Assembly (NCBI GenBank): GCA_963820525.1
Contig: CAWGAA010000003.1
Span: 608,001 to 672,000, forward strand
Direction of reading: 5' to 3'
DNA: 64,000 bases
Origin: an uncultured Spirochaetota bacterium
GTDB lineage: Bacteria > Spirochaetota > Spirochaetia > SZUA-6 > Fen-1364
Shown: positions 1 to 64,000 of the stretch, piece by piece
How positions within the stretch are numbered: position 1 is the stretch's first letter
Layout of the letters: every line of letters begins with the position of its first letter
Notes under the pieces: model-generated
What the model was told of the DNA's origin: nothing
The model's input: only the letters and a program-made list of their open reading frames with translations
Database searches by the model: none
Made by a program: the position numbers and the translations under genes

Positions 1-179
1 CTGGCAAGCGCGTCGGCCGCGGCCGAAAGATCGAGGCTCACCCGCAGGTCCGCTGCGTCCCAGCCGAGGCCGAGCAGGGCCGAGCGAACCGTTTCAGCCT
101 GGATCAGGGTGTCTTTCTCATCCACGGACGCCTCTGATTCGACCGTTCCGTAGAGGATCAGGGCTTTTCCTCTCTTCAT
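1..179 (-). CDS. D-alanine--D-alanine ligase-like ATP-grasp protein, N-terminal part (runs off window)
   Basis: Manual translation from ATG at 179: MKRGKALILYGTVESEASVDEKDTLIQAETVRSALLGLGWDAADLRVSLDL..., resembling the N-terminus of Ddl-like proteins; directly downstream of the KamA-family gene. Confidence 0.6.
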   Translation of the reverse strand, partial: MKRGKALILYGTVESEASVDEKDTLIQAETVRSALLGLGWDAADLRVSLDLSAAADALA

Positions 180-210
180 TATGCGTCTCTCGTGCCTGGT
201 AAAGACAAGA

Positions 211-234
211 GCGCGCCGCGGATCCGCGGCGCGC
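211..234. repeat. Perfect 24-bp palindrome (intergenic stem-loop)
   Basis: GCGCGCCGCGGATCCGCGGCGCGC equals its own reverse complement; lies between the kamA-like stop and the ddl-like start. Confidence 0.85.
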
Positions 235-276
235 CTCAATTCCAGCAAGCGAAGGGCCTGTCTGACCAGCCCTCTA

Positions 277-1632
277 TCAGGCGGATTCCCCGGTTTGGCT
301 TTCGCCGCACGGGGAGGCGGACGCCGCCGGGCACGGCGCGCCGCCTATCGAGTCCGGATAGCGGAAGTACAGGCCTTGATAGTTCCTCAGGATGAGATCG
401 CTCCCGTCCCTTCCCACGACGTATTCGGGAAGGAGGGGGATCTTTCCGCCACCCTGGGGGGCGTCGATCACGTAGCTGGGCACCGCGTATCCCGTGGTGT
501 GGCCACGAAGCCCCTGGATGATCTCCAGGCCCTTGGCCACCGGCGTGCGGAAGTGGGATGAGCCCGTGATGGGATCACACTGGTACAGGTAGTAGGGCTT
601 CACCCGCGCCTTGAGCAGGCCGTGCATGAGGCTTTTCATCGTATCAACGGAGTCGTTGATGCCCGAGAGCAGAACAGTCTGGCTTCCCAGGGGAATGCCC
701 GCGTCCGCCAGCCTGGCGCACGCCTCCTGGGTCTCCGCAGTGAGCTCATCCGGGTGGGTGAAGTGAATGCTCATCCACAGGGGATGGTAGCGCTTCAGCA
801 TCCGGGTGAGGGAGGGGGTGACGCGCTGGGGAAGCACAACGGGGACTTTCGTCCCGATTCTGATCATCTCCACGTGCGGGATTCTGCGCACCCGGCTCAA
901 GAGCCAGTCCAGTTTGTCGTCCGACAGCGTCAGAGGATCTCCCCCGGACAAAAGAACGTCGCGCACCTCGGGGTGAGCCTCGATGTAGGCGATGGCCTGC
1001 TCCCACTGGGCGTGGAAGAAGGGGTTCCTATCCGGGTTTTCCACCATGCGCGAGCGCGTGCAGTACCGGCAGTTCGAGGCGCACGAGTTTGCCACGAGGA
1101 ACAGCACCCTGTCGGGATAGCGGTGAACGAGGCCGGGCACGGGGCTGTCCCTGTCCTCGCCCAGCGGGTCCTCGGCCTCTCCCGGCATGGAGATGAACTC
1201 GTCGGTGACGGGGATCATGGTCCGCCGGATGGGCTGCTCCCGGTTGTCGGGGTCCACGAGGCTGAGGTAGTAGGGCGTGATGACGAAGGGAAACGAGCCC
1301 TTGCGCTTGGCGATTGCCAGCCGCTCGTCCTCGGACAGCCTTACGATCCGCTCCAGCTCGTCGAGCCCGCGAATGCGGTTTCGAAGCTGCCAGCGCCAGT
1401 CGCACCATTCCGCGCTCGTCGTGTACGGAAAATAGCGCGTGCGGAACTCTTCCGCCCCGGCCGAGATTGGAAACTTAAGGGGTTGGCTGGTGGCCCGCTT
1501 TATTGAGCGGGGATAGGAAACGAACGACGGGATTGAGGTCCGCAATCCGGCGAGCTCGCCTTCGAGTTCCCGGACTACGGGCATAGTACCTGGAGGTTCT
1601 GCCTCCTCGGTGCTGAGCACTCTGCTTTCCAT
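277..1632 (-). CDS. kamA: KamA family radical SAM protein (lysine 2,3-aminomutase-like)
   Basis: CASNCRYCTR radical SAM motif, WRWQL, HRYPDRVL, LSGGDPL, YVIDAPQGGGKIP (PLP lysine). Confidence 0.9.
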   Translation of the reverse strand: MESRVLSTEEAEPPGTMPVVRELEGELAGLRTSIPSFVSYPRSIKRATSQPLKFPISAGAEEFRTRYFPYTTSAEWCDWRWQLRNRIRGLDELERIVRLSEDERLAIAKRKGSFPFVITPYYLSLVDPDNREQPIRRTMIPVTDEFISMPGEAEDPLGEDRDSPVPGLVHRYPDRVLFLVANSCASNCRYCTRSRMVENPDRNPFFHAQWEQAIAYIEAHPEVRDVLLSGGDPLTLSDDKLDWLLSRVRRIPHVEMIRIGTKVPVVLPQRVTPSLTRMLKRYHPLWMSIHFTHPDELTAETQEACARLADAGIPLGSQTVLLSGINDSVDTMKSLMHGLLKARVKPYYLYQCDPITGSSHFRTPVAKGLEIIQGLRGHTTGYAVPSYVIDAPQGGGKIPLLPEYVVGRDGSDLILRNYQGLYFRYPDSIGGAPCPAASASPCGESQTGESA

Positions 1633-1829
1633 TTTCTCTTCAGACTCCTTGGTCTATCTCATAAGATCGAAGGGAACAACGTTCCCCACGCTCGGTTCGC
1701 GAGAGCTCTCTAGGTGCTGTCATGCTTTACGTGTTCGACATGCGCCCTTGAGTTCCCCTCCCCTGGGTCGGCCTTTCGGCCACCATGCCCGTCGGCGTCG
1801 TGCGCCCACGAACATGGATCTCGATTCAA

Positions 1830-1858
1830 TCTATACTACACGACAAAGAAGATTGCAA
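1830..1858 (-). promoter_or_regulatory. Putative sigma70 promoter for the kamA-like operon
   Basis: TTGCAA-N17-TATAGA on the minus strand about 200 nt upstream of the start codon. Confidence 0.5.
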
Positions 1859-1993
1859 GGGTTTTCTTCGTCAAAGAAAAAATATTTCTTCGCGTCGGCG
1901 GACGCCGCCGATTCCCGCGGCCGCGCTCACGCATCCCTTCAGGTATCTTATCGGAGAATTCGCGAAAAAGTTCTGCTATACTCTCAGGCGGTC

Positions 1994-3340
1994 ATGCGGC
2001 GCATCATTGTGGTGGGCGGTGGTCCCGCGGGGTTCATGGCGGCGCTCGCGGCCGCCGAACGGGCGCGGGAGGCGGCGGTCGTGGAGGTGATCGAATCGGG
2101 CACGGCGCTCGCCACGCTTCTCAGGACGGGAGGCGGCCGATGCAACCTCACAAACGCAGCTTCAAGCCCCCGGGAGCTGTGCGCCTCCTACCCCCGCGGA
2201 GATAAATTCCTCCTTTCCGTGTTCTCGCGTTTCTCGGCCCTGCAAACAATGGAGTGGTTCCGCTCCCAAGGCTTTCCCCTCGTCGTGGAGAATGAAGGGA
2301 GGGTTTTTCCTGCATCGGGCCGCGCTGCCGACGTTCGGGACCTCCTGCGCTCGCTTGCCGCGCGACATGGCGTGCGGGTGAGGGAAAACACGCCGGTCTT
2401 CCGCGTCGGGAGAGGGGTTTCCGGCTTTGTTGTGGAAACTCCCGCCGGCGCCGAGGCGGCGGACGCCCTCATCATCGCCACCGGCGGAGACAGGCGCCGG
2501 GGTTCCGGGGACGCTCGGCGCCGCAATTCCGCTTTAGGCCGGCGCAAAGGTCCAGGAGATGGCCGGAGCCTGGAGACTGGACGCGGCCGCCCGGGCCGCG
2601 TCCCCGCTTCCGGCTACAGCCTGGCGCGCGGCATGGGGCACGAGGTCACGCCTCTTGCTCCATCGCTTTCCGCGCTGGTGACCGCGGAAAGATGGCCGGC
2701 AAGGCTCGCGGGATTAACCGTAAGCGGCGCCCGCGCCAAAGTGACCTTCCAAGGCGACCTCATAGCCGACGAGCGGGGAGACCTCCTCTTCACCCATCGG
2801 GGGATTTCAGGCCCCCTCGCCTTTCGCGTCTCCTCCCGCGCGGCCTTTCTGCCCTTCTGCCCGGCATCCCCCTTGAGCCTGTCGATCTCTGCGGCCCCGG
2901 ATGAAAATGCTGAGACGGTTGAGGAGGATCTTTTTCGATCTTTCATATCGCACCCCAGGCAGTCGGTGCTTACGGCGCTCCGTGCCCGGCTGCCGCGCTC
3001 GCTGGCCAATGCCGTGCTTTCGCTTGCGGGGATCGACCCCGAGCGCCTCGGCTCCCAGGTGAAGCGGGAGGACCGAAAGAGGCTCTCGCGGCTCGTCTGC
3101 TGTATTCCCCTTTCCATCGTATCGCGGGAGTCCGGAGAAGAGATGGTCACCGCCGGAGGCGTCGATCTGGATCAGGTGGATCCCAAAACCATGGGATCCC
3201 GCCTGGCTCCGGGGCTTTTTTTCTGCGGCGAGGTTCTCAACATCGACGGGTTCACGGGAGGCTTCAACCTCCAGGCCTGCTGGTCTACGGGCTATCTGGC
3301 CGGCAGGGGCGCCGCCGCCTTCGTCACGAGGCACTCGTGA
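1994..3340 (+). CDS. HI0933/YhiN family NAD(P)/FAD-dependent flavoprotein
   Basis: IIVVGGGPAG, TGGGRCNLTN, GRVFP, LFTHRGISGP, VTAGGV, GEVLNIDGFTGGFNLQACWSTG; start placed at MRRIIVVG. Confidence 0.9.
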   Translation: MRRIIVVGGGPAGFMAALAAAERAREAAVVEVIESGTALATLLRTGGGRCNLTNAASSPRELCASYPRGDKFLLSVFSRFSALQTMEWFRSQGFPLVVENEGRVFPASGRAADVRDLLRSLAARHGVRVRENTPVFRVGRGVSGFVVETPAGAEAADALIIATGGDRRRGSGDARRRNSALGRRKGPGDGRSLETGRGRPGRVPASGYSLARGMGHEVTPLAPSLSALVTAERWPARLAGLTVSGARAKVTFQGDLIADERGDLLFTHRGISGPLAFRVSSRAAFLPFCPASPLSLSISAAPDENAETVEEDLFRSFISHPRQSVLTALRARLPRSLANAVLSLAGIDPERLGSQVKREDRKRLSRLVCCIPLSIVSRESGEEMVTAGGVDLDQVDPKTMGSRLAPGLFFCGEVLNIDGFTGGFNLQACWSTGYLAGRGAAAFVTRHS

Positions 3341-3374
3341 CGAAGGCGCCCACTTGAAGTATGTTAGGGGTGGA

Positions 3375-4721
3375 ATGAACTCAAACGGCGTGCAAGGCGG
3401 CCGCGCCATCCTCGTCGGCGTGGAGAAGAAAGGGGCCCACTCTCCGTGGACCGTCCACGATTCGCTCGAGGAGCTGGGCCAGCTTGCCTCCACGGCCGGG
3501 CTCACCGTGGCCGGCGTCTCGTACCAGAAGCTCCTCCACCCCGACCCTTCGACCTATGTCGGCTCAGGCAAGGTCGAAGAGCTCAGGCAGATCGCGGCGG
3601 CTGAAAACGCGGGGTACCTCGTCTTCGACGAGGAGCTCTCCCCCGGACAGCAAAGGAAGCTGGAGAAGAGCCTTGGCGACGGGGTTCGGATCATCGACAG
3701 GACGCGCCTCATCCTCGACATCTTCAGCCGGCACGCACACTCCAAGGAGGGCAAGCTCCAGGTCGAGCTTGCCGAGTACCAGTACCTCCTGCCCCGTCTG
3801 ACGGGCTTGAGAATGGACCTGGAACAGCAGGTGGGAGGCTCCGGAGCCGGCCCCGTAGGCCTTCGTGGACCGGGAGAGACTCAGCTCGAGCTCGACCGCA
3901 GGCAGGTGCGCAGGCGCATCCAGAAGCTCAAGGGAGACCTGGAGGAGGTGCGCACCCACCGGGAAATGCATCGGGCGCAGCGAGCGAGGTCGGGGATCCC
4001 CGTGGTCTCCATCGTGGGCTACACCAATGCGGGCAAAAGCTCGCTGCTCAATGCCCTCACCGGCGCCGGAGTGCTCGTTGAGGACAAGCTGTTCGCCACC
4101 CTGGATCCCACCACCCGCAGGCTCCGCCTTCCCAGCGGCCGGGAAGTTCTGCTCACGGATACGGTCGGCTTCATCCGGAAGCTTCCCCACGACCTGGTGG
4201 CGGCCTTCCGCGCCACCCTGGAGGGGATCGAGGAGGCCGCCTTGATCCTGCACGTTGTGGACGCAAGCCACCCCCGGGCGCTGGACCAGATTTCGGCGGT
4301 GGAATCCACGCTCACGAGCCTCGAGGTGATCAATACAAAGCAGCTGCTCGTGTGGAACAAGATCGACCTGCCGCCGGCGTCCGGCATCGCCCCCGGCTTT
4401 CCGTCGTCGCATCACGAGTGGGTCAAGGTGAGCGCCCTCACGGGAAAGAATCTCGACCTGCTTCTGGAGAAGATCGAGGAGATGCTCCAGGACTCCCTCG
4501 TTTCCCTGGAAGCCGTGATTCCCTATCGCCGCTACGATCTTGTGACGAGCGCCTACGAGCAGGGGACCGTGGAGGAGAGGGAGGAGACGCCCCACGGCGT
4601 GCGCCTTCGCGCCTCGGTGCCGAAGTCACTCGCGGAGCGGATATGGGCGGCCGCGGGCATGGAGGGCAAGGGCCCTCCGGAGGTCAATCCCCGGAAACCG
4701 CGCGGAAGTGGAGTTTCTTGA
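3375..4721 (+). CDS. hflX: GTPase HflX
   Basis: GYTNAGKSS, LFATLDPTTR, DTVGFI, NKID, GPGETQLELDRR. Confidence 0.95.
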   Translation: MNSNGVQGGRAILVGVEKKGAHSPWTVHDSLEELGQLASTAGLTVAGVSYQKLLHPDPSTYVGSGKVEELRQIAAAENAGYLVFDEELSPGQQRKLEKSLGDGVRIIDRTRLILDIFSRHAHSKEGKLQVELAEYQYLLPRLTGLRMDLEQQVGGSGAGPVGLRGPGETQLELDRRQVRRRIQKLKGDLEEVRTHREMHRAQRARSGIPVVSIVGYTNAGKSSLLNALTGAGVLVEDKLFATLDPTTRRLRLPSGREVLLTDTVGFIRKLPHDLVAAFRATLEGIEEAALILHVVDASHPRALDQISAVESTLTSLEVINTKQLLVWNKIDLPPASGIAPGFPSSHHEWVKVSALTGKNLDLLLEKIEEMLQDSLVSLEAVIPYRRYDLVTSAYEQGTVEEREETPHGVRLRASVPKSLAERIWAAAGMEGKGPPEVNPRKPRGSGVS

Positions 4722-6069
4722 GGTGATGCCGCGACCAGAGCCAGGAAGCGGGCAGGATCGCGATGTTGCCCAGGCCCACGGCCGCAAACACCCCGTACAT
4801 CCCCCAGCCGAAGCCTGAGGCAAACAGATAGGCGAGCGGCACGGCAAGCAGCCCGATGCGCATCACGGTGATGACCAGCGCCGGGATGGGAGTACCCGTT
4901 CCCTGGAAGGTTCCGCCGGCGATTATCGCGCTTGCCACGCCGATATACGTGAAGGAGAGAAAGCGCACCTGGGCGGCGCTCCCCCCGATGACGGTTTCAA
5001 CCCCGGAGAAGGCCCGAAAGATGGTGGGCGCGAACAGCGAGTAGAGCGCCGCGATGCCCACGATGACGAGGATGCTGGTGAAGATGTTCGCGTCGTTCAC
5101 CTGCCGGAGCCTCTGAAGGTTCTTCCTGCCGTAGTTCTGGCCGACCATGGTGATGTTCGCGGCGGAGATGGCGAAGAGGGGCACGAGCACGAGCTGGTCC
5201 ACCCTCCCCACCAGAGACCAGGAGTTCATCTCCGCCTCTCCTATCCCGCTCACCAGCTTGTTCAGCAGCATGAAGGAGACGGCCATGGAGAGCATTCCGA
5301 TGGATTGGGGGAATCCGATGCGGACGATCTCGCCCACCAGCCGCCGGCGGGCCTTGAAGATGTTGAGGCTGAACGGGATGGACGAGCGGCCCGTGGGAAA
5401 CACGTACGCCGTGTACAGCGAGGCGATGCCGAGGGAGATGGAGGTGGCCAGGGCGGCACCGGCCACGCCCATGTGGAACGTGAATATGAAAAGAGGATCC
5501 AGGCCGATGTTGGCCACGGTGGAGATGGTCATTCCTATGGCGATGTATTTGGTTCGGCCCTCCCCCTGGAGGATCCCGATGATGACCTCGATGAAAAGCA
5601 TCAGGGCGAGCCCGGGAAGGACGTAGCGGAAGTACTCGATTCCATAGCCGATGGCTTCCGCGCTCATCCCCTTGCCGGCAAGAAGCCCGACGATGTCGTC
5701 TATGTAGATGTATCCCGCCGCCAGGGAGACCACGGAGATGGCGGCGGCGAGCAGGAAGCCGGAGCTCGCGATCCTGCGCAGCGCGGCGTGGTTTCCCTCA
5801 CCGATGCTTCGGGCAACGAGGGTGCTCACGCCCACGGCTAGCCCGGACGCCAGCGCCGTGAAGAGGAAGAACACGGGGAACACGATCCCGGTGCCGCTGA
5901 TCAGGGCGGTGGAGCTCCTGTCGATCAGGGATATGAAGACCGTATCGACGATATTGTAGAGGAAATTGAAGAAGTTCGCCAGCAGGATCGGAAGCCCCAG
6001 CTTTATAGTGACGGGCAGGACCGGCCCCTCGAACATGCCATGAATCTCGTGGATTTTAGCATCCGCCAT
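4684..6069 (-). CDS. MATE family efflux transporter
   Basis: LYNIVDTVFI, NIGLDPLFIF, GVAGAALAT, GQNYG; about 12 hydrophobic segments. Confidence 0.9.
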   Translation of the reverse strand: MADAKIHEIHGMFEGPVLPVTIKLGLPILLANFFNFLYNIVDTVFISLIDRSSTALISGTGIVFPVFFLFTALASGLAVGVSTLVARSIGEGNHAALRRIASSGFLLAAAISVVSLAAGYIYIDDIVGLLAGKGMSAEAIGYGIEYFRYVLPGLALMLFIEVIIGILQGEGRTKYIAIGMTISTVANIGLDPLFIFTFHMGVAGAALATSISLGIASLYTAYVFPTGRSSIPFSLNIFKARRRLVGEIVRIGFPQSIGMLSMAVSFMLLNKLVSGIGEAEMNSWSLVGRVDQLVLVPLFAISAANITMVGQNYGRKNLQRLRQVNDANIFTSILVIVGIAALYSLFAPTIFRAFSGVETVIGGSAAQVRFLSFTYIGVASAIIAGGTFQGTGTPIPALVITVMRIGLLAVPLAYLFASGFGWGMYGVFAAVGLGNIAILPASWLWSRHHLKKLHFRAVSGD

Positions 6070-6126
6070 GGAACGGTGAAGATACGGGTTTCGGCCCGAC
6101 GCTGTCAATCCGTCGGGACCCGCGGA

Positions 6127-7146
6127 TCAACTCCCGGCTGCGTCCTGCTCATGGTTCGCGGTCTGGCGGGCGGCGTTGCGCCTCCCGAATCTGTGGTTTC
6201 TCGCGGCGCAGCTGAACGCCAGGACGTTCTCCCAGGGAGTCTCGGGAAGGATGGTTTCGGAAGGGCAGACGATGCACCGCAGGTCTCCGCCCATCTCATC
6301 CATAAGCCGGGAGGTCTCGCCTCGGACGTTCTCGGCGGGGCTCCGGGAAAGGGTCTCCCGCGCGTCCAGTGTCGCGCACGCCACGATCCTTTCTCCCCAG
6401 CGCTCCTTGACCGAGGACGACTCCCGGCGGCCGGTCCCGAGAGGATGGAAGATCTGAAACCCCAGTTCCACCAGATCCGGCGCGACGACCGCGAGATCTC
6501 CGCAGGTGTGGATGAAGAAAACGGCGCGGGGGTATGCGGCCCGCACCCCGGAGAGAACGGACTTCCATGCCGGCTTGATCAGGGAGCGCCAGAGGGCAGG
6601 CGTGATGGAGGCGCCCTGCGGACCGCCCGCGTCGTCCCAGAAAACCAGGACGTCGATTCCCGCGGCCGCGGATTCCTTTGCGAGCCGGAGCGTGAAGCTC
6701 GCGGCCTTCTCAACAACGGCGGCCGCCATCTCCGGTTTCTCCTCCGCATCGGAGACGAAACGATCGAGCCCCCGCAGGCGCCAGGACCGCTCGAAGATGC
6801 TCCCCGCGGAGCCGACGACGGGGTATCCCCGGTCGTGGTACTCGCGCACGGCCTCATCCACCCCGGCGCGGGAGAGCGCGGCGTCGGGATACTCCTCTAT
6901 CTCCGCCACACTGCGCGCTCCCGCGAGCGGAGCCGTAGGCTCCCCGCCGCCGAAGCTCTCCTTCACCGAGGCGATCCTGAAATCGTAGTCGAAATACTCC
7001 GCGGCGTCTCCACGGCTCGTCTCTTCCTTCAGACGGCTCTGGAGGGCGCCGCAGAGCCCGCTTGACGCTCCGACATCGAGAGTGAACGGGATCCAATGGG
7101 GAGTCTTTCCGGAGATGAGAAGATCGAAGTTCTCGCGGGCCGTCAT
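6127..7146 (-). CDS. Uroporphyrinogen decarboxylase / MtaA-CmuA-like family protein
   Basis: SIFERSWRLRGLD, FWDDAG, FFIHTCG, PETPWENVLA; start at MTARENF. Confidence 0.7.
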   Translation of the reverse strand: MTARENFDLLISGKTPHWIPFTLDVGASSGLCGALQSRLKEETSRGDAAEYFDYDFRIASVKESFGGGEPTAPLAGARSVAEIEEYPDAALSRAGVDEAVREYHDRGYPVVGSAGSIFERSWRLRGLDRFVSDAEEKPEMAAAVVEKAASFTLRLAKESAAAGIDVLVFWDDAGGPQGASITPALWRSLIKPAWKSVLSGVRAAYPRAVFFIHTCGDLAVVAPDLVELGFQIFHPLGTGRRESSSVKERWGERIVACATLDARETLSRSPAENVRGETSRLMDEMGGDLRCIVCPSETILPETPWENVLAFSCAARNHRFGRRNAARQTANHEQDAAGS

Positions 7147-7165
7147 TGAGGCCTCCCGACCTGAA

Positions 7166-7194
7166 ATGCTAGAACCACTTTCGCGTGCTGTCAA
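7166..7194 (-). promoter_or_regulatory. sigma70-type promoter for the UroD-like/MATE genes
   Basis: TTGACA-N17-TAGCAT. Confidence 0.55.
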
Positions 7195-7275
7195 GGAGGG
7201 CACCGGCTCATTGCGCCGCCGGGGCCTCCCTTCTTGACTTTCAGGAGCCGATGTGAAAGAAATTGAAAACCTGTC

Positions 7276-8091
7276 ATGGTTTCCCCTTGCCTGTCCGAAA
7301 AAGCCGCCCGATTGAGAGAGATCCTCCTTTCCCTGAAGAACGTCGCGGTCGCCTGCTCCGGCGGAGTGGACAGCTCGCTCCTTTTGGCCTTTGCGGCCGA
7401 CGCGCTTGGCACGGAAAAGGTCGTTGCCTTCACGGCGCTCTCCGTGCTCATCCCGCGCAGCGAGAAAGGCCAGGCGGCGGAGATCGCGCGCCTTCTCGGC
7501 GTCTCCCACATCGCCGTCGAGTTCTGCCCGCTCAGGGACGAGGCCATCACCGCCAATCGCGCTGAAAGGTGCTACCACTGCAAGCGCGCCGTGTTCACCG
7601 AGCTTTCGCGTAGGGCGGGAGATCACAGCCTGCGCGCTCTGCTCCATGGCGCAAACGTGGACGACCGCGCCGACTTCAGGCCCGGCCAGAAGGCCGCCGA
7701 TGAGCTGGGGGTCCGCGCTCCGCTCCTGGAAGCGGGCCTGTGCAAGGAGGAGATCCGCGCTCTGGCACGGGAGAGGGGGCTTCCCAACTGGGACCAGCCC
7801 GCGATGGCGTGCCTCGCTTCCCGCATCCCCTACGGCACACCCTTGAGCCGCGAGGCCCTGGAGCGGATCGATGACGCCGAGCAGATGCTCCGCGAGCGCT
7901 TCTCCTTCCGGCAGGTGCGGGTTCGGGACCACATGCCCGTGGCGCGCATCGAGGTCGAGCAGGGCGACCTCGCGCGCCTGATCGAGGCCCGCCGCCAGAT
8001 CGTGAGCGGCCTCACCTCCATGGGGTGGCGCTACGTGACCGTCGACCTCACGGGTTTTCGAAGCGGAAGCATGAACGAGGCGCTCCCATGA
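7276..8091 (+). CDS. larE: ATP-dependent sacrificial sulfur transferase LarE
   Basis: PP-loop SGGVDSS, RCYHCK, DFRPG, ACLASRIPYG, VRVRDH, GFRSGSMN. Confidence 0.9.
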   Translation: MVSPCLSEKAARLREILLSLKNVAVACSGGVDSSLLLAFAADALGTEKVVAFTALSVLIPRSEKGQAAEIARLLGVSHIAVEFCPLRDEAITANRAERCYHCKRAVFTELSRRAGDHSLRALLHGANVDDRADFRPGQKAADELGVRAPLLEAGLCKEEIRALARERGLPNWDQPAMACLASRIPYGTPLSREALERIDDAEQMLRERFSFRQVRVRDHMPVARIEVEQGDLARLIEARRQIVSGLTSMGWRYVTVDLTGFRSGSMNEALP

Positions 8092-8537
8092 CGGGCTTCG
8101 CGGTTCCCGACCTCCCCCGCCATGACAGGAAGGGGGTCCGCGAGGTCATTCTTGCGGACGGCAAGAGCGTCGAGCAGAGCCTGGCCATCGCCCGCGAGTT
8201 CGTCACGGAGAGCGGCCGGGCGATCCTCAGCAGGATCGGCAAGGAGCTGGAGGGACGCCTTAAAGGGGAGTTCGCGGGGGGTGCGGAGGTGGACTGGGCG
8301 CCCGCATGCAGGGCGGCCGAGGCAGGGCTCCATAGGCTCGTCGAGCCTCTCACAGCCATGATCGAAGAGCACGACGTCGACGTGCTCATCGTCGCGGCCG
8401 GCATGGACGGGGCGCTTCCCTCCGTGGTGGCGGGCCTGGCTCCCGTTTCCGTCGTGGGGCTCCCCACCTCCGTCGGCTACGTGGCCGACATGATCGCCAA
8501 CCGCGCGGCCGCATTCCGCGAAGCACGGCAGGCATGA
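8088..8537 (+). pseudogene. larB: LarB (nickel-pincer cofactor carboxylase/hydrolase), shortened and probably degenerate
   Basis: Retains EVILADGK, AGLHRL and IVAAGMDGALPSVVAGL...PTSVGY, but is only 149 aa and appears to lack the GTSDxPVAEEA and SC..VVNIDNG segments. Confidence 0.65.
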
Positions 8538-9622
8538 GCACTGTCCTCTACCTCGACCTGGTGAACGGCGCAAGCGGGGACATGCTCCTCGCCTCGCTTT
8601 TGGACCTCGGAGTCCCGGTGGAGAAGCTCACGGCGGGGCTCGGGCTCTTGAACCTCTCCGGCTGGTCGCTTTCCGCGAGAAAGAAGGTCTCCCGCGGGAT
8701 ATCCGGCACCAACGTCGAGGTGCGCGACGACTCCGCATCCCATCCGGCGCGACACCTTGCGCAGGTGCGGGACATCATCCTTTCAAGCGCGCTTTCGGAG
8801 GGAGTGAAGGAAAGGGCCTTCTCCGTTTTCGGAAGGCTTGCCCGCGTGGAGGCTTCCATCCACGGCATCCCCGTGGAAAAGGTCCATTTCCACGAGATCG
8901 GCGCCGTGGACAGCCTCATCGATATCGTGGGGTTCATCCTGGGCCTCGAGCTTCTCGGCGTGAAGCGTGTCTGCTCCTCCGCGGTCCCCCTGGGAAGCGG
9001 AACAATCGAAACCGAGCATGGGACGCTTCCCGTGCCCGCCCCGGCCGCCCTTGCGCTCCTGGCCGAAGCCGGGGCGCCCACGAGGCCTCACCCGGCCCAG
9101 ACCGAGATCCTCACTCCCACGGCTGCGGCGCTTCTTGCCGAGCTTGCCTCATTCTCTTTTCCGCAGATGAGCCTGCGGGGGGTGGGTTACGGCGTGGGCG
9201 CCCGGGAGTTCCCCTGGGCGAACATTGTCCGCGCATGGCTGGGAGAGGACGGCGTGAGTGCCGCTCTTGAGGCGCTCGAGGCCGTCATCACCATAGAGTG
9301 CAATATAGACGACTCGGGCGGCGAGGCGCTCGGTTTCGCGCTGGAGCGGCTTCTGCGGGCGGGCGCCCTGGACGCCTGGTTCACCCCCATCCAGATGAAA
9401 AAGAACAGGCCGGCGGTCATGCTTTCGGTTCTGGCGCGTCCCGAGGACTCACAGCGCCTGGCCGAGCTGGTTCTGCGCGAGACCTCGACCCTGGGGGTGC
9501 GAATTTCTCCCCCCTGTCCCGTTTCTCCCGAATATGAAGACTGCGCGCGAATCGCGCGCGAGAAGGGTCTCCCCCTCAGTCAGGTCATGGAAGAGGCCTC
9601 CCGCGCCGCACGCGGGACGTGA
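8534..9622 (+). CDS. larC: LarC nickel insertion protein (C-terminal part shortened)
   Basis: GASGDMLL, VHFHEIGAVDSLIDI, HGTLPVPAPA, TPTAAA, ECNIDD, MKKNRP, ETSTLGVR, PEYEDC. Confidence 0.85.
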   Translation: MSTVLYLDLVNGASGDMLLASLLDLGVPVEKLTAGLGLLNLSGWSLSARKKVSRGISGTNVEVRDDSASHPARHLAQVRDIILSSALSEGVKERAFSVFGRLARVEASIHGIPVEKVHFHEIGAVDSLIDIVGFILGLELLGVKRVCSSAVPLGSGTIETEHGTLPVPAPAALALLAEAGAPTRPHPAQTEILTPTAAALLAELASFSFPQMSLRGVGYGVGAREFPWANIVRAWLGEDGVSAALEALEAVITIECNIDDSGGEALGFALERLLRAGALDAWFTPIQMKKNRPAVMLSVLARPEDSQRLAELVLRETSTLGVRISPPCPVSPEYEDCARIAREKGLPLSQVMEEASRAARGT

Positions 9623-9710
9623 ACGGTCCGCGGTAGGGCGGCTGCTCATCCCGCTTTCCCGGCATAATCAAACCCCGTATATTCTGGTGAGAGAGGAATG
9701 TCGTGGGCCC

Positions 9711-9998
9711 ATGTATCATGTCGGCGAACGTTGGCTCATCCGTTGCATGAAAGGCGATAGCGCGCAAACACGGGACGGGGTGCTCTTCAAGAATCACCAG
9801 GCCGGGGAGGAGCGCGCGGGAGCCCTCCGGGGTATTGCCGAGCTCTCCGACGGCAACCCCAATCCAATCCTGCGCATCTTGAGGGACGGCACGATCCTGG
9901 GCCTCCAACGCGTCCAGGGCAATTACTACGGCCGCCCGGCCCTCGCGGAGGTGATCGCCCCCCTGCTCGCGAAGGGAAGGTGGGACGAGACGGGGTAG
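9711..9998 (+). pseudogene. Remnant of a PAS...EAL signalling gene
   Basis: Fragment NPNPILRILRDGTI (PAS start) joined directly to VQGNYYGRP (EAL-domain C-terminal motif). Confidence 0.45.
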
Positions 9999-10064
9999 TC
10001 TCTCGCCGCTTCGCCCTGTGCGGGCGCGAGTGAAGAGCAGTATATTCGACAGGGAGGAGAAAAA

Positions 10065-10556
10065 GTGCCCGGGATTCAAAAAGGCGACGATGTCCGCTGG
10101 AAAAACGGGATACAACAAGATGGAGCGGCGGCGTGGGGTGGGAGTATCGCGTCCGTCGGCACGGAGCTCGATTTCATTGGGGTCGAAACCATCGAGCCCC
10201 ATGTCAAGGACCAGCTCCAAATGGATCTCGCGAAGGGCGACTCTGCGCTCACCGTTCGATTCCTGGGCAAGAGCCTCCTGCGCAACCCTGGGGAGTTCAT
10301 GACGCCGCTCCTCCTGCGGGCCCTGGCCGATGCCGCCGTAGAGAAGAAGAGGCTCGTCATGGACTTTCGCGGCCTGTCCTACATGAACTCATCCACGCTC
10401 ACGCCGGTGATCAAGATTCTGGAGAGAGCGAGACAGAGCGGCGGGAAGATCTCCGTGCAGTATCGCAAGTCCGTGAAGTGGCAGGAAATCTCCTTCTCCG
10501 CGCTCATCATATTCGAAACGCAGGATCAGAGGATCACGATCGAAGGGTGGGGTTGA
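10065..10556 (+). CDS. STAS/SiaC-like regulatory phosphoprotein
   Basis: LVMDFRGLSYMNSST resembles the STAS phospho-serine motif; start uncertain. Confidence 0.6.
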   Translation: MPGIQKGDDVRWKNGIQQDGAAAWGGSIASVGTELDFIGVETIEPHVKDQLQMDLAKGDSALTVRFLGKSLLRNPGEFMTPLLLRALADAAVEKKRLVMDFRGLSYMNSSTLTPVIKILERARQSGGKISVQYRKSVKWQEISFSALIIFETQDQRITIEGWG

Positions 10557-10557
10557 G

Positions 10558-11970
10558 GTGCAGCAATCGCTTCCGATTTTCGATGGATGGCTCACGGCGG
10601 GAAACACGAGAAAGCGGATCAAGGCGCGGTTCGCTTCCGCGCACTCCCTGTGGGTAGAGCTGGAGCCCGGAGCAATCGGCGAGCACATCGAGAACCTCGA
10701 GCTGGCGGTGGAGGACAAGATCGTCGCCATCGGGTCGTGCCGGGAGATACCGGAGCCGGATGCCCCGAACGGCATGCACCGGCTTGTTCCCGTCGCGGAC
10801 ATCTTCGATCTGAAGAAGCTCTTCTTCAAATCCCAGATCGAGACCCTGGAGTCCGCAACCCTGAATCTCTCCCTGGCCCTCGGCTACAAGAAGAAGATCG
10901 ACCACGCGTTCCGCCAGTTCGTGTCCGATCTCACCTACGATCTGAACGTGTACATGAGCATGCTGGACCGCATGGATTCGGAGGGTGAAGGAGAGCCTCC
11001 CGCCGTCGCCGGGCTCGTGCAGGAGCGCATCATCGAGGGAGTGGGCCCGCGGCTGTCGGCGTACATGGATGAGAGCCTCGAAGAGCTCCAGCGCATCGTC
11101 TCGGGCTTCAGCGAAGAGGAGCACCTGCACCATGGGCTCTACTTCCGCAGGCAGCTGTGGAACATCATCCTTCGCGCCCCCATCATGGCCAGGACCAATC
11201 TCAAGCCGCGGGGATACGCGGGGGATTCGGAGATGATGCGCATGATCTATCTCGACGGCTACCAGGGGGATTCCACCTTCGGAAGGATCCTCCACAGGCA
11301 CGCCGTCGGACTTCCCGCCGCCGAGGCCATCCGAAAAAGGCGGACGGACGTGGCCTCGATGATCCACCGCTACATGGAGGAGTGTCACGTGCCCCCTTCC
11401 CAGAAGGTGAGAGTGCTCTCCGTGGGATGCGGACCCGCCTTGGAGGTCAGGGACATCATCAGGAACAGGCGCGACAGCGCCGCCGTGCATTTCTCCCTGC
11501 TGGATCAGGACCAGCAGGCGCTTCTGGAGGCGGCGGGGCTCGTTGACGAGATGGAAAGCTCGCTCGATATCGAGATCTCGGTCGATTTCATCCGCGAATC
11601 GGTGCGCACCATGCTGGGAACCGATGAGCTTCAGGAGAGATGGGGCAAGTTTCATTTTATCTATGCAATGAGCCTCTTCGATTACCTCACCTTGCCCACC
11701 GCAGTCGCCGTCATCAAGAAGCTGTATTCCCTGCTCAGGCCCGAAGGAGAGATGGTGATCGGCATCTTCTCCCAGGAAAACCCCACCCGCTTCTACATGG
11801 AGTACTGGCTGGATTGGAAGATCTTCCACCGCACGAGGGCGGATATGGATCAGCTGGCCTCCGGGCTTGCCGGCGCGCGTACCGAGCTCCAGCTCGACGA
11901 TACGGGGATCCAGATGCTCATGCGCGTAAGAGGGGAGGAAGCACAAGGCCATGGAAGTCAGGCGAAATGA
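10558..11970 (+). CDS. PhcB-like class I SAM-dependent methyltransferase
   Basis: ILRAPIMARTNLKPRGYAGDSEM, VLSVGCGPALEV, LFDYL, NPTRFYMEYWLDW, DDTG, recalled as the motifs of Ralstonia PhcB-type proteins. Confidence 0.75.
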   Translation: MQQSLPIFDGWLTAGNTRKRIKARFASAHSLWVELEPGAIGEHIENLELAVEDKIVAIGSCREIPEPDAPNGMHRLVPVADIFDLKKLFFKSQIETLESATLNLSLALGYKKKIDHAFRQFVSDLTYDLNVYMSMLDRMDSEGEGEPPAVAGLVQERIIEGVGPRLSAYMDESLEELQRIVSGFSEEEHLHHGLYFRRQLWNIILRAPIMARTNLKPRGYAGDSEMMRMIYLDGYQGDSTFGRILHRHAVGLPAAEAIRKRRTDVASMIHRYMEECHVPPSQKVRVLSVGCGPALEVRDIIRNRRDSAAVHFSLLDQDQQALLEAAGLVDEMESSLDIEISVDFIRESVRTMLGTDELQERWGKFHFIYAMSLFDYLTLPTAVAVIKKLYSLLRPEGEMVIGIFSQENPTRFYMEYWLDWKIFHRTRADMDQLASGLAGARTELQLDDTGIQMLMRVRGEEAQGHGSQAK

Positions 11971-12331
11971 GCGAAAGAGGCTGATCTACCACCTGCGGGT
12001 ATTCGACGCCGACAGCGGCAAGCTGTTGGGACACCTGGTCAACATAACCACCAGCGGCATGATGCTGATCGGAGAGAGCCCCATTCCCGTGGATACGGCC
12101 TTCTCCCTGAGGATGGACCTTCCCAGGAACGTCATGGCGGACGCCAGCCTGAAGTTCTCCGCTGAGAGCAAGTGGTGCCGCAGGGAGGCAGGAGGAGAGT
12201 TCTTCAGCGTGGGGTTCCGCGTCTCCAGGATCTCTCCCGAAGGGCTGGCGGTTGTCCAGCAGCTGGCGAAGGATTTCTACCAGGAAGAATACGAGGAAGA
12301 GCCGACGGCGGACATGAATCCGTCGCTGTGA
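11951..12331 (+). CDS. PilZ domain protein
   Basis: RRNER (RxxxR), NITTSG (D/NxSxxG-like), KWCR, VGFR. Confidence 0.8.
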   Translation: MEVRRNERKRLIYHLRVFDADSGKLLGHLVNITTSGMMLIGESPIPVDTAFSLRMDLPRNVMADASLKFSAESKWCRREAGGEFFSVGFRVSRISPEGLAVVQQLAKDFYQEEYEEEPTADMNPSL

Positions 12332-12339
12332 GGTGGGCC

Positions 12340-13815
12340 TCAGCTCACGATGGTGAAGACGGCGAGGCCGATGAACAGAACGACGACACCGAGCTTCACC
12401 TTGCCCATGTGGATCTGGAACAGGCGCGTTATCCCCGCGGAGCTCACCCCGGCGTAGCTCGCGCCAAAGACGGCGAGCAGGGGGAGGATGAAGCAGAAGT
12501 TGTACAGCGCCAGAAGCCCAACGGTAGAAGCGCTCGTCCTCACGCGGGCCAGGTAGGTCAGGATGGGCAGGTACACCTGTCCCGTGCAGGCAAACTCGAA
12601 AATGGAAACAAGGAAGCCGAGCGCGAGGGAGCTGCCTGCGAGCGTTGCGGTCCGGACGCGCGCGCGGATCGATCCATGGATCCGCCTTTTCAGGGCGGAG
12701 GGAAGCTGGAGCAGGATCTCGGTGGGGCGGCCGCGGCGGATGAGCACGTAGTCATAGAGGCTCAGGCCCGCCACCGCGAGGAGCGCCGCCGCCAGCGCCC
12801 AGCGCAGGATTGCCGAGACAATGGAGAACGCCGCGGCCGCCCTGAGCGCGGCGAAAAAGCCGAGCCCGATCGCGAAGTACGTGAGAAAGACCGCGAGGGA
12901 AAACAGCAGGCCGAGGATGAACACCTCCCGCCTGCCCCGTCCCGCGAGCGCCAGGGAGGCGAGGAGGAAGATGAGAGTCGTGAAGGCGCAGGGGTTGACC
13001 CCGTCGACGAGGCCCCCGGCAACGGCGACCGGCACGGCGAGCCTTCCCGCCGCCTGCCCACCGGAGAGCGGCGCCCCCGCCGGCGAGGAAAAGCCGCCGG
13101 CGGCGATCAAGCGGAGCTTCCCGGCCAGCTGCTCGCGAATCTCCTTCTCGCCCTGAAGGATATCGCCGGCCACCGCAAGCACGGGTACGGTGCGCAGGCT
13201 CTGACCCCGCGCCCGAAGAAGCGCGCCCAGCTCCTCGTATGCCGTGGGCTGGAGGATGTCTTTCCTTTCCACGGTTATCTGGCGGCCGATCTCTCGCGAA
13301 AGCCGGGGAACCTCCACGGAAAGAAACTCTTCGCAGCTCTTGCAGCCCGGCGTGTAGTAGTAGGAGATCGCTATCCCAGCGGTGGGCCCGCCGCCCGTGC
13401 CGGAAAGCGACAGACGCCCGGAGGAGCTCTCCCCGCGGACAGTGGCGAAGAGGGAGTAGGGCTGCAGCTGGGGGGACGGGCGGGCCGTACGGACGATGAA
13501 ATCCTTTCTCACTAGCCCCACGTCATCCGATGAATCGTAGCCGAGGCGGAAGCTCCCCGAGGAGCGAGGGGCAAGGCTGAGCGTTTCAGGTTCCGCGCTC
13601 AAGCAGGAGCAGGTGGGGACGAGCGAGACGGAGACTGCCGTTGGAGCGGGATTGGAGACGGTGAGGACGATCTGGATCTTCTCTCCCCGCGCGATCATTC
13701 CCGCCTTCCATTGCGGCGGAGAGAAGGTGAGAGCGGCCTGGGCGGAGAGCCCGCCGGCGATGAGCGCCAGACACGCGAAAACGCATCCGGCGAGCCGTAC
13801 CGTTCGCGATTCCAT
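12340..13815 (-). CDS. Exported Ig-like + thioredoxin-fold + CcdA/DsbD-like transmembrane protein
   Basis: Signal peptide, PTCSC, YYTPGCKSC (CxxC), GLVDGVNPCAF and FEFACTGQVY transmembrane cysteines. Confidence 0.7.
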   Translation of the reverse strand: MESRTVRLAGCVFACLALIAGGLSAQAALTFSPPQWKAGMIARGEKIQIVLTVSNPAPTAVSVSLVPTCSCLSAEPETLSLAPRSSGSFRLGYDSSDDVGLVRKDFIVRTARPSPQLQPYSLFATVRGESSSGRLSLSGTGGGPTAGIAISYYYTPGCKSCEEFLSVEVPRLSREIGRQITVERKDILQPTAYEELGALLRARGQSLRTVPVLAVAGDILQGEKEIREQLAGKLRLIAAGGFSSPAGAPLSGGQAAGRLAVPVAVAGGLVDGVNPCAFTTLIFLLASLALAGRGRREVFILGLLFSLAVFLTYFAIGLGFFAALRAAAAFSIVSAILRWALAAALLAVAGLSLYDYVLIRRGRPTEILLQLPSALKRRIHGSIRARVRTATLAGSSLALGFLVSIFEFACTGQVYLPILTYLARVRTSASTVGLLALYNFCFILPLLAVFGASYAGVSSAGITRLFQIHMGKVKLGVVVLFIGLAVFTIVS

Positions 13816-13827
13816 GCCGGTTTGAGA

Positions 13828-14349
13828 TTATGCGGGACGGCTTCCCGGCCGGCGATCCCCGCGCTTCGCCTTCGAGAGCTCCGCGATGAGCAGGAGCGCG
13901 CAGCCGACCAGGATCGAGAGATCGGCGAGGTTGAAGATCCCCGTCCTGATCCCGCCGATCCCGATATTGATGAAATCCCCCACCCGGCCGTCGGAGCGGA
14001 TCCGATCTATCAGGTTGCTCCCGCCTCCCCCGGCGATGAACGCCAGACCGATCAAGACGATGGGGAGCACTTCTTTTTTCCGTAATAGGAAGACGGCGAT
14101 GATGGAGAGAACGACGATGGGAAGACCGATGAGGGCGATCCTGCGGACGATTTCTGGCAGGCGCGATCCGAGGCTCAGGAACGCCCCCGTGTTCTCGACG
14201 TACTGCAGAACCAGAACGTCCGCGACGAGGAAGACGGTTCCTGCGTCCTTCAGGCGCGACCTGGCTATGGATTTCGTCCCCTGATCGCAGCCGATATTCA
14301 TGAAGACGATGAGGAGAACGAGGATCAGCCGCGCGAGCCTTTTCGTCAT
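13828..14349 (-). CDS. lspA: Signal peptidase II
   Basis: DQGTK, NTGAFLS, NLIDR, VGDFI, IFNLAD. Confidence 0.92.
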   Translation of the reverse strand: MTKRLARLILVLLIVFMNIGCDQGTKSIARSRLKDAGTVFLVADVLVLQYVENTGAFLSLGSRLPEIVRRIALIGLPIVVLSIIAVFLLRKKEVLPIVLIGLAFIAGGGGSNLIDRIRSDGRVGDFINIGIGGIRTGIFNLADLSILVGCALLLIAELSKAKRGDRRPGSRPA

Positions 14350-14481
14350 TTGCCGTGTTCCTTTCTCAAGCGAGAGTAATCGCACGGGCGGTTCGTTTCA
14401 AGTCGGCGGCGGCCGGCAAGCATCATCCGTTTTGTCGTCCGTCGATATCGATTCGGCGCCCGGCTTCGCGCGCCGTCGGAT

Positions 14482-17232
14482 CTAGTGCGTTCCGTTTTGC
14501 GAGCTTCCCAGGTACTCCTCATAGGAGGTATAGCCTTCGTCGGGCTGCTTCTTCTCATCCAGGAATACGACCTTGTTCCTGGTGAGCTTGGCCGCATAGA
14601 GAGCCCCATCGGCCCTCTGGACCCCTTCGTTCATATCGGCGATTCCGCCGGCGTCCGCCACTCCGATGGAGAGGGTGCCGCAGGGTTCCTTCCTCTCATC
14701 CGAAATCAGCTTGACCCCGATGAAGGCCCCCTTGAGCTGGAGGTTCTGCTCCTGCGTGAAGCGCAGCCGCTCCGCCATGACAATTCCCGTGTGAAGGTCC
14801 GAGGGGATGGCGAGGAGGATCTCCTCCCCTCCGTAGCGCACCGCGAGATCTCCCTCCCGGATGTTGTCCAGGATCATGGCCGCGGTCTCCTTGAGCACCT
14901 CGTCGCCGTCGGGGTGGCCGAGCTCGTCGTTCACCCACTTGAAGTGATCGATGTCGATCATGAGAAGCGTGAGCGGCTTTCCCTCGGCGCGCAGCTTGTC
15001 CATCCGCCGGGGAAGCTCGGAGAGGAAGTAGTTCTTGTTCTTCAGGCCCGTGAGGGTATCCACGAACTGACCGGGGAAGTCCTCCGTGAGGCGGTTCTGC
15101 AGCATGAGCAGGGAATCGCGGCCGCGCTCCTCCTTCTCCCGTATCCACACGCGCTTCTCCTCTTCCGCGGCCACCGCCATCGCATGGCTGCTCTGCGCCA
15201 CGAAGCTCTTCCTGTCGTTGAGCAGGTAGCAGTAGAGGTCCGCGATGCCGCGGAAAACATCGAAGAAGACCACCTGCGCGATGGCGGGGATCTGGGAGGA
15301 GGCCCGGCGGTAGCGCGCCTCCACGTAGCGGCGCACCTGCCGCGTGACGGGCCTGTAATCGGGGGAGCCCACCTGGGAGCGCGCGGCGAAGTCCACCACG
15401 GGAGCGGATCCCAGGTCTTCGGCCAGCTTCATGCGAAGCGGGTCCTCGGCGTCGATGAGATCGGGGTTGATGGTGTCCCCGATCTCGGAGAGGAGCTGGT
15501 TCAGCCGCTCGGCCAGCTCGAAGAGCTCGGGGGCGTCCGAAATGTCGCGCTCCGCGAGCAGGTGCCCGAAGTTCTTGATGGCGTGGTTTCTCAGGCGGTT
15601 TGCCCGCTCCTCGATGCTTCGCGCCCGGAGGCTTTCGCGGAAGATCTTCACGTAGCGCGGATCCCCCGATGTCTCCATGGAAAGCTCGTGGATCTCGTCG
15701 AGGTACGGCTCGAAGAGGGTGCCGTATGCGTCCTTCCAATCGTCGCGCAGGCTCGCAACGACCGTGCCCAGGCCGTCCCTGGCGAGGATCGTTTCCATTC
15801 GGTAGCCGTCCACGGAGTCGAGCAGGTCGTCGACGATCATGTGCACGATGATGATGAGGCTCATCACGTCCCCGGAGGCGAGAATCTCCAGGTCCGCCGT
15901 CCGTCTCTGGAGGATCGGATGGCGTGAAAAGACGCGGTTCATGAAGTAGGGCAGGACGAACTCGCCCTGCTCCACCCGCTCGATCCCCGAATCGGGGAAG
16001 AGCGCGGAAAGCGTCGCGAGGGTTCCCTCGAAGCGGTAGGAGAACTTCTCCAGCTTCTCCTGCTCCAGCCGCTCCAGCTCTTTCTCCTTCTGCTCACGCA
16101 GCGCCTTCTCGCGCATCTCCGCCAGGCGCTGCTGGAAGCCCTCGTAGGTGAGGATGTTCTCGTCGCGCAGATCGAGAAAGGCGAAGATCTTCGATTTCTT
16201 CAGCGGCGTATCCTCATCCTCCTCGTAGAATGAGGCGATCATCTTCAAGAGCGCGGGGTAGAGCTCGTGTTTGAAGACGGCCAGGTCCTGGAACGCCGCG
16301 CGGAAGAGGGTTTCGGCGTCGGAGAGCTCCGCCAGGGCGTTCGCCCGCTTGTCGTGGACGAGGTTTACCTCCTTCACCACGTCGAACAGGGCGTCGAGCG
16401 TCTCCGCCTCGATCCCCTCGGTGATGAGGATCATGCGGTAGGCTTCCTTCACCGCCCGCGCAAGCGCTGAAACCTCGACGCGCAGGTCCGCCTTGAGGCT
16501 CGCCCAAACGTACTCGAGACTTCGCCGCAGCATCTCGCTGGGCTCGCAGAACGGCCCGAAGAGCTCCAGCGCGAACGGCTCGCGCACCCCGAGGCTTCGC
16601 CGCACCTCCTGCTCGACGTTCCTGGCCCTCTCCCTATCCATGATCCTGCGGGCCGGGAGGCCGCCGCCGAGAAGCCTGCGGGAGGAGTAGCGCAGGGCGT
16701 CGACCGTATCGATGAGAGAGTAGTCGAAGGGGTTGGCAACCAGGAATCCCCTGCGCTCGCCCAGCAGCTTGAGGAACTCCCTGCTCGCATAGTCCTTGCG
16801 GCTCTTGTCGAAGATGCCCAGGAGGTCATTGACGATCTCGGAAAGGCGCGCCATCTTGAAGCCCCGCGCGAATGCCCACCTGTTGATCTTGCGCCGGAGG
16901 CGGGGAGCGAGGGGCGGCAGCCAGTCCATCGCCCTTCTCTTGAGGTCCCCCTCGGGGCCGATGTCCGCCACGCCGAGCTTGCCCGCGCCTTCGAGGCCCC
17001 AGGAGGCGAGGGCGGATTTCGCTCTCTCCGAGCGCGAAGCGGTGCGGCGCTCAGACAGATCCCGCCGGCTCTTCAGGCGGGAGAGCATGGCGGAGGATCG
17101 CCGCCTGGCCTCCTCCTCCCCATAGCCCCGGTCGCGAAGGTTCTTGTAGACCTTTTCGATCTCCTGCCGCGACACGCCCTTGCTGAGCAGGTGCTTGTAG
17201 AGATCCTGGCTGTCTCGATCCGAAGTCGGCAT
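14482..17232 (-). CDS. Large GGDEF domain protein (diguanylate cyclase)
   Basis: C-terminal DTLTGLKN, DIDHFKWVND..GH..GD, RYGGEE, ADGALYAAK; about 720-aa unassigned helical N-terminus. Confidence 0.85.
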   Translation of the reverse strand: MPTSDRDSQDLYKHLLSKGVSRQEIEKVYKNLRDRGYGEEEARRRSSAMLSRLKSRRDLSERRTASRSERAKSALASWGLEGAGKLGVADIGPEGDLKRRAMDWLPPLAPRLRRKINRWAFARGFKMARLSEIVNDLLGIFDKSRKDYASREFLKLLGERRGFLVANPFDYSLIDTVDALRYSSRRLLGGGLPARRIMDRERARNVEQEVRRSLGVREPFALELFGPFCEPSEMLRRSLEYVWASLKADLRVEVSALARAVKEAYRMILITEGIEAETLDALFDVVKEVNLVHDKRANALAELSDAETLFRAAFQDLAVFKHELYPALLKMIASFYEEDEDTPLKKSKIFAFLDLRDENILTYEGFQQRLAEMREKALREQKEKELERLEQEKLEKFSYRFEGTLATLSALFPDSGIERVEQGEFVLPYFMNRVFSRHPILQRRTADLEILASGDVMSLIIIVHMIVDDLLDSVDGYRMETILARDGLGTVVASLRDDWKDAYGTLFEPYLDEIHELSMETSGDPRYVKIFRESLRARSIEERANRLRNHAIKNFGHLLAERDISDAPELFELAERLNQLLSEIGDTINPDLIDAEDPLRMKLAEDLGSAPVVDFAARSQVGSPDYRPVTRQVRRYVEARYRRASSQIPAIAQVVFFDVFRGIADLYCYLLNDRKSFVAQSSHAMAVAAEEEKRVWIREKEERGRDSLLMLQNRLTEDFPGQFVDTLTGLKNKNYFLSELPRRMDKLRAEGKPLTLLMIDIDHFKWVNDELGHPDGDEVLKETAAMILDNIREGDLAVRYGGEEILLAIPSDLHTGIVMAERLRFTQEQNLQLKGAFIGVKLISDERKEPCGTLSIGVADAGGIADMNEGVQRADGALYAAKLTRNKVVFLDEKKQPDEGYTSYEEYLGSSQNGTH

Positions 17233-17290
17233 CACCTACCAGTATACCATCCCGGGCGGCGTGCGTCGAAGGACGGCCGCAGGGGCCCGC

Positions 17291-18313
17291 TCAGGCGGTG
17301 AGGCGCCGGAGGAAGGAAAGAACCTCGTCGGTCCTGCCGGAGAAGGCCCACAGGGAGCTTTTCCACGAAAGCTTCTTCTTCCCCGTCGGGCCTCCGGCGG
17401 CGGGAGAGCGGAACCCAAGCTCGCAGGAGGGGGCGTGAAACCCGGCGCAGGCAAACCCCAGCACCCCGCCCAATACGCCGCGCTGAACGGGCTCGCGGGT
17501 GTACTGCCCCGGCGGGGCCTTCTCGAACTCCTTGAGCACGAAGGTGGCCCGCCCCGTTTCCCTGTTTTCCAGGAAATAGGCGCCGCGGCTCTTGGTTTCC
17601 ACGGCGTCCAGCCACGCCCGGATGAGCTTGTCCCCCCGGCATGGGATCACGGCGCACCCGTCGGCCAGCTCCACCATTCCCGCGGGCAGCCCCGTGAGCC
17701 CCGTGTCGGCCCAGTACCTTTGAAGAGGCAGACGGGCCTGGCCGCCCACCTTCAGGCACGTGGCGTTCCACAGCCCCACCGCCACGGGGGAATCCTTGAC
17801 CTCCAGCACCGTCTCCTCGTCGTAGCCGGCCTGCCGAAGGTAGGTGGTGCCCCAAAGGGCGGCGAGCTCCTTCTCCCCGTAGACCCTGATCCGCCGAAGG
17901 ATGCGAAAAGAGATCCGCGCTCCCGCGCGATAGGCCCACAGATCCCCCTGGTTCTCCATGCTGGAGAAGCCCTTTTCATCCACCGCCGTGTACGCGCCGG
18001 GGTCGAGGGAGTGGGGCACCGTGAAGGTTTCCGATGGGCGTTCCGCGTCCGGGATGAAGAACTCGCTCTCGGGGCACAGCCACATGCGGTCTCCCCCCGG
18101 ATTGACCCATTCGGTCTGCTTGGCGCCGATCTGCAGAGAGCGGAAGAAATCGGGGTTGATCCAGAGGGCATTGTCCCCGCGCCAGTATGGCCACAGCCCG
18201 AGGACCCTGCCGTATTCCGGCAGGAGGAGGGCCGCGCCGTCCGTGCCGGTCTCCAGGACCTTGTACTGGATGCCCAGGGCATTGAGGTTCCTGACGGTAT
18301 CCTCGAGGCTCAC
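17291..18313 (-). CDS. Hypothetical protein (DUF6786-like)
   Basis: GTG start overlapping the GNAT stop; GRVLGL...WINP...WVNPGGDRMWLCPE. Confidence 0.55.
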   Translation of the reverse strand: MSLEDTVRNLNALGIQYKVLETGTDGAALLLPEYGRVLGLWPYWRGDNALWINPDFFRSLQIGAKQTEWVNPGGDRMWLCPESEFFIPDAERPSETFTVPHSLDPGAYTAVDEKGFSSMENQGDLWAYRAGARISFRILRRIRVYGEKELAALWGTTYLRQAGYDEETVLEVKDSPVAVGLWNATCLKVGGQARLPLQRYWADTGLTGLPAGMVELADGCAVIPCRGDKLIRAWLDAVETKSRGAYFLENRETGRATFVLKEFEKAPPGQYTREPVQRGVLGGVLGFACAGFHAPSCELGFRSPAAGGPTGKKKLSWKSSLWAFSGRTDEVLSFLRRLTA

Positions 18314-18735
18314 TGCGGCACGTCCTTGGACATGACCACAAGGTCGAAACGCTCCTGCCACCCCGTAGCGCGCCAGAAGCGCTTGCCCTCTTCGTTGTCC
18401 GCCATGACGAAGATGTGGCATTTCCGCGCGCCCCGGGCCGCCAGCCCCGTGAGGCAGCGCTCCACCAGCATTCTGCCCACCCCCGCCCGCCTCTGGTCCC
18501 GGGAGACTGCAAGGTGGTAGAGGAACCCCCGCCTCCCGTCATGGCTGCAGAGGACCGCGCCGACCAGCAGCTCTCCGTCCATCGCGACGAAGCTCAGATC
18601 CGGGTTGCGGGCGAGGAATGCCTCGATGTTGGGCCGCGAATCCGCCTGGCTCAGGCCGATCCCCTCGCTCGCTCTCCACAGCGCCGTTGCCGCCTCGTAG
18701 TCCGCGATGTTCATTGCCCGGATGTCGATGCCCAC
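18310..18735 (-). CDS. GNAT family N-acetyltransferase
   Basis: HDGRRGFLYHLAV..DQRRAGVG, N..GKRFWRATGW. Confidence 0.85.
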   Translation of the reverse strand: MGIDIRAMNIADYEAATALWRASEGIGLSQADSRPNIEAFLARNPDLSFVAMDGELLVGAVLCSHDGRRGFLYHLAVSRDQRRAGVGRMLVERCLTGLAARGARKCHIFVMADNEEGKRFWRATGWQERFDLVVMSKDVPQ

Positions 18736-18746
18736 TTTCTTCCCCC

Positions 18747-19569
18747 TCACGCAAGTCCCGCGAGCCGCTCGCTCACCCGCCACAGCTCTTCGCCCAATCG
18801 CGCGTCATGGCTCGCGGCCGAGGATGCCGCCGGCCTCCGGTCCACGAAGTACTTCCCCGTCACCCCTTCAACCTCGGGAGACTCCGCCAGGTAGACCGAC
18901 GTGGCGGCGCCCTTCTCCACGCCGATCCCCCGCATGCCCATAGCTTCGTGGAGGAGCTTGGTGTCCACGCCGCCGGGGTGGAGGCAGTTGACCGTGACTT
19001 CGGATGCATCGAGCATCCCGGCCAGCCGGTAGGTGAAAAGCACATTGGCCAGCTTCGACGAGCAGTACGCCGCCATCCCGTCGTAATGGTTTTCAGCCTG
19101 GAGGTCTTGAAAATCGACTTTCCCGCTCGAGTGCAGCATGGAGCTCACTGTCACGATCCGCGCCGCCCTTTGGGGAGCTGCGCCCGCGCGCAGGCAATCG
19201 AGAAGGAGGAGGGTGAGGAGGAAGGGGGCAATGTGGTTCACGCTGAAGGTCGTCTCAAGCCCGTCCCCGGTCAGAACCCGTTTCTTCATGAAGGTGCCCC
19301 GCGTTGTTGACCAGCCCGCTCAGGCGCGGGTGCTCGCCCTTCATCCTCTCCGCCATGCGCCGCACCTGGGCAAGGGAAGAGAAGTCCGCCACGACGCTCT
19401 CCAGGGCGGAGCTTCCCGTTTTTTGCCGGATTTCAAGAAGCGCCGCCCGGCACCTTCCGGAGTCCCTGCCATGGATGATGACGCGGGCGCCCCCGCGGGC
19501 GATCTCGAGTGCCGTCTGCTTGCCGATCCCGTCGGTGGCTCCGGTGACGAGTACCACCCTCTCCGTCAT
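18747..19569 (-). pseudogene. SDR oxidoreductase (retinol dehydrogenase-like), frameshifted
   Basis: TGATDGIG...LVNNAG in one frame, MKKRVLTGDGLE...YCSSK in the next; one extra G in GGGG at 19297-19300. Confidence 0.8.
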
Positions 19570-19574
19570 CGCCC

Positions 19575-19973
19575 TCACTGCGCCGCAGTGCCCTTCACCA
19601 GGCCGTCTTTCCACTTCGAGACGCTTCCGAAGTCCACGACGCGATCGTAGCCCAGCCCCACAAGGGTCGAAGCGGCCCGCGCCGAGCGCATGCCGGAAGC
19701 GCAGTACACGATGACGATGGCTTTTTTGTCAGGAGTTGGAGCCTGGGCCGCAATCCGATCCACCGGGATGTTGACCGCCGTGGGGATATGGCCCGAGGCA
19801 TACTCTTCTGTAGTGCGCACGTCCACCAGGAAGTACTGCCGGCTCTTTTCCGCTATCAGCTTCGCCAGCGAATCCGGATCCGAGTATGCCGTGTAGGGGG
19901 GGACGGTTGCACAGCCCGCCAGGAGAAAAGCGATCAATGCGCAGAGGGTGATCGCAATAGCAGCCTTTTTCAT
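19575..19973 (-). CDS. Rhodanese-like domain lipoprotein
   Basis: Lipobox LLAGC; LVDVRT.EEYASGHIPTA, VYCASGMRS. Confidence 0.85.
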   Translation of the reverse strand: MKKAAIAITLCALIAFLLAGCATVPPYTAYSDPDSLAKLIAEKSRQYFLVDVRTTEEYASGHIPTAVNIPVDRIAAQAPTPDKKAIVIVYCASGMRSARAASTLVGLGYDRVVDFGSVSKWKDGLVKGTAAQ

Positions 19974-20068
19974 CGATAGCCTCCTCTTGGTCATGCCCGC
20001 CGAGATGCCGATCCCCGCGACGCCGTCGCTGAATATGGCGACGGCATCCCCGGAGCGTACGCCGCCGC

Positions 20069-20371
20069 TCAGGGGAAGATCTCCTTCAATCCCTGGGAGG
20101 CGACATACACGGCGCCGACTCCGCTTAAGTGATATGCCACGCGGACGGCCTCGGCGATCTCCTCCTTCGTGGCGCCTTCCTTGAGAGCGGACAGCGCCAG
20201 GGCCTTCACTCCGCTCGCGGCGCCGTGCGCGGCGTCGAAGGCGAGCGCGATCAGGAGCTTGATCTTTCGCGGCAGCGCGCCGTCGGCGTATACGATCTCG
20301 TCTTCTGCCGTGAGGTGGCTCATGAACTTGGGGTCGATCCTCATCATGGTTGACAGGGGATGCTCCGCCAT
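20069..20371 (-). CDS. Carboxymuconolactone decarboxylase (AhpD-like) family protein
   Basis: GALPRKIKLLIALA...GATKEEIAEA. Confidence 0.8.
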   Translation of the reverse strand: MAEHPLSTMMRIDPKFMSHLTAEDEIVYADGALPRKIKLLIALAFDAAHGAASGVKALALSALKEGATKEEIAEAVRVAYHLSGVGAVYVASQGLKEIFP

Positions 20372-20383
20372 ATCGTTCCTCCT

Positions 20384-20713
20384 TCAATTCCTTCCGAGAA
20401 GTCCGTTCAGGGAGACCACGACCTTGTTGTCGCGCACGATGACGAGGCACACTCCCCCATCCGTCGTGTAGTATTCGAAGGCCTGCCGGACCGCGCCAAA
20501 GGGAAACTTCTCCTCAACCGCCTTCTGGGGGCTGACGTAGGCTTCAACGAGTGTTCCGTTCTCCACGAGGGCGACGATGGCGTGCTTTTGCCCGCCGGAT
20601 TGGCTGTCTTGAAGCGTTCTCATCAGAACGGGATCTCCCATGACGGTCCTGGTGATCCGCCAGTCGAGCTCCCGCTCATCAGGCCCCATCTCCCTATAAA
20701 TATACTCAGGCAT
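20384..20713 (-). CDS. Hypothetical protein
   Basis: 109-aa ORF with GGAG RBS and host-like codon usage. Confidence 0.65.
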   Translation of the reverse strand: MPEYIYREMGPDERELDWRITRTVMGDPVLMRTLQDSQSGGQKHAIVALVENGTLVEAYVSPQKAVEEKFPFGAVRQAFEYYTTDGGVCLVIVRDNKVVVSLNGLLGRN

Positions 20714-20792
20714 GGAAGCTCCTACCGATGTACTACGATTGTTCGCCGGCTGTCAAGGAAGCGTGAATCATGCTACAGTTGCGGCAACGGGG

Positions 20793-22148
20793 ATGAGCGA
20801 ATCAGGACGGGTCCCGGACCGGGTGAACGCCATTCGCGAGGTGCTGGGGTACCTCGGGCGGTACAGGAACGAGCTTTTCGTGCTCAAGATCGACGATGCC
20901 CTCGTGGAGGAGCCGCTGTTCCCGCTTCTCATCCGGGACGTCGTGCTGCTGTATCGCATGGGCATCCATGTCGTCATCGTGCCGGGGGCGCGGCACGCCA
21001 TCGACTCCGCCCTGGAGTCCGCGGGGATCCGCTCCCGCTACCACCAGGGGGTGCGCATCACCACCGAGGAGGGGCTTGCGCACGTCATGACGGCCGCATC
21101 CCGCGTATCAAACCGCATCCTCTCCCTGCTCTCGGAAAACGGCGCCCAGGCGGTTTCGGGAAACTGGGTGCGGGCGCGCACTCTCGGGGTCATCGAAGGC
21201 ATCGATTTCCAGCGAACGGGAAGAATCGAGAAGGTGAACGTGACGCTTCTCTCGAAGCTGCTCGGCGAAGGGGTGATTCCCCTTGCAACCAATATCGGCT
21301 GGAACGCCGTGGGCAAGGCCCACAACCTTTCCAGCACCGAGCTCGCCGTGGCGGTGGCCTCCGCAATGGGAGCGGCAAAGCTGTTCTTCGTCGGCATGGA
21401 GCCGGGCATCCCCGCCGTGGGAGAAGCTCTGCCGGAGCTCCGCGTGCGCGACTCCGGGGTGTACTCGAACATGGACCTTTCCCAGGTGGAGAGGCTCCTC
21501 GCAGCCGCGGGAGACTCGCTGGACCGCGAGCACCGCGTCCTCCTGGAGAGCGCCGTGGCGGCCTGCACCGGCGGGGTGAAGCGCGTTCACATCGTGGACG
21601 GGAGAGAAAACGGGATCCTCCTCGAGGAGATCTTCTCGATCTCCGGCCGCGGCACCATGCTCTTCGCCAACCTCTACACCAACATCTGCCCGGCATCCGT
21701 GGAGGACGTGCCGGAAATCATCAGGCTCATTCAACCCTTCGTTCAGCAGTCCCTCGTGCTCCAGCGCACCCCCGAGACCATTGCCGAGAACGTCGAGCGA
21801 TGGGTCGTGTACAAGGTTGACGACGCCATCCGCGGGTGCGCGGCCCTCACCCCCTACGACGCCGAAAGCGGAGAGATCGAAGCCCTGGTTGTGGACGAGG
21901 ATCATCGGGGCGGGGGGACCGGCGGGCGGCTCGTCACGTTTCTCATCGATCGCGCCCGACGGCTGGGAATGAAGCGGGTATTCGCGCTCACCACACAGGC
22001 AAGCGATTTCTTCATGGCCCTCGGTTTCGCCGAGGTGCCGCCCGAGGAGCTGCCCGCGGCGAAGAGGCAGCGCTACAACCGCCGGCGAAACTCCCGGGTC
22101 CTCGCCCTGGACCTCGCCGCGGGGGCGCACCACCCCGCTCACGTGTAG
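20793..22148 (+). CDS. argA: Amino-acid N-acetyltransferase (N-acetylglutamate synthase)
   Basis: Amino-acid-kinase domain (GVRITT, GVKRVHIVDG, LLEEIFS..GRGT) plus GNAT domain (VFALTTQASDFF, YNRRRNSRVL). Confidence 0.88.
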   Translation: MSESGRVPDRVNAIREVLGYLGRYRNELFVLKIDDALVEEPLFPLLIRDVVLLYRMGIHVVIVPGARHAIDSALESAGIRSRYHQGVRITTEEGLAHVMTAASRVSNRILSLLSENGAQAVSGNWVRARTLGVIEGIDFQRTGRIEKVNVTLLSKLLGEGVIPLATNIGWNAVGKAHNLSSTELAVAVASAMGAAKLFFVGMEPGIPAVGEALPELRVRDSGVYSNMDLSQVERLLAAAGDSLDREHRVLLESAVAACTGGVKRVHIVDGRENGILLEEIFSISGRGTMLFANLYTNICPASVEDVPEIIRLIQPFVQQSLVLQRTPETIAENVERWVVYKVDDAIRGCAALTPYDAESGEIEALVVDEDHRGGGTGGRLVTFLIDRARRLGMKRVFALTTQASDFFMALGFAEVPPEELPAAKRQRYNRRRNSRVLALDLAAGAHHPAHV

Positions 22149-22199
22149 GCGGTCAGGCCCTCCCGTCCCCGATCTCGAAGGACCATGCAGGCTCCCTCC

Positions 22200-22448
22200 T
22201 CACCCCCTCCGCCCCTTGCCTTGCGGCGGCTGCCGCCGGATTCCCTCCAGGAGCTTCCTCACTTGTTCGCGGAACTCTTGGGGCGCGTCCACGTGCCCCC
22301 AGCTGTCCTTATACGTCAGAAGCCCGTCATAGGCGGGATCCGTGTAGCGTTTGAAGACGTGGGGAATGCCCTCCTCCTTCAGCAATGCCTCCAGAAGGTT
22401 CGCCTCGGTCTCGTTCGATAGAAGAATGATATCTTTGTCAGCTGCCAT
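22200..22448 (-). CDS. DUF2007-like small protein
   Basis: NETEANLLEALLKEEGIP...D.AYDG. Confidence 0.6.
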   Translation of the reverse strand: MAADKDIILLSNETEANLLEALLKEEGIPHVFKRYTDPAYDGLLTYKDSWGHVDAPQEFREQVRKLLEGIRRQPPQGKGRRG

Positions 22449-22582
22449 TGCGCCCCCCCGAGCGCGGAATGATCGCCGCGGCACCGGCCAAACTCGCCGG
22501 CACCAGCTAGACTCGGCGGCGAGGCCGGGTCCGGCAGCGCCGGCAAGGCGCGTGGTGACGGCGACGCGCGGCCCCCTGGCTG

Positions 22583-23026
22583 TTACAGCGCCGGGTCTAT
22601 CTGCCGCAGATGGTGCTCCATGTGCTCGATGTATTTCACAATCACCGTCTCGAGCGTCATGGGCTCTCCCTCCCCGATTCGGCACGGCACGGAAAGCTTT
22701 TCCCGGGGCATGGCTTGAACCACATGCGCAATGTGCCTGTTCAGGGCCACCCAAAGCTCAGCAAGCTGGCGCCAACCCTCCCGAGCGTAGGCCTGTACGC
22801 GCACCCAGTCCGGCTGGGCATAGCCGGGGAAGCGAAGCTCATCGGAGAGCTGGGCGCGAATAAAGCGCTGGTGGTTGTTCGACGCCGAGTCTATCAGGTG
22901 CCCCAGGATCTCCTTCTTGCACCATTTGCCAGGGGCCGCGGGTCCGGATACCTCGGCCTCGGAAAGCCCGAGAAGCTTTCCGCCGGCGCGGTTTACGATG
23001 TCGTTTATGGTCTCACTGGATGTCAT
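22583..23026 (-). CDS. DinB family protein
   Basis: KWCKKEILGHLIDSASNNHQRF...HMEHH. Confidence 0.85.
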   Translation of the reverse strand: MTSSETINDIVNRAGGKLLGLSEAEVSGPAAPGKWCKKEILGHLIDSASNNHQRFIRAQLSDELRFPGYAQPDWVRVQAYAREGWRQLAELWVALNRHIAHVVQAMPREKLSVPCRIGEGEPMTLETVIVKYIEHMEHHLRQIDPAL

Positions 23027-23146
23027 GACGACCACGATATTTCCGCGGCCCGCCCGCGTCAAGGGTTGGCGGCCGGGATTTCATCTCGCCCCGCGTTTCA
23101 TCTCCATTGCCGCCCCGCCCCCATTCTGATATCCTGACCGACCTGA

Positions 23147-23868
23147 ATGAGCCTTGATCTTGAATCCATTGCCAGGGACTACGGCCGGGTGGTCTCATCG
23201 GTGTGCGGGCGAATGATCCGAGACCCGGAAGCGGCGGAGGATGCTGCCCAGGAGATCTGGCTCGAGATAACAAAAAGCCTTCCTTCGTTCCGGGGAGACT
23301 CGAAGCTGTCCACCTGGATCTGCACGATAGCCCGGCGCCACGTGCTTGCCTTCGCCCGAGGGGAGCGCACCTACTCCATGAGATTTATCCGGGGCTACTT
23401 CCATGGCGAGGGCGGCGAGCCGCCTGTCCCGCCGCCAAACGATGCTGAAAAACCGGCCTGGGTGAAGCGGATGTGCGACAAATGCCTCACCGGCATCCTC
23501 CACTGCCTCGACGTAGACACGCGCCTGGCCTACGTGCTTCGCGAGGTGGCCCGGGTTCCCTAGAGGAGCTTGCGCGCATCCTGGGCAGGGAAGCTCCCTC
23601 CCTCCGCAAGACCCTGTCGCGGGCAAAGCATAAACTGGCTCGATTCCTGAAGGATGAATGCGGGCTCTACAACAGAAACGCTCCCTGCCGCTGCCGTATG
23701 CGCGCCTGGGTGGAGGAAGTGGATCTTCCCTCGGAATACGAGAAGCTTCGGACAATCGCCGCACGAGCGAGGCTGTACAGGGAGTCGGAGCGGATCCTGC
23801 CGTCCAGAAACTACTGGGAGAAAATCCTCTCAAAGCGGTCACAAATCACAGGCGCCTCCCACACATAA
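23147..23868 (+). pseudogene. ECF RNA polymerase sigma factor with Cys-rich C-terminus, frameshifted
   Basis: Region 2 (AEDAAQE..FRGDSKLSTW) in one frame, region 4 (EELARILG...TLSRAK) and CGLYN..PCRC in the other; junction CCC TA GAG GAG at about 23561-23563 suggests a lost base of TAC/TAT. Confidence 0.8.
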
Positions 23869-23909
23869 AGGAGGTACACGGTACCGAAACCTTTACGAGG
23901 AGGAATAGC

Positions 23910-24335
23910 ATGACCAGCCAGGATGACGTGAGGATTCTCCAGGCCCTGTACGCCGGGGCGCTCGCCGATGCCGTGGTCCAGATGGGCCGCGAGGGGATCT
24001 TGGAGAAAGTGACGGAAATGAAAAAGCCGGAGCAGCTTCGGGAGGGCGCGGACAGGGCGCGACGCATGGGCATGAGATCGGCCAGCGAGGTCCCCACCCG
24101 GGGTTCCGAGATTTTCGGATGCACGGCCTGGAAGGCGGAAGAGGACGACATGGGCTTCTCCGCAGAGACCCGCTCGTGTACACTCTGCGCCATGACCAAG
24201 AGGATGGGCGGCCCGAAGCCATGCGCCATCTACTGCCTCAACCCGTCGCTCGATTTCATCGCCACGGAAACGCTCTGGGAAGGGGCGAAGTGCCGAATCG
24301 AAGCGAAACGGCGCGGGCAAGAGCGCTCAAGGTGA
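23910..24335 (+). CDS. Cys-containing hypothetical protein
   Basis: AGGAGG RBS; FGC, CTLC, PCAIYC, TLWEG..C. Confidence 0.65.
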   Translation: MTSQDDVRILQALYAGALADAVVQMGREGILEKVTEMKKPEQLREGADRARRMGMRSASEVPTRGSEIFGCTAWKAEEDDMGFSAETRSCTLCAMTKRMGGPKPCAIYCLNPSLDFIATETLWEGAKCRIEAKRRGQERSR

Positions 24336-24358
24336 AGAGCGGTGTGAAAGGATAGAAG

Positions 24359-24955
24359 ATGGAGACGCGGCAGGTATTCATGTCCTACGACGCGGAGGCG
24401 ACCCCCGCGCCCAGCGATTTTCACTACTGCCCCCGATGCGGGGAGAAATTCGAGGGGCAGGAGCAAAGCCCGGAGCCGCGGCGCTGCATTATCTGCGGCT
24501 TCACCGTCTACAGAAATCCGCTGCCCGGCGTCGTCGTTCTCATCGAGAAAGACGGAACGGTCCTGCTGTGCAAGAGGTCGTCTGGAAGCTTTCAACCCGG
24601 CGAGTGGTGTCTTCCCGGGGGTTTCATAGAATACCATGAGGATTTCCTCAGCGCGGGCATCCGCGAGGTGAAAGAGGAAACGGGGCTGGACGTCGAGATC
24701 GTTTCGATCCTGAGCGTCGTCTCGAATTCCCTTGCGCCGAAGCTCCACACGCTTGTGGTGGTTCTCCTGGGGCACGTGAAGGGCGGGCAAGCGAAAGCCG
24801 GCGACGATGCCGTGTCCGTCACGTGGGTTCCCCTCTCCGGGCCCCTGCCGGAGATGGCCTTTGAGGCGGATGGGCACATCATCCAGCGCTACGCTGCCAC
24901 GCGCCTTGCCGGCGCTCCCGTGGACCCGCGGTTCTCCCGCGGGGCGAAACACTAA
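24359..24955 (+). CDS. NUDIX hydrolase with zinc ribbon
   Basis: YCPRCG...CIICG; GGFIEYHE....AGIREVKEETG Nudix box. Confidence 0.9.
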   Translation: METRQVFMSYDAEATPAPSDFHYCPRCGEKFEGQEQSPEPRRCIICGFTVYRNPLPGVVVLIEKDGTVLLCKRSSGSFQPGEWCLPGGFIEYHEDFLSAGIREVKEETGLDVEIVSILSVVSNSLAPKLHTLVVVLLGHVKGGQAKAGDDAVSVTWVPLSGPLPEMAFEADGHIIQRYAATRLAGAPVDPRFSRGAKH

Positions 24956-24989
24956 AGGCCCGCGTGAGCGCTCACGGAGGCTCGTGAAC

Positions 24990-25844
24990 ATGTCGAAGAT
25001 GCGGACACTGGGACGGATATTCCTGCGCTGTCTCATAGTCGGCGCGGTCTACTCTGCGGCGAACTCACTCGCCGCCGTCCTTCTGGGACCGCTCAGCCGC
25101 CTCGCTCCCACGGGGGAGACCATTGCCGTGTGGACGCTCACGGGGACTCTCATCTGCCTGTCCTTCAGCTATCTCATCCTCCGCTCTTCATGGCCGAGGT
25201 GGAGGACGGTGCTGGCAGTCTGGGCATCGCTCGCCTTGATCCGATCCATCGGCCTGGGAATAGAGGGGGCTCTCTTTAAACCCGCCGGCGCGGCCGCTTC
25301 CCTCAGCGGGGCGGCAGCGGGAATCGTCGTGGCTTTTCTGACCGCCTGGCTGGCCGTGTGGCTTTTCGCGCGGCCCGCGGGGCTCGAGGGGGGCGCGCCG
25401 AAGGCCGAACGGGCCTGGTGGAGCTGGCTCTGGCGCGTAGTCGTTGTCGGTCTTGCCTACTTCTTTTTTTACTTCGTCTTCGGCGCGGCGAACGCGTTCC
25501 TCTACACCATGAGCTTCTATCGGGACAACCCGCAGTACGGCCTGTCGATGCCGCCGGCGTCGGCGGTATTCGCCGCCCAGCTCATCCGCGGCCCGCTGTT
25601 CGCCCTGGGCTCGCTTTTTATCGCTCGCGCGGCGCAAGCCCCGCGTGCAAGGCTCGCCCTCTGGCTGGGAATTCTCCTTTTCGTCATTGGGGGGTTCGCG
25701 CCATACGTCGAAGCGACTTTCCGCACCATGCCGCTGGGATTCAACCTGGCGACGTTGGCGGAGATCCTTCTGCAGAACTTCCTCACGGGCGTCGTGGCCG
25801 CATATCTTTTTGGAGCGAAAGTCTCGAAAGAGCAGGCCTCGTGA
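24990..25844 (+). CDS. Polytopic membrane protein
   Basis: About 8 hydrophobic segments. Confidence 0.7.
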   Translation: MSKMRTLGRIFLRCLIVGAVYSAANSLAAVLLGPLSRLAPTGETIAVWTLTGTLICLSFSYLILRSSWPRWRTVLAVWASLALIRSIGLGIEGALFKPAGAAASLSGAAAGIVVAFLTAWLAVWLFARPAGLEGGAPKAERAWWSWLWRVVVVGLAYFFFYFVFGAANAFLYTMSFYRDNPQYGLSMPPASAVFAAQLIRGPLFALGSLFIARAAQAPRARLALWLGILLFVIGGFAPYVEATFRTMPLGFNLATLAEILLQNFLTGVVAAYLFGAKVSKEQAS

Positions 25845-25941
25845 GGGGCGATCCGCGTCGGTCTCGGTGTCCCGGCGCTTGACAGCACGCGGGCGGAGGG
25901 ACTATAGCACGGTAGGCGTGTCACCGGAAAAGGAGGCACCT

Positions 25942-26739
25942 ATGAAGCTTTCGCGCCGCACGCGTCTCATGCGGTTCGCCGCGATCGCCATTCTCGTCCT
26001 CGCTTCACTTCCCCTCGCAAGCTGCGAGACGTTCACGGGATTCGGACAGGATTCCTCGGATTCGAACGGGGAGGCCCAACAGGCGCCTACGGACGGCGCA
26101 GGCAAGGCGGCGGAGCCGGCCGTCGAGCGCCGCGAGGCGCAGGACGCCGGCTGGGACCTGGAGGCCCTGGACACGGCGCGCTCGGCGGGCTACATGAGCG
26201 ATGTCGAGAAGGACGTCGTGCTCGAGATCAACAAGGCCCGCTCGGATCCCGCCCGCTACGCCGAGCAGTACATCAGGCCCATGCTGAAATACTTCTCGGG
26301 AAACGAATACAGGTATCCCGGGGAAATAACTCTCATCACGAGCGAAGGGGCGGCGGCGGTCCAGGCATGCATAAAGGCGATGAAGGCTCAATCGGTCCGC
26401 CCCCCGCTCCTTCCCCTGGAGCCGCTTGCCCTGGCCGCCCGCGACCACGTGAAGGACACAGGCCCGAAAGGGATCGTGGGCCACACGGGAAGCGACGGCA
26501 GCGACCCCTCCAAGCGGGTTCGACGCTACGCCAAAGGCCTCTATTGCGGCGAGAATATCTCCTACGGGCAGGGCAATGCGCAGAGCATCGTGACCCAATT
26601 CCTCATCGACGATGGTGTGCCCAGCCGCGGACACCGTGTCAACATCATGAAAGCGGACTACGGATTCATCGGAGATTCGATCGGAACGCACAAGACCTAC
26701 CGCTCGATGTGCGTCGTGGACTTCGCCTTGAAATCATGA
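25942..26739 (+). CDS. CAP (SCP) domain lipoprotein
   Basis: Lipobox LASC; EINKAR, GHTGSDGS, GENISYG, DDGVPSRGHRVNI. Confidence 0.88.
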   Translation: MKLSRRTRLMRFAAIAILVLASLPLASCETFTGFGQDSSDSNGEAQQAPTDGAGKAAEPAVERREAQDAGWDLEALDTARSAGYMSDVEKDVVLEINKARSDPARYAEQYIRPMLKYFSGNEYRYPGEITLITSEGAAAVQACIKAMKAQSVRPPLLPLEPLALAARDHVKDTGPKGIVGHTGSDGSDPSKRVRRYAKGLYCGENISYGQGNAQSIVTQFLIDDGVPSRGHRVNIMKADYGFIGDSIGTHKTYRSMCVVDFALKS

Positions 26740-27770
26740 AAGCCGCAGGGGACCTCGCCGCGATTCCCAAGGTGGAGCTTCACCGCCACCTCGACGGCAG
26801 CGTGCGCCTGGAAACCATCCTGGAGCTTGCCCGGAAGCACGGCATCGACGTCGGGGCTCGAACCGCCGCGGAGCTCCGTCGAAGGGCAGTGATCGACCGG
26901 CCAATGAAGGACCTCACGGCCGTGCTGGAGAGCTTCTCCACCGTCCAGAAAGTCCTCCGCTCCTTCGACGACGTGAGCCGCGTCACCTTCGAGAACATCG
27001 AGGATGCATGGCGCGACGGGGTGAAGCTGGTGGAGCTTCGTTTCGCCCCGGCCTTCATTTCCAGCGGAAAGAAACTCTCCAATGATGAGATCATCGGCGG
27101 TGCGCTGGACGGCGTTGCCCGCGGCATGGAGGCGTACCCCATCGAGGTGGGGCTGATCGGGATTCTGCCGCGAAGCCATACCCATGACGAGAATGCCCGC
27201 GCCACCCGGGACCTGATCCGTTGGAGAGAGAGCGGCTCGCCGCATGCGCGGCGCATCTGCGGCTTCGATCTTGCCGATTCGGAGGACATCGAAGCGGCGG
27301 TGAGCTTCGTAGCGCTGGTGGAGGAAGCGCGCGAGGCCGGCATGGGCATCACGATCCACAGCGGAGAGAACACCAGCGCGCTTCACGTCAAAAAGACGCT
27401 CGAGCTTTTCAGGCCGGACCGCATCGGACATGGCATCAGGGCATGGGGAGACCAGGATCTTGTACGGCGACTGCGTGACGAGGACGTCCCGCTGGAAGTC
27501 TGCCCCACCTCGAACTGGCTCACGCGCTCCGTGACATCGCTCGAATCGCATCCCCTTCCCCTGCTCTACCGCGCCGGGGTGGGGGTCTCCATCAACTCGG
27601 ACGACCCTCACCTCTTCGGCATCGACCTGGTGAACGAGTACGAGGCATGCCGGAGGCTCTACGGATTTGGAGATTCCGACTTCAATGCGATCAACAGGGG
27701 CGCCCTTGCTCATTCGTTCCTCCCCGAGGAGACCAAGGGGAGAGTGCGGCAGGAGTGGTTCGGCTCGTGA
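26736..27770 (+). CDS. add: Adenosine deaminase
   Basis: PKVELHRHLDGS, IHSGE, RIGHG, CPTSN, NSDDP. Confidence 0.9.
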   Translation: MKAAGDLAAIPKVELHRHLDGSVRLETILELARKHGIDVGARTAAELRRRAVIDRPMKDLTAVLESFSTVQKVLRSFDDVSRVTFENIEDAWRDGVKLVELRFAPAFISSGKKLSNDEIIGGALDGVARGMEAYPIEVGLIGILPRSHTHDENARATRDLIRWRESGSPHARRICGFDLADSEDIEAAVSFVALVEEAREAGMGITIHSGENTSALHVKKTLELFRPDRIGHGIRAWGDQDLVRRLRDEDVPLEVCPTSNWLTRSVTSLESHPLPLLYRAGVGVSINSDDPHLFGIDLVNEYEACRRLYGFGDSDFNAINRGALAHSFLPEETKGRVRQEWFGS

Positions 27771-27806
27771 GCCCGGGAGGCGTCCCAGCGGGGGACGCGC
27801 TCGCCC

Positions 27807-28265
27807 CTACTGAATATCGATTGCAGGATTGTTTCCGCTCGCGGGCAGATGGAGCTGCTGGATAAGATAATCCGGCCCTTCCTTGACCATCACGAAGGCG
27901 GCGGCTCTCCCGATGGCGCTCTCGTCGAAAGCTGGAGGCCCGTAGATTATACCCGTGACGTTGGCCGGATCCGAGTATTCCAGGAGCGTCATGCCGTACT
28001 GCTGCTCTCCCGCGCCGGGCACGGGGAAGTTGGCGTCCCACCAGGTTGCGTCCAGAGTGCCCGCGGATTTGTACTGGCTGCTGTCGGAGATGTGGCTTGC
28101 GGCATTCGCCCTGCTGGAGTTCAGGTCGTTGAAGAAGAGGATGAGCCTGGCCTGGATGGAGATCCCGAAATGCTCGCAGCTGGTCGCGGCGGAGAGGACC
28201 GCGGCCGCAATGACGGCGAGGCGGAGGATCTGAGCGATTCCTCTCGGTCTCCTCGACTTTTTCAT
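27807..28265 (-). CDS. Hypothetical lipoprotein (paralog of 28337-28765)
   Basis: TSC lipobox-like; shares FGISIQ.R..F..DLNSSRAN, KSAG.LD..WW...FP.PG and FVMVK.G with its neighbour. Confidence 0.75.
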   Translation of the reverse strand: MKKSRRPRGIAQILRLAVIAAAVLSAATSCEHFGISIQARLILFFNDLNSSRANAASHISDSSQYKSAGTLDATWWDANFPVPGAGEQQYGMTLLEYSDPANVTGIIYGPPAFDESAIGRAAAFVMVKEGPDYLIQQLHLPASGNNPAIDIQ

Positions 28266-28336
28266 TCCACCTCCACCCTGAAATATACCACATTCCAGGC
28301 AAAGGGGCGGGTGAAGGCGCGGAGAGAAGGTCTCTG

Positions 28337-28765
28337 CTACTTGAGCCTCTTCAAGGTGGCGGTGCCACTGCCGGCCAGATAGATCTGTTGTATGAAGTGG
28401 TCTGCGCCGTCCTTGACCATGACGAACTTGATGGCTGCGGCTGGTGAGTAATTCGCAGGACCTAATATCGTCCCCGTTACGTTGGATGGGTCGGAATAGT
28501 CAAACAGGGTGATGCTGTACTGCGTATCCGACGGCCCCGGCGCTGGGAAGGTAGTCTCCCACCAAAGTGTATCAAGAACTCCCGCTGATTTGTCCAGGCT
28601 GCTGTTGGAGATATCGTTGTTGAGGTTCGCCCGAGATGAGTTCAAGTCTGTTACAAACTGGGAGATCCGGTTCTGAATTGAGATCCCAAAGAGATCGCAG
28701 CTTGAAAGCGCTGCCAGAACAACGAGAGAAAGGGCCGCAAACGCAATGAGATGCCTGGGTTTCAT
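28337..28765 (-). CDS. Hypothetical lipoprotein
   Basis: LSSC lipobox, GAGGAG RBS; lower GC than flanking genes. Confidence 0.8.
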   Translation of the reverse strand: MKPRHLIAFAALSLVVLAALSSCDLFGISIQNRISQFVTDLNSSRANLNNDISNSSLDKSAGVLDTLWWETTFPAPGPSDTQYSITLFDYSDPSNVTGTILGPANYSPAAAIKFVMVKDGADHFIQQIYLAGSGTATLKRLK

Positions 28766-28776
28766 GAAGCTCCTCC

Positions 28777-29796
28777 TCAGATGTCAGCCTCCCCGAGATG
28801 GGGGATGATGAACTGCTCGAACATGGCCAGAAAGTCGGAATATCGCGACAGGAACTCGACGTAGGTCGGGTCCCCGGGCTGGGCGATGTAGCGGGTCTTC
28901 ATGAGGAGGTAGATCCGACTTGCGACGTAGCGCCTCATGGAGAGGGCCGCAAGGGAGTTGTAGCGGAGGTTGAGGTAGAGATTGCTCGTTTGGAGCTGAA
29001 GCGGGAAGACCACCTATTCCTCGTACTTCCTCGTCTCCTTCTGGCCCTTCTCCTTCACCATGGCGATCGCCTTTTGCCGCTCCTCGGCGAGGCGCTTGGA
29101 GTATTCCTGGAAATAGGTGTCGAAGTCGTTCACGCTCTTGATGTATGCCGTGAGCTGATCTATCAAGGCATTGATGGAGGCCACCGGGTCGGCCATCAGG
29201 GCGTCGAGCTTCTCCCCGTTCCACTTGCGGTAGTCGATCTGGTCCCGCTGGACCTTGAACTTGTCGCCGGGGGGCTGGCCGGGCTTCACCTCCACCCCTT
29301 CCCCTGCGGCAAGCTCAACGATCTTTCCCTCGGCCTCCACTTCCACGGCCCCCGAATCTACGGCAATGAGAGAGGAGCCGTCAGCACCGGCCAGGACCGT
29401 GAGCTCGGTGCCGCGCACGCCGGCGGCGCAGCTGGCGGTCTGGATCATGGGTTCCTGGCCCGTGAGCTTGTCATAGCGCATCTTGATGGAGCCAAGGGCA
29501 ACGGAGAGCACGCCCGTCTTGGCCCCGCCCCGCTCCCGCTCCATGAGGATGAAGACGGTGCCGGGGTTGATCTTCAGCGTAGCCCCTTTCTGGTCCAGCT
29601 CCACCTGGCCGTCGGCCCCGGTTTTCAGCGAATCTCCCGTGTTCAGGACATCGCCGATGGCAGCGTCCTGGGTGCGGCCGTTTTTGGCAAAGCGCACGCT
29701 CGCATCTCCTTCGGTGTACGTCACATCGGCGGGCACCGCGGAGAGGACCGTCGCGGCCGCGAAGAAAAAGGCGATGAGCGGGAGCGTCGTTCTCAT
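28777..29796 (-). pseudogene. FecR domain exported protein interrupted by an in-frame TAG
   Basis: GDSLKTGADG, AAGVRGT, VDSGAVEV (FecR); TAG at 29014-29016 followed in the same frame by 78 more codons. Confidence 0.7.
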
Positions 29797-29797
29797 A

Positions 29798-30256
29798 TCA
29801 GAAGGGCCCCTTGAACCCGTATATCTTCTTCGTCATCCACTCGTCTCCCGCGACCAGGAGGATCCGCTGCCCCGTGGAAGTCCTCATCTCCAGAAGGCGG
29901 GCGTTCTTTGAAACGTACTTGGAGAAGAAAGTCTTCACCTCCATCGAATTCGAGAACAGGCGGTAGCTGTCGGCAGACAAGGGAGATGCGCTTTCCATCT
30001 CCGTCTCGCCCACGCGGAATCCAGCCTTCACAAGACCCTGCCAGAATGTCGCCACATCCGCGGGCAGCGCCACGATTTCCCTGTCTACAAGGAAGGGACG
30101 AGCGCTCATCTGGGCAAGCTTCTCGGGATTGCCCGAGTTGATGAGGTCTGCGAAAAGCCGGATGCTGCCCTGGTCCTGGGAGCGCTGCAGGGAGGCGCAG
30201 GAGGCCAGGAGCGCCACGGCCAGAATCGGCACGATCCTTTTCACGAGTGGATTCAT
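29798..30256 (-). CDS. Hypothetical lipoprotein
   Basis: LLASC lipobox; abuts the FecR gene. Confidence 0.75.
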   Translation of the reverse strand: MNPLVKRIVPILAVALLASCASLQRSQDQGSIRLFADLINSGNPEKLAQMSARPFLVDREIVALPADVATFWQGLVKAGFRVGETEMESASPLSADSYRLFSNSMEVKTFFSKYVSKNARLLEMRTSTGQRILLVAGDEWMTKKIYGFKGPF

Positions 30257-30341
30257 TACGCCTAATGTAACCCCGGGCTGAAAGAATTCAATCCGCGGGA
30301 GGCAGCCCCCTCATACGCGCCGGCGCTGCCCTGCCCCACCT

Positions 30342-31325
30342 TTACCAGCGGTGATGAACGTCGCTCATGGCATGCTTTTCATAAATCGAGCGAACCTGGC
30401 GCATCACCGCGCCGGGGATCCGGGGGAAGCCGGAGGCGCGGCAGTTGTCCTCGACCTGGGCCGGTTTCTTGGCGCCGGGGATGGTGCAGGACACGGCATC
30501 ATGCATGAGGATCCAGCGCAGGGCGAACTGCGACATCGTCATCCCGTGGGGGATGATCCGCTTCAGCTCCTCGACGGCCCTCAGGCCCTTTTCGAAATCG
30601 ACCCCGGCGAAGGTCTCTCCCCGGTCGAAGGCCTGCCCCTTCCTGTTGAAAAGGCGGTGGTCGTCGCGGGCGAACTTGGTCTGGCGGTTCATCTTCCCCG
30701 TGAGCAGGCCGCTTGCCAACGGCACCCGCACGATGATGCCCACCTTCCGTGCCTTGGCTTCGCGGAAGAAGAGCTCGGCAGGTCTCTGGCGGAAGATGTT
30801 GAAGATGATCTGCACGGTCTCCACGCCGGGATACTCTATGGCCTTCAGCGCCTCCTCGACCTTCTCCACGCTCACCCCGTAATGCTTTACCTTCCCCGCT
30901 TTCACCAGCTGGTCCAGGCCTTCGAAGACCTCAGGGGTGTAGAAGACCTGGGCGGGGGGGCAGTGGAGCTGCAGGAGGTCGAGGGCCTCCATTTTGAGGT
31001 TCCTGAGGCTGTCCTCTACGAACCGCTTGATGGCGAGCGGCGTGTATTTCTCCGCAACATGGGGGGTCAGCTTCCGCCCTGCCTTTGTGGCGACATGGAT
31101 CTCCTCCGGCCTCTCCTTTCGAAGCCGGGCGATCAGCCTCTCGCTCTTGCCGTCTCCATACACGTCGGCAGTGTCGATGAAGTTCACGCCAAGGTCCACC
31201 GCCCTGTTGAGGGCGGCAAGAGATTCAGCATCGTCCACGGGACCCCAGGCTGATCCTATCGCCCAGGCGCCGAAGCTCACCTCGGACACCTTCATTCCCG
31301 TTCTTCCCAACATTCGATATTTCAT
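30342..31325 (-). CDS. Aldo/keto reductase
   Basis: LGRTGMKVS, IDTADVYG, ATK, LLQLH, PLASGLL, IPGAK. Confidence 0.92.
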   Translation of the reverse strand: MKYRMLGRTGMKVSEVSFGAWAIGSAWGPVDDAESLAALNRAVDLGVNFIDTADVYGDGKSERLIARLRKERPEEIHVATKAGRKLTPHVAEKYTPLAIKRFVEDSLRNLKMEALDLLQLHCPPAQVFYTPEVFEGLDQLVKAGKVKHYGVSVEKVEEALKAIEYPGVETVQIIFNIFRQRPAELFFREAKARKVGIIVRVPLASGLLTGKMNRQTKFARDDHRLFNRKGQAFDRGETFAGVDFEKGLRAVEELKRIIPHGMTMSQFALRWILMHDAVSCTIPGAKKPAQVEDNCRASGFPRIPGAVMRQVRSIYEKHAMSDVHHRW

Positions 31326-31372
31326 GGTTTCCTCCCACGCATCGACTATCTCTCGTTCGATGGTAGTGAATT

Positions 31373-32356
31373 TCAGCCCGGGGGGCAATCGGGCGCGTAT
31401 GTTCCGAACTGGATGGATGCGAGCGCCGCGGCGTCAAAGGGCGGGCAGCGCACGCTCAGGCTGCCCCGGCCTATGCGGACCTCCTCCAGAATCCCCACGG
31501 CGAGAGAAAACCCGGCCGCGTCGCACAGCGAGATGAGGGTGCCGCGGTATGTCTCGGGCCGGGAGAAGTCCGGGATGAAGCCGTGAAGCCCGATCCCTAT
31601 GAGGTGGACCTCCCTCGTGGAAGCCTGGGCGAGATAGGACGAAAAGCGTTCCCGGCGGTAGTCCTTGCGCTCCTCGAGGCTCCGCACCCGCCGCTCGGGC
31701 AGGGGCAGGACGAACGAGACGCGGACCTGCGCCGACCTCGCGAAGTTTCGCGTCATCCGCTCGATGTCCCTGCTTCCCCGGAAGGCCACAAGGTGAGATG
31801 GCTGAAGCATCGCCACGGCCTGGTACTGGAACTCCCGCGCCGCCTTGCCGATCGAATACCCGCTTGAGTCGCAGACGATCCAGCGAGCCCCCAATCGCCC
31901 TGCCTCCAGCACCAGGGCGCTCATCCCCACGAGGAGCTGCAGGAAATGGCCCACCGGCGATACTCCGCCGACGAACCGAAGCCTGACCGTCTGCGGCTGC
32001 TCTCCGAGCCGCTCGTGAAGCACAAGCCCGATGGTAGTGGGAGGGCCCACGCTCGACTGCCCGGGGTCGCAATCGACATAGGCCACCGGGCCGGGCGCTC
32101 CCGCGCCTCCATTCGGGTCTGTCCCGCCGCCGCCCTCCCCGCCGCAGTCCGCGGGGTCACCGCTTGCGGCTGAAGCGCCCGCCGGATCATCCCCCCGTGC
32201 GCCTCGCCCCGCCAGAAGCCCGTTTACCAGGAATCGGCAGAGAGTGGTCTTGCCGCAATCGGGCTCACCGGCCACGTATACGATGCGCGGGATCTCGCCG
32301 GTCGTCTCCCCGAGCGCAGCGAGCAGCTCCTCACGCCCCAGGCTCGCCTCTTCCAT
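31373..32356 (-). CDS. Clp1-like polynucleotide 5'-hydroxyl kinase
   Basis: P-loop GEPDCGKTT, DCDPGQSSVGPPTTI, DSSG, RSLEERKDYR. Confidence 0.8.
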   Translation of the reverse strand: MEEASLGREELLAALGETTGEIPRIVYVAGEPDCGKTTLCRFLVNGLLAGRGARGDDPAGASAASGDPADCGGEGGGGTDPNGGAGAPGPVAYVDCDPGQSSVGPPTTIGLVLHERLGEQPQTVRLRFVGGVSPVGHFLQLLVGMSALVLEAGRLGARWIVCDSSGYSIGKAAREFQYQAVAMLQPSHLVAFRGSRDIERMTRNFARSAQVRVSFVLPLPERRVRSLEERKDYRRERFSSYLAQASTREVHLIGIGLHGFIPDFSRPETYRGTLISLCDAAGFSLAVGILEEVRIGRGSLSVRCPPFDAAALASIQFGTYAPDCPPG

Positions 32357-32428
32357 CTCCAGCTCCCGTGCCAGTATAGCATCGCCCATGATCCTTGACA
32401 CCGGCCGGCGGGGATGTACCTTTCCCTC

Positions 32429-33385
32429 ATGAAGATCGTCGTCCTCGATGGGGCAACGGTGAACCCGGGAGACAATCCCTGGGACGAGGTGACCGCGCTG
32501 GGAGCGCTCGATGTGTATCCCCGGACCGCCCCTCCGCTGACCGTGGAGAGGGCCGCGCCGGCCGACATTCTCCTGACCAACAAGACGGCCCTCACGGAGC
32601 ATATCATCTCCCGCCTGCCCCGCTTGAAGCTGATCTGCGTCCTGGCAACCGGCTACAATGTAATCGATACGGCCGCGGCGCGGCTGCGGAGCGTTCCCGT
32701 GTGCAATGTTCCCGAGTACAGCACGGACTCCGTTGCGCAGCACGTGTTCGCGCTGCTGCTCGAGCTGGCCGGCCGCATCTGCCTGTATGATAAGGCCGTG
32801 AAGGACGGCGAGTGGAGCGCCGGCCTCGATTTCTCCCTCTGCAAGAGCCCGCCGGTCGAGCTTTCGGGGAAAACCATGGGAATCGTCGGGTTCGGCCGCA
32901 TCGGCCGCCGCGTGGGAGAGATCGCCCACGCCATGGGCATGGATGTCATCGCCTCCAGCCGCTCGCGGGGAGCGTCCCCGGGATACTCCCCCTTTGGCTG
33001 GGTGTCCACGGAAGAGCTTTTCCGCCGGGCGGATGTGGTCAGCCTCAACTGCGCTCTCACCCGGGAGAACGCGCGGTTCGTGAACGCGGCCCTGCTGTCA
33101 ACCATGAAGCCCGGCGCCTTCATCATCAACACAGCCCGAGGAGGGCTCATCGCGGAGGACGATCTGGCGCGGGCCCTTTCCCGGGGCGCGATAGCGGGGG
33201 CCGGGCTCGACGTTGCCGCTGAGGAGCCCATTCCGGCCGGCAATCCCCTGCTCTCGGCGCTCAACTGCGTGATGACTCCGCACATCGCGTGGGCGAGCCT
33301 TGAATCGCGGCGGAGGCTGATGCACGAAACGGCGGCGAATATCGCGGCGTTTCTTTCGGGCAAGCCGCGAAACGTGGTGAACTGA
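32429..33385 (+). CDS. D-2-hydroxyacid (glycerate) dehydrogenase
   Basis: MKIVVLDG..VNPGD, GIVGFGRIG, INTARG, TPHIAW. Confidence 0.9.
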   Translation: MKIVVLDGATVNPGDNPWDEVTALGALDVYPRTAPPLTVERAAPADILLTNKTALTEHIISRLPRLKLICVLATGYNVIDTAAARLRSVPVCNVPEYSTDSVAQHVFALLLELAGRICLYDKAVKDGEWSAGLDFSLCKSPPVELSGKTMGIVGFGRIGRRVGEIAHAMGMDVIASSRSRGASPGYSPFGWVSTEELFRRADVVSLNCALTRENARFVNAALLSTMKPGAFIINTARGGLIAEDDLARALSRGAIAGAGLDVAAEEPIPAGNPLLSALNCVMTPHIAWASLESRRRLMHETAANIAAFLSGKPRNVVN

Positions 33386-33427
33386 AAAATCGATCGGGCC
33401 TCCCGGGCGGGGGCGATGGGACCGCGT

Positions 33428-33826
33428 TTATCTCTTAGCCTGCGGCTCCTCGAGGGAAGCCTGGAGCACATCGACGAGCTTCTGGATGGTCTCTTGCGGA
33501 AGCGAATCGAGCCGTGCCTCGAGCTCCTGCACGAGGCCTTGAAGCTCTTCCGTGCTCTTTCTCACCTCGGAAGTCTCCTTTGCCGTCTCCGCGGCCTGCT
33601 CCACGGCAGCGGCCGCCTGGTCCTTGAAGTCCTGAATCTCCTTCACTTCCTGGGAGACCCGCTCCAAATCGGCCCGCTGCTTCTCGAGCGTGCTCTGCAC
33701 CTTTTCATCCTGCTCGGCAAACCTCTTGTCCACGGAGTCCGCTGTTGCAAGACCAAGAAAACCTGTGCTGGCGCACCCGCAGAGCCCAATCGCGATGGCG
33801 AGAGCCAGGGCGGGAAGTTTCTTCAT
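33428..33826 (-). CDS. Coiled-coil lipoprotein
   Basis: LCGC lipobox; heptad-rich body. Confidence 0.7.
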   Translation of the reverse strand: MKKLPALALAIAIGLCGCASTGFLGLATADSVDKRFAEQDEKVQSTLEKQRADLERVSQEVKEIQDFKDQAAAAVEQAAETAKETSEVRKSTEELQGLVQELEARLDSLPQETIQKLVDVLQASLEEPQAKR

Positions 33827-33910
33827 GAATGCCTCCTCTATCACCCCTTAAACAGCGCGGAAGCTTCAAAATGTTCCTTTGCCGAGGACCACCCCCCTCC
33901 TGAGGGGTAC

Positions 33911-33938
33911 TTGCATTTCAGCACGGAAGGTATACAAT
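33911..33938 (+). promoter_or_regulatory. Putative sigma70 promoter for the GH3 gene
   Basis: TTGCAT-N16-TACAAT. Confidence 0.5.
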
Positions 33939-33996
33939 AATCGCGGCAAATGGATCTCCGCCGGGTCGCGCATCCCCTCTTCCGAAAGGAGCCTGT

Positions 33997-35817
33997 ATGT
34001 CACGCATTGCGTGGATAGCCCGAGTTACGACCTTTGCCCTGGCGGCGCTTCTCACTGCAGGATGCATGAGCGTGGCGCCCGCAGCCGCGGAGGTGTACAA
34101 GGACCCCAGAGCGAAGAGAGAAGATCGCGTGGCGGATCTCCTCTCCCGCATGACCCTGGAGGAGAAGATAGGCCAGATGACCCAGGTGGCCCGAGACTAC
34201 GTCGCAAATCCTTCCGATATAGCCGTCTACGGCTTCGGCTCGATACTTTCCGGCGGCGGCTCCGGCCCTGCCAACAATACGCCGAAGGACTGGGCCGACA
34301 TGATCGACGGCTACCAGCGCATCGCCCTCGGCTCACGCCTCGGCATCCCCATGCTCTATGGCGTGGATGCGGTTCACGGCAACAACAATGTGCGGGGCGC
34401 CGTCATATTCCCCCACAACATCGGCCTGGGCGCCACCCGGGATCCCGATATCGTGCGTCAGGCGGCCCGCATAACGGCATTCGAGATGGTGGCCACGGGC
34501 GCGCGCTGGGACTTCGCACCCTGCGTCACCGTTCCCCAGGATGCGCGATGGGGCAGGACCTACGAGGGCTTCGGATCCGACCCCGATTTGGTTTCCCGGC
34601 TCGCAGCTGCGGCTATCGCCGGCTACCAGGCTGGAGGACTTGCGGCGCCCGGCACGGTCCTGGCCACGGCCAAGCACTTTGTCGCGGATGGCGGCACCGA
34701 GGGGGGAGTTGACCGGGGAAACGCGCGGATCACCGACGAGATCCTTCGCGCGGTCCACCTGAAGCCGTATATCGACGCGATCGCCTCGGGGGCGGAGTCC
34801 GTCATGGCATCCTACAGCTCGATAAACGGTGTGAAGAACCACGCGAACCGCGATCTCCTTACCGGAGTCCTGCGCAAGGAGCTGGGCTTCTCCGGCTTCG
34901 TCGTCTCCGACTGGGCCGCCGCCAAGGAGCTTCCCGGCTCTCCGCGGGAGCAGGTCAAGACGGCCGTCAATGCCGGGGTTGACATGTTCATGCTCCCCGA
35001 CTGCTACACGGAGTTCAGCGCGGAGATGCTCGACCTTGTGAACACGGGGGAGGTGAGCGGGTCCCGCGTGGACGAGGCCGTGCGGCGGATTCTTTCCGTG
35101 AAGTTTCAGATGGGCCTCTTCGAGAAGCCCTTCGCGGATCGTTCGCTCCTGGCTTCCGTCGGATCACCGGAGCACCGCGCCATTGCGCGCCGGGCGGTCC
35201 GCGAGTCACTCGTTCTTTTGAAGAACGAGGGGAGAGTCCTTCCCATCGGGCCGAAAGTGAAGCGCATCCTGGTCACCGGCTCCCTGGCCGACGATCTTGG
35301 AGGCCAATGCGGCGGGTGGACCATCACGTGGCAGGGAGGATCGGGGCCCGTCACGAAGGGGACCACGATCCTGGACGGCATCAGGGAAGTGGCGGGAAGG
35401 GACGTGACGGTGCTCGGCTCGCCGGACGGAAGACTTCCTGCCGGCCAGAAGGCGGTTGACCTCGTCCTGGTCGTGGTGGGAGAGAGACCGTACGCGGAGA
35501 CCAAAGGGGACTCGTGCGATCTTGCGCTCTCCTCCACGGACAAGGCGGCCCTTCAGGCGGCGCGATCCAACGGAGCGCCGGTTGTCCTTCTCATCGTATC
35601 GGGAAGACCTCTTATCGTAACCTCGGAGCTGGCGGAAGTGGATGCCTTGGTGGCAGCGTGGCTTCCCGGCACCGAAGGAGGGGGCGTGGCTGATGTGCTC
35701 TTCGGCAGGGAGCCTTTCCGCGGCAAGCTTCCGGTGCCATGGCCGAAAGAAGTCACGTCCATCCCCGACGGCTTGGGTGAGCCGTTGTTCCCGTTCGGCG
35801 CCGGCCTCGCGCGCTGA
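33997..35817 (+). CDS. Glycoside hydrolase family 3 beta-glucosidase (lipoprotein)
   Basis: MTLEEKIGQM, DAVHG, RWGRTYEG, KHF, GFVVSDW, AWLPGTEG; LTAGC lipobox. Confidence 0.92.
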   Translation: MSRIAWIARVTTFALAALLTAGCMSVAPAAAEVYKDPRAKREDRVADLLSRMTLEEKIGQMTQVARDYVANPSDIAVYGFGSILSGGGSGPANNTPKDWADMIDGYQRIALGSRLGIPMLYGVDAVHGNNNVRGAVIFPHNIGLGATRDPDIVRQAARITAFEMVATGARWDFAPCVTVPQDARWGRTYEGFGSDPDLVSRLAAAAIAGYQAGGLAAPGTVLATAKHFVADGGTEGGVDRGNARITDEILRAVHLKPYIDAIASGAESVMASYSSINGVKNHANRDLLTGVLRKELGFSGFVVSDWAAAKELPGSPREQVKTAVNAGVDMFMLPDCYTEFSAEMLDLVNTGEVSGSRVDEAVRRILSVKFQMGLFEKPFADRSLLASVGSPEHRAIARRAVRESLVLLKNEGRVLPIGPKVKRILVTGSLADDLGGQCGGWTITWQGGSGPVTKGTTILDGIREVAGRDVTVLGSPDGRLPAGQKAVDLVLVVVGERPYAETKGDSCDLALSSTDKAALQAARSNGAPVVLLIVSGRPLIVTSELAEVDALVAAWLPGTEGGGVADVLFGREPFRGKLPVPWPKEVTSIPDGLGEPLFPFGAGLAR

Positions 35818-36011
35818 AAAAACGGCCCCTCTGACGGTTCCTTAAAGCTCGAATCTCTCCATTCTCCTGTCATCGGTATTCGACAATTCGCTTCCCAAAA
35901 TATGACAGAGTTTTCATCGCGCGCATGACTTCAGCCGGCGACCGAGGCCTGTATACTGAGATTCAGTTCAGTTCCATTGTCCGATGGTTTTGTGAAAGAG
36001 AGGAGCTGAGA

Positions 36012-36275
36012 ATGGCCGAGAAGGTGGTCGATTGCGCCTGGAAGGTCTGGAAAGCCCTCGGGGAGATGGGCAAGCTCAACCTCTGGGAAGTACGGGCTTT
36101 TCTCGGCGAGCCTCGGGATTTCACATGCGAAGTCCTGATGTGGCTTGCGGCCAGGGGAAAGATCGCCTACTGGCCGGCGGACGATCAGCTTTTCGTGACG
36201 CTCACTGAAAAGGAGCGCGAAGCATTCACCGCGGCGGCGGTGGAGCTCGAGCCCCCCGCTTTCGCGGCTGGTTGA
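36012..36275 (+). CDS. Small winged-helix protein (DUF2582-like)
   Basis: AWKVWKAL...LMWLAARGKI; AGGAG RBS. Confidence 0.6.
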   Translation: MAEKVVDCAWKVWKALGEMGKLNLWEVRAFLGEPRDFTCEVLMWLAARGKIAYWPADDQLFVTLTEKEREAFTAAAVELEPPAFAAG

Positions 36276-36277
36276 AA

Positions 36278-37300
36278 ATGAGCACCGCGCAGACCCGATA
36301 CAGGAGATTGACCTCGTCAGCCGAGCGCCGGACATCCGCGCGAGGAGCCCTCAAGAGCGCTTCTCTTTTGCGCGAGCCCGTCACCCGGAGCATCGAGGTC
36401 GGCCTGATCCCCGAGCTGGCCTGCATGGCCCGCTTCCTCGGCAGGGCCCCGCACAACAAGCCGGTGAGCGATATCCGCCGCCGCCTGGCTGCCGCTCTGG
36501 ACGCGGTTGAAGCCCTGATCGTCGAGGGAGCCATCCAGCCATGGCGCCGCGTTCGGCTCTCCGCCGAAGATGCCCAACAGCCGATCTCGCTTCGGCCGCT
36601 GCGCCTCGGCGTGTACCCTCTTTCCGCGAATCCAATCCACTGGGGGCACGTGCTGGCGGGATTGAGCGCCATGGTGCACGGAAGGCTGGACAAGGTCGTG
36701 TACATCGTCACGACTGAGGAAGGCAGGGCGGACATGCTTCCGGAAGAGTCCCGCCATGAAGCGGCGCGGGAGCTTCTCAAGAGCTTCGAGCCCTTGCTCT
36801 GCTACTCCCCCATCGCGCGCGAGACCTCATCCGACGGAGAATCCAGCGTGTTTCACATCCTGGATCTCAATCCGATGACGAGGATCGATGCATTCTTCCT
36901 GGCCGGCGCAAAGAAGTGCCGGAGGAGAAACTCCATCACGGGAGAGCCCGAGACCATCGAGAAGCTGGAGAACGGCGTCCTTCGCCGGATCTACGCCAGA
37001 CGGAACAACGACGGCGAGATGCATTCACTTTCGCTCCTCTTCCTCCAGGGACAGGAAGGATTCGTCGCTCCCCAGACCTTCATTCCGTTGCGTTTCATCC
37101 CCTCGCCGATGCCGGATGCATGCTCGCGGGAGATTCTCCACGCCCTTTCAAAGAAGCGCGACCCCGAGGTCCTCTCCGCCCTCCCCTTCTCGGTATTCCA
37201 CCATATGCAGGAGGCCGTGAGGGCGGGGAAAATGAATGAGTTAAAATCGAGAGCCAAGGAAACAGTGGTCTCGATTCATGAAAAAGTGGCGCAGATTTAA
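36278..37300 (+). CDS. HIGH-motif nucleotidyltransferase (NadD-like, divergent)
   Basis: RLGVYPLSANPIHWGH resembles G(T/S)FxPxHxGH; about 100-aa N-terminal extension. Confidence 0.55.
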   Translation: MSTAQTRYRRLTSSAERRTSARGALKSASLLREPVTRSIEVGLIPELACMARFLGRAPHNKPVSDIRRRLAAALDAVEALIVEGAIQPWRRVRLSAEDAQQPISLRPLRLGVYPLSANPIHWGHVLAGLSAMVHGRLDKVVYIVTTEEGRADMLPEESRHEAARELLKSFEPLLCYSPIARETSSDGESSVFHILDLNPMTRIDAFFLAGAKKCRRRNSITGEPETIEKLENGVLRRIYARRNNDGEMHSLSLLFLQGQEGFVAPQTFIPLRFIPSPMPDACSREILHALSKKRDPEVLSALPFSVFHHMQEAVRAGKMNELKSRAKETVVSIHEKVAQI

Positions 37301-37329
37301 AAAGTGGCAAGCCCTTCCTCCTTCTAACC

Positions 37330-37380
37330 GGCGCGGCTTTCGGAGGCCGGATACCTCCGGAGTGCTGCGCCGCTTTTTTT
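37330..37380 (+). terminator. Rho-independent terminator
   Basis: GGCGCGGC-TTTCGGAGG...CCTCCGGAG-T-GCTGCGCC hairpin followed by a T7 run. Confidence 0.7.
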
Positions 37381-37412
37381 CGCCGGTAAGGGATTCTCTG
37401 AAAGGAGAGAGC

Positions 37413-38423
37413 ATGAAAAGTACGGGACGAACAAGCCTTTCACTCACGCTTGCCCTGGCATTCTCCTCCGCCCTTGCGGCGGCGCCGTCGTATGCCCAAG
37501 GGGTGACGTTCTCCGCCAGGAGCGGGACCGGAATGCTCTATGGGCTGGCCAAGGAAATCGTCTACTACAAGGGCTTCACGGAGAGCGAGCTCGACTGGGC
37601 CATCCAGCCCGTGTTTTTCGCGGAGATGGAGCTCGAGCTGAAGGCCTTCGGAGGGCTTCTGGCGACATTGAGCTTCCGCAACGGGTTTCCGGGGCAGAGC
37701 GGCTTCATCACGGACTCGGATTGGCTCAACTATGCGTTCAATGGGGATACGAGCAAGACCAACTTTTCCCAGCACAACTGCTTCACGGAGCGCGCAATTC
37801 TTGTGGACGCGCGGGTGGGCTGGGAGTTCGCGCTCGCGGACGGGTTGGCCCTTGAGCCGTTCGGCGCCTTCGGGCTCATGTCCTTCCAGTGGACGGCCCG
37901 CGACGGCTACCTGCAGTATCCGGCGGGATGGTTTTCCGGAACACCACCCTCCCAGCCTTATCCGGCGTGGTCCCCGTCGGACCCGAAGGTCCCCGTCTAT
38001 GGGATGGGCATCGACTATTGGCAGACGTACCTCTTCCCAGCGGCCGGAATCAGGGCCACCCTCCAGTTCGCGCGGATCTGGACCATAGCCGTCTCCGTCT
38101 CCGGATCTCCCTTTCTCTGGTGCTTCGACATCGACAACCATGATTTCCGCGGCCTGAGCTTCACCGAGAACATGACGGGGGGATGGCTCATCGAGCCCGA
38201 GATCACGGTTGAGCTGCGTTTTTCAGAGCGCGCCACGGCGTCACTCGAGGCGAACTACAGGCACATCTCCGGGCTCCTCGGAGACTCCACCCAGACGGTC
38301 ATGGGGGCCGACTATCCCGGCGCACCGTCCCCCGTTCCCGGCACGACCATCACGTTTCCCGACACGGCGGGCGTCTCCTACGACACTCTCTCCATCTCGC
38401 TCAATTTCTCCCTGACGCTGTAA
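37413..38423 (+). CDS. Omptin family outer membrane protease
   Basis: Signal peptide, KEIVY..SELDW, DSDW, SQH, DNH; beta-strand pattern with C-terminal LNFSLTL. Confidence 0.7.
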   Translation: MKSTGRTSLSLTLALAFSSALAAAPSYAQGVTFSARSGTGMLYGLAKEIVYYKGFTESELDWAIQPVFFAEMELELKAFGGLLATLSFRNGFPGQSGFITDSDWLNYAFNGDTSKTNFSQHNCFTERAILVDARVGWEFALADGLALEPFGAFGLMSFQWTARDGYLQYPAGWFSGTPPSQPYPAWSPSDPKVPVYGMGIDYWQTYLFPAAGIRATLQFARIWTIAVSVSGSPFLWCFDIDNHDFRGLSFTENMTGGWLIEPEITVELRFSERATASLEANYRHISGLLGDSTQTVMGADYPGAPSPVPGTTITFPDTAGVSYDTLSISLNFSLTL

Positions 38424-38514
38424 GGCTCCGGGGGGCGCCTTCCGCGGCGCTCCCCAATTCGCCTCTGCCGATTGCGCCCCCATGAGCGGTGACGCTATAC
38501 TGTCGGCTGACCCG

Positions 38515-39777
38515 ATGCACATCAAAACTGAACGTCTCCTCGTTACGATCGCAATGCTTATCGCCTCGGCCGCTGTCGCCGCGGCCAGAGGGGGAAGGGA
38601 GACCCCCGCGCCGCGGACTCCCCTCAGGCTGGCCCTTTGGATTGTCGACAACGAAAGCGAAAGGGTGTCCGCCTTTGCCCGGCGCCTTGCCGCCGAGGCG
38701 AGCGGGAAGAATCCCTGGCTCGGCGTGGATGTTTCGGCCAAAAGCCTCGAGATTCTACAAAAGGATCTCCTCCTGGCAGGCTCCGCGGGCTCTCCGCCGG
38801 CTCTGGTCTGGGCCTCCGGGGACCAGATCCCTCCCCTTGCGAGCGCGGGGCTCATCCAGCCCGTCGACGGCCTTTTCGATGCTTCCCGCTTTCTTTCCTC
38901 CGCCGTGGAGGCGGGAAGATACTCCGGCAGGAGATGGGGGGTGCCCATCTCGGTCGGAGGCCACCTCATGCTCTTCTATAATAAGGATCTGGCCCCCGCC
39001 CCGCCCCGCACCACCGAAGAGCTTTTCGCTTTGGCGAAAAAACTTTCGGCGAGCGGCAGGTACGCGGTTGTGTGGTTCCAGTACGAGCCGTTCTGGCTCG
39101 TGCCATGGCTGGGAGCATTCCGCGGCAGGCTCTTCGATGCCGATGGCCTGAAACCCGCCCTCGACACTCCCGAGATGGTCGCCACCCTGACGTTTCTCTC
39201 CACCCTGAAGCTCGGGAAAATCCTTCCCGCGGATGGAGACTACGCCAGCGCGGACGCGCTCTTCAAGGAGGGCAAGGCCGCGGCGATCGTCAACGGCGAG
39301 TGGGCGTCGAACGACTACAGGGCGGCGCTCGGCGCACGGCTCGCCGCGACGCGTATCCCGAAGGTGAGCGCCACGGGCGAGTGGCCCCGGCCGCTGGTGA
39401 CCGGCGTCTTCTTCATGATACCGCGCGAAATAGAGGGCGAGGCGCTTACCGCAGCCAGGCTCTTCGTCTCCGGCGCCACGGGAAAGGACGCACAGCTCCA
39501 GCTCGCCGGCGACCTCGCCCGCGTTCCGGCCCTCACGGCGGCTGTCGAAGACCCCGCGGTCAGGGAAGACCCGCTTTTAGGCGGCTCGGCCGAGCAGGCG
39601 GCGGCAGGCGTACCTCTTCCCCCCTCTTATCGAACCCGCTGCGTATGGGATGCCATGAAGCCGGAGCTCCTCGCGGTGATGGGTGGGCTGGAAAGCCCTT
39701 CCGAAGCGGCTCATGCCATGCAGAAAGCCGCGGAAGCATGCATCGCGGCCGGCGCAGAACGGAGCGCCCCCCGGTGA
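38515..39777 (+). CDS. Sugar ABC transporter solute-binding protein (MalE-like)
   Basis: WGVPI...LFYNKDL...PRTTEEL, LFKEGKAAAIVNGEW. Confidence 0.85.
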   Translation: MHIKTERLLVTIAMLIASAAVAAARGGRETPAPRTPLRLALWIVDNESERVSAFARRLAAEASGKNPWLGVDVSAKSLEILQKDLLLAGSAGSPPALVWASGDQIPPLASAGLIQPVDGLFDASRFLSSAVEAGRYSGRRWGVPISVGGHLMLFYNKDLAPAPPRTTEELFALAKKLSASGRYAVVWFQYEPFWLVPWLGAFRGRLFDADGLKPALDTPEMVATLTFLSTLKLGKILPADGDYASADALFKEGKAAAIVNGEWASNDYRAALGARLAATRIPKVSATGEWPRPLVTGVFFMIPREIEGEALTAARLFVSGATGKDAQLQLAGDLARVPALTAAVEDPAVREDPLLGGSAEQAAAGVPLPPSYRTRCVWDAMKPELLAVMGGLESPSEAAHAMQKAAEACIAAGAERSAPR

Positions 39778-41879
39778 GAATCAGGAACAACCCTTGCTCG
39801 ATATTCCGCGCACTTCATGGAGGAGCCCCGCGGGGGCCGGCGCTGACGATCCTCCTGGCCATGGCAATCGCCTCGGCGGCCCGAGCCGAGGATTTCGGCA
39901 AAACCCTCTCCATCGCGACGGCGCCTCGGTGGGTGGCTCCCCAGGCGGCGGAGAAGCTCCCGGCTCCCGCGGGCGGCGCAAAAGACAGCCAAGCCTATCT
40001 TCTGCTCGACTACCAGGTCAATGTCGCCTCGCAGGAGCTGTACGTCCACGTCGTCAAGGACCTCCTCACCCCGGAGGGGGTGCAGGACGGCTCATCCATT
40101 CTCATCGACTACAACCCTGCCTACCAAAGGCTCATCCTCCATCACGTACGCGTCCTCAGAGACGGCAAGGCGAGCTCGCGGCTCGCGCGGGACGCCGTAC
40201 GGCTGCTCCAGAGGGAAGCGGACCTGGAAAGCTTCGTCCTCGACGGCTCGATAACGGCCTCACTCCTCATGAAGGACGTGCGGCCGGCGGACCGCATCGA
40301 TTACGCCTACACGATCCGGGGGAGGAACCCCGTTTTCGCGGGAAAATATGCGGATGAGTTCTCCATCGGCTGGCATGTGCCGGTGGCACGGGAGAACGTC
40401 CGCGTGCTCTGCCCTGAATCGCGAAAGCTCTTCTTCAAGACCCAAGGAGCGCGGGCCGAGCCGTCGATCTCGCATCGCGGAGGGGTTGTCGAATACCGGT
40501 GGGATCTTTCGGATCTGAAGCCCGCCCCGGACGAGGACGACACTCCCTCGTGGCACATCGCGACTCCCTGGATCGAGCTCACCGAGTTCGCCGATTGGGC
40601 CGAGATGAGACAGTGGGCGTCGGCCCTGTATCCGCGGGCGCCCCTGCCGGCGGAGCTGGAGAAGCTGGCCGAGACGTGGCGCGGCCGGGGGGCGGCTCCC
40701 GAGGAGCTGATGCGCTCCGCCCTGGACTGGGTGCAGCGCAACATCCGCTACCTCGGCATCGAGCTGGGGGCCGGCTCCTACAGGCCCAGCGCGCCCCGGA
40801 CGGTGTTCGCCCGGCGCTTCGGAGACTGCAAGGACCAATCCTACCTGCTGTGCGCGCTGCTCCGCCGGTTGGGCATCGACGCGGCGCCCGTGCTGGTCAA
40901 CACTTACTCCCGCCGCCTCGTCGGCGACATGCTCCCCTCCCCCACGGATTTCAACCACGTCATCGTTTGCGCCGTCCTCGACGGCCGCAGGGTCTCCATG
41001 GACCCGACGCAAACCTACCAGCGGGGGCGCGTCTCGCAGCGTTACGTCCCGGACTACGGCTACGGCCTCATGGTGGCGGACGGCCAGGATGAGCTCCTCA
41101 GGTTCCACTCGGTGCAGGGCGCCGCGAACGACATCGAGATCGTGGAGAGGTTCACCGCCGGCGGGCAGGAGGAGCCGGCCCTCCTCGACGTGGAGACCAC
41201 CGCCCGCGGCCCCGCGGCTGACCGCATGCGCGAGGCGTTCGCGGGAAACCGCGTTGATGAGCTGGCAAAGAGCTACCTCAACTACTACGCCAACACGTAT
41301 CCTTCAATCGAGCCCGCCGGCGAGCTCAGCTTTTCCGACGACGAGGAAGCCAACCTCTTCAAGATTGTTGAGCACTACCGCCTGCCCGATTTCTGGGGCC
41401 TCAGCGCCGACAAGCTGGAGTACATCGCGGAGTTCTCCGCGGACTCGATCCACGACGAGATCCCCGAGCCGCGAACCAAGATCAGGAGCTCACCGCTCGC
41501 CGTCGATCATCCCCGCCACGTGACGCAGAACATGGAGATCGATCTTCCCGAGCAATGGCGGCTGAAGGGGGAAAGCTCCACCTTCACCAATGCCGCTTTC
41601 GAGCTCCGCACAAGCTCCGAGAGCTCCGGCCGCCACGTCTCCCTGCGCTACGATTACCGCTCTCTTGTCGACGAGGTACCCGCCTCCGGGATTCCCGCGT
41701 ATATCCAGTCCATCGCGCGCATCGACGATGAGCTCGGCTACCGCCTCACGTGGGAGAAGGGCAGGCGGGCGGAAGAGGCCGGCCCATCGAAGAACGTCCT
41801 GGGGATGGCCACCGTGCTGGGGATCATTCTCCTCGTCGTGGGATGGTTTGTCGTTCAGCGGATCCTCGGGCGCCGCTAA
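39774..41879 (+). CDS. DUF3857 + transglutaminase-like domain protein
   Basis: WVQRNIRY, RRFGDCKD, FNHVI, MDPT (Cys-His-Asp); C-terminal TM helix. Confidence 0.85.
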   Translation: MRIRNNPCSIFRALHGGAPRGPALTILLAMAIASAARAEDFGKTLSIATAPRWVAPQAAEKLPAPAGGAKDSQAYLLLDYQVNVASQELYVHVVKDLLTPEGVQDGSSILIDYNPAYQRLILHHVRVLRDGKASSRLARDAVRLLQREADLESFVLDGSITASLLMKDVRPADRIDYAYTIRGRNPVFAGKYADEFSIGWHVPVARENVRVLCPESRKLFFKTQGARAEPSISHRGGVVEYRWDLSDLKPAPDEDDTPSWHIATPWIELTEFADWAEMRQWASALYPRAPLPAELEKLAETWRGRGAAPEELMRSALDWVQRNIRYLGIELGAGSYRPSAPRTVFARRFGDCKDQSYLLCALLRRLGIDAAPVLVNTYSRRLVGDMLPSPTDFNHVIVCAVLDGRRVSMDPTQTYQRGRVSQRYVPDYGYGLMVADGQDELLRFHSVQGAANDIEIVERFTAGGQEEPALLDVETTARGPAADRMREAFAGNRVDELAKSYLNYYANTYPSIEPAGELSFSDDEEANLFKIVEHYRLPDFWGLSADKLEYIAEFSADSIHDEIPEPRTKIRSSPLAVDHPRHVTQNMEIDLPEQWRLKGESSTFTNAAFELRTSSESSGRHVSLRYDYRSLVDEVPASGIPAYIQSIARIDDELGYRLTWEKGRRAEEAGPSKNVLGMATVLGIILLVVGWFVVQRILGRR

Positions 41880-44800
41880 TACGCTCCCGCCACCTTCTTG
41901 CCCATCTTTGCGGCAATCCGCTCAGCCTGGAGGCAGAAGCTCTCGAACCTCGCCTCCAGCAGCTGCGGATACGGGTTTCCATCCGATTCCACGGTGAGGA
42001 AAGGGATGCGCTCATCGCCCGTGAATCCGGCGGGCGGGGAGTACGCGATGCCCAATGAGTCGTAAATTTCGCGTTTGCCCTTCATGTCCGCCATCGGCAC
42101 CGTCACCGCGTCGGCCAGCCGCGTCTGGATGCATCCGAACGGGCCGACGTTGACGATCCCGCAGTACTTCGTGAAGGCGTCCCTGAAGGTCATGCCGGAC
42201 ACGAGCACCTGTTCCCCGTCGAAATCCTTGGGAACGATGGGCCCGGAAAACCCCGTCGTGCTGTCGATGTCAATCATCGTGCAGTCGACGAGGCCGGAGG
42301 CGGCGAGGATGCCCTTGATTTTCCTCTCCACGATGCGTTGGGTCCTGGCGGAAATGAGCCCTTCCAGCCATCCCGCCACCGTGTAGCTGGCCTTCTTGAT
42401 CCCGTGCTTCTGCATGTAACTCATGTAGTACATGATCTCCGTGAGGGTCGCCGTGCTGACGACGAATCCCCTGCGCGCCAGACGGTGGGCCAGCCCGAGA
42501 TTCGAGAAAGCGTCCTTTCGGACGAAGAACTCCCCATTGAAACCGATCCTCGCCGTCTCGCTGAAGGGCTGCTTCAGCGGGATCTCGCCCAGGCGCCGCG
42601 CCGTCTGCCTGAGCTGATCGTAGAGGCCGATGCGGGAGATTCCCTCGAACGAGCTGCAGACCTTCTGCAGCTCGTTGCGGAAAAGAGAGATCGCCCCCTC
42701 GCGGTCCCTGGCGAGCGCCAGGAGCGAGCAATACACGTCCTCCAGGAGATCGATCGTCACCGCCGCCTTCCAGACGTTGAAGAGGACCCGGGGCCCCAGC
42801 CCGGTGAATCTATCCGACATGCTGAGCTTGAGGATGGCGACATCCTCGATGCGGTTGTCCCGGATGAAGTCGTTCATGAAGACGTGGTATTGCCCCAGCC
42901 TGCAGTAGCCGAGCGCGTGGGGGATGAAGAAGATGCACTTCTGGTTTCTCTCCGATGCGGGGCGGGACCTCAGGTATTTCACGAGCCCGCCGATGCAGAC
43001 GATGAGCGGGATGCATTCCTTGCCCGTCGTCACGCCGCGCCCGGCCGCAAGCGTCCCGCCGTCCGCCGGAGGGAGCGCGACGGCATGGATGCCGAGCCGC
43101 CTCAGGGCCGCCGTCATGACATAGCTGCCGAAGTCTCCGAGGGCGGGGAGCAGGAGCTTCACGCGGGGATCCGTCAGGGCATAGCGCCTGCCGCCGGAAT
43201 CGACGAAGACGGCGCCCCGGCTCTCCATGGACATGCGGGCGGGCGTGAAAGAGGCCGCCGGGGCCGCCGCAGTCTTCTGGATCTTTCGATAGTTCTGGAT
43301 GATGCTCTGGAAGGCGTCGATCCTCGTGTCGAGGCCGGCATCCGCCGTGTGGGCGTCGAGCTCGAGGGTGAGCGACGGCTTTGCGCCCATGATCCGCCTG
43401 AAGTACGTCACGATGAATGAATCGGGGGCGCAGAGGAAGTTCGTGATGAATACCCCGTAGAGCTGGGGATTCCTTTTCACGATCTGGGCCGCCTTCAATA
43501 TCCTCTGGCCGGCCTCCCAGTACATCGAATGCCGGTACTCGTCGACGAGCGGCTCATCCTCGATGGGGAGCATGTCGAAGGGGATGACGAGCTCCCCCTG
43601 CTGGCGAGCTTCTTCGGGATCCCCTTGTTCGCCTCCGCGGCATAGGCGTTGTATGGCCGGCCGAAGAGCACCACCGCCGTCTTCTCGGGGTCTCGCGCCA
43701 GCTCGTCGATGAGCCTTCTGCCCATTGCCCTGCATTCGTTCTCGAAGGCGCCCTGCATCTCCAGGGCCTCGGAAAAGGCCTCCATCCCCCGGCTCTTCGA
43801 GAAGCCGAGCTCCCGCGCCAGATCGACGAAGGCCCGCCTTCCCTTCTCCATCCCGTCCCTGAAGTTTAGCAGCGGCGCGAGGATCGGAGCGTAGCCTTCC
43901 CTGTTCCTGAATGCCTGGCGCAGGTAGATGCCGCATCCCATGCTCAAGCCGCAGGTCGAACAATAGTCGAAATCGTGGTTGCCGCCCTCGACGAACATCT
44001 CCTTCACCATGGGGATGAACGCGTAATCGGGGCGCTTGGCGGCGAGGTTCTCGTACAGCCCGGTGGCGATCTCTGCGGGGAAGCACATGGAGGTGACGAG
44101 GTGGTTGGCCGCGTCCTTTTCCACCGCGTCGGGAAGCTCGACCCTGCAGCCCAGCAGGGAAAAGAAATTGTAATACAGGGGAAAGAGGCTCATGGCGGAA
44201 AAGGCGGTCAGGAGGCCGATCGCGGGTGCGTGGGGGTCGGCCTCCCGGCGCGGGGCATACGTATGGAGCATCAGCTGGTTTCGGATGGAAACGCCGTCCA
44301 CCGCCGTATCGGAGCCGGCGTGGCCGCCGATGTTGTAGTACCGGTTGCACACTCCGCCGAAGGGGAACACTTTTTCATCCACACGGATTCGGCTGATCGG
44401 GCACTTCAGGTCGCACTTCTCCTTGCCTCCCGCGCATTCGAAGGGCTTTTCGTGCGTGACCCGCCGCCTGATGAGGGAATCGAGGTCGAAGCGCTGCTCG
44501 GGGATGAGCCCCAGGTTGATCCTCTTTTCCAGCTCCAGGGCGACGCCGAAGGCTCCCATGAGCCCGGGCTCCGGCGGCACGACGATCGGCTTTTGCAGTA
44601 TGGAGGCCATGGCCGCCGGCACCGCCCGGTTGTAGCAGACTCCCCCCTGCATGAAGACCTTCCTTCCGACGGGGCGCGAGCCTTTCACCCTGTTGATGTA
44701 GTTGAAGCAGATCGAATACACGAGCCCCGCGATAATATCGGCGAGCCCGATCCCCGAGTGGGTTGCGTTCTTGATGTCGGAAGAGATGAACGCGGCGCAC

Positions 44801-46206
44801 TGGTCGTTGAAGTTGGGCGGCGAGCTGCCCTGCAGCGCGAGACCGGCGATGTCTTCCATCCGGATCCCGAGGGACTCCTTGGCGGATTCCTCGAGAAATG
44901 ATCCGGTTCCCGCCGAGCAGGCGAGGTTCATCGCGTAGTCCGACGCGACCGAGGAGGTGAGGTACGTATACTTCGCGTCCTGTCCGCCGATCTCGAAGAT
45001 GGTATCCACGTCCTTGTCGAAGTACGCGGCGGCCGAGGCGTGCGCGATGATCTCGTTGATGATTCCCTCGGTGAGGGCGTACAGCCCCGCGATGTGCCTG
45101 CCGGACCCGGTGACGCCGACCCCGATGATGTCGACGTCCGTCCCGCCGAGGATCGTCCGCACCTTGGCGAAACAGGCGCGCGAGGCTTCCACGGGATTCC
45201 CGTTCGTGCGCAGGTACTCGGAGGCCAGAAAGGCGTGATCCTCCAGGCGGAGGAGGAGGATTTTCGTGGTCGTGGAACCCACGTCGAGGCCGATGATGCA
45301 GCGGTCTCGCGGGCGCGCCCGGCTGAACTCGATCGATTTGAAGGTCACAAGGTGTTCGGCGGAGGACAGGGGGGGCAGGAACGAAAAACTGGCGTGCCCC
45401 TCCCTGAACAGCGAGCCGGGCAGGCGAAGCCCGCGCCTGACGGCAGCGATTGCGGCGCCGAGAGCCTCGAAGTACGGGGCCTCCTGCGGCACCTCGGCTC
45501 CGGGGATGGCGGATTTCACGGTGTCCATGACGGCCTTGTTCAGCGCGGTGCCGCCGACAACGAGCGTTCGCGCGTGGGGGACCCTGTCGAGGATCTCGAC
45601 GATCTTCTGCGCGATCATCCTGCAGAGTCCCGCCGTCACGTCCCCGATGGCGACCCCCTTGTTCAGGGCATGAGTGCAGTCGGATTTGCAGAACACCGAG
45701 CAGCGGCCGCTCACCGGGTAGGGGCTGCCGCCGCACGCGAGCGCCGTCGCTTCTTCGATATCCAGGTCCATCCGCCTGATCTGCTGGAGGAAGAACTCGC
45801 CGGTGCCGGAGGCGCACTTGTTGCCCGTCGATATGCCGCAGACCCTCTGGTGCGAGTCGAGCGCGTACACGACGAAGGTCTCCCCGCCGGCGGAGACAAC
45901 TGCGTCGTACCTCGCCTGGTATTTCCGTTTGACGAACTCCAGCGCGTATTCGATCGCTTCGGGCTCCGTGATCGAGTCCAGTGCAACGAAATGCCTGAAG
46001 TTGCGGCCCGTCACGAGCACGGGATCATCGCCGATGTCGAGCTCTCCGATGACCTCGCTGAAAACGGCCTTCAGGTTCCCTTCATGGCTTTTCCGCAGCA
46101 CCCTTCGGATCCCGATCGGCGAGCCCGTTTCCGAACCGTTGTGGAACACCTCGACAGCGCTGATCGTGGTGGCACCGATACAGATGCCGTAGGCCTTTCT
46201 GTCCAT
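41876..46206 (-). pseudogene. CoA-substrate-specific enzyme activase (2-hydroxyacyl-CoA dehydratase activase fusion), frameshifted
   Basis: KCASGTG, RCSVF, GLDVGSTTTK, EIGGQDAK, CSAGTGSF, GRPYN, then after a G5 run at 43594-43598 FLCAPD, LELDAH..AG..TR, PFGC. Confidence 0.85.
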
Positions 46207-46235
46207 ACTTTATTCGATCGAACTTCCTGCGCCGA

Positions 46236-46264
46236 ATGATAAATCGCCCAGCATAGGCTGTCAA
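46236..46264 (-). promoter_or_regulatory. sigma70 promoter for the activase gene
   Basis: TTGACA-N17-TATCAT. Confidence 0.65.
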
Positions 46265-46364
46265 GGTACGTCCTGGCCGAAAAACAGGCTCTGGCTCGTT
46301 CTCTGGTCCTGGATTATATTCGAGGAAGCGATAACGGCATCAAAACGTCAAGGAGAAACGGACA

Positions 46365-47735
46365 ATGGACATCCACGCCGTCAACCTTTCGCGCGCCCAG
46401 TTCGCCGTCACCACGGTATTCCACATGCTGTGGCCGCTTCTCAGCATCGGGCTCAGCCTTCTTCTGGTTGTCATGGAAATCCTCTGGCTGCGGACCCGGG
46501 ACGAAGCCTACCTCCGGCACGTCCGCTTCTGGTCGAAGCTCTTCATCCTCGCCTTCGGCATCGGGGTGGCCAGCGGCGTCCCCCTGGAGCTTCAGTTCGG
46601 CACCAACTGGTCGCGTTTTTCGACGGCCTCGGGGAGCCTGTTCGGAAACATTCTCGCGTTCGAGGCCTCGATGTCTTTCGCACTGGAAGCCGCCTTCCTG
46701 GCGGTCTTCATCTTCGGATGGAACAGGGTCTCCCGCGCCATGCACCTTTTCTCGAACATCATGGTGGCATTCGGCGCCTCGCTCTCCGCTTTCTGGATCA
46801 TGGGCGCCAATTCCTGGATGCAGACCCCGACCGGGGTCCGCATGGAAGGCGGAAAGGTAGTCATCACGGACTACCTTGCGGCGGTTTTCAACCCGGAGCT
46901 TCCCGTGTCCTTCGCTCACATCTGGGTGGCCAGCGTTGAGACGACCCTGTTCTTCGTGGGCGGGATCTGCGCGTGGTACCTGATCCGCGGGAGGGACGCC
47001 GCTTTCTTTCTCAAAGGCTTCAAGGTTGTCCTGATCATGGGGATTCTCGCGGCTCCCCTTCAGATCTTCCTCGGCGATGCATCAGGCCTGTCCATCTTCA
47101 AGTACCAGCCCGCAAAATCCGCCGCCATGGAGGCGAATTGGCGGACCAATGCCCCGGGCACGGGGTCGCCCTGGGCCGTCGTGGCGTGGCCGGATAAGAG
47201 CGCCCAGGAAAACCGCTGGGCCGTCGAGATCCCATACCTTTTGAGCCTTCTGGACACCCGCACCCTCAGGGGCCAGGTGCCGGGGCTTCGCGATTTCCCC
47301 GTGGAAGACCAGCCCCCCGTCTGGCTGCCGTTCTACGGCTTCCGGCTCATGGTTCTCCTGGCATTCGTGATGCTGGCTCTGGTCATATGGGCGGCTGCGG
47401 CATGGGCGAGGGGACGGATGACCCCGGATTCCGCTCCCCGCATGCGCGGCCTGTGGCGATTGTGGATGATCGCGATCCCTGCCGGCTTCCTCGCCACCGA
47501 ATGCGGCTGGATCGTGCGGGAAATGGGCAGGCAGCCGTGGATCATCTATGGGATGATGCGCACGGCGGACGGCTCGTCGCCCATCGGCGCCGGCGTCGCC
47601 GCCGCGAGCCTGGCCGCCTTCAGCGCGGTCTACCTGGCGCTCCTGGCGCTTTTCATCTTCTTTACGGCGCGGATCCTCCAGAAGGGCCCCGATCTGAAAG
47701 GTCCGCTTCCCAGAGGTGCGGGGGAAGGGAGGTAG
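46365..47735 (+). CDS. cydA: Cytochrome bd ubiquinol oxidase subunit I
   Basis: SRAQFA...FH, QFGTNW, NSWMQTP, QPAK.AAME, FRLM, GWIVREMGRQPW. Confidence 0.95.
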   Translation: MDIHAVNLSRAQFAVTTVFHMLWPLLSIGLSLLLVVMEILWLRTRDEAYLRHVRFWSKLFILAFGIGVASGVPLELQFGTNWSRFSTASGSLFGNILAFEASMSFALEAAFLAVFIFGWNRVSRAMHLFSNIMVAFGASLSAFWIMGANSWMQTPTGVRMEGGKVVITDYLAAVFNPELPVSFAHIWVASVETTLFFVGGICAWYLIRGRDAAFFLKGFKVVLIMGILAAPLQIFLGDASGLSIFKYQPAKSAAMEANWRTNAPGTGSPWAVVAWPDKSAQENRWAVEIPYLLSLLDTRTLRGQVPGLRDFPVEDQPPVWLPFYGFRLMVLLAFVMLALVIWAAAAWARGRMTPDSAPRMRGLWRLWMIAIPAGFLATECGWIVREMGRQPWIIYGMMRTADGSSPIGAGVAAASLAAFSAVYLALLALFIFFTARILQKGPDLKGPLPRGAGEGR

Positions 47736-47738
47736 GCC

Positions 47739-48749
47739 ATGGCTGAAACGATCCTCCAGCTTGCCTGGTTCGGCATCATGGCCCTCGGGCTGGGGCTTTT
47801 CGTGGTGCTCGACGGCGCCGACCTTGGAATCGGGGCCCTCTCCCTCGCGGCGCGCGACGAGAAGGAGCGCTCCCTCATGGTGGCGGCCATCGGTCCCATG
47901 TGGTACGCCAACGAGACGTGGCTGGTCATCGCCGGCGCGGTGCTCTTCGGCGCTTTTCCCCTCGCCTACGCCATTCTCTTCAGCTCCCTCTACATTCCCT
48001 CGATGTTTCTCCTCCTGGGCCTCATCCTCCGCGCGGTATCCACGGAGTTCCGCGTTCACTCCAACCGCAAAAGGCTCTGGAGCACCGCGTTCGGCATCGG
48101 GAGCCTGCTCGCAATCCTGGCGCAGGGCTTCATGCTTGGCGGGCTCTTGAGCGGCATCAAGGTGTCCAACGGTCAGTTCGCGGGAGGCCCCTGGGACTGG
48201 CTGAATCCCGCTTCCATCCTCGTAACGGTTGGGATCGCCTCCGGCTATGCGATGCTCGGGGCGAGCGCAATGGTGCGCAGGACCGAGGGGGAGTCCGAGA
48301 AGCGCAACAGGAGGCTTCTGCAAATCACGGCTGCCGTGTCGGTGGCCATGTTCATCGCCGTGATCGCGGTCCTGCCGCTGGTGAGCCCCGCCGTCTCGCG
48401 CGTCTGGCTGGAGCCTCCGCGCCCCATCGTCTCCTCGATCTTCTTCGCGGGGACCCTTCTCGGCTTCGCGCTGCTCCTGGCCAGCATTCCCCGGCAAACC
48501 TCGGAGCGCACCCTGTATGCCTTGGGGCTCATGGTCTTCATCTGCGCCTCCTGCGCCGTGGTAAGCGCCATCTTCCCCTACTTCATCCCGCTGTCCGTGA
48601 CCATCGCGGATGCCGCGGCGCCGAGCCAGACCCTCGTGTTCATGCTCATCGGCGTGGGAGTGATCCTCCCCATCATCGCCGTGTACAACCTCTACACGCG
48701 CGGAGTATTCCGCGGCAAGGTCCGCGGAGGAGACGAAGAGCAGTATTGA
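47739..48749 (+). CDS. cydB: Cytochrome bd ubiquinol oxidase subunit II
   Basis: LDGADLG, P.WYANETWL, AFPLAY, LILRAVSTEFR. Confidence 0.93.
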   Translation: MAETILQLAWFGIMALGLGLFVVLDGADLGIGALSLAARDEKERSLMVAAIGPMWYANETWLVIAGAVLFGAFPLAYAILFSSLYIPSMFLLLGLILRAVSTEFRVHSNRKRLWSTAFGIGSLLAILAQGFMLGGLLSGIKVSNGQFAGGPWDWLNPASILVTVGIASGYAMLGASAMVRRTEGESEKRNRRLLQITAAVSVAMFIAVIAVLPLVSPAVSRVWLEPPRPIVSSIFFAGTLLGFALLLASIPRQTSERTLYALGLMVFICASCAVVSAIFPYFIPLSVTIADAAAPSQTLVFMLIGVGVILPIIAVYNLYTRGVFRGKVRGGDEEQY

Positions 48750-48802
48750 GGGGGCGATTCGCTTTGGGGCGGCACGGGCCCGTTGCCGCGCTGCGGTCCC
48801 CC

Positions 48803-50191
48803 CTACCTCAGGGGCTCACCTATCACGAAGGGTGAAAGAGGGGTCTGCCCGACATCGAGGCTCCTGCCGAGGTCGTTCGCCGCGGCGTCCCGTGTCGAAA
48901 GGGCAGGCAGGCCGAAGCGGACCTCGATGAGCTTGAGCGCCGAGGTGATGTCGAAGGTGGAGTGGTCCACCGCCCCCGCCTTCGCGTAGGGGCTGATGAG
49001 CAGGGCCGGCACGCGAATTCCGTAGCCGTCGTCGTCCACCGCGGGCGGCGGGACATGATCGAAGAATCCTCCGTACTCGTCCCAGGTCAGAAGGAGCGCC
49101 GAGTTCGCCCAATAGGGGCTCTTCATGAGCGCGTTCACCAGGTCCGTGACGTACCACATCCCCAGCCCCACGCCCCCCGGGGGGTGCTCGCTGTCGCTGT
49201 CATTGGGCAGGATCCAGCACACGGACGGCAGGGTGCCGTCCCGCAGGTCGCGGAAGAACCGGCGGCTTTCGACCAGATGCGACATCAGCTCGCCGCTTCC
49301 CATGAAGGCGCGAAAGCCGGGAAGCGGGTTCCAGGCGCCGAAGCGCCGCGTCCACCGCTGGCCGACGTAATACTTCCAGGATATCCCATGGTCCTGAAGA
49401 CTCGAAGCGATCTGGGGAAAGTCGAGCCCTCCGGCCGGAGGCAGGAGACGGTTTGCCGATATGCCTCCGGATCGGGCGGCGACCGCATAGATGTGGTTTG
49501 GAAGGGATGGACCCATGAAGCTGGAGAAGAAACGGTCCAGGAGCGTGAAACGGCGGGCATAGGCCCAATAGTTGGGGATGTCGGACTCGTCGTAGTAGCC
49601 CATGGTGAGCCTCGATCCTTCGGCGGCAATGAAGCCGTCCATCGCGCCGCCGTTCACCGCGGCCCGGGCCGTTTCGCGGCTGTGGCCCAGGTCTCGACGC
49701 ATCGGCGAAGCGAAGTGGAACGGGGCCACCTCAGGCCGGCCGCCCGGAGAAAGGGGCTCCTTGAACCCCGGCGGGAAGCCATCAGCTGCGGGGAACGTGC
49801 CGAAATAGCTGTCGAAGCTGTGGTTCTCCTGGATCACCATGATGATATGGTCGATCCTGCCCAGCGGCTGAGCCGGTGTCGACGGCGCGGGCCACGGGGT
49901 CCCGCCGACTACCTGGATCCGATCCGCGCGCAGCAGCCCATTGTCGAAACGGCCTTCAGCCGAAGCTTCCACTCCCGGAACGAGCCCGGCGGGAAGCCCG
50001 CCGGAAGCGTACACCGTGAAGATCGTTGCGGCGAGACCCCCCTGCATCGCGACGATCCTCCCATTCACGTCCAGGACCGTTCCCCGCCGATGCCATACGC
50101 GGTCATTCGAGCCGGATCCGCATGAATCCAGAGAAAGAGCGATAAGGAACCCCATGATGAGAATCGATCCGCCGAGAGCGCCCGATTTCAT
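48803..50191 (-). CDS. Phosphoesterase / phospholipase C (alkaline phosphatase superfamily)
   Basis: [50 protein letters not shown]. Confidence 0.88.
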
Positions 50192-50305
50192 GATATGGCG
50201 AAACCTCCTTGACCTTTAATATATGCTTTTCGAATTCAGTCGGGAAAACGGCCTAGAATGGCGTCAATGCGGTGCCTCTATAGCAGGTTGCTATAGAACA
50301 TACCT

Positions 50306-50334
50306 TTGACTTTCCTCAGATGTTGTTCTATACT
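50306..50334 (+). promoter_or_regulatory. sigma70 promoter for the response regulator
   Basis: TTGACT-N17-TATACT. Confidence 0.65.
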
Positions 50335-50371
50335 CGTTTCCATCGACACGATCCCCAAAGGCGAATGAATC

Positions 50372-51004
50372 ATGATCAGGATGATTATCTGCGACGATCA
50401 CCCCATCTTCCGAGAAGGGGTGAAAAAGATAATCGAGCAAGCCAAGGATATCGAAGTTGTGGACGAGGCGAGCAACGGCCCCGAGCTCATGGAGAAGCTC
50501 AAGAAGAAGGCCTGCGACGTGGTCAGCCTCGACATCTCGTTTCCCGGGTCCAGCGGGATCGACCTCCTGAAAAGCCTCCTCGACGCGTTTCCCAAGCTCG
50601 CCATCCTCATGCTCAGCATGCACCCCGAAGACCAGTATGCGGTGCGCGCCATCAAGGCGGGGGCCGCCGGCTACGTGGTGAAGGGAAGCGTCCCTTCGGA
50701 GCTGATAACCGCCATCAGGAAGGCGGCGGCGGGGGGCAAGTACGTGAGTCCCTCGCTTGCCGAGCAGCTCGTTCTCGAGCTGGGCGGCAGGAGGGAGAGG
50801 GCTCCTCACGAAGAGCTCTCCGAGCGTGAGTACCAGGTGCTCCGGCTGCTCGCCGCGGGCAAGAGCGTAAAGGAGATCGCGGCGGAGCTCTTCTTGAGCC
50901 CTCCCACTATCGGCACGTACCGCTCCCGCATCCTGACAAAGCTCTCCCTGAAGAACACGGCAGAGCTGATCCATTACGCGATAAGCCACAACTTGCTGGA
51001 ATAA
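50372..51004 (+). CDS. NarL/LuxR family response regulator
   Basis: DDHPIFREG, LDIS, LSMH, LSEREYQV HTH. Confidence 0.93.
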   Translation: MIRMIICDDHPIFREGVKKIIEQAKDIEVVDEASNGPELMEKLKKKACDVVSLDISFPGSSGIDLLKSLLDAFPKLAILMLSMHPEDQYAVRAIKAGAAGYVVKGSVPSELITAIRKAAAGGKYVSPSLAEQLVLELGGRRERAPHEELSEREYQVLRLLAAGKSVKEIAAELFLSPPTIGTYRSRILTKLSLKNTAELIHYAISHNLLE

Positions 51005-51160
51005 AGAGGGCCACCGGAAGGCGGCCCCTGGGGCGCCTGCCGCCCTCCATGGCTCCGGCGCCCTTGGGCCTCCATGCCCTGGCTTGGGGCCGCCTGCCGC
51101 CCATCCTGTGCGCCGCGTCCACGGCGATAGTATACTTGAAGAGTCCCGGTCGAAACAGTG

Positions 51161-52429
51161 ATGAAGGGGATCGAAGCCTGGTATTCCTCTTATGCCCTGC
51201 TCGGAGTCGCCGCCGCCGGGGTTCTGCCCATCCTGCTTCCCCTCGTCGTCGAACAGGGCGCGGGCGCCTCGGGGATCGGCCTCGTGATGGCCGCCTTCAG
51301 CCTCGGCGGGCTCTCGGCACCGCTATGGGGCAGGCTTGCGGACGCCCGGCGGCTCCATCGGGCGCTCCTGGCGGGGGGCCTGGCGCTCACCGCGGCGGCC
51401 TCGGCGGCCTTCCCCTTCCTCCCTTCGCTTTTCCCCCGAATCGCCCTCGCCTTCCTCCAGGGCACCGGCGTCGCCGCGGCCTCCACCACCGCCAACCTCT
51501 TCATCGTGGAGATGCACCCCCGCTCCGAATGGGACTCCAGGATCGGATGGCTTCAGACCTTCTACGGCGTCGGCCAGGTGGCGGGGCTGCTCCTCGCCGG
51601 CGCGCTCGGGCAGAGCCAGCCGCGTGCCGGCCTGGTTGCGGCGGGAGGGCTCGCCGCGGTGGCCATCATTCCCGCGCTTTTAACCGCGCCAAGGCCGCCT
51701 GGACGCCCATTGACGCGCCGGCCCGCGCTTACTCATGCCGCGCGCCACGCGGGATGGCCGTCGGGATCTCCGCAGGACATGTACCACCACGCAACAGGAA
51801 GGGGCCTGCGGCTCCTGGGCTCATCCGGGAGCGCCCTGTTCGGGCTCTTCCTCCTGGGCTGGCTTCTCAGCTACGGGGGCTGCGCGGCCCTCTTCTCCCT
51901 CTACCCCGTTGTGATGCAGAGGAGCTATGGCGTTGCCCCCGGGCTTTCATCCGTGGGCTTCGCAGTCTCCGCCGCGGCGGGACTGCTCCTCTACGCCCCC
52001 GCCGGCCGGTGGTCCAGCGGCGGGCGGTCAGTGACCGTGCTTCGCGTCGGGATCGCCGCCAGGCTTGCCGCATTCGCCGCTCTGTCTCTTCTAGCCTTTT
52101 CCCGGGGGATTTCGCAGGGGTGGCCCGCCCTTGGATCTTTCCTCGTCGTGGTGCTGGCCTGGTCCGTCCTGAGCGTGGCAAGCACAGCCCTTGTGGCGGA
52201 GATGCACGCCAAAGGCAAGAACGAGGGCGAAGGAATCGGCCTGTTCAATGCGTCGACTGCGCTCGCCGGTGTCATCGGCTCGGTTGGGGGCGGCCTGGCT
52301 GCCGGCGCCTGGGGCTTTGGCGCCGTGCCGGTTGTGGCGCTTGCCGGGACCGCGGCCGGGCTTGTCATCATGTTGTCAGGACGGTTCAGCCTGCCGCGCG
52401 CCGGCCCCACGGCGCGGGCTCGAGCATGA
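51161..52429 (+). CDS. MFS transporter
   Basis: WGRLADARR motif A; about 12 TM segments. Confidence 0.85.
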   Translation: MKGIEAWYSSYALLGVAAAGVLPILLPLVVEQGAGASGIGLVMAAFSLGGLSAPLWGRLADARRLHRALLAGGLALTAAASAAFPFLPSLFPRIALAFLQGTGVAAASTTANLFIVEMHPRSEWDSRIGWLQTFYGVGQVAGLLLAGALGQSQPRAGLVAAGGLAAVAIIPALLTAPRPPGRPLTRRPALTHAARHAGWPSGSPQDMYHHATGRGLRLLGSSGSALFGLFLLGWLLSYGGCAALFSLYPVVMQRSYGVAPGLSSVGFAVSAAAGLLLYAPAGRWSSGGRSVTVLRVGIAARLAAFAALSLLAFSRGISQGWPALGSFLVVVLAWSVLSVASTALVAEMHAKGKNEGEGIGLFNASTALAGVIGSVGGGLAAGAWGFGAVPVVALAGTAAGLVIMLSGRFSLPRAGPTARARA

Positions 52430-52445
52430 CCTGAGGAGGCTTTTC

Positions 52446-53552
52446 ATGAAAGCGATTTCCCTGACTGCCGGAACCACTTCGATCGAGCTTGCCGAGCGGC
52501 CGGTGCCGGCCGTCGCCGCGGAGAGCGAGGTGAAGGCCCGTGTCATACGGGTCGGCATCTGCGGCACGGATCGGGAGGAGGCGGCGGGTGGCCGCGCAAA
52601 GCCTCCTGAAGGAAAGAGCGGGCTCGTCATCGGGCACGAGATGCTCGGCCGGGTGGTGGAAACGGGGAAATCCGTCACACGCGTGAAAACGGGAGACCTC
52701 GTGGTCTTCACGGTGCGGCGCGGCTGCGGATCCTGCCTGCCCTGCGCCATGAACCGCTCCGACATGTGCCTCACCGGAGGCTACAGGGAGAGGGGGATCT
52801 GGGGCCTGGACGGCTACCAGACCGAGTACGTGGTGGACTCCGAGGGCTATGCGGTACACGTGCCTGAGGAGCTTGAGGCCGCGGGGGTGCTCACCGAGCC
52901 GTTGTCCGTGGCGGAGAAGGCGATAGACGAAGCGGTGCGGATCCAGACCTCACGCCTGCCCGAATCCGCGGCGCGGCCGTTCTGGCTCCATGGCAGGCGC
53001 TGCCTTGTGGCCGGCCTCGGGCCCATCGGCCTCCTGGCCGCGATGAGCCTGCGCCTGCGAGGCGCCAAGGTGTTCGGGCTGGACATCGTGGATGCCGGAA
53101 GCACACGTCCCCGCTGGCTTTCCCGCATCGGCGGCACATACCTGGATGCCCGCACGGTCCCGCCGGACAAGGTGGAAAAGACGATGGGCGGCATGGAGCT
53201 CATCCTGGAGGCGACGGGCGTGGCAGCCCTGGAGTTCAACCTCCTGGATGCCCTGGACACGAACGGGATCACCATGCTCACGGGGATTCCCGGCGGCGAC
53301 AGGCCGCTTCAGCTCCAGGGCGCCGAGCTGATCCGCAGGCTTGTTCTAGGAAACCAGGTCATGGCGGGCAGCGTCAACGCCTCCCGCGACCACTTCCAGA
53401 TGGCGGTGGACGACCTCGAGCGGGCGCGCACCCGCTGGCCCGGCCACGCGGAGCTTCTCATTACGAACCGCCATCCCTATGGAGATTTCGGCAAGGCGCT
53501 CGCAAGCCACGAGCCCGATGAAATCAAGGTGACAATCGAGTGGGCACGCTAA
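52446..53552 (+). CDS. Zn-dependent glucose 1-dehydrogenase
   Basis: GICGTD, GHE, VRRGCGSCLPC, ERGIWGLDG, GLGPIG, GSVNA. Confidence 0.85.
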   Translation: MKAISLTAGTTSIELAERPVPAVAAESEVKARVIRVGICGTDREEAAGGRAKPPEGKSGLVIGHEMLGRVVETGKSVTRVKTGDLVVFTVRRGCGSCLPCAMNRSDMCLTGGYRERGIWGLDGYQTEYVVDSEGYAVHVPEELEAAGVLTEPLSVAEKAIDEAVRIQTSRLPESAARPFWLHGRRCLVAGLGPIGLLAAMSLRLRGAKVFGLDIVDAGSTRPRWLSRIGGTYLDARTVPPDKVEKTMGGMELILEATGVAALEFNLLDALDTNGITMLTGIPGGDRPLQLQGAELIRRLVLGNQVMAGSVNASRDHFQMAVDDLERARTRWPGHAELLITNRHPYGDFGKALASHEPDEIKVTIEWAR

Positions 53553-53568
53553 AGAGAAAGGAAATGCA

Positions 53569-55995
53569 ATGTCCGAAGAGATAAGATTCGCCCCCGGCTG
53601 GCCCGGAATCGCCCCCCGCTGGACATCGAGCGCCAAGCAGGGGGTCGGCTCCTCCCTCAACCCGGCGAGCCGCGTTTGGTTCAGCGTGAGCCACGGGATC
53701 TTCAACGAGATCTACTACCCCCGGGTGGACCAGGCCTGCACCCGCGACATGGGGATGATTGTCACCTCGGACGACGGCTTCTTCTCCGAGGAGAAGAGGA
53801 GCGCGGAGCACAAGGTTTCCACGCTCGCGTCCGGCGTGCCGGCGTACGCGCTTTCCAACACAAGCGTCGACGGCCGCTACAGGATCGACAAGGAGGTGCT
53901 CACGGACCCCTGGCGGGAGGTGCTGCTGCAGAACACCCGCTTCACGGCCCTCACGGGGGCCCTGGGGAGCTACCGCCTCTACCTGATTCTCTCCCCGCAC
54001 ATTGCCAACAGGGGCTGGGGGAACACGGGCTGGCTGGGAGACTATAAAGGGGTCGAGATGCTCTTCGCACAGCGCGAGGGGACCTGCCTGGCGCTGGCCT
54101 GCTCCTGCCCCTGGCTGCGCCGTTCCGTGGGGTTCGTCGGCTCCTCCGACGGCTGGCAGGACTTGAGCCGAAACAAGCGCCTGACGGCGGTCTGGGACCG
54201 CGCGGAGAATGGAAACATTGCGCTCACGGCCGAGGTGGACCTCGCCTCCTCGAAGGGCGAGTTCGCGATCGCCCTCGGGTTCGGGGGCAACGCGGCAGAG
54301 GCGGGAAACCGCGCCCTGGCAAGCCTCGCCGACGGCTTCGATCACGCTAAGAGCCAGTACATCGCGGAGTGGCAACAGTGGCAGGAGCGCCTTTCATGGC
54401 GCGATGAGAGGCCGCGGGGCGAGAGCGGCCGGGATCGGTCAGCCGACATGCTTCGGACCAGCACCGCGATAATCCACGCCCATGAGGCGAAGAACTTCCC
54501 CGGAGGGATGATCGCGAGTCTCTCGGTCCCATGGGGCTTTTCCAAGGGAGACGATGACCTGGGAGGCTACCACCTGGTGTGGCCGCGGGACCTCGTTGAG
54601 ACGGCCGGGGGGATACTGGCGGCGGGGGGAACGGAGACGGTGGCCCGCGTGCTGCACTACCTCCAATCCACCCAGGAGCCGGACGGTCACTGGCCGCAGA
54701 ATATGTGGCTGGACGGGACGCCATACTGGTCGGGCATCCAGATGGACGAGACCGCCTTCCCCATCCTTTTAGTGGATCTCGCCTTGCGGCAGAAGGCGAT
54801 CGATGCGCATGAGCAGACGCGCATGTGGAGCATGGTGCGGCGCGCCGCCTCGTTCATCGTCCAAAACGGGCCGGTCACCCAGCAGGACCGCTGGGAGGAA
54901 GACCCCGGCTACTCCCCCTTCACTCTCGCGGTGGAGATCGCCGGCCTCCTGTGCGCGGCCGACATGGCGGATGTCCGCGGAGAGGCGCCCATTGCGCGGT
55001 ATCTCCGGGAAACGGCGGACTCCTGGAACGACGCGGTGGAGCGCTGGATCTACGCCGTAGGGACGGACCTTGCCCGAAAGCTCGGGGTTGAAGGCTACTA
55101 CGTTCGGATCTCTCCTCCCGATGTTGCCGATGCCCCCTCTCCAGCGGGAGGGTTCGTGCCGATCAAGAACCGGCCTCCGGGACAGGGCGTGGAGAGCGCC
55201 ACCCATATCGTGAGTGTCGATGCCCTGGCCCTTGTGCGCTTCGGGCTTCGGGCCGCGGACGATCCCAGGATCGTAAACACGGTGCGCGTCATTGATACGC
55301 TACTGAAGGTGGAAACGCCATCCGGCCCGGCCTGGCACAGGTACAACGACGACGGCTACGGAGAGCATGCCGACGGATCTCCGTTCGACGGAACGGGGAC
55401 CGGGAGGGCCTGGCCCCTCATCACGGGAGAGCGGGCGCACTACGAGCTTGCCGCCGGCCGCAAGGCCGAGGCGGAGAAGCTCTGCCGGGCCATGGAGGCA
55501 TTTGCCGGAGACGGCGGGCTGATCCCCGAGCAGGTATGGGATTCCGCCGACATCCCCGAACGCGAGCTTTTCTTCGGCAAGCCTTCGGGGTCCGCCATGC
55601 CCCTGCTCTGGGCGCACGCCGAGTACATCAAGCTTCGCCGCTCCATCTCTGACGGGAAAGTATTCGACATGCCGCCCCAGACCGTGAAACGCTACCTCGT
55701 CAATAAAACACATTCTCCCTACGCGGACTGGCGGCTGAACCAGAAGTGCCGTTTCATTCCGGTTGGAGAGACATTGCGCGTCGAGCTGCTCCAGGCCGCG
55801 CAGGTCCACTGGAGCACGGACGAGTGGAAGCACGCCCAGGACACGCAGACAAAACCAACGGGTCTCGGCGTTCACGTCGCCGACATTCCCACGGCGGATA
55901 TGCCCTCGGGCACCCGGATCGTCTTCACCCTCCGCTGGGCGGAGACCGGTTCCTGGGAAGGAACCGATTTCCGCCTGGAGGTGAGCGGAGGGTAG
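53569..55995 (+). CDS. Glucoamylase / glucodextranase (GH15) with C-terminal CBM-like domain
   Basis: IASLSVPWG, YHLVWPRD, QMDE, QDRWEE, RYNDDGYG, IPEQVW, SAMPL.WAHAEY. Confidence 0.9.
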   Translation: MSEEIRFAPGWPGIAPRWTSSAKQGVGSSLNPASRVWFSVSHGIFNEIYYPRVDQACTRDMGMIVTSDDGFFSEEKRSAEHKVSTLASGVPAYALSNTSVDGRYRIDKEVLTDPWREVLLQNTRFTALTGALGSYRLYLILSPHIANRGWGNTGWLGDYKGVEMLFAQREGTCLALACSCPWLRRSVGFVGSSDGWQDLSRNKRLTAVWDRAENGNIALTAEVDLASSKGEFAIALGFGGNAAEAGNRALASLADGFDHAKSQYIAEWQQWQERLSWRDERPRGESGRDRSADMLRTSTAIIHAHEAKNFPGGMIASLSVPWGFSKGDDDLGGYHLVWPRDLVETAGGILAAGGTETVARVLHYLQSTQEPDGHWPQNMWLDGTPYWSGIQMDETAFPILLVDLALRQKAIDAHEQTRMWSMVRRAASFIVQNGPVTQQDRWEEDPGYSPFTLAVEIAGLLCAADMADVRGEAPIARYLRETADSWNDAVERWIYAVGTDLARKLGVEGYYVRISPPDVADAPSPAGGFVPIKNRPPGQGVESATHIVSVDALALVRFGLRAADDPRIVNTVRVIDTLLKVETPSGPAWHRYNDDGYGEHADGSPFDGTGTGRAWPLITGERAHYELAAGRKAEAEKLCRAMEAFAGDGGLIPEQVWDSADIPERELFFGKPSGSAMPLLWAHAEYIKLRRSISDGKVFDMPPQTVKRYLVNKTHSPYADWRLNQKCRFIPVGETLRVELLQAAQVHWSTDEWKHAQDTQTKPTGLGVHVADIPTADMPSGTRIVFTLRWAETGSWEGTDFRLEVSGG

Positions 55996-55999
55996 ACTT

Positions 56000-58900
56000 C
56001 TACTGGTCGAAATACCCCACGATCGTGTTGGCATGGTTGGTCGAGGTGGGCTGGTAGTTGGTCTCATTCCACACATCCTGGGCCGTCAGGTTCTGGTAGA
56101 GGTCTGCATTGACCGAAATACTGATCGGAATGTTGTTCTCGAGGAGAGTCTTCAGTATCGTAATCTGCGCAGCGGAAGTTATGTACACACTATACGCCAT
56201 GCCATAATCCCCAGCTGCCGGGATGTTGCTCCTGTACAGCGGCGCCTCTCTCCACGCCGCTTCGGATGGCCAGGAGGTCTTGTCGGTATCATAGTAAGGG
56301 AAAGTCTGCCAGCTCGCCGCCCCGATGTTGGAGAGAATGTCGGTATTGTCCGTCGAGTACGATCCCGTGTCCGCGCCTCCGTTGATCTGATGGTAGACGA
56401 AGTTGGGGCTGAAAAGCTTGTCCTGCATGCTGTCGGGCTGATGCGGCCATGAGCCTATCATCTTCACGGTGGAGAGGTCCCAGTTGTGCTCGAGGGCTTC
56501 CTGGAATGTCTTGATGTAGTACGTGGTGGACCAGGACGCGCAGGAGCCCTGGGACCCCTGGTTTCCGATGGGCGGGAAGGATTTCAAAGCGCTCAGGTCT
56601 ACAGAGAGCGGCGCGCCGAGGGGCCCGCCCGATTTCAGGGAATCCACGATCCGGGTCGTTTGCTGGATCCGCGCCCACTGCTCCTCCGTGGGAGGCCGCA
56701 GGCCCGTGCCGTGACCGTTGATGATCTTGTTGTAGTTCTTTCCCTTCTCCGCCACGCCGATGATTCTTTTCATCTGGCTGAGCTCGGCATCCGTCATGCG
56801 GTGCGAATTGACGAGGTTCGCGATCCTGGACTGCCCAACCAAGCTGAGCGCGAGGGGCGACGGCGTTCCGACGATTCCCGCTGTATAAATGTCGGCGTAC
56901 ACGGTGCCGCCATCAACCGTGCTCATGGGAAGCGTCGAATAGGATGCATAGGTAGCTTTTGTCCCTCCATACGTTGTGTATTTCTCGAGGGTGAAAGAAT
57001 TGATCGACCCAATGTCAGGATTTGCGTTGCTGTCGGTAACCTTGAGGAACAGATCGTAGCTATTGATATCCGCAGCGAACTCGGAAATGTCGAGGGCCAT
57101 GACGTTCGAGGGGAAAGCGATGGCATCGCCGGTTATTCCATAGTTGTAGAAGGTCTTTGTCTTGAATGGCGTGGTGTGAGAGCCAAGGCCAACGACGATG
57201 GTGCAGTCGCCCTTCTTTGGATGCGTGATGCCAAATGTCACAAGAAGCGTGGGATTATAGGCGGCCTTGTCCTCGAAGAACAGCGCATACATGCTGGCAT
57301 TTATAACAGCTTGGTACGTGATGAAGTAGAAGCCATCCTGGATGTTCTCCCACTTCGCCGTTCCATCGTTTGCCCCCCACGAGTTGGCCACCTTGAAGGT
57401 TCCAACCGGAGAAGGAACGACAAACGGCACGTTCGACCAAGCCGAATCGTTTCCTGATGGGCCGACTGCCTTCACCCTGTACCAGCGCTGCTGCCCCGCA
57501 GTGATGCCGGTGGTCTGGTCGTAGGAGACCACGTTCGCGCCGACCGTTGTCAAAGCGGCAAACCCGGTTGTTCCCGAGGTGGTGCTCGTTTCAATGCCAA
57601 AGCCCGTCTCACCCGTGGAGTTGTCTGTCCATGCGAGATGGACCGAGCTGGCGGTGGGGGCGGTAGCCGTGAGGTTGGTCGGCGCGGGCAGCGCCTGCGT
57701 CGTCGTCGCGCTCGGGACGTTGGACCACAGGGAATTGTTGCCCGCCGAGGCATTTGCCCTGACTCTGTACCAGTACGTCGTATTGCCGCTCAAGCCGGTG
57801 TTGGTGTACGTGGTGATGTTGATCGCTGTCGTTGTCACCAGGGCGAAACCGGTTGTGCCGCTCGTGCTGCTGCGCTCGACCCTGAACCCGCTTTCAGCGG
57901 TAGAGTTGTCCACCCAATCCAGCTTGATCGAGGTCATTGATTGCACGCTCAGAGTCAGGCCGGTGGGTGCCTGCAAGAGCGTCTTGGCACTTGCTGTGCT
58001 GGACCATGCCGAATTGTTCCCAGCCGGGCCCGCCGCGCTGACCCTGTACCAGTATGTCGTATTGACGCTCAGGCTTGAGGCATCTGTGTATGTCGTGGCG
58101 TTCGCCGCTGTCGTGGTAACGAGGTCGAACCCGCTGGTAGAGCCAGTGGAGCTGCGCTGCACGATGAATCCGGTCTCGTTGGCCGAGTTGTCGGTCCACG
58201 CGAGACTGATCGAGTCAGGGCCAATGGCCGTTGCCGTAAGGCCCGTGGGATTCAAGAGGAAGGTTGCCGCGCTCGCCGTGTTCGAATACCCGGATGGGCC
58301 GCCGGCGTTTGTCGCCTTGATCCTGTACCAGTAGATTGTGCCGGCGCTCCCGTTTGTGTCATTGTATGAGACCGCGTTTGCGGCAATGGAAGATGAGACC
58401 TCGCTGAAGCCCGTCGTGTCGGAAACCGAGCTTCTCTCCAGAGTGAACCCCGTCTCGTTGCCTGAGTTGTCGGTCCAGGTGAGGTCTATCTCATAGGAAG
58501 AGCTTGCGGTCGCGACAAGGTTCGTGGGTGCCGCTGGAGGCGTGACGGAGGTGGTAGCGGTGGCAACGTTCGACCATGCTGAATCGTTGCCCGCGGTGCC
58601 CGCGGCCTTGACCCTGTACCAGTAGGGTGTGGTGGCGCTCAAGCCGGTCGTGTCCGGATAGCCGGTGGTGTTGGCCGCGAGGGCGGCTATCTGGCTGAAG
58701 CCCGTTGTACTGGAAACGGCGCTTCGCTCGATTATGAATCCCGTTTCATCGGTTGAGTTGTCGGTCCACGTTAGGTTTATGGACGTTGCACCCGAGGAAG
58801 TGGCGACAAGGTTGCTCGGCGCATTCGGAACCACCGCGGGCGTCGTTGCGCTTGCGGTATTGGAGTAGGCGGATTTTCCGTCGCTTCCGACCGCCCGAAC

Positions 58901-59197
58901 ACGGAATGAATAGCCGGTCTGCGGGGTAAGCCCGGTGGCGAGGTATTGCTTGGCGTCCGCCGCCGTTGTCCCGAGCAGCGAGAACTGGCCTCCGGTCGCG
59001 CTCCCCTCCACTTCGAATCCGCTCTCGTTGTCCGATTTGTCGCTCCACGAAAGCTGAACCGACGTGGCAGAGACGCCGGTTGCCGTCAAGCTGTCAGGCG
59101 CCGCGGGAGGATTGCTGCTGGGGGTCGGGTTTGGACAGCCTGAAAAGAAAACAATCGAAAGGATCAAGAGGAGAATGGCCGCTTTGTTTTTGGACAT
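56000..59197 (-). CDS. Lipoprotein with six fibronectin type III repeats and a circularly permuted papain-family (C1) cysteine peptidase
   Basis: FSGC lipobox; six repeats W.DxS..E.GF...YRV.A; FKVANSWG precedes NQGSQGSCASW and the C-terminal NHANTIVGY. Confidence 0.85.
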   Translation of the reverse strand: MSKNKAAILLLILSIVFFSGCPNPTPSSNPPAAPDSLTATGVSATSVQLSWSDKSDNESGFEVEGSATGGQFSLLGTTAADAKQYLATGLTPQTGYSFRVRAVGSDGKSAYSNTASATTPAVVPNAPSNLVATSSGATSINLTWTDNSTDETGFIIERSAVSSTTGFSQIAALAANTTGYPDTTGLSATTPYWYRVKAAGTAGNDSAWSNVATATTSVTPPAAPTNLVATASSSYEIDLTWTDNSGNETGFTLERSSVSDTTGFSEVSSSIAANAVSYNDTNGSAGTIYWYRIKATNAGGPSGYSNTASAATFLLNPTGLTATAIGPDSISLAWTDNSANETGFIVQRSSTGSTSGFDLVTTTAANATTYTDASSLSVNTTYWYRVSAAGPAGNNSAWSSTASAKTLLQAPTGLTLSVQSMTSIKLDWVDNSTAESGFRVERSSTSGTTGFALVTTTAINITTYTNTGLSGNTTYWYRVRANASAGNNSLWSNVPSATTTQALPAPTNLTATAPTASSVHLAWTDNSTGETGFGIETSTTSGTTGFAALTTVGANVVSYDQTTGITAGQQRWYRVKAVGPSGNDSAWSNVPFVVPSPVGTFKVANSWGANDGTAKWENIQDGFYFITYQAVINASMYALFFEDKAAYNPTLLVTFGITHPKKGDCTIVVGLGSHTTPFKTKTFYNYGITGDAIAFPSNVMALDISEFAADINSYDLFLKVTDSNANPDIGSINSFTLEKYTTYGGTKATYASYSTLPMSTVDGGTVYADIYTAGIVGTPSPLALSLVGQSRIANLVNSHRMTDAELSQMKRIIGVAEKGKNYNKIINGHGTGLRPPTEEQWARIQQTTRIVDSLKSGGPLGAPLSVDLSALKSFPPIGNQGSQGSCASWSTTYYIKTFQEALEHNWDLSTVKMIGSWPHQPDSMQDKLFSPNFVYHQINGGADTGSYSTDNTDILSNIGAASWQTFPYYDTDKTSWPSEAAWREAPLYRSNIPAAGDYGMAYSVYITSAAQITILKTLLENNIPISISVNADLYQNLTAQDVWNETNYQPTSTNHANTIVGYFDQ

Positions 59198-59384
59198 ATT
59201 GCCTCTCGTTTCGAATGAGCGCTTAAGAGAATTGTAGCACGCAAAATGTCTGATGTCTAAGCAATGATGCACAAACAACAGCAGCATGGCGATCGGCCCC
59301 GGTTTTTATCTGACTAAAACGGTCAGAGTCACGTTTGGAGGCAACTGGATCTGCCACGAGTTTGTCCCGCTCGCACCGGAGGCG

Positions 59385-59520
59385 GCAAGGTAATAGAGGT
59401 TCGATGCCCTGGGCATGACTCCTTGCGACAAGTCGGTCAGGACCGTGGGGCCGACGAGGCTCACGCGATAGTAATAAGTGGTGCTGGGAAGAAGGCCGGA
59501 ACGTCAGTGAACGTTGTGGC
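59385..59520 (-). pseudogene. Frameshifted FN3 repeat remnant
   Basis: Minus strand reads ATTFTD / SGLLPSTTYYYRVS across a frameshift, with no start codon context. Confidence 0.55.
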
Positions 59521-59585
59521 CGAACCGCTTTAGACCTGGGTGTCGTAGCTTAGCAAACGCGCGGGACGACTCCGTGAGGAAATGA

Positions 59586-59617
59586 GACGCCTCCGCGCTT
59601 GAAAGCGCGGAAGCGTC
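59586..59617 (-). terminator. Hairpin, putative terminator of the 59634-61235 gene
   Basis: GACGCTTCCGCGCTT-TC-AAGCGCGGAGGCGTC stem-loop just past the stop codon. Confidence 0.6.
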
Positions 59618-59633
59618 ATCTTTGTGAACGAAC

Positions 59634-61235
59634 CTAAGGTACTCGAATGCCTTTCGTTGATGGAACCGAGGGAGCGACAGGGGCGGAACCGCGTCCGCTC
59701 ATCACATCATTAAGATATTTCGTCAACGCATTAAGCAGCGTGGGCTGCTTGGTGACGACGACTGGGGAAAGCTGCTGGAAGCGCATATCTTCAGGAGTTC
59801 CCGGGAAGGACTCAGAAGACCCTACTGATGCGATAAACCCTGTCAGGCCACCGAAGCCGCCCGTATTGTAGAGATATTCGATAGTGTAGGTGTTGAGATA
59901 GAATTGGAAGTAATAGTTTGGATTGGAGTAGTAATAATAGCCTTCAATCCAGTTATCGGAGGAGTTGAAGCCGGTGTAGAGATGTGAGGAATACTTCCAA
60001 GCCACAAGAGAGCTTACTGAGCCACTTATGACCTGCTGAATTGTGTAATAACCGGTTGTATCGATCAGCAGCCTCATGTAATTATTGCCATCGCTGTAGT
60101 TAAAGATAACCCCATAGCCTTGTGTCGAATTGCCGCTCACCTTATGCATGAATGACGAGAGGGAAATTCCCGTAGACATGTAAGATCCAGTGATATACGC
60201 CAGAGCTACAGTGCCCAGTTTGGAGCTATCATTCGTTGCCCAGCGTATATAGCTGTTACCATCGTCTACCCATGCAATGGTTCCCGTGGGAACAGCGGAC
60301 ACATATGCAGACTTAGACGCGCTTGGGCCGGCGGAGTTCGATGCCTGCACTTTGTAGTAGTAGTAGGTTCCAAGAGCCACTAAGTTATCAGTGTAGTATG
60401 TTGAGCTGCCGGAATATACTTGGTTAGTGAACGACCCGCCAGAGCTCGTATCGCGGAACAGCTGATACGTGTCAGCGGTAGAAACCGAGTCCCAGCTCAA
60501 GGTCAATGCCGTCGCGGTGTTGCTGGATACATTAAGCCCGGTTGGGGTGTCGGGCGGCACGACACCACTTGTCGTCGTCCCGCTGACAGGTGGTGTTGAG
60601 TATGCGCTTGTCCCGTAGGTGTTTGAAGCGGCAACTTGATAGTAATAGGTTGTCGAGCTGCTAAGGCCGCTATCCGTAAAATACGTCGAGGCCCCAGTGT
60701 ATATCGTGCTGAAAGAACTGGGTGAGCCGATGGCCCGCTGTACAGTGTAGCTCGTTGCGCCAGAGGAGGCATTCCAGCTCACGTACAGCGATATTGAGGT
60801 TGGGCTTCCGACGGCAAGGCCGGTTGGAGTAGCCGGAGCTGACCCTCCCCCCGTGCTCGCCCATCCTTCGGCAGGGTTGCTTTTAGATCCTTCCTGATCT
60901 TTCGAGTTTACGCCAGAGACCTTGTAGAAGTAATGAGTCCCGGCGCTCACGCCCGTTCCGGTTATCACCGCGCCGGTAGTTGTTACGTCTCCGCTCAGCT
61001 GTGAGTAGAGTCCAGTCGCTGACGTCGCCTCATAGACGTAATACTTGACCGCATATTGGGCTGTATTCCAGGAGAGGTCGATCGCATCAGTCACAGTTCC
61101 CTGAGTCGCTACAAGCCCGGTCGGTGCTGCCGGAGTGGTGTCCTGCTCCTGCTGAGAACCCGCTTTCTTACAAGAAAGCGCAACGGAAGAAATGGATATG
61201 ATGATGATTGCTAACTTCAAAAGTCTCTTTTTCAT
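59634..61235 (-). CDS. FN3 repeat lipoprotein (3 FN3 + beta-sandwich domain), lower GC
   Basis: ALSC lipobox; PAAPTGL, PATPTGL and PDTPTGL repeats; Ser/Thr/Tyr-rich. Confidence 0.85.
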   Translation of the reverse strand: MKKRLLKLAIIIISISSVALSCKKAGSQQEQDTTPAAPTGLVATQGTVTDAIDLSWNTAQYAVKYYVYEATSATGLYSQLSGDVTTTGAVITGTGVSAGTHYFYKVSGVNSKDQEGSKSNPAEGWASTGGGSAPATPTGLAVGSPTSISLYVSWNASSGATSYTVQRAIGSPSSFSTIYTGASTYFTDSGLSSSTTYYYQVAASNTYGTSAYSTPPVSGTTTSGVVPPDTPTGLNVSSNTATALTLSWDSVSTADTYQLFRDTSSGGSFTNQVYSGSSTYYTDNLVALGTYYYYKVQASNSAGPSASKSAYVSAVPTGTIAWVDDGNSYIRWATNDSSKLGTVALAYITGSYMSTGISLSSFMHKVSGNSTQGYGVIFNYSDGNNYMRLLIDTTGYYTIQQVISGSVSSLVAWKYSSHLYTGFNSSDNWIEGYYYYSNPNYYFQFYLNTYTIEYLYNTGGFGGLTGFIASVGSSESFPGTPEDMRFQQLSPVVVTKQPTLLNALTKYLNDVMSGRGSAPVAPSVPSTKGIRVP

Positions 61236-61304
61236 AATAAACCTCCATTTACTGCAAAATCTTCGATGTTGAACCTTCTCTAGTATTAGCTGAGACCGGA
61301 TATG

Positions 61305-61332
61305 ATTATACCACAGCTCTTTTTGCTGTCAA
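61305..61332 (-). promoter_or_regulatory. Consensus sigma70 promoter for the FN3 lipoprotein
   Basis: TTGACA-N16-TATAAT with extended -10 TGn. Confidence 0.75.
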
Positions 61333-61448
61333 ATTATTTCGACAATTGCTGCGTTTTTTTCGAAATATCACGATTTTTTCGGCCGCCGAAACCGGCGAAC
61401 CGGGATTTGGAGTCCTGCTTTGCCGAAATGCTGTTCGCCGTCGGACAC

Positions 61449-62234
61449 TTAATCCCTCAGGAACCCCAGCACCTCGCGCAGGAAAGCGTCCGGAGCTCCC
61501 GACATGGCGGAGTGACGCTGGCCATCGAGCACCGCGACTCTACTGTAGTGAAGGTTTTCATGGAGCATGCCCACTGCGGCGCGAAGGGGAGGGGGGCTCT
61601 CGCTTCCCGTGAGAAGAAGGGTCGGCACCCTGAAGCCCGCAAACCGGGCCGGGTCGAACCGGTATGTGGAGCGCTCACGGGCCTCGCGGGGAAGAACACC
61701 CGAGATGGCCACCCGGGCCTTCCAGGAAGGGGAAGCCTTCGAGCGCTCGATCTCACCGTCCGACATCCGGATGACTTCTTTCAGGAAGGAGACCCATATA
61801 CCTTGCAAATCGCCCATCGAAAGCAGCTCCTCGACACGGGCCAGGAATTTCGAATCGTACATTTCCTCTCCAACGACGGTGATGGGGGGCTCGTAAAGGA
61901 TCATCTTTTTCACACGGTCGGTGCGCGCCGCAGCCTCCAAGGCGCATATCCCCCCAAAAGAGTGGCCCAGGAGGTAGACGGGAGCGCCCGCGGCTTCAAT
62001 AACGGCGAGGACGTCCTCGAACTCACGCTCAAGCTCGTAGCAGGGTGAGTCGCCGCTCTGTCCTCTGCCGCGCCGGTCCATGGTGTGCAGCCGGAAAGAC
62101 TCTCCCAGGGCCGCCGAGACCGATGCCCAGCGGAAGTGGGAATCTCCGGTGCCATGCACCAGAACGAGGGGAGCCCCCCTGCCGCTCACGCTGTACGCAA
62201 TGAGCGTCCCATCCTTCGATCGAGCGAATTCCAC
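61449..62234 (-). CDS. Alpha/beta hydrolase
   Basis: SKDGTLIAY, LVHG, DRRGRG, GHSFGG nucleophile elbow, GQRH. Confidence 0.9.
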   Translation of the reverse strand: MEFARSKDGTLIAYSVSGRGAPLVLVHGTGDSHFRWASVSAALGESFRLHTMDRRGRGQSGDSPCYELEREFEDVLAVIEAAGAPVYLLGHSFGGICALEAAARTDRVKKMILYEPPITVVGEEMYDSKFLARVEELLSMGDLQGIWVSFLKEVIRMSDGEIERSKASPSWKARVAISGVLPREARERSTYRFDPARFAGFRVPTLLLTGSESPPPLRAAVGMLHENLHYSRVAVLDGQRHSAMSGAPDAFLREVLGFLRD

Positions 62235-62251
62235 TCCTGCCCCCTGCTGCT

Positions 62252-63118
62252 CTACGCGGCGAGCGGCAGGCGCACCATCTCGGTTGAGATCTCCCACAGT
62301 CGCCGCATGCTCTGCTCATCAGAGGAGGCGGGAGAGGATGGGACCGCGCGGTTCTTCACGAAGTATTTGCCCGTCACGGCTTCAACCTCGGGAGAGCTTG
62401 CCAGGTAGATGCTGGTGCGCGCTCCCTCCTCCGGGCCGATGGCCCCGAAGCGCTGGGCCAGGAACATCGCCCCCCGCATGAAAGGGCCATTGTTCATGCC
62501 GAAGCCGGTGGCGACAAATCCGGGGTGAAGGGCATTTGCCGTGACGCCGGAGCCCGTCAGCCTGCGGGCCAGCTCGTAGGTGAAGAGGAGGTTCGCCAGC
62601 TTGGACTGGCCATAGGCGCGCCATCCGCTGTACCGCCGCCTGCCTTCCACGTCCTCGAAGCTCATCACGGCGCTCTCGTGCGCGTGAGAGGAGACGGTGA
62701 TCACGCGTGAAGGAGCCATGCGCTCAAGCGATTGCAAGAGGAGGTTCGTCAGGAGAAACGGCGCCAGGTGGTTGAGCGCAAAGGTCATTTCGATGCCGTC
62801 CACGGACTCCATCCACTTCTGGAAGAAAGCGCCCGCATTGTTGATGAGAACGTCCAGGCCGTCGTGCCGCGCTGCGAATTGCCGGGCGTCCGCGTGCACC
62901 TGCTGCCGGGATGAAAGGTCCGCCACAAGGAACTCCACGGAGGAGTTTCCCGTCTCCTCGACGATCCGGTCCCGCGTTGCCTCAGCTTTTTGGCGGCTTC
63001 GCGCCACAAAAACCATCGTGGCCCCCATGTCGGCCAGCTCCCGCGCCGTAACGAAACCGATGCCCGATGTCGCACCCGTTATGAGAACCACCTTTCCCAT
63101 CATGGTCTGAGCTTTCAC
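62252..63118 (-). CDS. SDR oxidoreductase (retinol dehydrogenase-like)
   Basis: TGATSGIG, LINNAG, YGQSK, LHPGFV; AAGGAG RBS before GTG. Confidence 0.9.
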   Translation of the reverse strand: MKAQTMMGKVVLITGATSGIGFVTARELADMGATMVFVARSRQKAEATRDRIVEETGNSSVEFLVADLSSRQQVHADARQFAARHDGLDVLINNAGAFFQKWMESVDGIEMTFALNHLAPFLLTNLLLQSLERMAPSRVITVSSHAHESAVMSFEDVEGRRRYSGWRAYGQSKLANLLFTYELARRLTGSGVTANALHPGFVATGFGMNNGPFMRGAMFLAQRFGAIGPEEGARTSIYLASSPEVEAVTGKYFVKNRAVPSSPASSDEQSMRRLWEISTEMVRLPLAA

Positions 63119-63221
63119 GATGTACTCCTTCAGCGCCGCGAAGCGACACGCCGCTTTTTCACGGCCGCAGCGCCTGGGTAGAAAAATAACCACGAACGCG
63201 CGCGCCGGAAACCGGCAAGAG

Positions 63222-64000
63222 TCATTCCTTCATATCCGAAAACCTGACCGAGTTTTTCCCTTCCCGCTTGGAAGCGTACATCAGGTTATCCGCCTTCTTG
63301 AGAAGCTCATCCGCATCCAGCCGGCAGCCGGCGCATGTCAGGACGCCGATGGAAAGGGTCATGGTCCAGCCGTTCTTCCTGGTCGCGCGGGCCAGCTTCT
63401 CTCGGATTTTGTTCACGGTCGTGCGCGCCGCTCTCGGGCCCGTCTCCGGAAACAGGAGCGCGAATTCGTCGCCGCCGAGCCTCGCCACGGTGTCGGTCTT
63501 TCGAAGATTGCGTCGGATCTCCTCGACGACGGCCCGAAGCACGCGGTCTCCCGTGTTGTGGCCGAAGTTGTCGTTCACCGTCTTGAAGTTGTCGAGGTCG
63601 ATATAGGCGATCGTGAATCTGCCTCCGTAGCGCTTCGAGCGTTCTAGCTCGGATTGCAGGATCTCCATGAAGTGGCGCGCGTTGAACGCCCCCGTCAGAA
63701 AGTCAACGCGGCTGAGGATCCGCTCGTGCTCCAGCGCATTCTTGAGCCGAACAAGCAGAAGCGTGACGACGATGAAGATGCCCAGGCGGATCACCGTGTT
63801 CCAATAGGGAACGATGAAATGCGAATACCTGTGTCCCGCCCCAAGATCGGCGGAGAGCCAGATGGCGGCGCTCATGACCGAGCTCGCGATTCCCAGCCGC
63901 CATCCCGCAAACCATGCCAGGAGCGCGATGGGAATGAGATAGAACAGGGAGAAGCCCAGTTCGTATCCCGTGGTGTAATCGAGGACGCCCACTATGGCGA
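63222..64000 (-). CDS. Membrane-anchored diguanylate cyclase (5' end may lie outside the window)
   Basis: TM N-terminus; DFLTG, DLDNFK.VND..GH..GD, RLGGDEF. Confidence 0.9.
   Translation of the reverse strand, partial: AIVGVLDYTTGYELGFSLFYLIPIALLAWFAGWRLGIASSVMSAAIWLSADLGAGHRYSHFIVPYWNTVIRLGIFIVVTLLLVRLKNALEHERILSRVDFLTGAFNARHFMEILQSELERSKRYGGRFTIAYIDLDNFKTVNDNFGHNTGDRVLRAVVEEIRRNLRKTDTVARLGGDEFALLFPETGPRAARTTVNKIREKLARATRKNGWTMTLSIGVLTCAGCRLDADELLKKADNLMYASKREGKNSVRFSDMKE

Follow-up and report, generated by a model that had tools for sequence, protein, structure and literature searches.

The window analysed here, a stretch of 64,000 nucleotides from an uncultured Spirochaetota bacterium, holds a gene that raises a simple question: can a papain-family (C1) protease carry its catalytic residues in a rotated order, and is this order a true circular permutation? 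The initial annotation of the locus had reported Asn, then Gln/Cys, then His within one open reading frame, and this order proved exact when the motif positions were checked by translation. Along the chain the residues come as Asn, Gln, Cys, His, a departure from the usual C1 order Gln, Cys, His, Asn. As both halves are homologous to canonical C1 proteins, the protein has to be considered a permuted relative of the family rather than a typical member. The gene and its segments are listed below in window coordinates.

56000..59197, minus strand: complete gene, beginning probably at M31 and including the stop codon (open reading frame list and translation)
59135..59197, minus strand: signal peptide with the lipobox-like end MSKNKAAILLLILSIVFFSGC (sequence pattern match; Cys51 is the putative lipidated residue)
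57419..59098, minus strand: six tandem FN3 domains, the stalk (Pfam fn3, E 1e-38, 6 stretches)
57257..57418, minus strand: relocated C-terminal part of the papain fold, aa 624-677, with the FKVANSWG Asn strand, then two strands and a helix
57383..57385, minus strand: Asn635, third residue of the catalytic triad (translation; conservation)
56861..57256, minus strand: accessory beta-sandwich domain, aa 678-809 (all-strand with high pLDDT in the AF2 model)
56813..56860, minus strand: linker, aa 810-825, between the end of the beta domain (old C-terminus) and the beginning of the pro-like segment (old N-terminus)
56615..56812, minus strand: pro-like segment, aa 826-891, with the conserved motif GHGTGLRPPTEEQW (homology and conservation)
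56003..56614, minus strand: Gln/Cys...His part of the papain fold, aa 892-1095, which stops 10 residues past the catalytic His
56558..56560, minus strand: Gln910, oxyanion-hole residue (translation; conservation)
56540..56542, minus strand: Cys916, catalytic nucleophile (translation; conservation)
56033..56035, minus strand: His1085, catalytic base (translation; conservation)
56000..56002, minus strand: stop codon, four bases from the end (55995) of a convergent GH15 gene

The frame is a single unbroken one (56000..59287, minus strand, 1095 aa), open upstream of 59197 as far as 59287. Its likely start is M31, with the ATG at 59197 and GAGAGG 5 nt upstream; the first Met of P0002, a homologue with 72% identity, is equivalent to M31, and the ends of the two proteins match. 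The FKVANSWG motif is encoded at 57374-57397 on the minus strand, and the protein terminates with NHANTIVGYFDQ, followed by the stop at 56000-56002. The gene is single-copy in its own genome. Among the 40 relatives' genomes examined, a permuted homologue was found in 0 of the 24 that belong to the same family, and a partial match in one genome (G016) corresponded to a different, canonical C1 gene. The gene is part of a low-GC two-gene insert, and the shift in GC content coincides exactly with its 3′ end; no tRNA marking the insert was found between 50 and 64 kb in the window.

The earlier description of the module as carried by a lipoprotein with six FN3 domains agrees with the six fn3 stretches found by Pfam and with the lipobox-like pattern. 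The FN3 domains start at aa 64, 157, 254, 347, 441 and 536, five of these starts coming from a motif scan, and that of the fifth domain (aa 441) having been placed by eye from the translation. The sole NCBIfam match concerned a model that covers the FN3 region; it scored far under the cut-off and was not retained. With a signal peptide and a lipobox containing the invariant Cys, the window protein is a putative lipoprotein. A lipobox-like N-terminus was present in 45 of the 52 permuted relatives that start with M, versus 6 of 150 canonical ones; these do not count as independent events, since all permuted proteins fall in a single clade. The minimal permuted forms, P0187 and P0143, have nothing but a lipobox and a short linker ahead of the protease module.

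We inspected 231 relatives out of 3120 matches. Sixty of them were permuted, with the order Asn strand and beta domain, pro-like segment, Cys..His that had been proposed for the window protein, and the other 171 had the opposite, canonical order (pro-Cys-His-Asn-beta). In all 60 permuted proteins, which are 35-72% identical, the module ends 0-12 residues from the C-terminus. The Asn and beta stretch and the Cys..His stretch each match canonical relatives, in opposite order: the Cys..His halves of the two groups aligned with E 1e-108 and 45% identity (hhalign), and the upstream, Asn-containing half matched canonical relatives with E 1e-21 to 1e-34. The segment at aa 624-677 has its counterpart, in canonical relatives, in the stretch C-terminal to the His strand and, in xylellain, in residues 241-278. 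The beta-sandwich is homologous to the domain located behind the protease in canonical relatives; in Foldseek it gave weak matches to lipoxygenase and lipase domains of the PLAT type. Among the 231 proteins, neither a tandem duplicate nor a split intermediate was found. We concluded that this is a real natural circular permutation, homologues existing in both orders and each segment having its counterpart. On the strength of the sequences, the Asn-Gln/Cys-His arrangement is not due to chance, both halves being homologous in swapped order and 59 further proteins, on many contigs, being built alike.

The position of the cut could be traced in the loop that joins the His and Asn strands. In canonical proteins the distance from VGY to xNSWG is 19-21 residues in 139 of the 141 proteins scored. 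The C-terminal tails of permuted proteins retain the beginning of this loop (DDNMSSQ, DDNFNGSL), and the N-terminal side retains GAFKVANSWG. As read from these remnants, the cut is located in the His/Asn hairpin loop; together with the canonical relatives, this bears out the initial proposal of a cut between the two strands followed by a swap of the halves. The linker that joins the old ends (model residues 201-216) has a pLDDT that drops to 63 in block 201-210 and stands at 91 in block 211-220, and the length of this gap differs between permuted relatives.

The retention of the whole triad and of the oxyanion Gln, as claimed for the window protein, extends to 59-60 of the 60 permuted rows. 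Gln and Cys are each conserved in 60/60 permuted and 171/171 canonical rows, His in 59/60 (one gap, in a truncated row) and 171/171, and Asn in 59/60 and 152/152.

Results were less direct with family profiles. Pfam Peptidase_C1 (PF00112) scored 22.7 bits on the window protein for a cut-off of 20.7 and covered profile positions 2-175 of 220 only, so that the Asn-strand part of the profile is missing at the C-terminus. Two partial Peptidase_C1 matches had been expected, and this expectation failed: Pfam misses the short Asn piece when it is taken alone, no family being found on the 187-residue Asn and beta piece even with E values as high as 10. PDB sequences, searched with a single sequence, yielded nothing at E up to 1. 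A profile built from 46 permuted proteins matched xylellain (3OIS) with E 2.5e-6 and in swapped order, profile positions 307-347 falling on chain 241-278 and positions 591-740 on chain 69-205, the individual stretches of this swapped match being weak (i-Evalues 0.035 and 1.9). The same profile matched cathepsin K with E 2.6e-7, at chain residues 3-33 and 122-174. Because PF00112 gave no match at E 0.01 in the canonical relatives P0116, P0031 and P0015, a structural control was used for the canonical form instead of Pfam coverage.

The AF2 model was confident (pLDDT 89.2, pTM 0.91) and, as anticipated, gave a papain fold, with VIA Z scores of 13-16 overall against C1 structures. Mature papain-family chains matched with Z 13.3-14.3, model residues 283-486 lying on chain residues 1-172 only; ficin D, for instance, gave Z 13.4 over this stretch. 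For the canonical control P0203, Z was 21.4, with model residues 95-349 on chain 1-219. Permuted and canonical models contain the same predicted secondary-structure elements in rotated order. When the Cys..His part and the Asn and beta part were predicted as two chains, ipSAE was 0.95 and the best of 3 controls 0.00; the ipSAE mark is reached by 116 of 157 solved complexes versus 2 of 215 mismatched pairs, and halves of a known fold can pass it through likeness to solved structures. The runs shared at least 92% of contacts, and the pLDDT of the partner was 87. The lowest-error contacts join residues 478-483 with 22-25 (model numbering, i+j near 504). His476 and its two neighbours are absent from the residues predicted to touch the partner, in which 474 and 478-486 are present. 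The Asn strand is predicted to pair antiparallel with the His strand, the new N-terminal strand beside the new C-terminal one. The packing of the NSWG strand against the His strand, on which the first reading of the locus depended, was thus recovered in the two-chain prediction.

Taken as a whole, the locus is best explained as encoding a surface lipoprotein with a circularly permuted C1 protease, most likely active, mounted on an N-terminal lipid anchor and a six-FN3 stalk; we give this reading a probability of about 0.8. The canonical sister group has a signal peptide, the pro-like segment, Gln/Cys...His, a hairpin loop of roughly 20 residues, the Asn strand and the beta-sandwich. Compared with it, the chain of the window protein is opened in the His/Asn hairpin loop and its old ends are connected by a linker, so that the Asn strand and beta-sandwich lead and the His strand comes last. 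The fold is predicted to reassemble within one chain, the Asn strand lying antiparallel beside the His strand. Since Gln, Cys, His and Asn are conserved as in canonical relatives, the product is most likely an active protease, which would work outside the cell at the tip of the stalk.

What the permutation is for is a more tentative matter. A papain-type zymogen loses its N-terminal prosegment on activation, so that a module of canonical order, if attached behind an N-terminal lipid anchor, would then free itself. By analogy with zymogen prosegments, the pro-like segment may occlude the active site. A cut at the pro/mature junction would then yield a two-chain enzyme that is still anchored, the stalk being joined to the Asn half and this half belonging to the mature fold. 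Placing the Asn strand and beta domain ahead of the prosegment would fasten the stalk to something that persists in the mature enzyme, autocleavage at the junction would leave a non-covalent two-chain protease on the cell surface, and the prosegment, still tethered nearby, might serve as a reversible inhibitor. One permutation event would have founded the clade of lipoprotein proteases, which later spread across phyla. That the permutation solves in this way the topological conflict of an anchored zymogen, and was for this the founder event of the clade, is a possibility that we put forward with reserve, the whole of it having less than an even chance. The support for the activation idea consists of structural likeness to zymogen propeptides and of the association with lipoprotein anchoring.

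Alternatively, it may be that permutation and activity are real and that there is no zymogen step, the pro-like segment being a permanent structural part of a single-chain enzyme. The permutation would then merely have shifted the point of attachment of the accessory domains. The conservation of GHGTGLRPPT..W is like that of catalytic residues (Gly860, Gly862 and Trp871 are each found in 60/60 permuted rows) and above that of most propeptides, and the pLDDT of the segment in the AF2 model is 90-94, both of which fit a structural role. Yet the place of the segment in the sequence is that of a propeptide, immediately ahead of the mature N-terminus, and in canonical relatives it comes directly behind the signal peptide. 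In both models, moreover, it aligns with the C-terminal part of the prosegments of procathepsin K, L and X and of propapain, and with the N-terminal region of xylellain, and its inclusion raises Z for the canonical control from about 21 to 24-25. We regard an enzyme with no zymogen step as a serious alternative that is nevertheless somewhat doubtful.

It is improbable, by comparison, that protomers complement each other, one supplying the Asn half and another the Cys..His half, in an active domain-swapped dimer or chain. The two halves are about 200 residues apart (beta domain and linker), and their strong predicted binding as separate chains means that assembly in trans is physically possible; against this, the single-chain model is compact and confident (pTM 0.91), and the linker is sufficiently long in 60/60 permuted proteins. 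That the gene is decaying, or that its product is a binding module devoid of catalysis, a reading for which the location inside a low-GC insert might speak, is still harder to reconcile with an intact frame and with four catalytic residues conserved across 60 proteins of such diversity (35-72% identical), and we hold it to be very unlikely. An assembly artefact, or a C1 gene truncated where a chimeric junction falls at 56000, its upstream NSWG being a coincidence, could be suspected from the change in GC content exactly at the 3′ end of the gene and was among the concerns raised at the outset, but it has practically no chance of being right and was ruled out by public-run contigs that bridge the junctions, by the same order and the same C-terminal end in 59 other proteins on many contigs, and by the homology of the upstream half with canonical relatives (E 1e-21 to 1e-34). 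The bridging contigs, from two studies, cross all three junctions with no joints; they span 55700-56109, 55922-56209, 57243-57476 and 57269-57451 with 0-1 differences, and the site of the stop codon is bridged by X1 record 1 and X2 record 7 with no differences. Run X3 contributed no contig here.

The origin of the permuted protease was then considered through trees. In a concatenated tree of 30 permuted and 40 canonical rows, the two forms are divided by one branch (SH-aLRT 99). With an outgroup, the tree uniting the permuted rows lay 61 log-likelihood units above the free quick tree (p-AU 0.989). When the Cys..His half was used by itself, a fast tree of all 231 rows required 3 changes of order, and the free outgroup-rooted quick tree placed the permuted rows in two groups, a split that is likely a long-branch effect; both were superseded by the concatenated tree and the constrained-tree test. 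The permutation seems to have had one origin and to have then spread between bacterial phyla, the permuted clade having members in Spirochaetota, Thermotogota, Halanaerobiales, Cloacimonadota, Riflebacteria and deltaproteobacteria. Database names of its members range from “C1 family peptidase” (e.g. in Mesotoga) to “Two component regulator three Y domain protein”. The initial annotation had asked whether this subfamily was already described: a literature search found no description in print of a permuted C1 enzyme, and the group seems to be undescribed and widespread in bacteria.

Few enzyme families have been studied as much as the papain family. The permutation found here within family C1 is natural, conserved and widespread, and a close canonical sister group is at hand. 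Such closely related permuted and canonical groups make a clean pair for studying how far a fold tolerates re-threading. The His/Asn hairpin appears as a permissive break point, consistent with two-chain cathepsin L, and the idea is raised that zymogen activation can be reconciled with N-terminal anchoring. Some permuted members belong to named Mesotoga species, and since these are cultured, experiments are feasible. For annotation, it matters that domain models truncate on permuted proteins or miss them. The papain family core is treated as invariably canonical in reviews, as worded in the accessible part of one of them (PMC10318531), and a 2023 survey of the C1 family, in its accessible part, set multidomain prokaryotic members aside, unanalysed (PMC10380794).

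The closest known proteins are those of the canonical sister group, named ‘C1 family peptidase’ at NCBI, such as P0031 (from a Latescibacteria MAG), P0203, P0015 and P0116; the source names of the database relatives indicated no studied member. They share with the window protein the same segments at 40-50% identity (the pro-like GHGTGLRPPT..W, Gln/Cys...His, FKVANSWG and the beta-sandwich) and the same catalytic residues. Their order, in contrast, is pro-Cys-His-loop-Asn-beta, with the module N-terminal behind an ordinary signal peptide and followed by C-terminal accessory or sorting domains (T9SS tail, PKD, dockerin, FlgD-Ig), whereas the window protein has the rotated order, the module at its extreme C-terminus and a lipobox anchor at its N-terminus. 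The best structural match is xylellain from Xylella fastidiosa (PDB 3OIS), a short C1A peptidase of bacterial origin whose solved structure includes the N-terminal region. Z was 16.3 with the model of the window protein and 25.0 with the canonical control, and the N-terminal region of xylellain aligns with the pro-like segment; xylellain differs in having the canonical order and a single domain, without beta-sandwich or stalk, and identity is about 20%.

Cwp84 of Clostridioides difficile has a surface-associated C1A domain, then a lectin-like domain. It is thus also a bacterial surface C1A protease whose catalytic domain is followed by a beta-rich accessory one, but in canonical order and with another mode of anchoring. 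It was not among the structural matches listed. Cwp84 is cited in the accessible part of the 2023 survey (PMC10380794).

In two-chain cathepsin L (PDB 1ICF, 1MHW), the 175-residue heavy chain ends just past the His strand, and model residues 283-486 of the window protein lie on heavy-chain residues 1-173 with Z 14.2-14.3. The light chain of cathepsin L carries the triad Asn. Its break is post-translational and its gene order canonical, whereas in the window protein the break is encoded in the gene and the old termini are fused. Cathepsin L shows that a break of the chain in the His/Asn loop is tolerated by the papain fold. In the accessible part of PMC10318531, natural circular permutations are described for NlpC/P60-like, LRAT, PPPDE, OTU-type and LupA proteins, with papain-like core and catalytic residues preserved. 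As described there, these concern distant families of the superfamily, in which the Cys helix has moved, alone or with beta1′, or strands 3-5 are rearranged, and cluster I (papain, cathepsins) retains the canonical structure. The permutation of the window protein differs from these in that it affects family C1 itself, its cut separating the His strand from the Asn strand.

The protease is encoded by an uninterrupted minus-strand ORF (56000..59287, 1095 aa, from the ORF list and translation). Met31, at 59197, is by its sequence context the likely start codon; GAGAGG lies five bases 5′ of this ATG, and P0002, the closest homologue among the matches listed (72% identity over the 486-residue protease module), has as first residue the Met equivalent to Met31. 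Read from there, the protein is MSKNKAAILLLILSIVFFSGC, a signal peptide with, by sequence pattern, a lipobox-like Cys at its end, followed by six FN3 domains (Pfam fn3, E 1e-38, six stretches). Six linker residues separate the sixth FN3 from FKVANSWG. The motif order reported in the initial annotation, Asn, then Gln/Cys, then His, and its coordinates were exact upon translation:

57374-57397, minus strand, FKVANSWG
57383-57385, minus strand, Asn635
56558-56560, minus strand, Gln910
56540-56542, minus strand, Cys916
56033-56035, minus strand, His1085, ten residues ahead of the stop

The Pfam Peptidase_C1 match (22.7 bits, cut-off 20.7) spans aa 893-1092 and stops at position 175 of the 220-position profile, having begun at position 2, so that the last 45 positions, those of the Asn strand, are missing from the C-terminus. 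Two partial matches to this family had been anticipated; the short Asn piece alone went undetected by Pfam.

Misassembly, raised as a concern at the outset, was rejected: Logan contigs from public runs bridge all three junctions and, more tellingly, the arrangement is common to 59 other proteins on other contigs. The 3′ end and stop are bridged by X1 record 1 (55700-56109) and X2 record 7 (55922-56209), the FN3/Asn-strand junction by X2 record 11 (57243-57476) and X5 record 18 (57269-57451, different study, one difference), and the beta-domain/pro-like junction by X2 record 10 and X5 records 14 and 15, with no joints and no indels in these bridging contigs. Only X5 is independent support, because the source sample itself may lie behind X1 and X2. 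The C-terminus of P0002 is identical to that of the window's protein (NHANTIVGYFDQ).

A search of 1.84 billion cluster representatives with the module gave 3120 matches at E <= 1e-3 and 451 at E <= 1e-30; another 515 matches, 120 of them listed, came from a word-indexed search. We classed 231 proteins by separate searches with the Asn plus beta half and the pro plus Cys..His half. The window's order was found in 60 of them (the 59 others being homologues of the kind the initial annotation proposed to look for), all 60 with the module ending 0-12 residues from the C-terminus and with a median of 435 residues N-terminal to it. The remaining 171 are canonical: their pro plus Cys..His part begins at median residue 48, and past the beta domain they continue for a median of 512 residues. 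Canonical examples have the layout signal peptide, ..MTDxEFxxLKxxIGxYxxGKNYNxxIxGHGTGLRPPTxxxW.., FPPIGNQxxxGSC.., NHANTIVGYDDNYGPYTExGxxxxYGAFKVANSWG, beta domain, and a tail, for instance a T9SS sorting domain. The canonical module can also be internal, as in P0106 (1866 aa; module at aa 437-882), which has an S8 serine peptidase domain as well, so an N-terminal position is not universal. In P0033, P0045, P0058, P0069, P0080 and other canonical relatives, an insert of about 170 residues interrupts the beta-sandwich match; PF20773 is the precomputed Pfam assignment for these five and others with the insert.

The two orders locate the breakpoint. In canonical order, the VGY-to-xNSWG loop measures 19-21 residues in 139 of the 141 proteins where both motifs were found. 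Permuted proteins stop 2-13 residues past VGY, many retaining the loop start (DDNMSSQ, DDNFNGSL, DDSMSR), and on their N-terminal side GAFKVANSWG is retained directly after unrelated N-terminal domains. As loop remnants lie on both sides, the chain was opened within the His/Asn hairpin loop, where the cut had originally been placed. The old termini, N-terminal ..HRMTDAELSQMKRIIG.. and the C-terminal end of the beta domain, are now connected by a linker whose length varies. A long-branched permuted subgroup (P0158, P0163, P0180, P0187, P0189, P0199, P0209, P0214-P0218, P0223, P0225, P0230) has a conserved 11-13-residue C-terminal tail past VGY, of the type KEGxxWxxxxPDx.

A search of PDB sequences with a profile built from alignment A1 (46 permuted proteins) also gave matches in swapped order. 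Cathepsin K was matched at E 2.6e-7 (chain 3-33 by profile 576-606, chain 122-174 by 728-779) and xylellain at E 2.5e-6 (chain 69-83 by 591-605, chain 120-205 by 656-740), with the earlier profile stretch 307-347 falling on xylellain chain 241-278 (..FRIRNSWG..DGYFWMPYEYI..); taken singly, the stretches of the swapped match are weak (i-Evalues 0.035 and 1.9). In profile-profile comparison of the permuted and canonical sets, the pro plus Cys..His halves align at 45% identity (E 1e-108), and the alignment ends at the permuted C-terminus while canonical rows continue beyond.

Folding of the module by AF2 with A1 gave a mean pLDDT of 89.2 and a pTM of 0.91, with strands at model residues 21-25 (FKVAN) and 476-484 (the His strand); xylellain, procathepsin K and propapain were the top Foldseek matches. 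With a sequential aligner, xylellain reached Z 16.3 (model 239-486) and mature papain-family enzymes Z 13.3-14.3 (ficin D, 13.4), always with model 283-486 on chain 1 to ~172 and 167-170 residues aligned. The control, a minimal canonical relative (P0203, 484 aa, folded with 45 canonical rows; pLDDT 88.0, pTM 0.89), aligned over whole chains: ficin D at Z 21.4 (model 95-349 on chain 1-219, 208 aligned), xylellain at Z 25.0, and procathepsin K at Z 24.0 (model 58-348 on 69P-215). The permuted model therefore lacks the last ~45 residues of the papain fold in sequential alignment. Both models have the same secondary-structure elements, in rotated order. The beta-sandwich (56861-57256, minus strand) gave weak Foldseek matches (E ~1e-3, ~130 columns) to PLAT-type domains of lipoxygenases and pancreatic lipases.

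The Cys..His part (283-486) was then predicted as a separate chain with the Asn/beta half (15-216) as partner, the pro-like segment being omitted because it could otherwise drive binding. The ipSAE was 0.95 (runs 0.96, 0.95, 0.95), compared to 0.00 for the best of three controls; among solved complexes 116 of 157 reach this mark, and among mismatched pairs 2 of 215, and halves of a known fold may pass through likeness to solved structures. Contact agreement between runs was at least 92%, and partner pLDDT was 87. The lowest-error contacts (480 with 22-25, 479 with 24-25, 481 with 23-25, 483 with 22-23, 478 with 24-25) form a predicted antiparallel ladder with i+j near 504, so the NSWG strand is predicted to pack against the His strand, as the initial annotation supposed. 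Trp28 would face His476, and residue 478 would face Asn26. In papain, His159 faces Trp177, and Asn175 precedes that Trp by two residues and shares its face; by this analogy, the predicted register of the module is that of papain. The predicted interface includes Cys307 and residues 297-302; His476 is absent from the residues named as touching the partner.

All four catalytic residues, triad and oxyanion Gln, are retained in the window, as first noted, and in 59-60 of the 60 permuted rows (Gln 60, Cys 60, His 59, Asn 59), both misses being gaps (the row that lacks His is truncated). NSWG has its Ser in 58 of 60 rows and its Trp likewise in 58. Canonical rows have Gln, Cys and His in 171/171 and Asn in 152/152. 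Conservation is just as strict in the motif of the pro-like segment (aa 826-891), where Gly860, Gly862 and Trp871 are each found in 60/60 permuted rows. This segment lies directly N-terminal to the mature start; in canonical relatives it comes immediately behind the signal peptide. The second half of the segment is aligned, for both models, to the C-terminal portion of the procathepsin K, L and X and propapain prosegments as well as to xylellain's N-terminal region, which brings ~30 more aligned residues and 3-4 more Z units in the canonical control. A permanent structural part would also fit, and the very high conservation of GHGTGLRPPT..W agrees with such a role. By position and model likeness the segment is propeptide-like, its inhibitory action or removal being putative.

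Permuted and canonical proteins probably differ in anchoring. A lipobox-like N-terminus (an uncharged stretch then [GAS]-Cys, within the first 45 residues) was found in 45 of 52 Met-starting permuted proteins versus 6 of 150 canonical ones; the seven exceptions mostly resemble truncated gene calls. This counts as one association, not many independent ones, because the permuted proteins are one clade. Domains between anchor and module vary widely (FN3 in the window, InlB-type B-repeats, BACON, others), and minimal forms (P0187, P0143) consist of lipobox, Pro-rich linker and module only. The data show or predict a complete papain-type active site at the far end of a lipid-anchored stalk, put together by the module's first and last strands. 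We infer that the window's protein would be an active extracellular protease, held latent by the pro-like segment. Cutting at the pro/mature junction would give two chains, held together as in the two-chain prediction, and the Asn half would retain the Cys..His chain on the cell. A canonical module behind an N-terminal anchor would, in contrast, release itself upon activation.

In a tree of both halves concatenated (30 permuted and 40 canonical rows: a random sample, five permuted rows that broke away in the fast tree, and the window's protein), one branch separates the orders (SH-aLRT 99). The fast tree of the Cys..His half alone (231 rows) has three order changes, of which well-supported branches force only one. 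With an outgroup of five canonical C1 genes from related genomes, a free quick tree splits the permuted rows; a tree keeping them together gains 61 log-likelihood units over it (p-AU 0.989). A single origin is the better reading of these sequence trees, though their rooting is not secure. Among the 231 proteins we saw neither a tandem duplicate nor a split intermediate. In a same-order genome, a permuted homologue is split into adjacent frames of 313 and 209 aa (L004/L009, G033:C426:2894-4242) overlapping near query residue 318-321, which is a frameshift or broken copy.

Among 80 loci from species-representative genomes (taxa from record titles), the permuted order occurs in 26 and the canonical order in 49, while 5 loci are partial. 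All permuted loci are from bacteria (Leptospirales, Spirochaetia/Spirochaetales/Treponematales, Kosmotogales/Petrotogales/Mesotoga/Thermotogaceae, Halanaerobiales, Cloacimonadota, Riflebacteria, and L079, a "delta proteobacterium" locus at 58% identity); L086, with halves 2 kb apart, is doubtful as permuted. Canonical loci include Bathyarchaeia, Thermoplasmata, Methanomicrobia, Bacteroidota, Ignavibacteria, Calditrichaceae and Neomarinimicrobiota. The window's genome has one copy; a permuted homologue was absent from 24/24 same-family genomes and present in three same-order genomes (38-41% identity). GC is 0.43-0.64 over exactly two FN3 lipoprotein genes (56000-61400), with flanks at ~0.65. 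The protease gene was likely acquired by transfer, and the low-GC stretch, which has no tRNA gene close to it, points to an acquired insert of two genes. The upstream neighbour in this stretch (59634-61235, minus strand) encodes a second lipoprotein (MKKRLLKLAIIIISISSVALSC..) with two Pfam fn3 stretches and a Tyr/Gly-rich C-terminal domain of ~210 residues matching no Pfam family. Glucose dehydrogenase-type and GH15 glucodextranase/glucoamylase genes (52446-55995, plus strand) are convergent with the protease gene, the GH15 stop lying four bases from the protease stop.

We conclude that this circular permutation inside family C1 is genuine and conserved. The papain-like superfamily has well-documented circular permutations (NlpC/P60, LRAT, PPPDE, OTU-type, LupA); a review covers these and states that cluster I, with papain and the cathepsins, keeps the canonical structure (PMC10318531). 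A phylogenomic survey left multidomain prokaryotic C1A proteins unanalysed, and "permut" is absent from its text (PMC10380794). The literature outside subscription journals, MEROPS not covered, gave nothing else relevant on permuted papain-family, C1A, cathepsin or Peptidase_C1 proteins, or on permuted proteins of Mesotoga. Permuted proteins are already in public databases, where Mesotoga prima and M. infera entries, for instance, are annotated as "C1 family peptidase" or "Two component regulator three Y domain protein". Permutation within family C1 has apparently been undescribed so far, and it offers a testable functional rationale. Two-chain cathepsin L provides a precedent for a tolerated break in the His/Asn loop: residues 1-173 of its 175-residue heavy chain align with module model 283-486, and its light chain carries the triad Asn.
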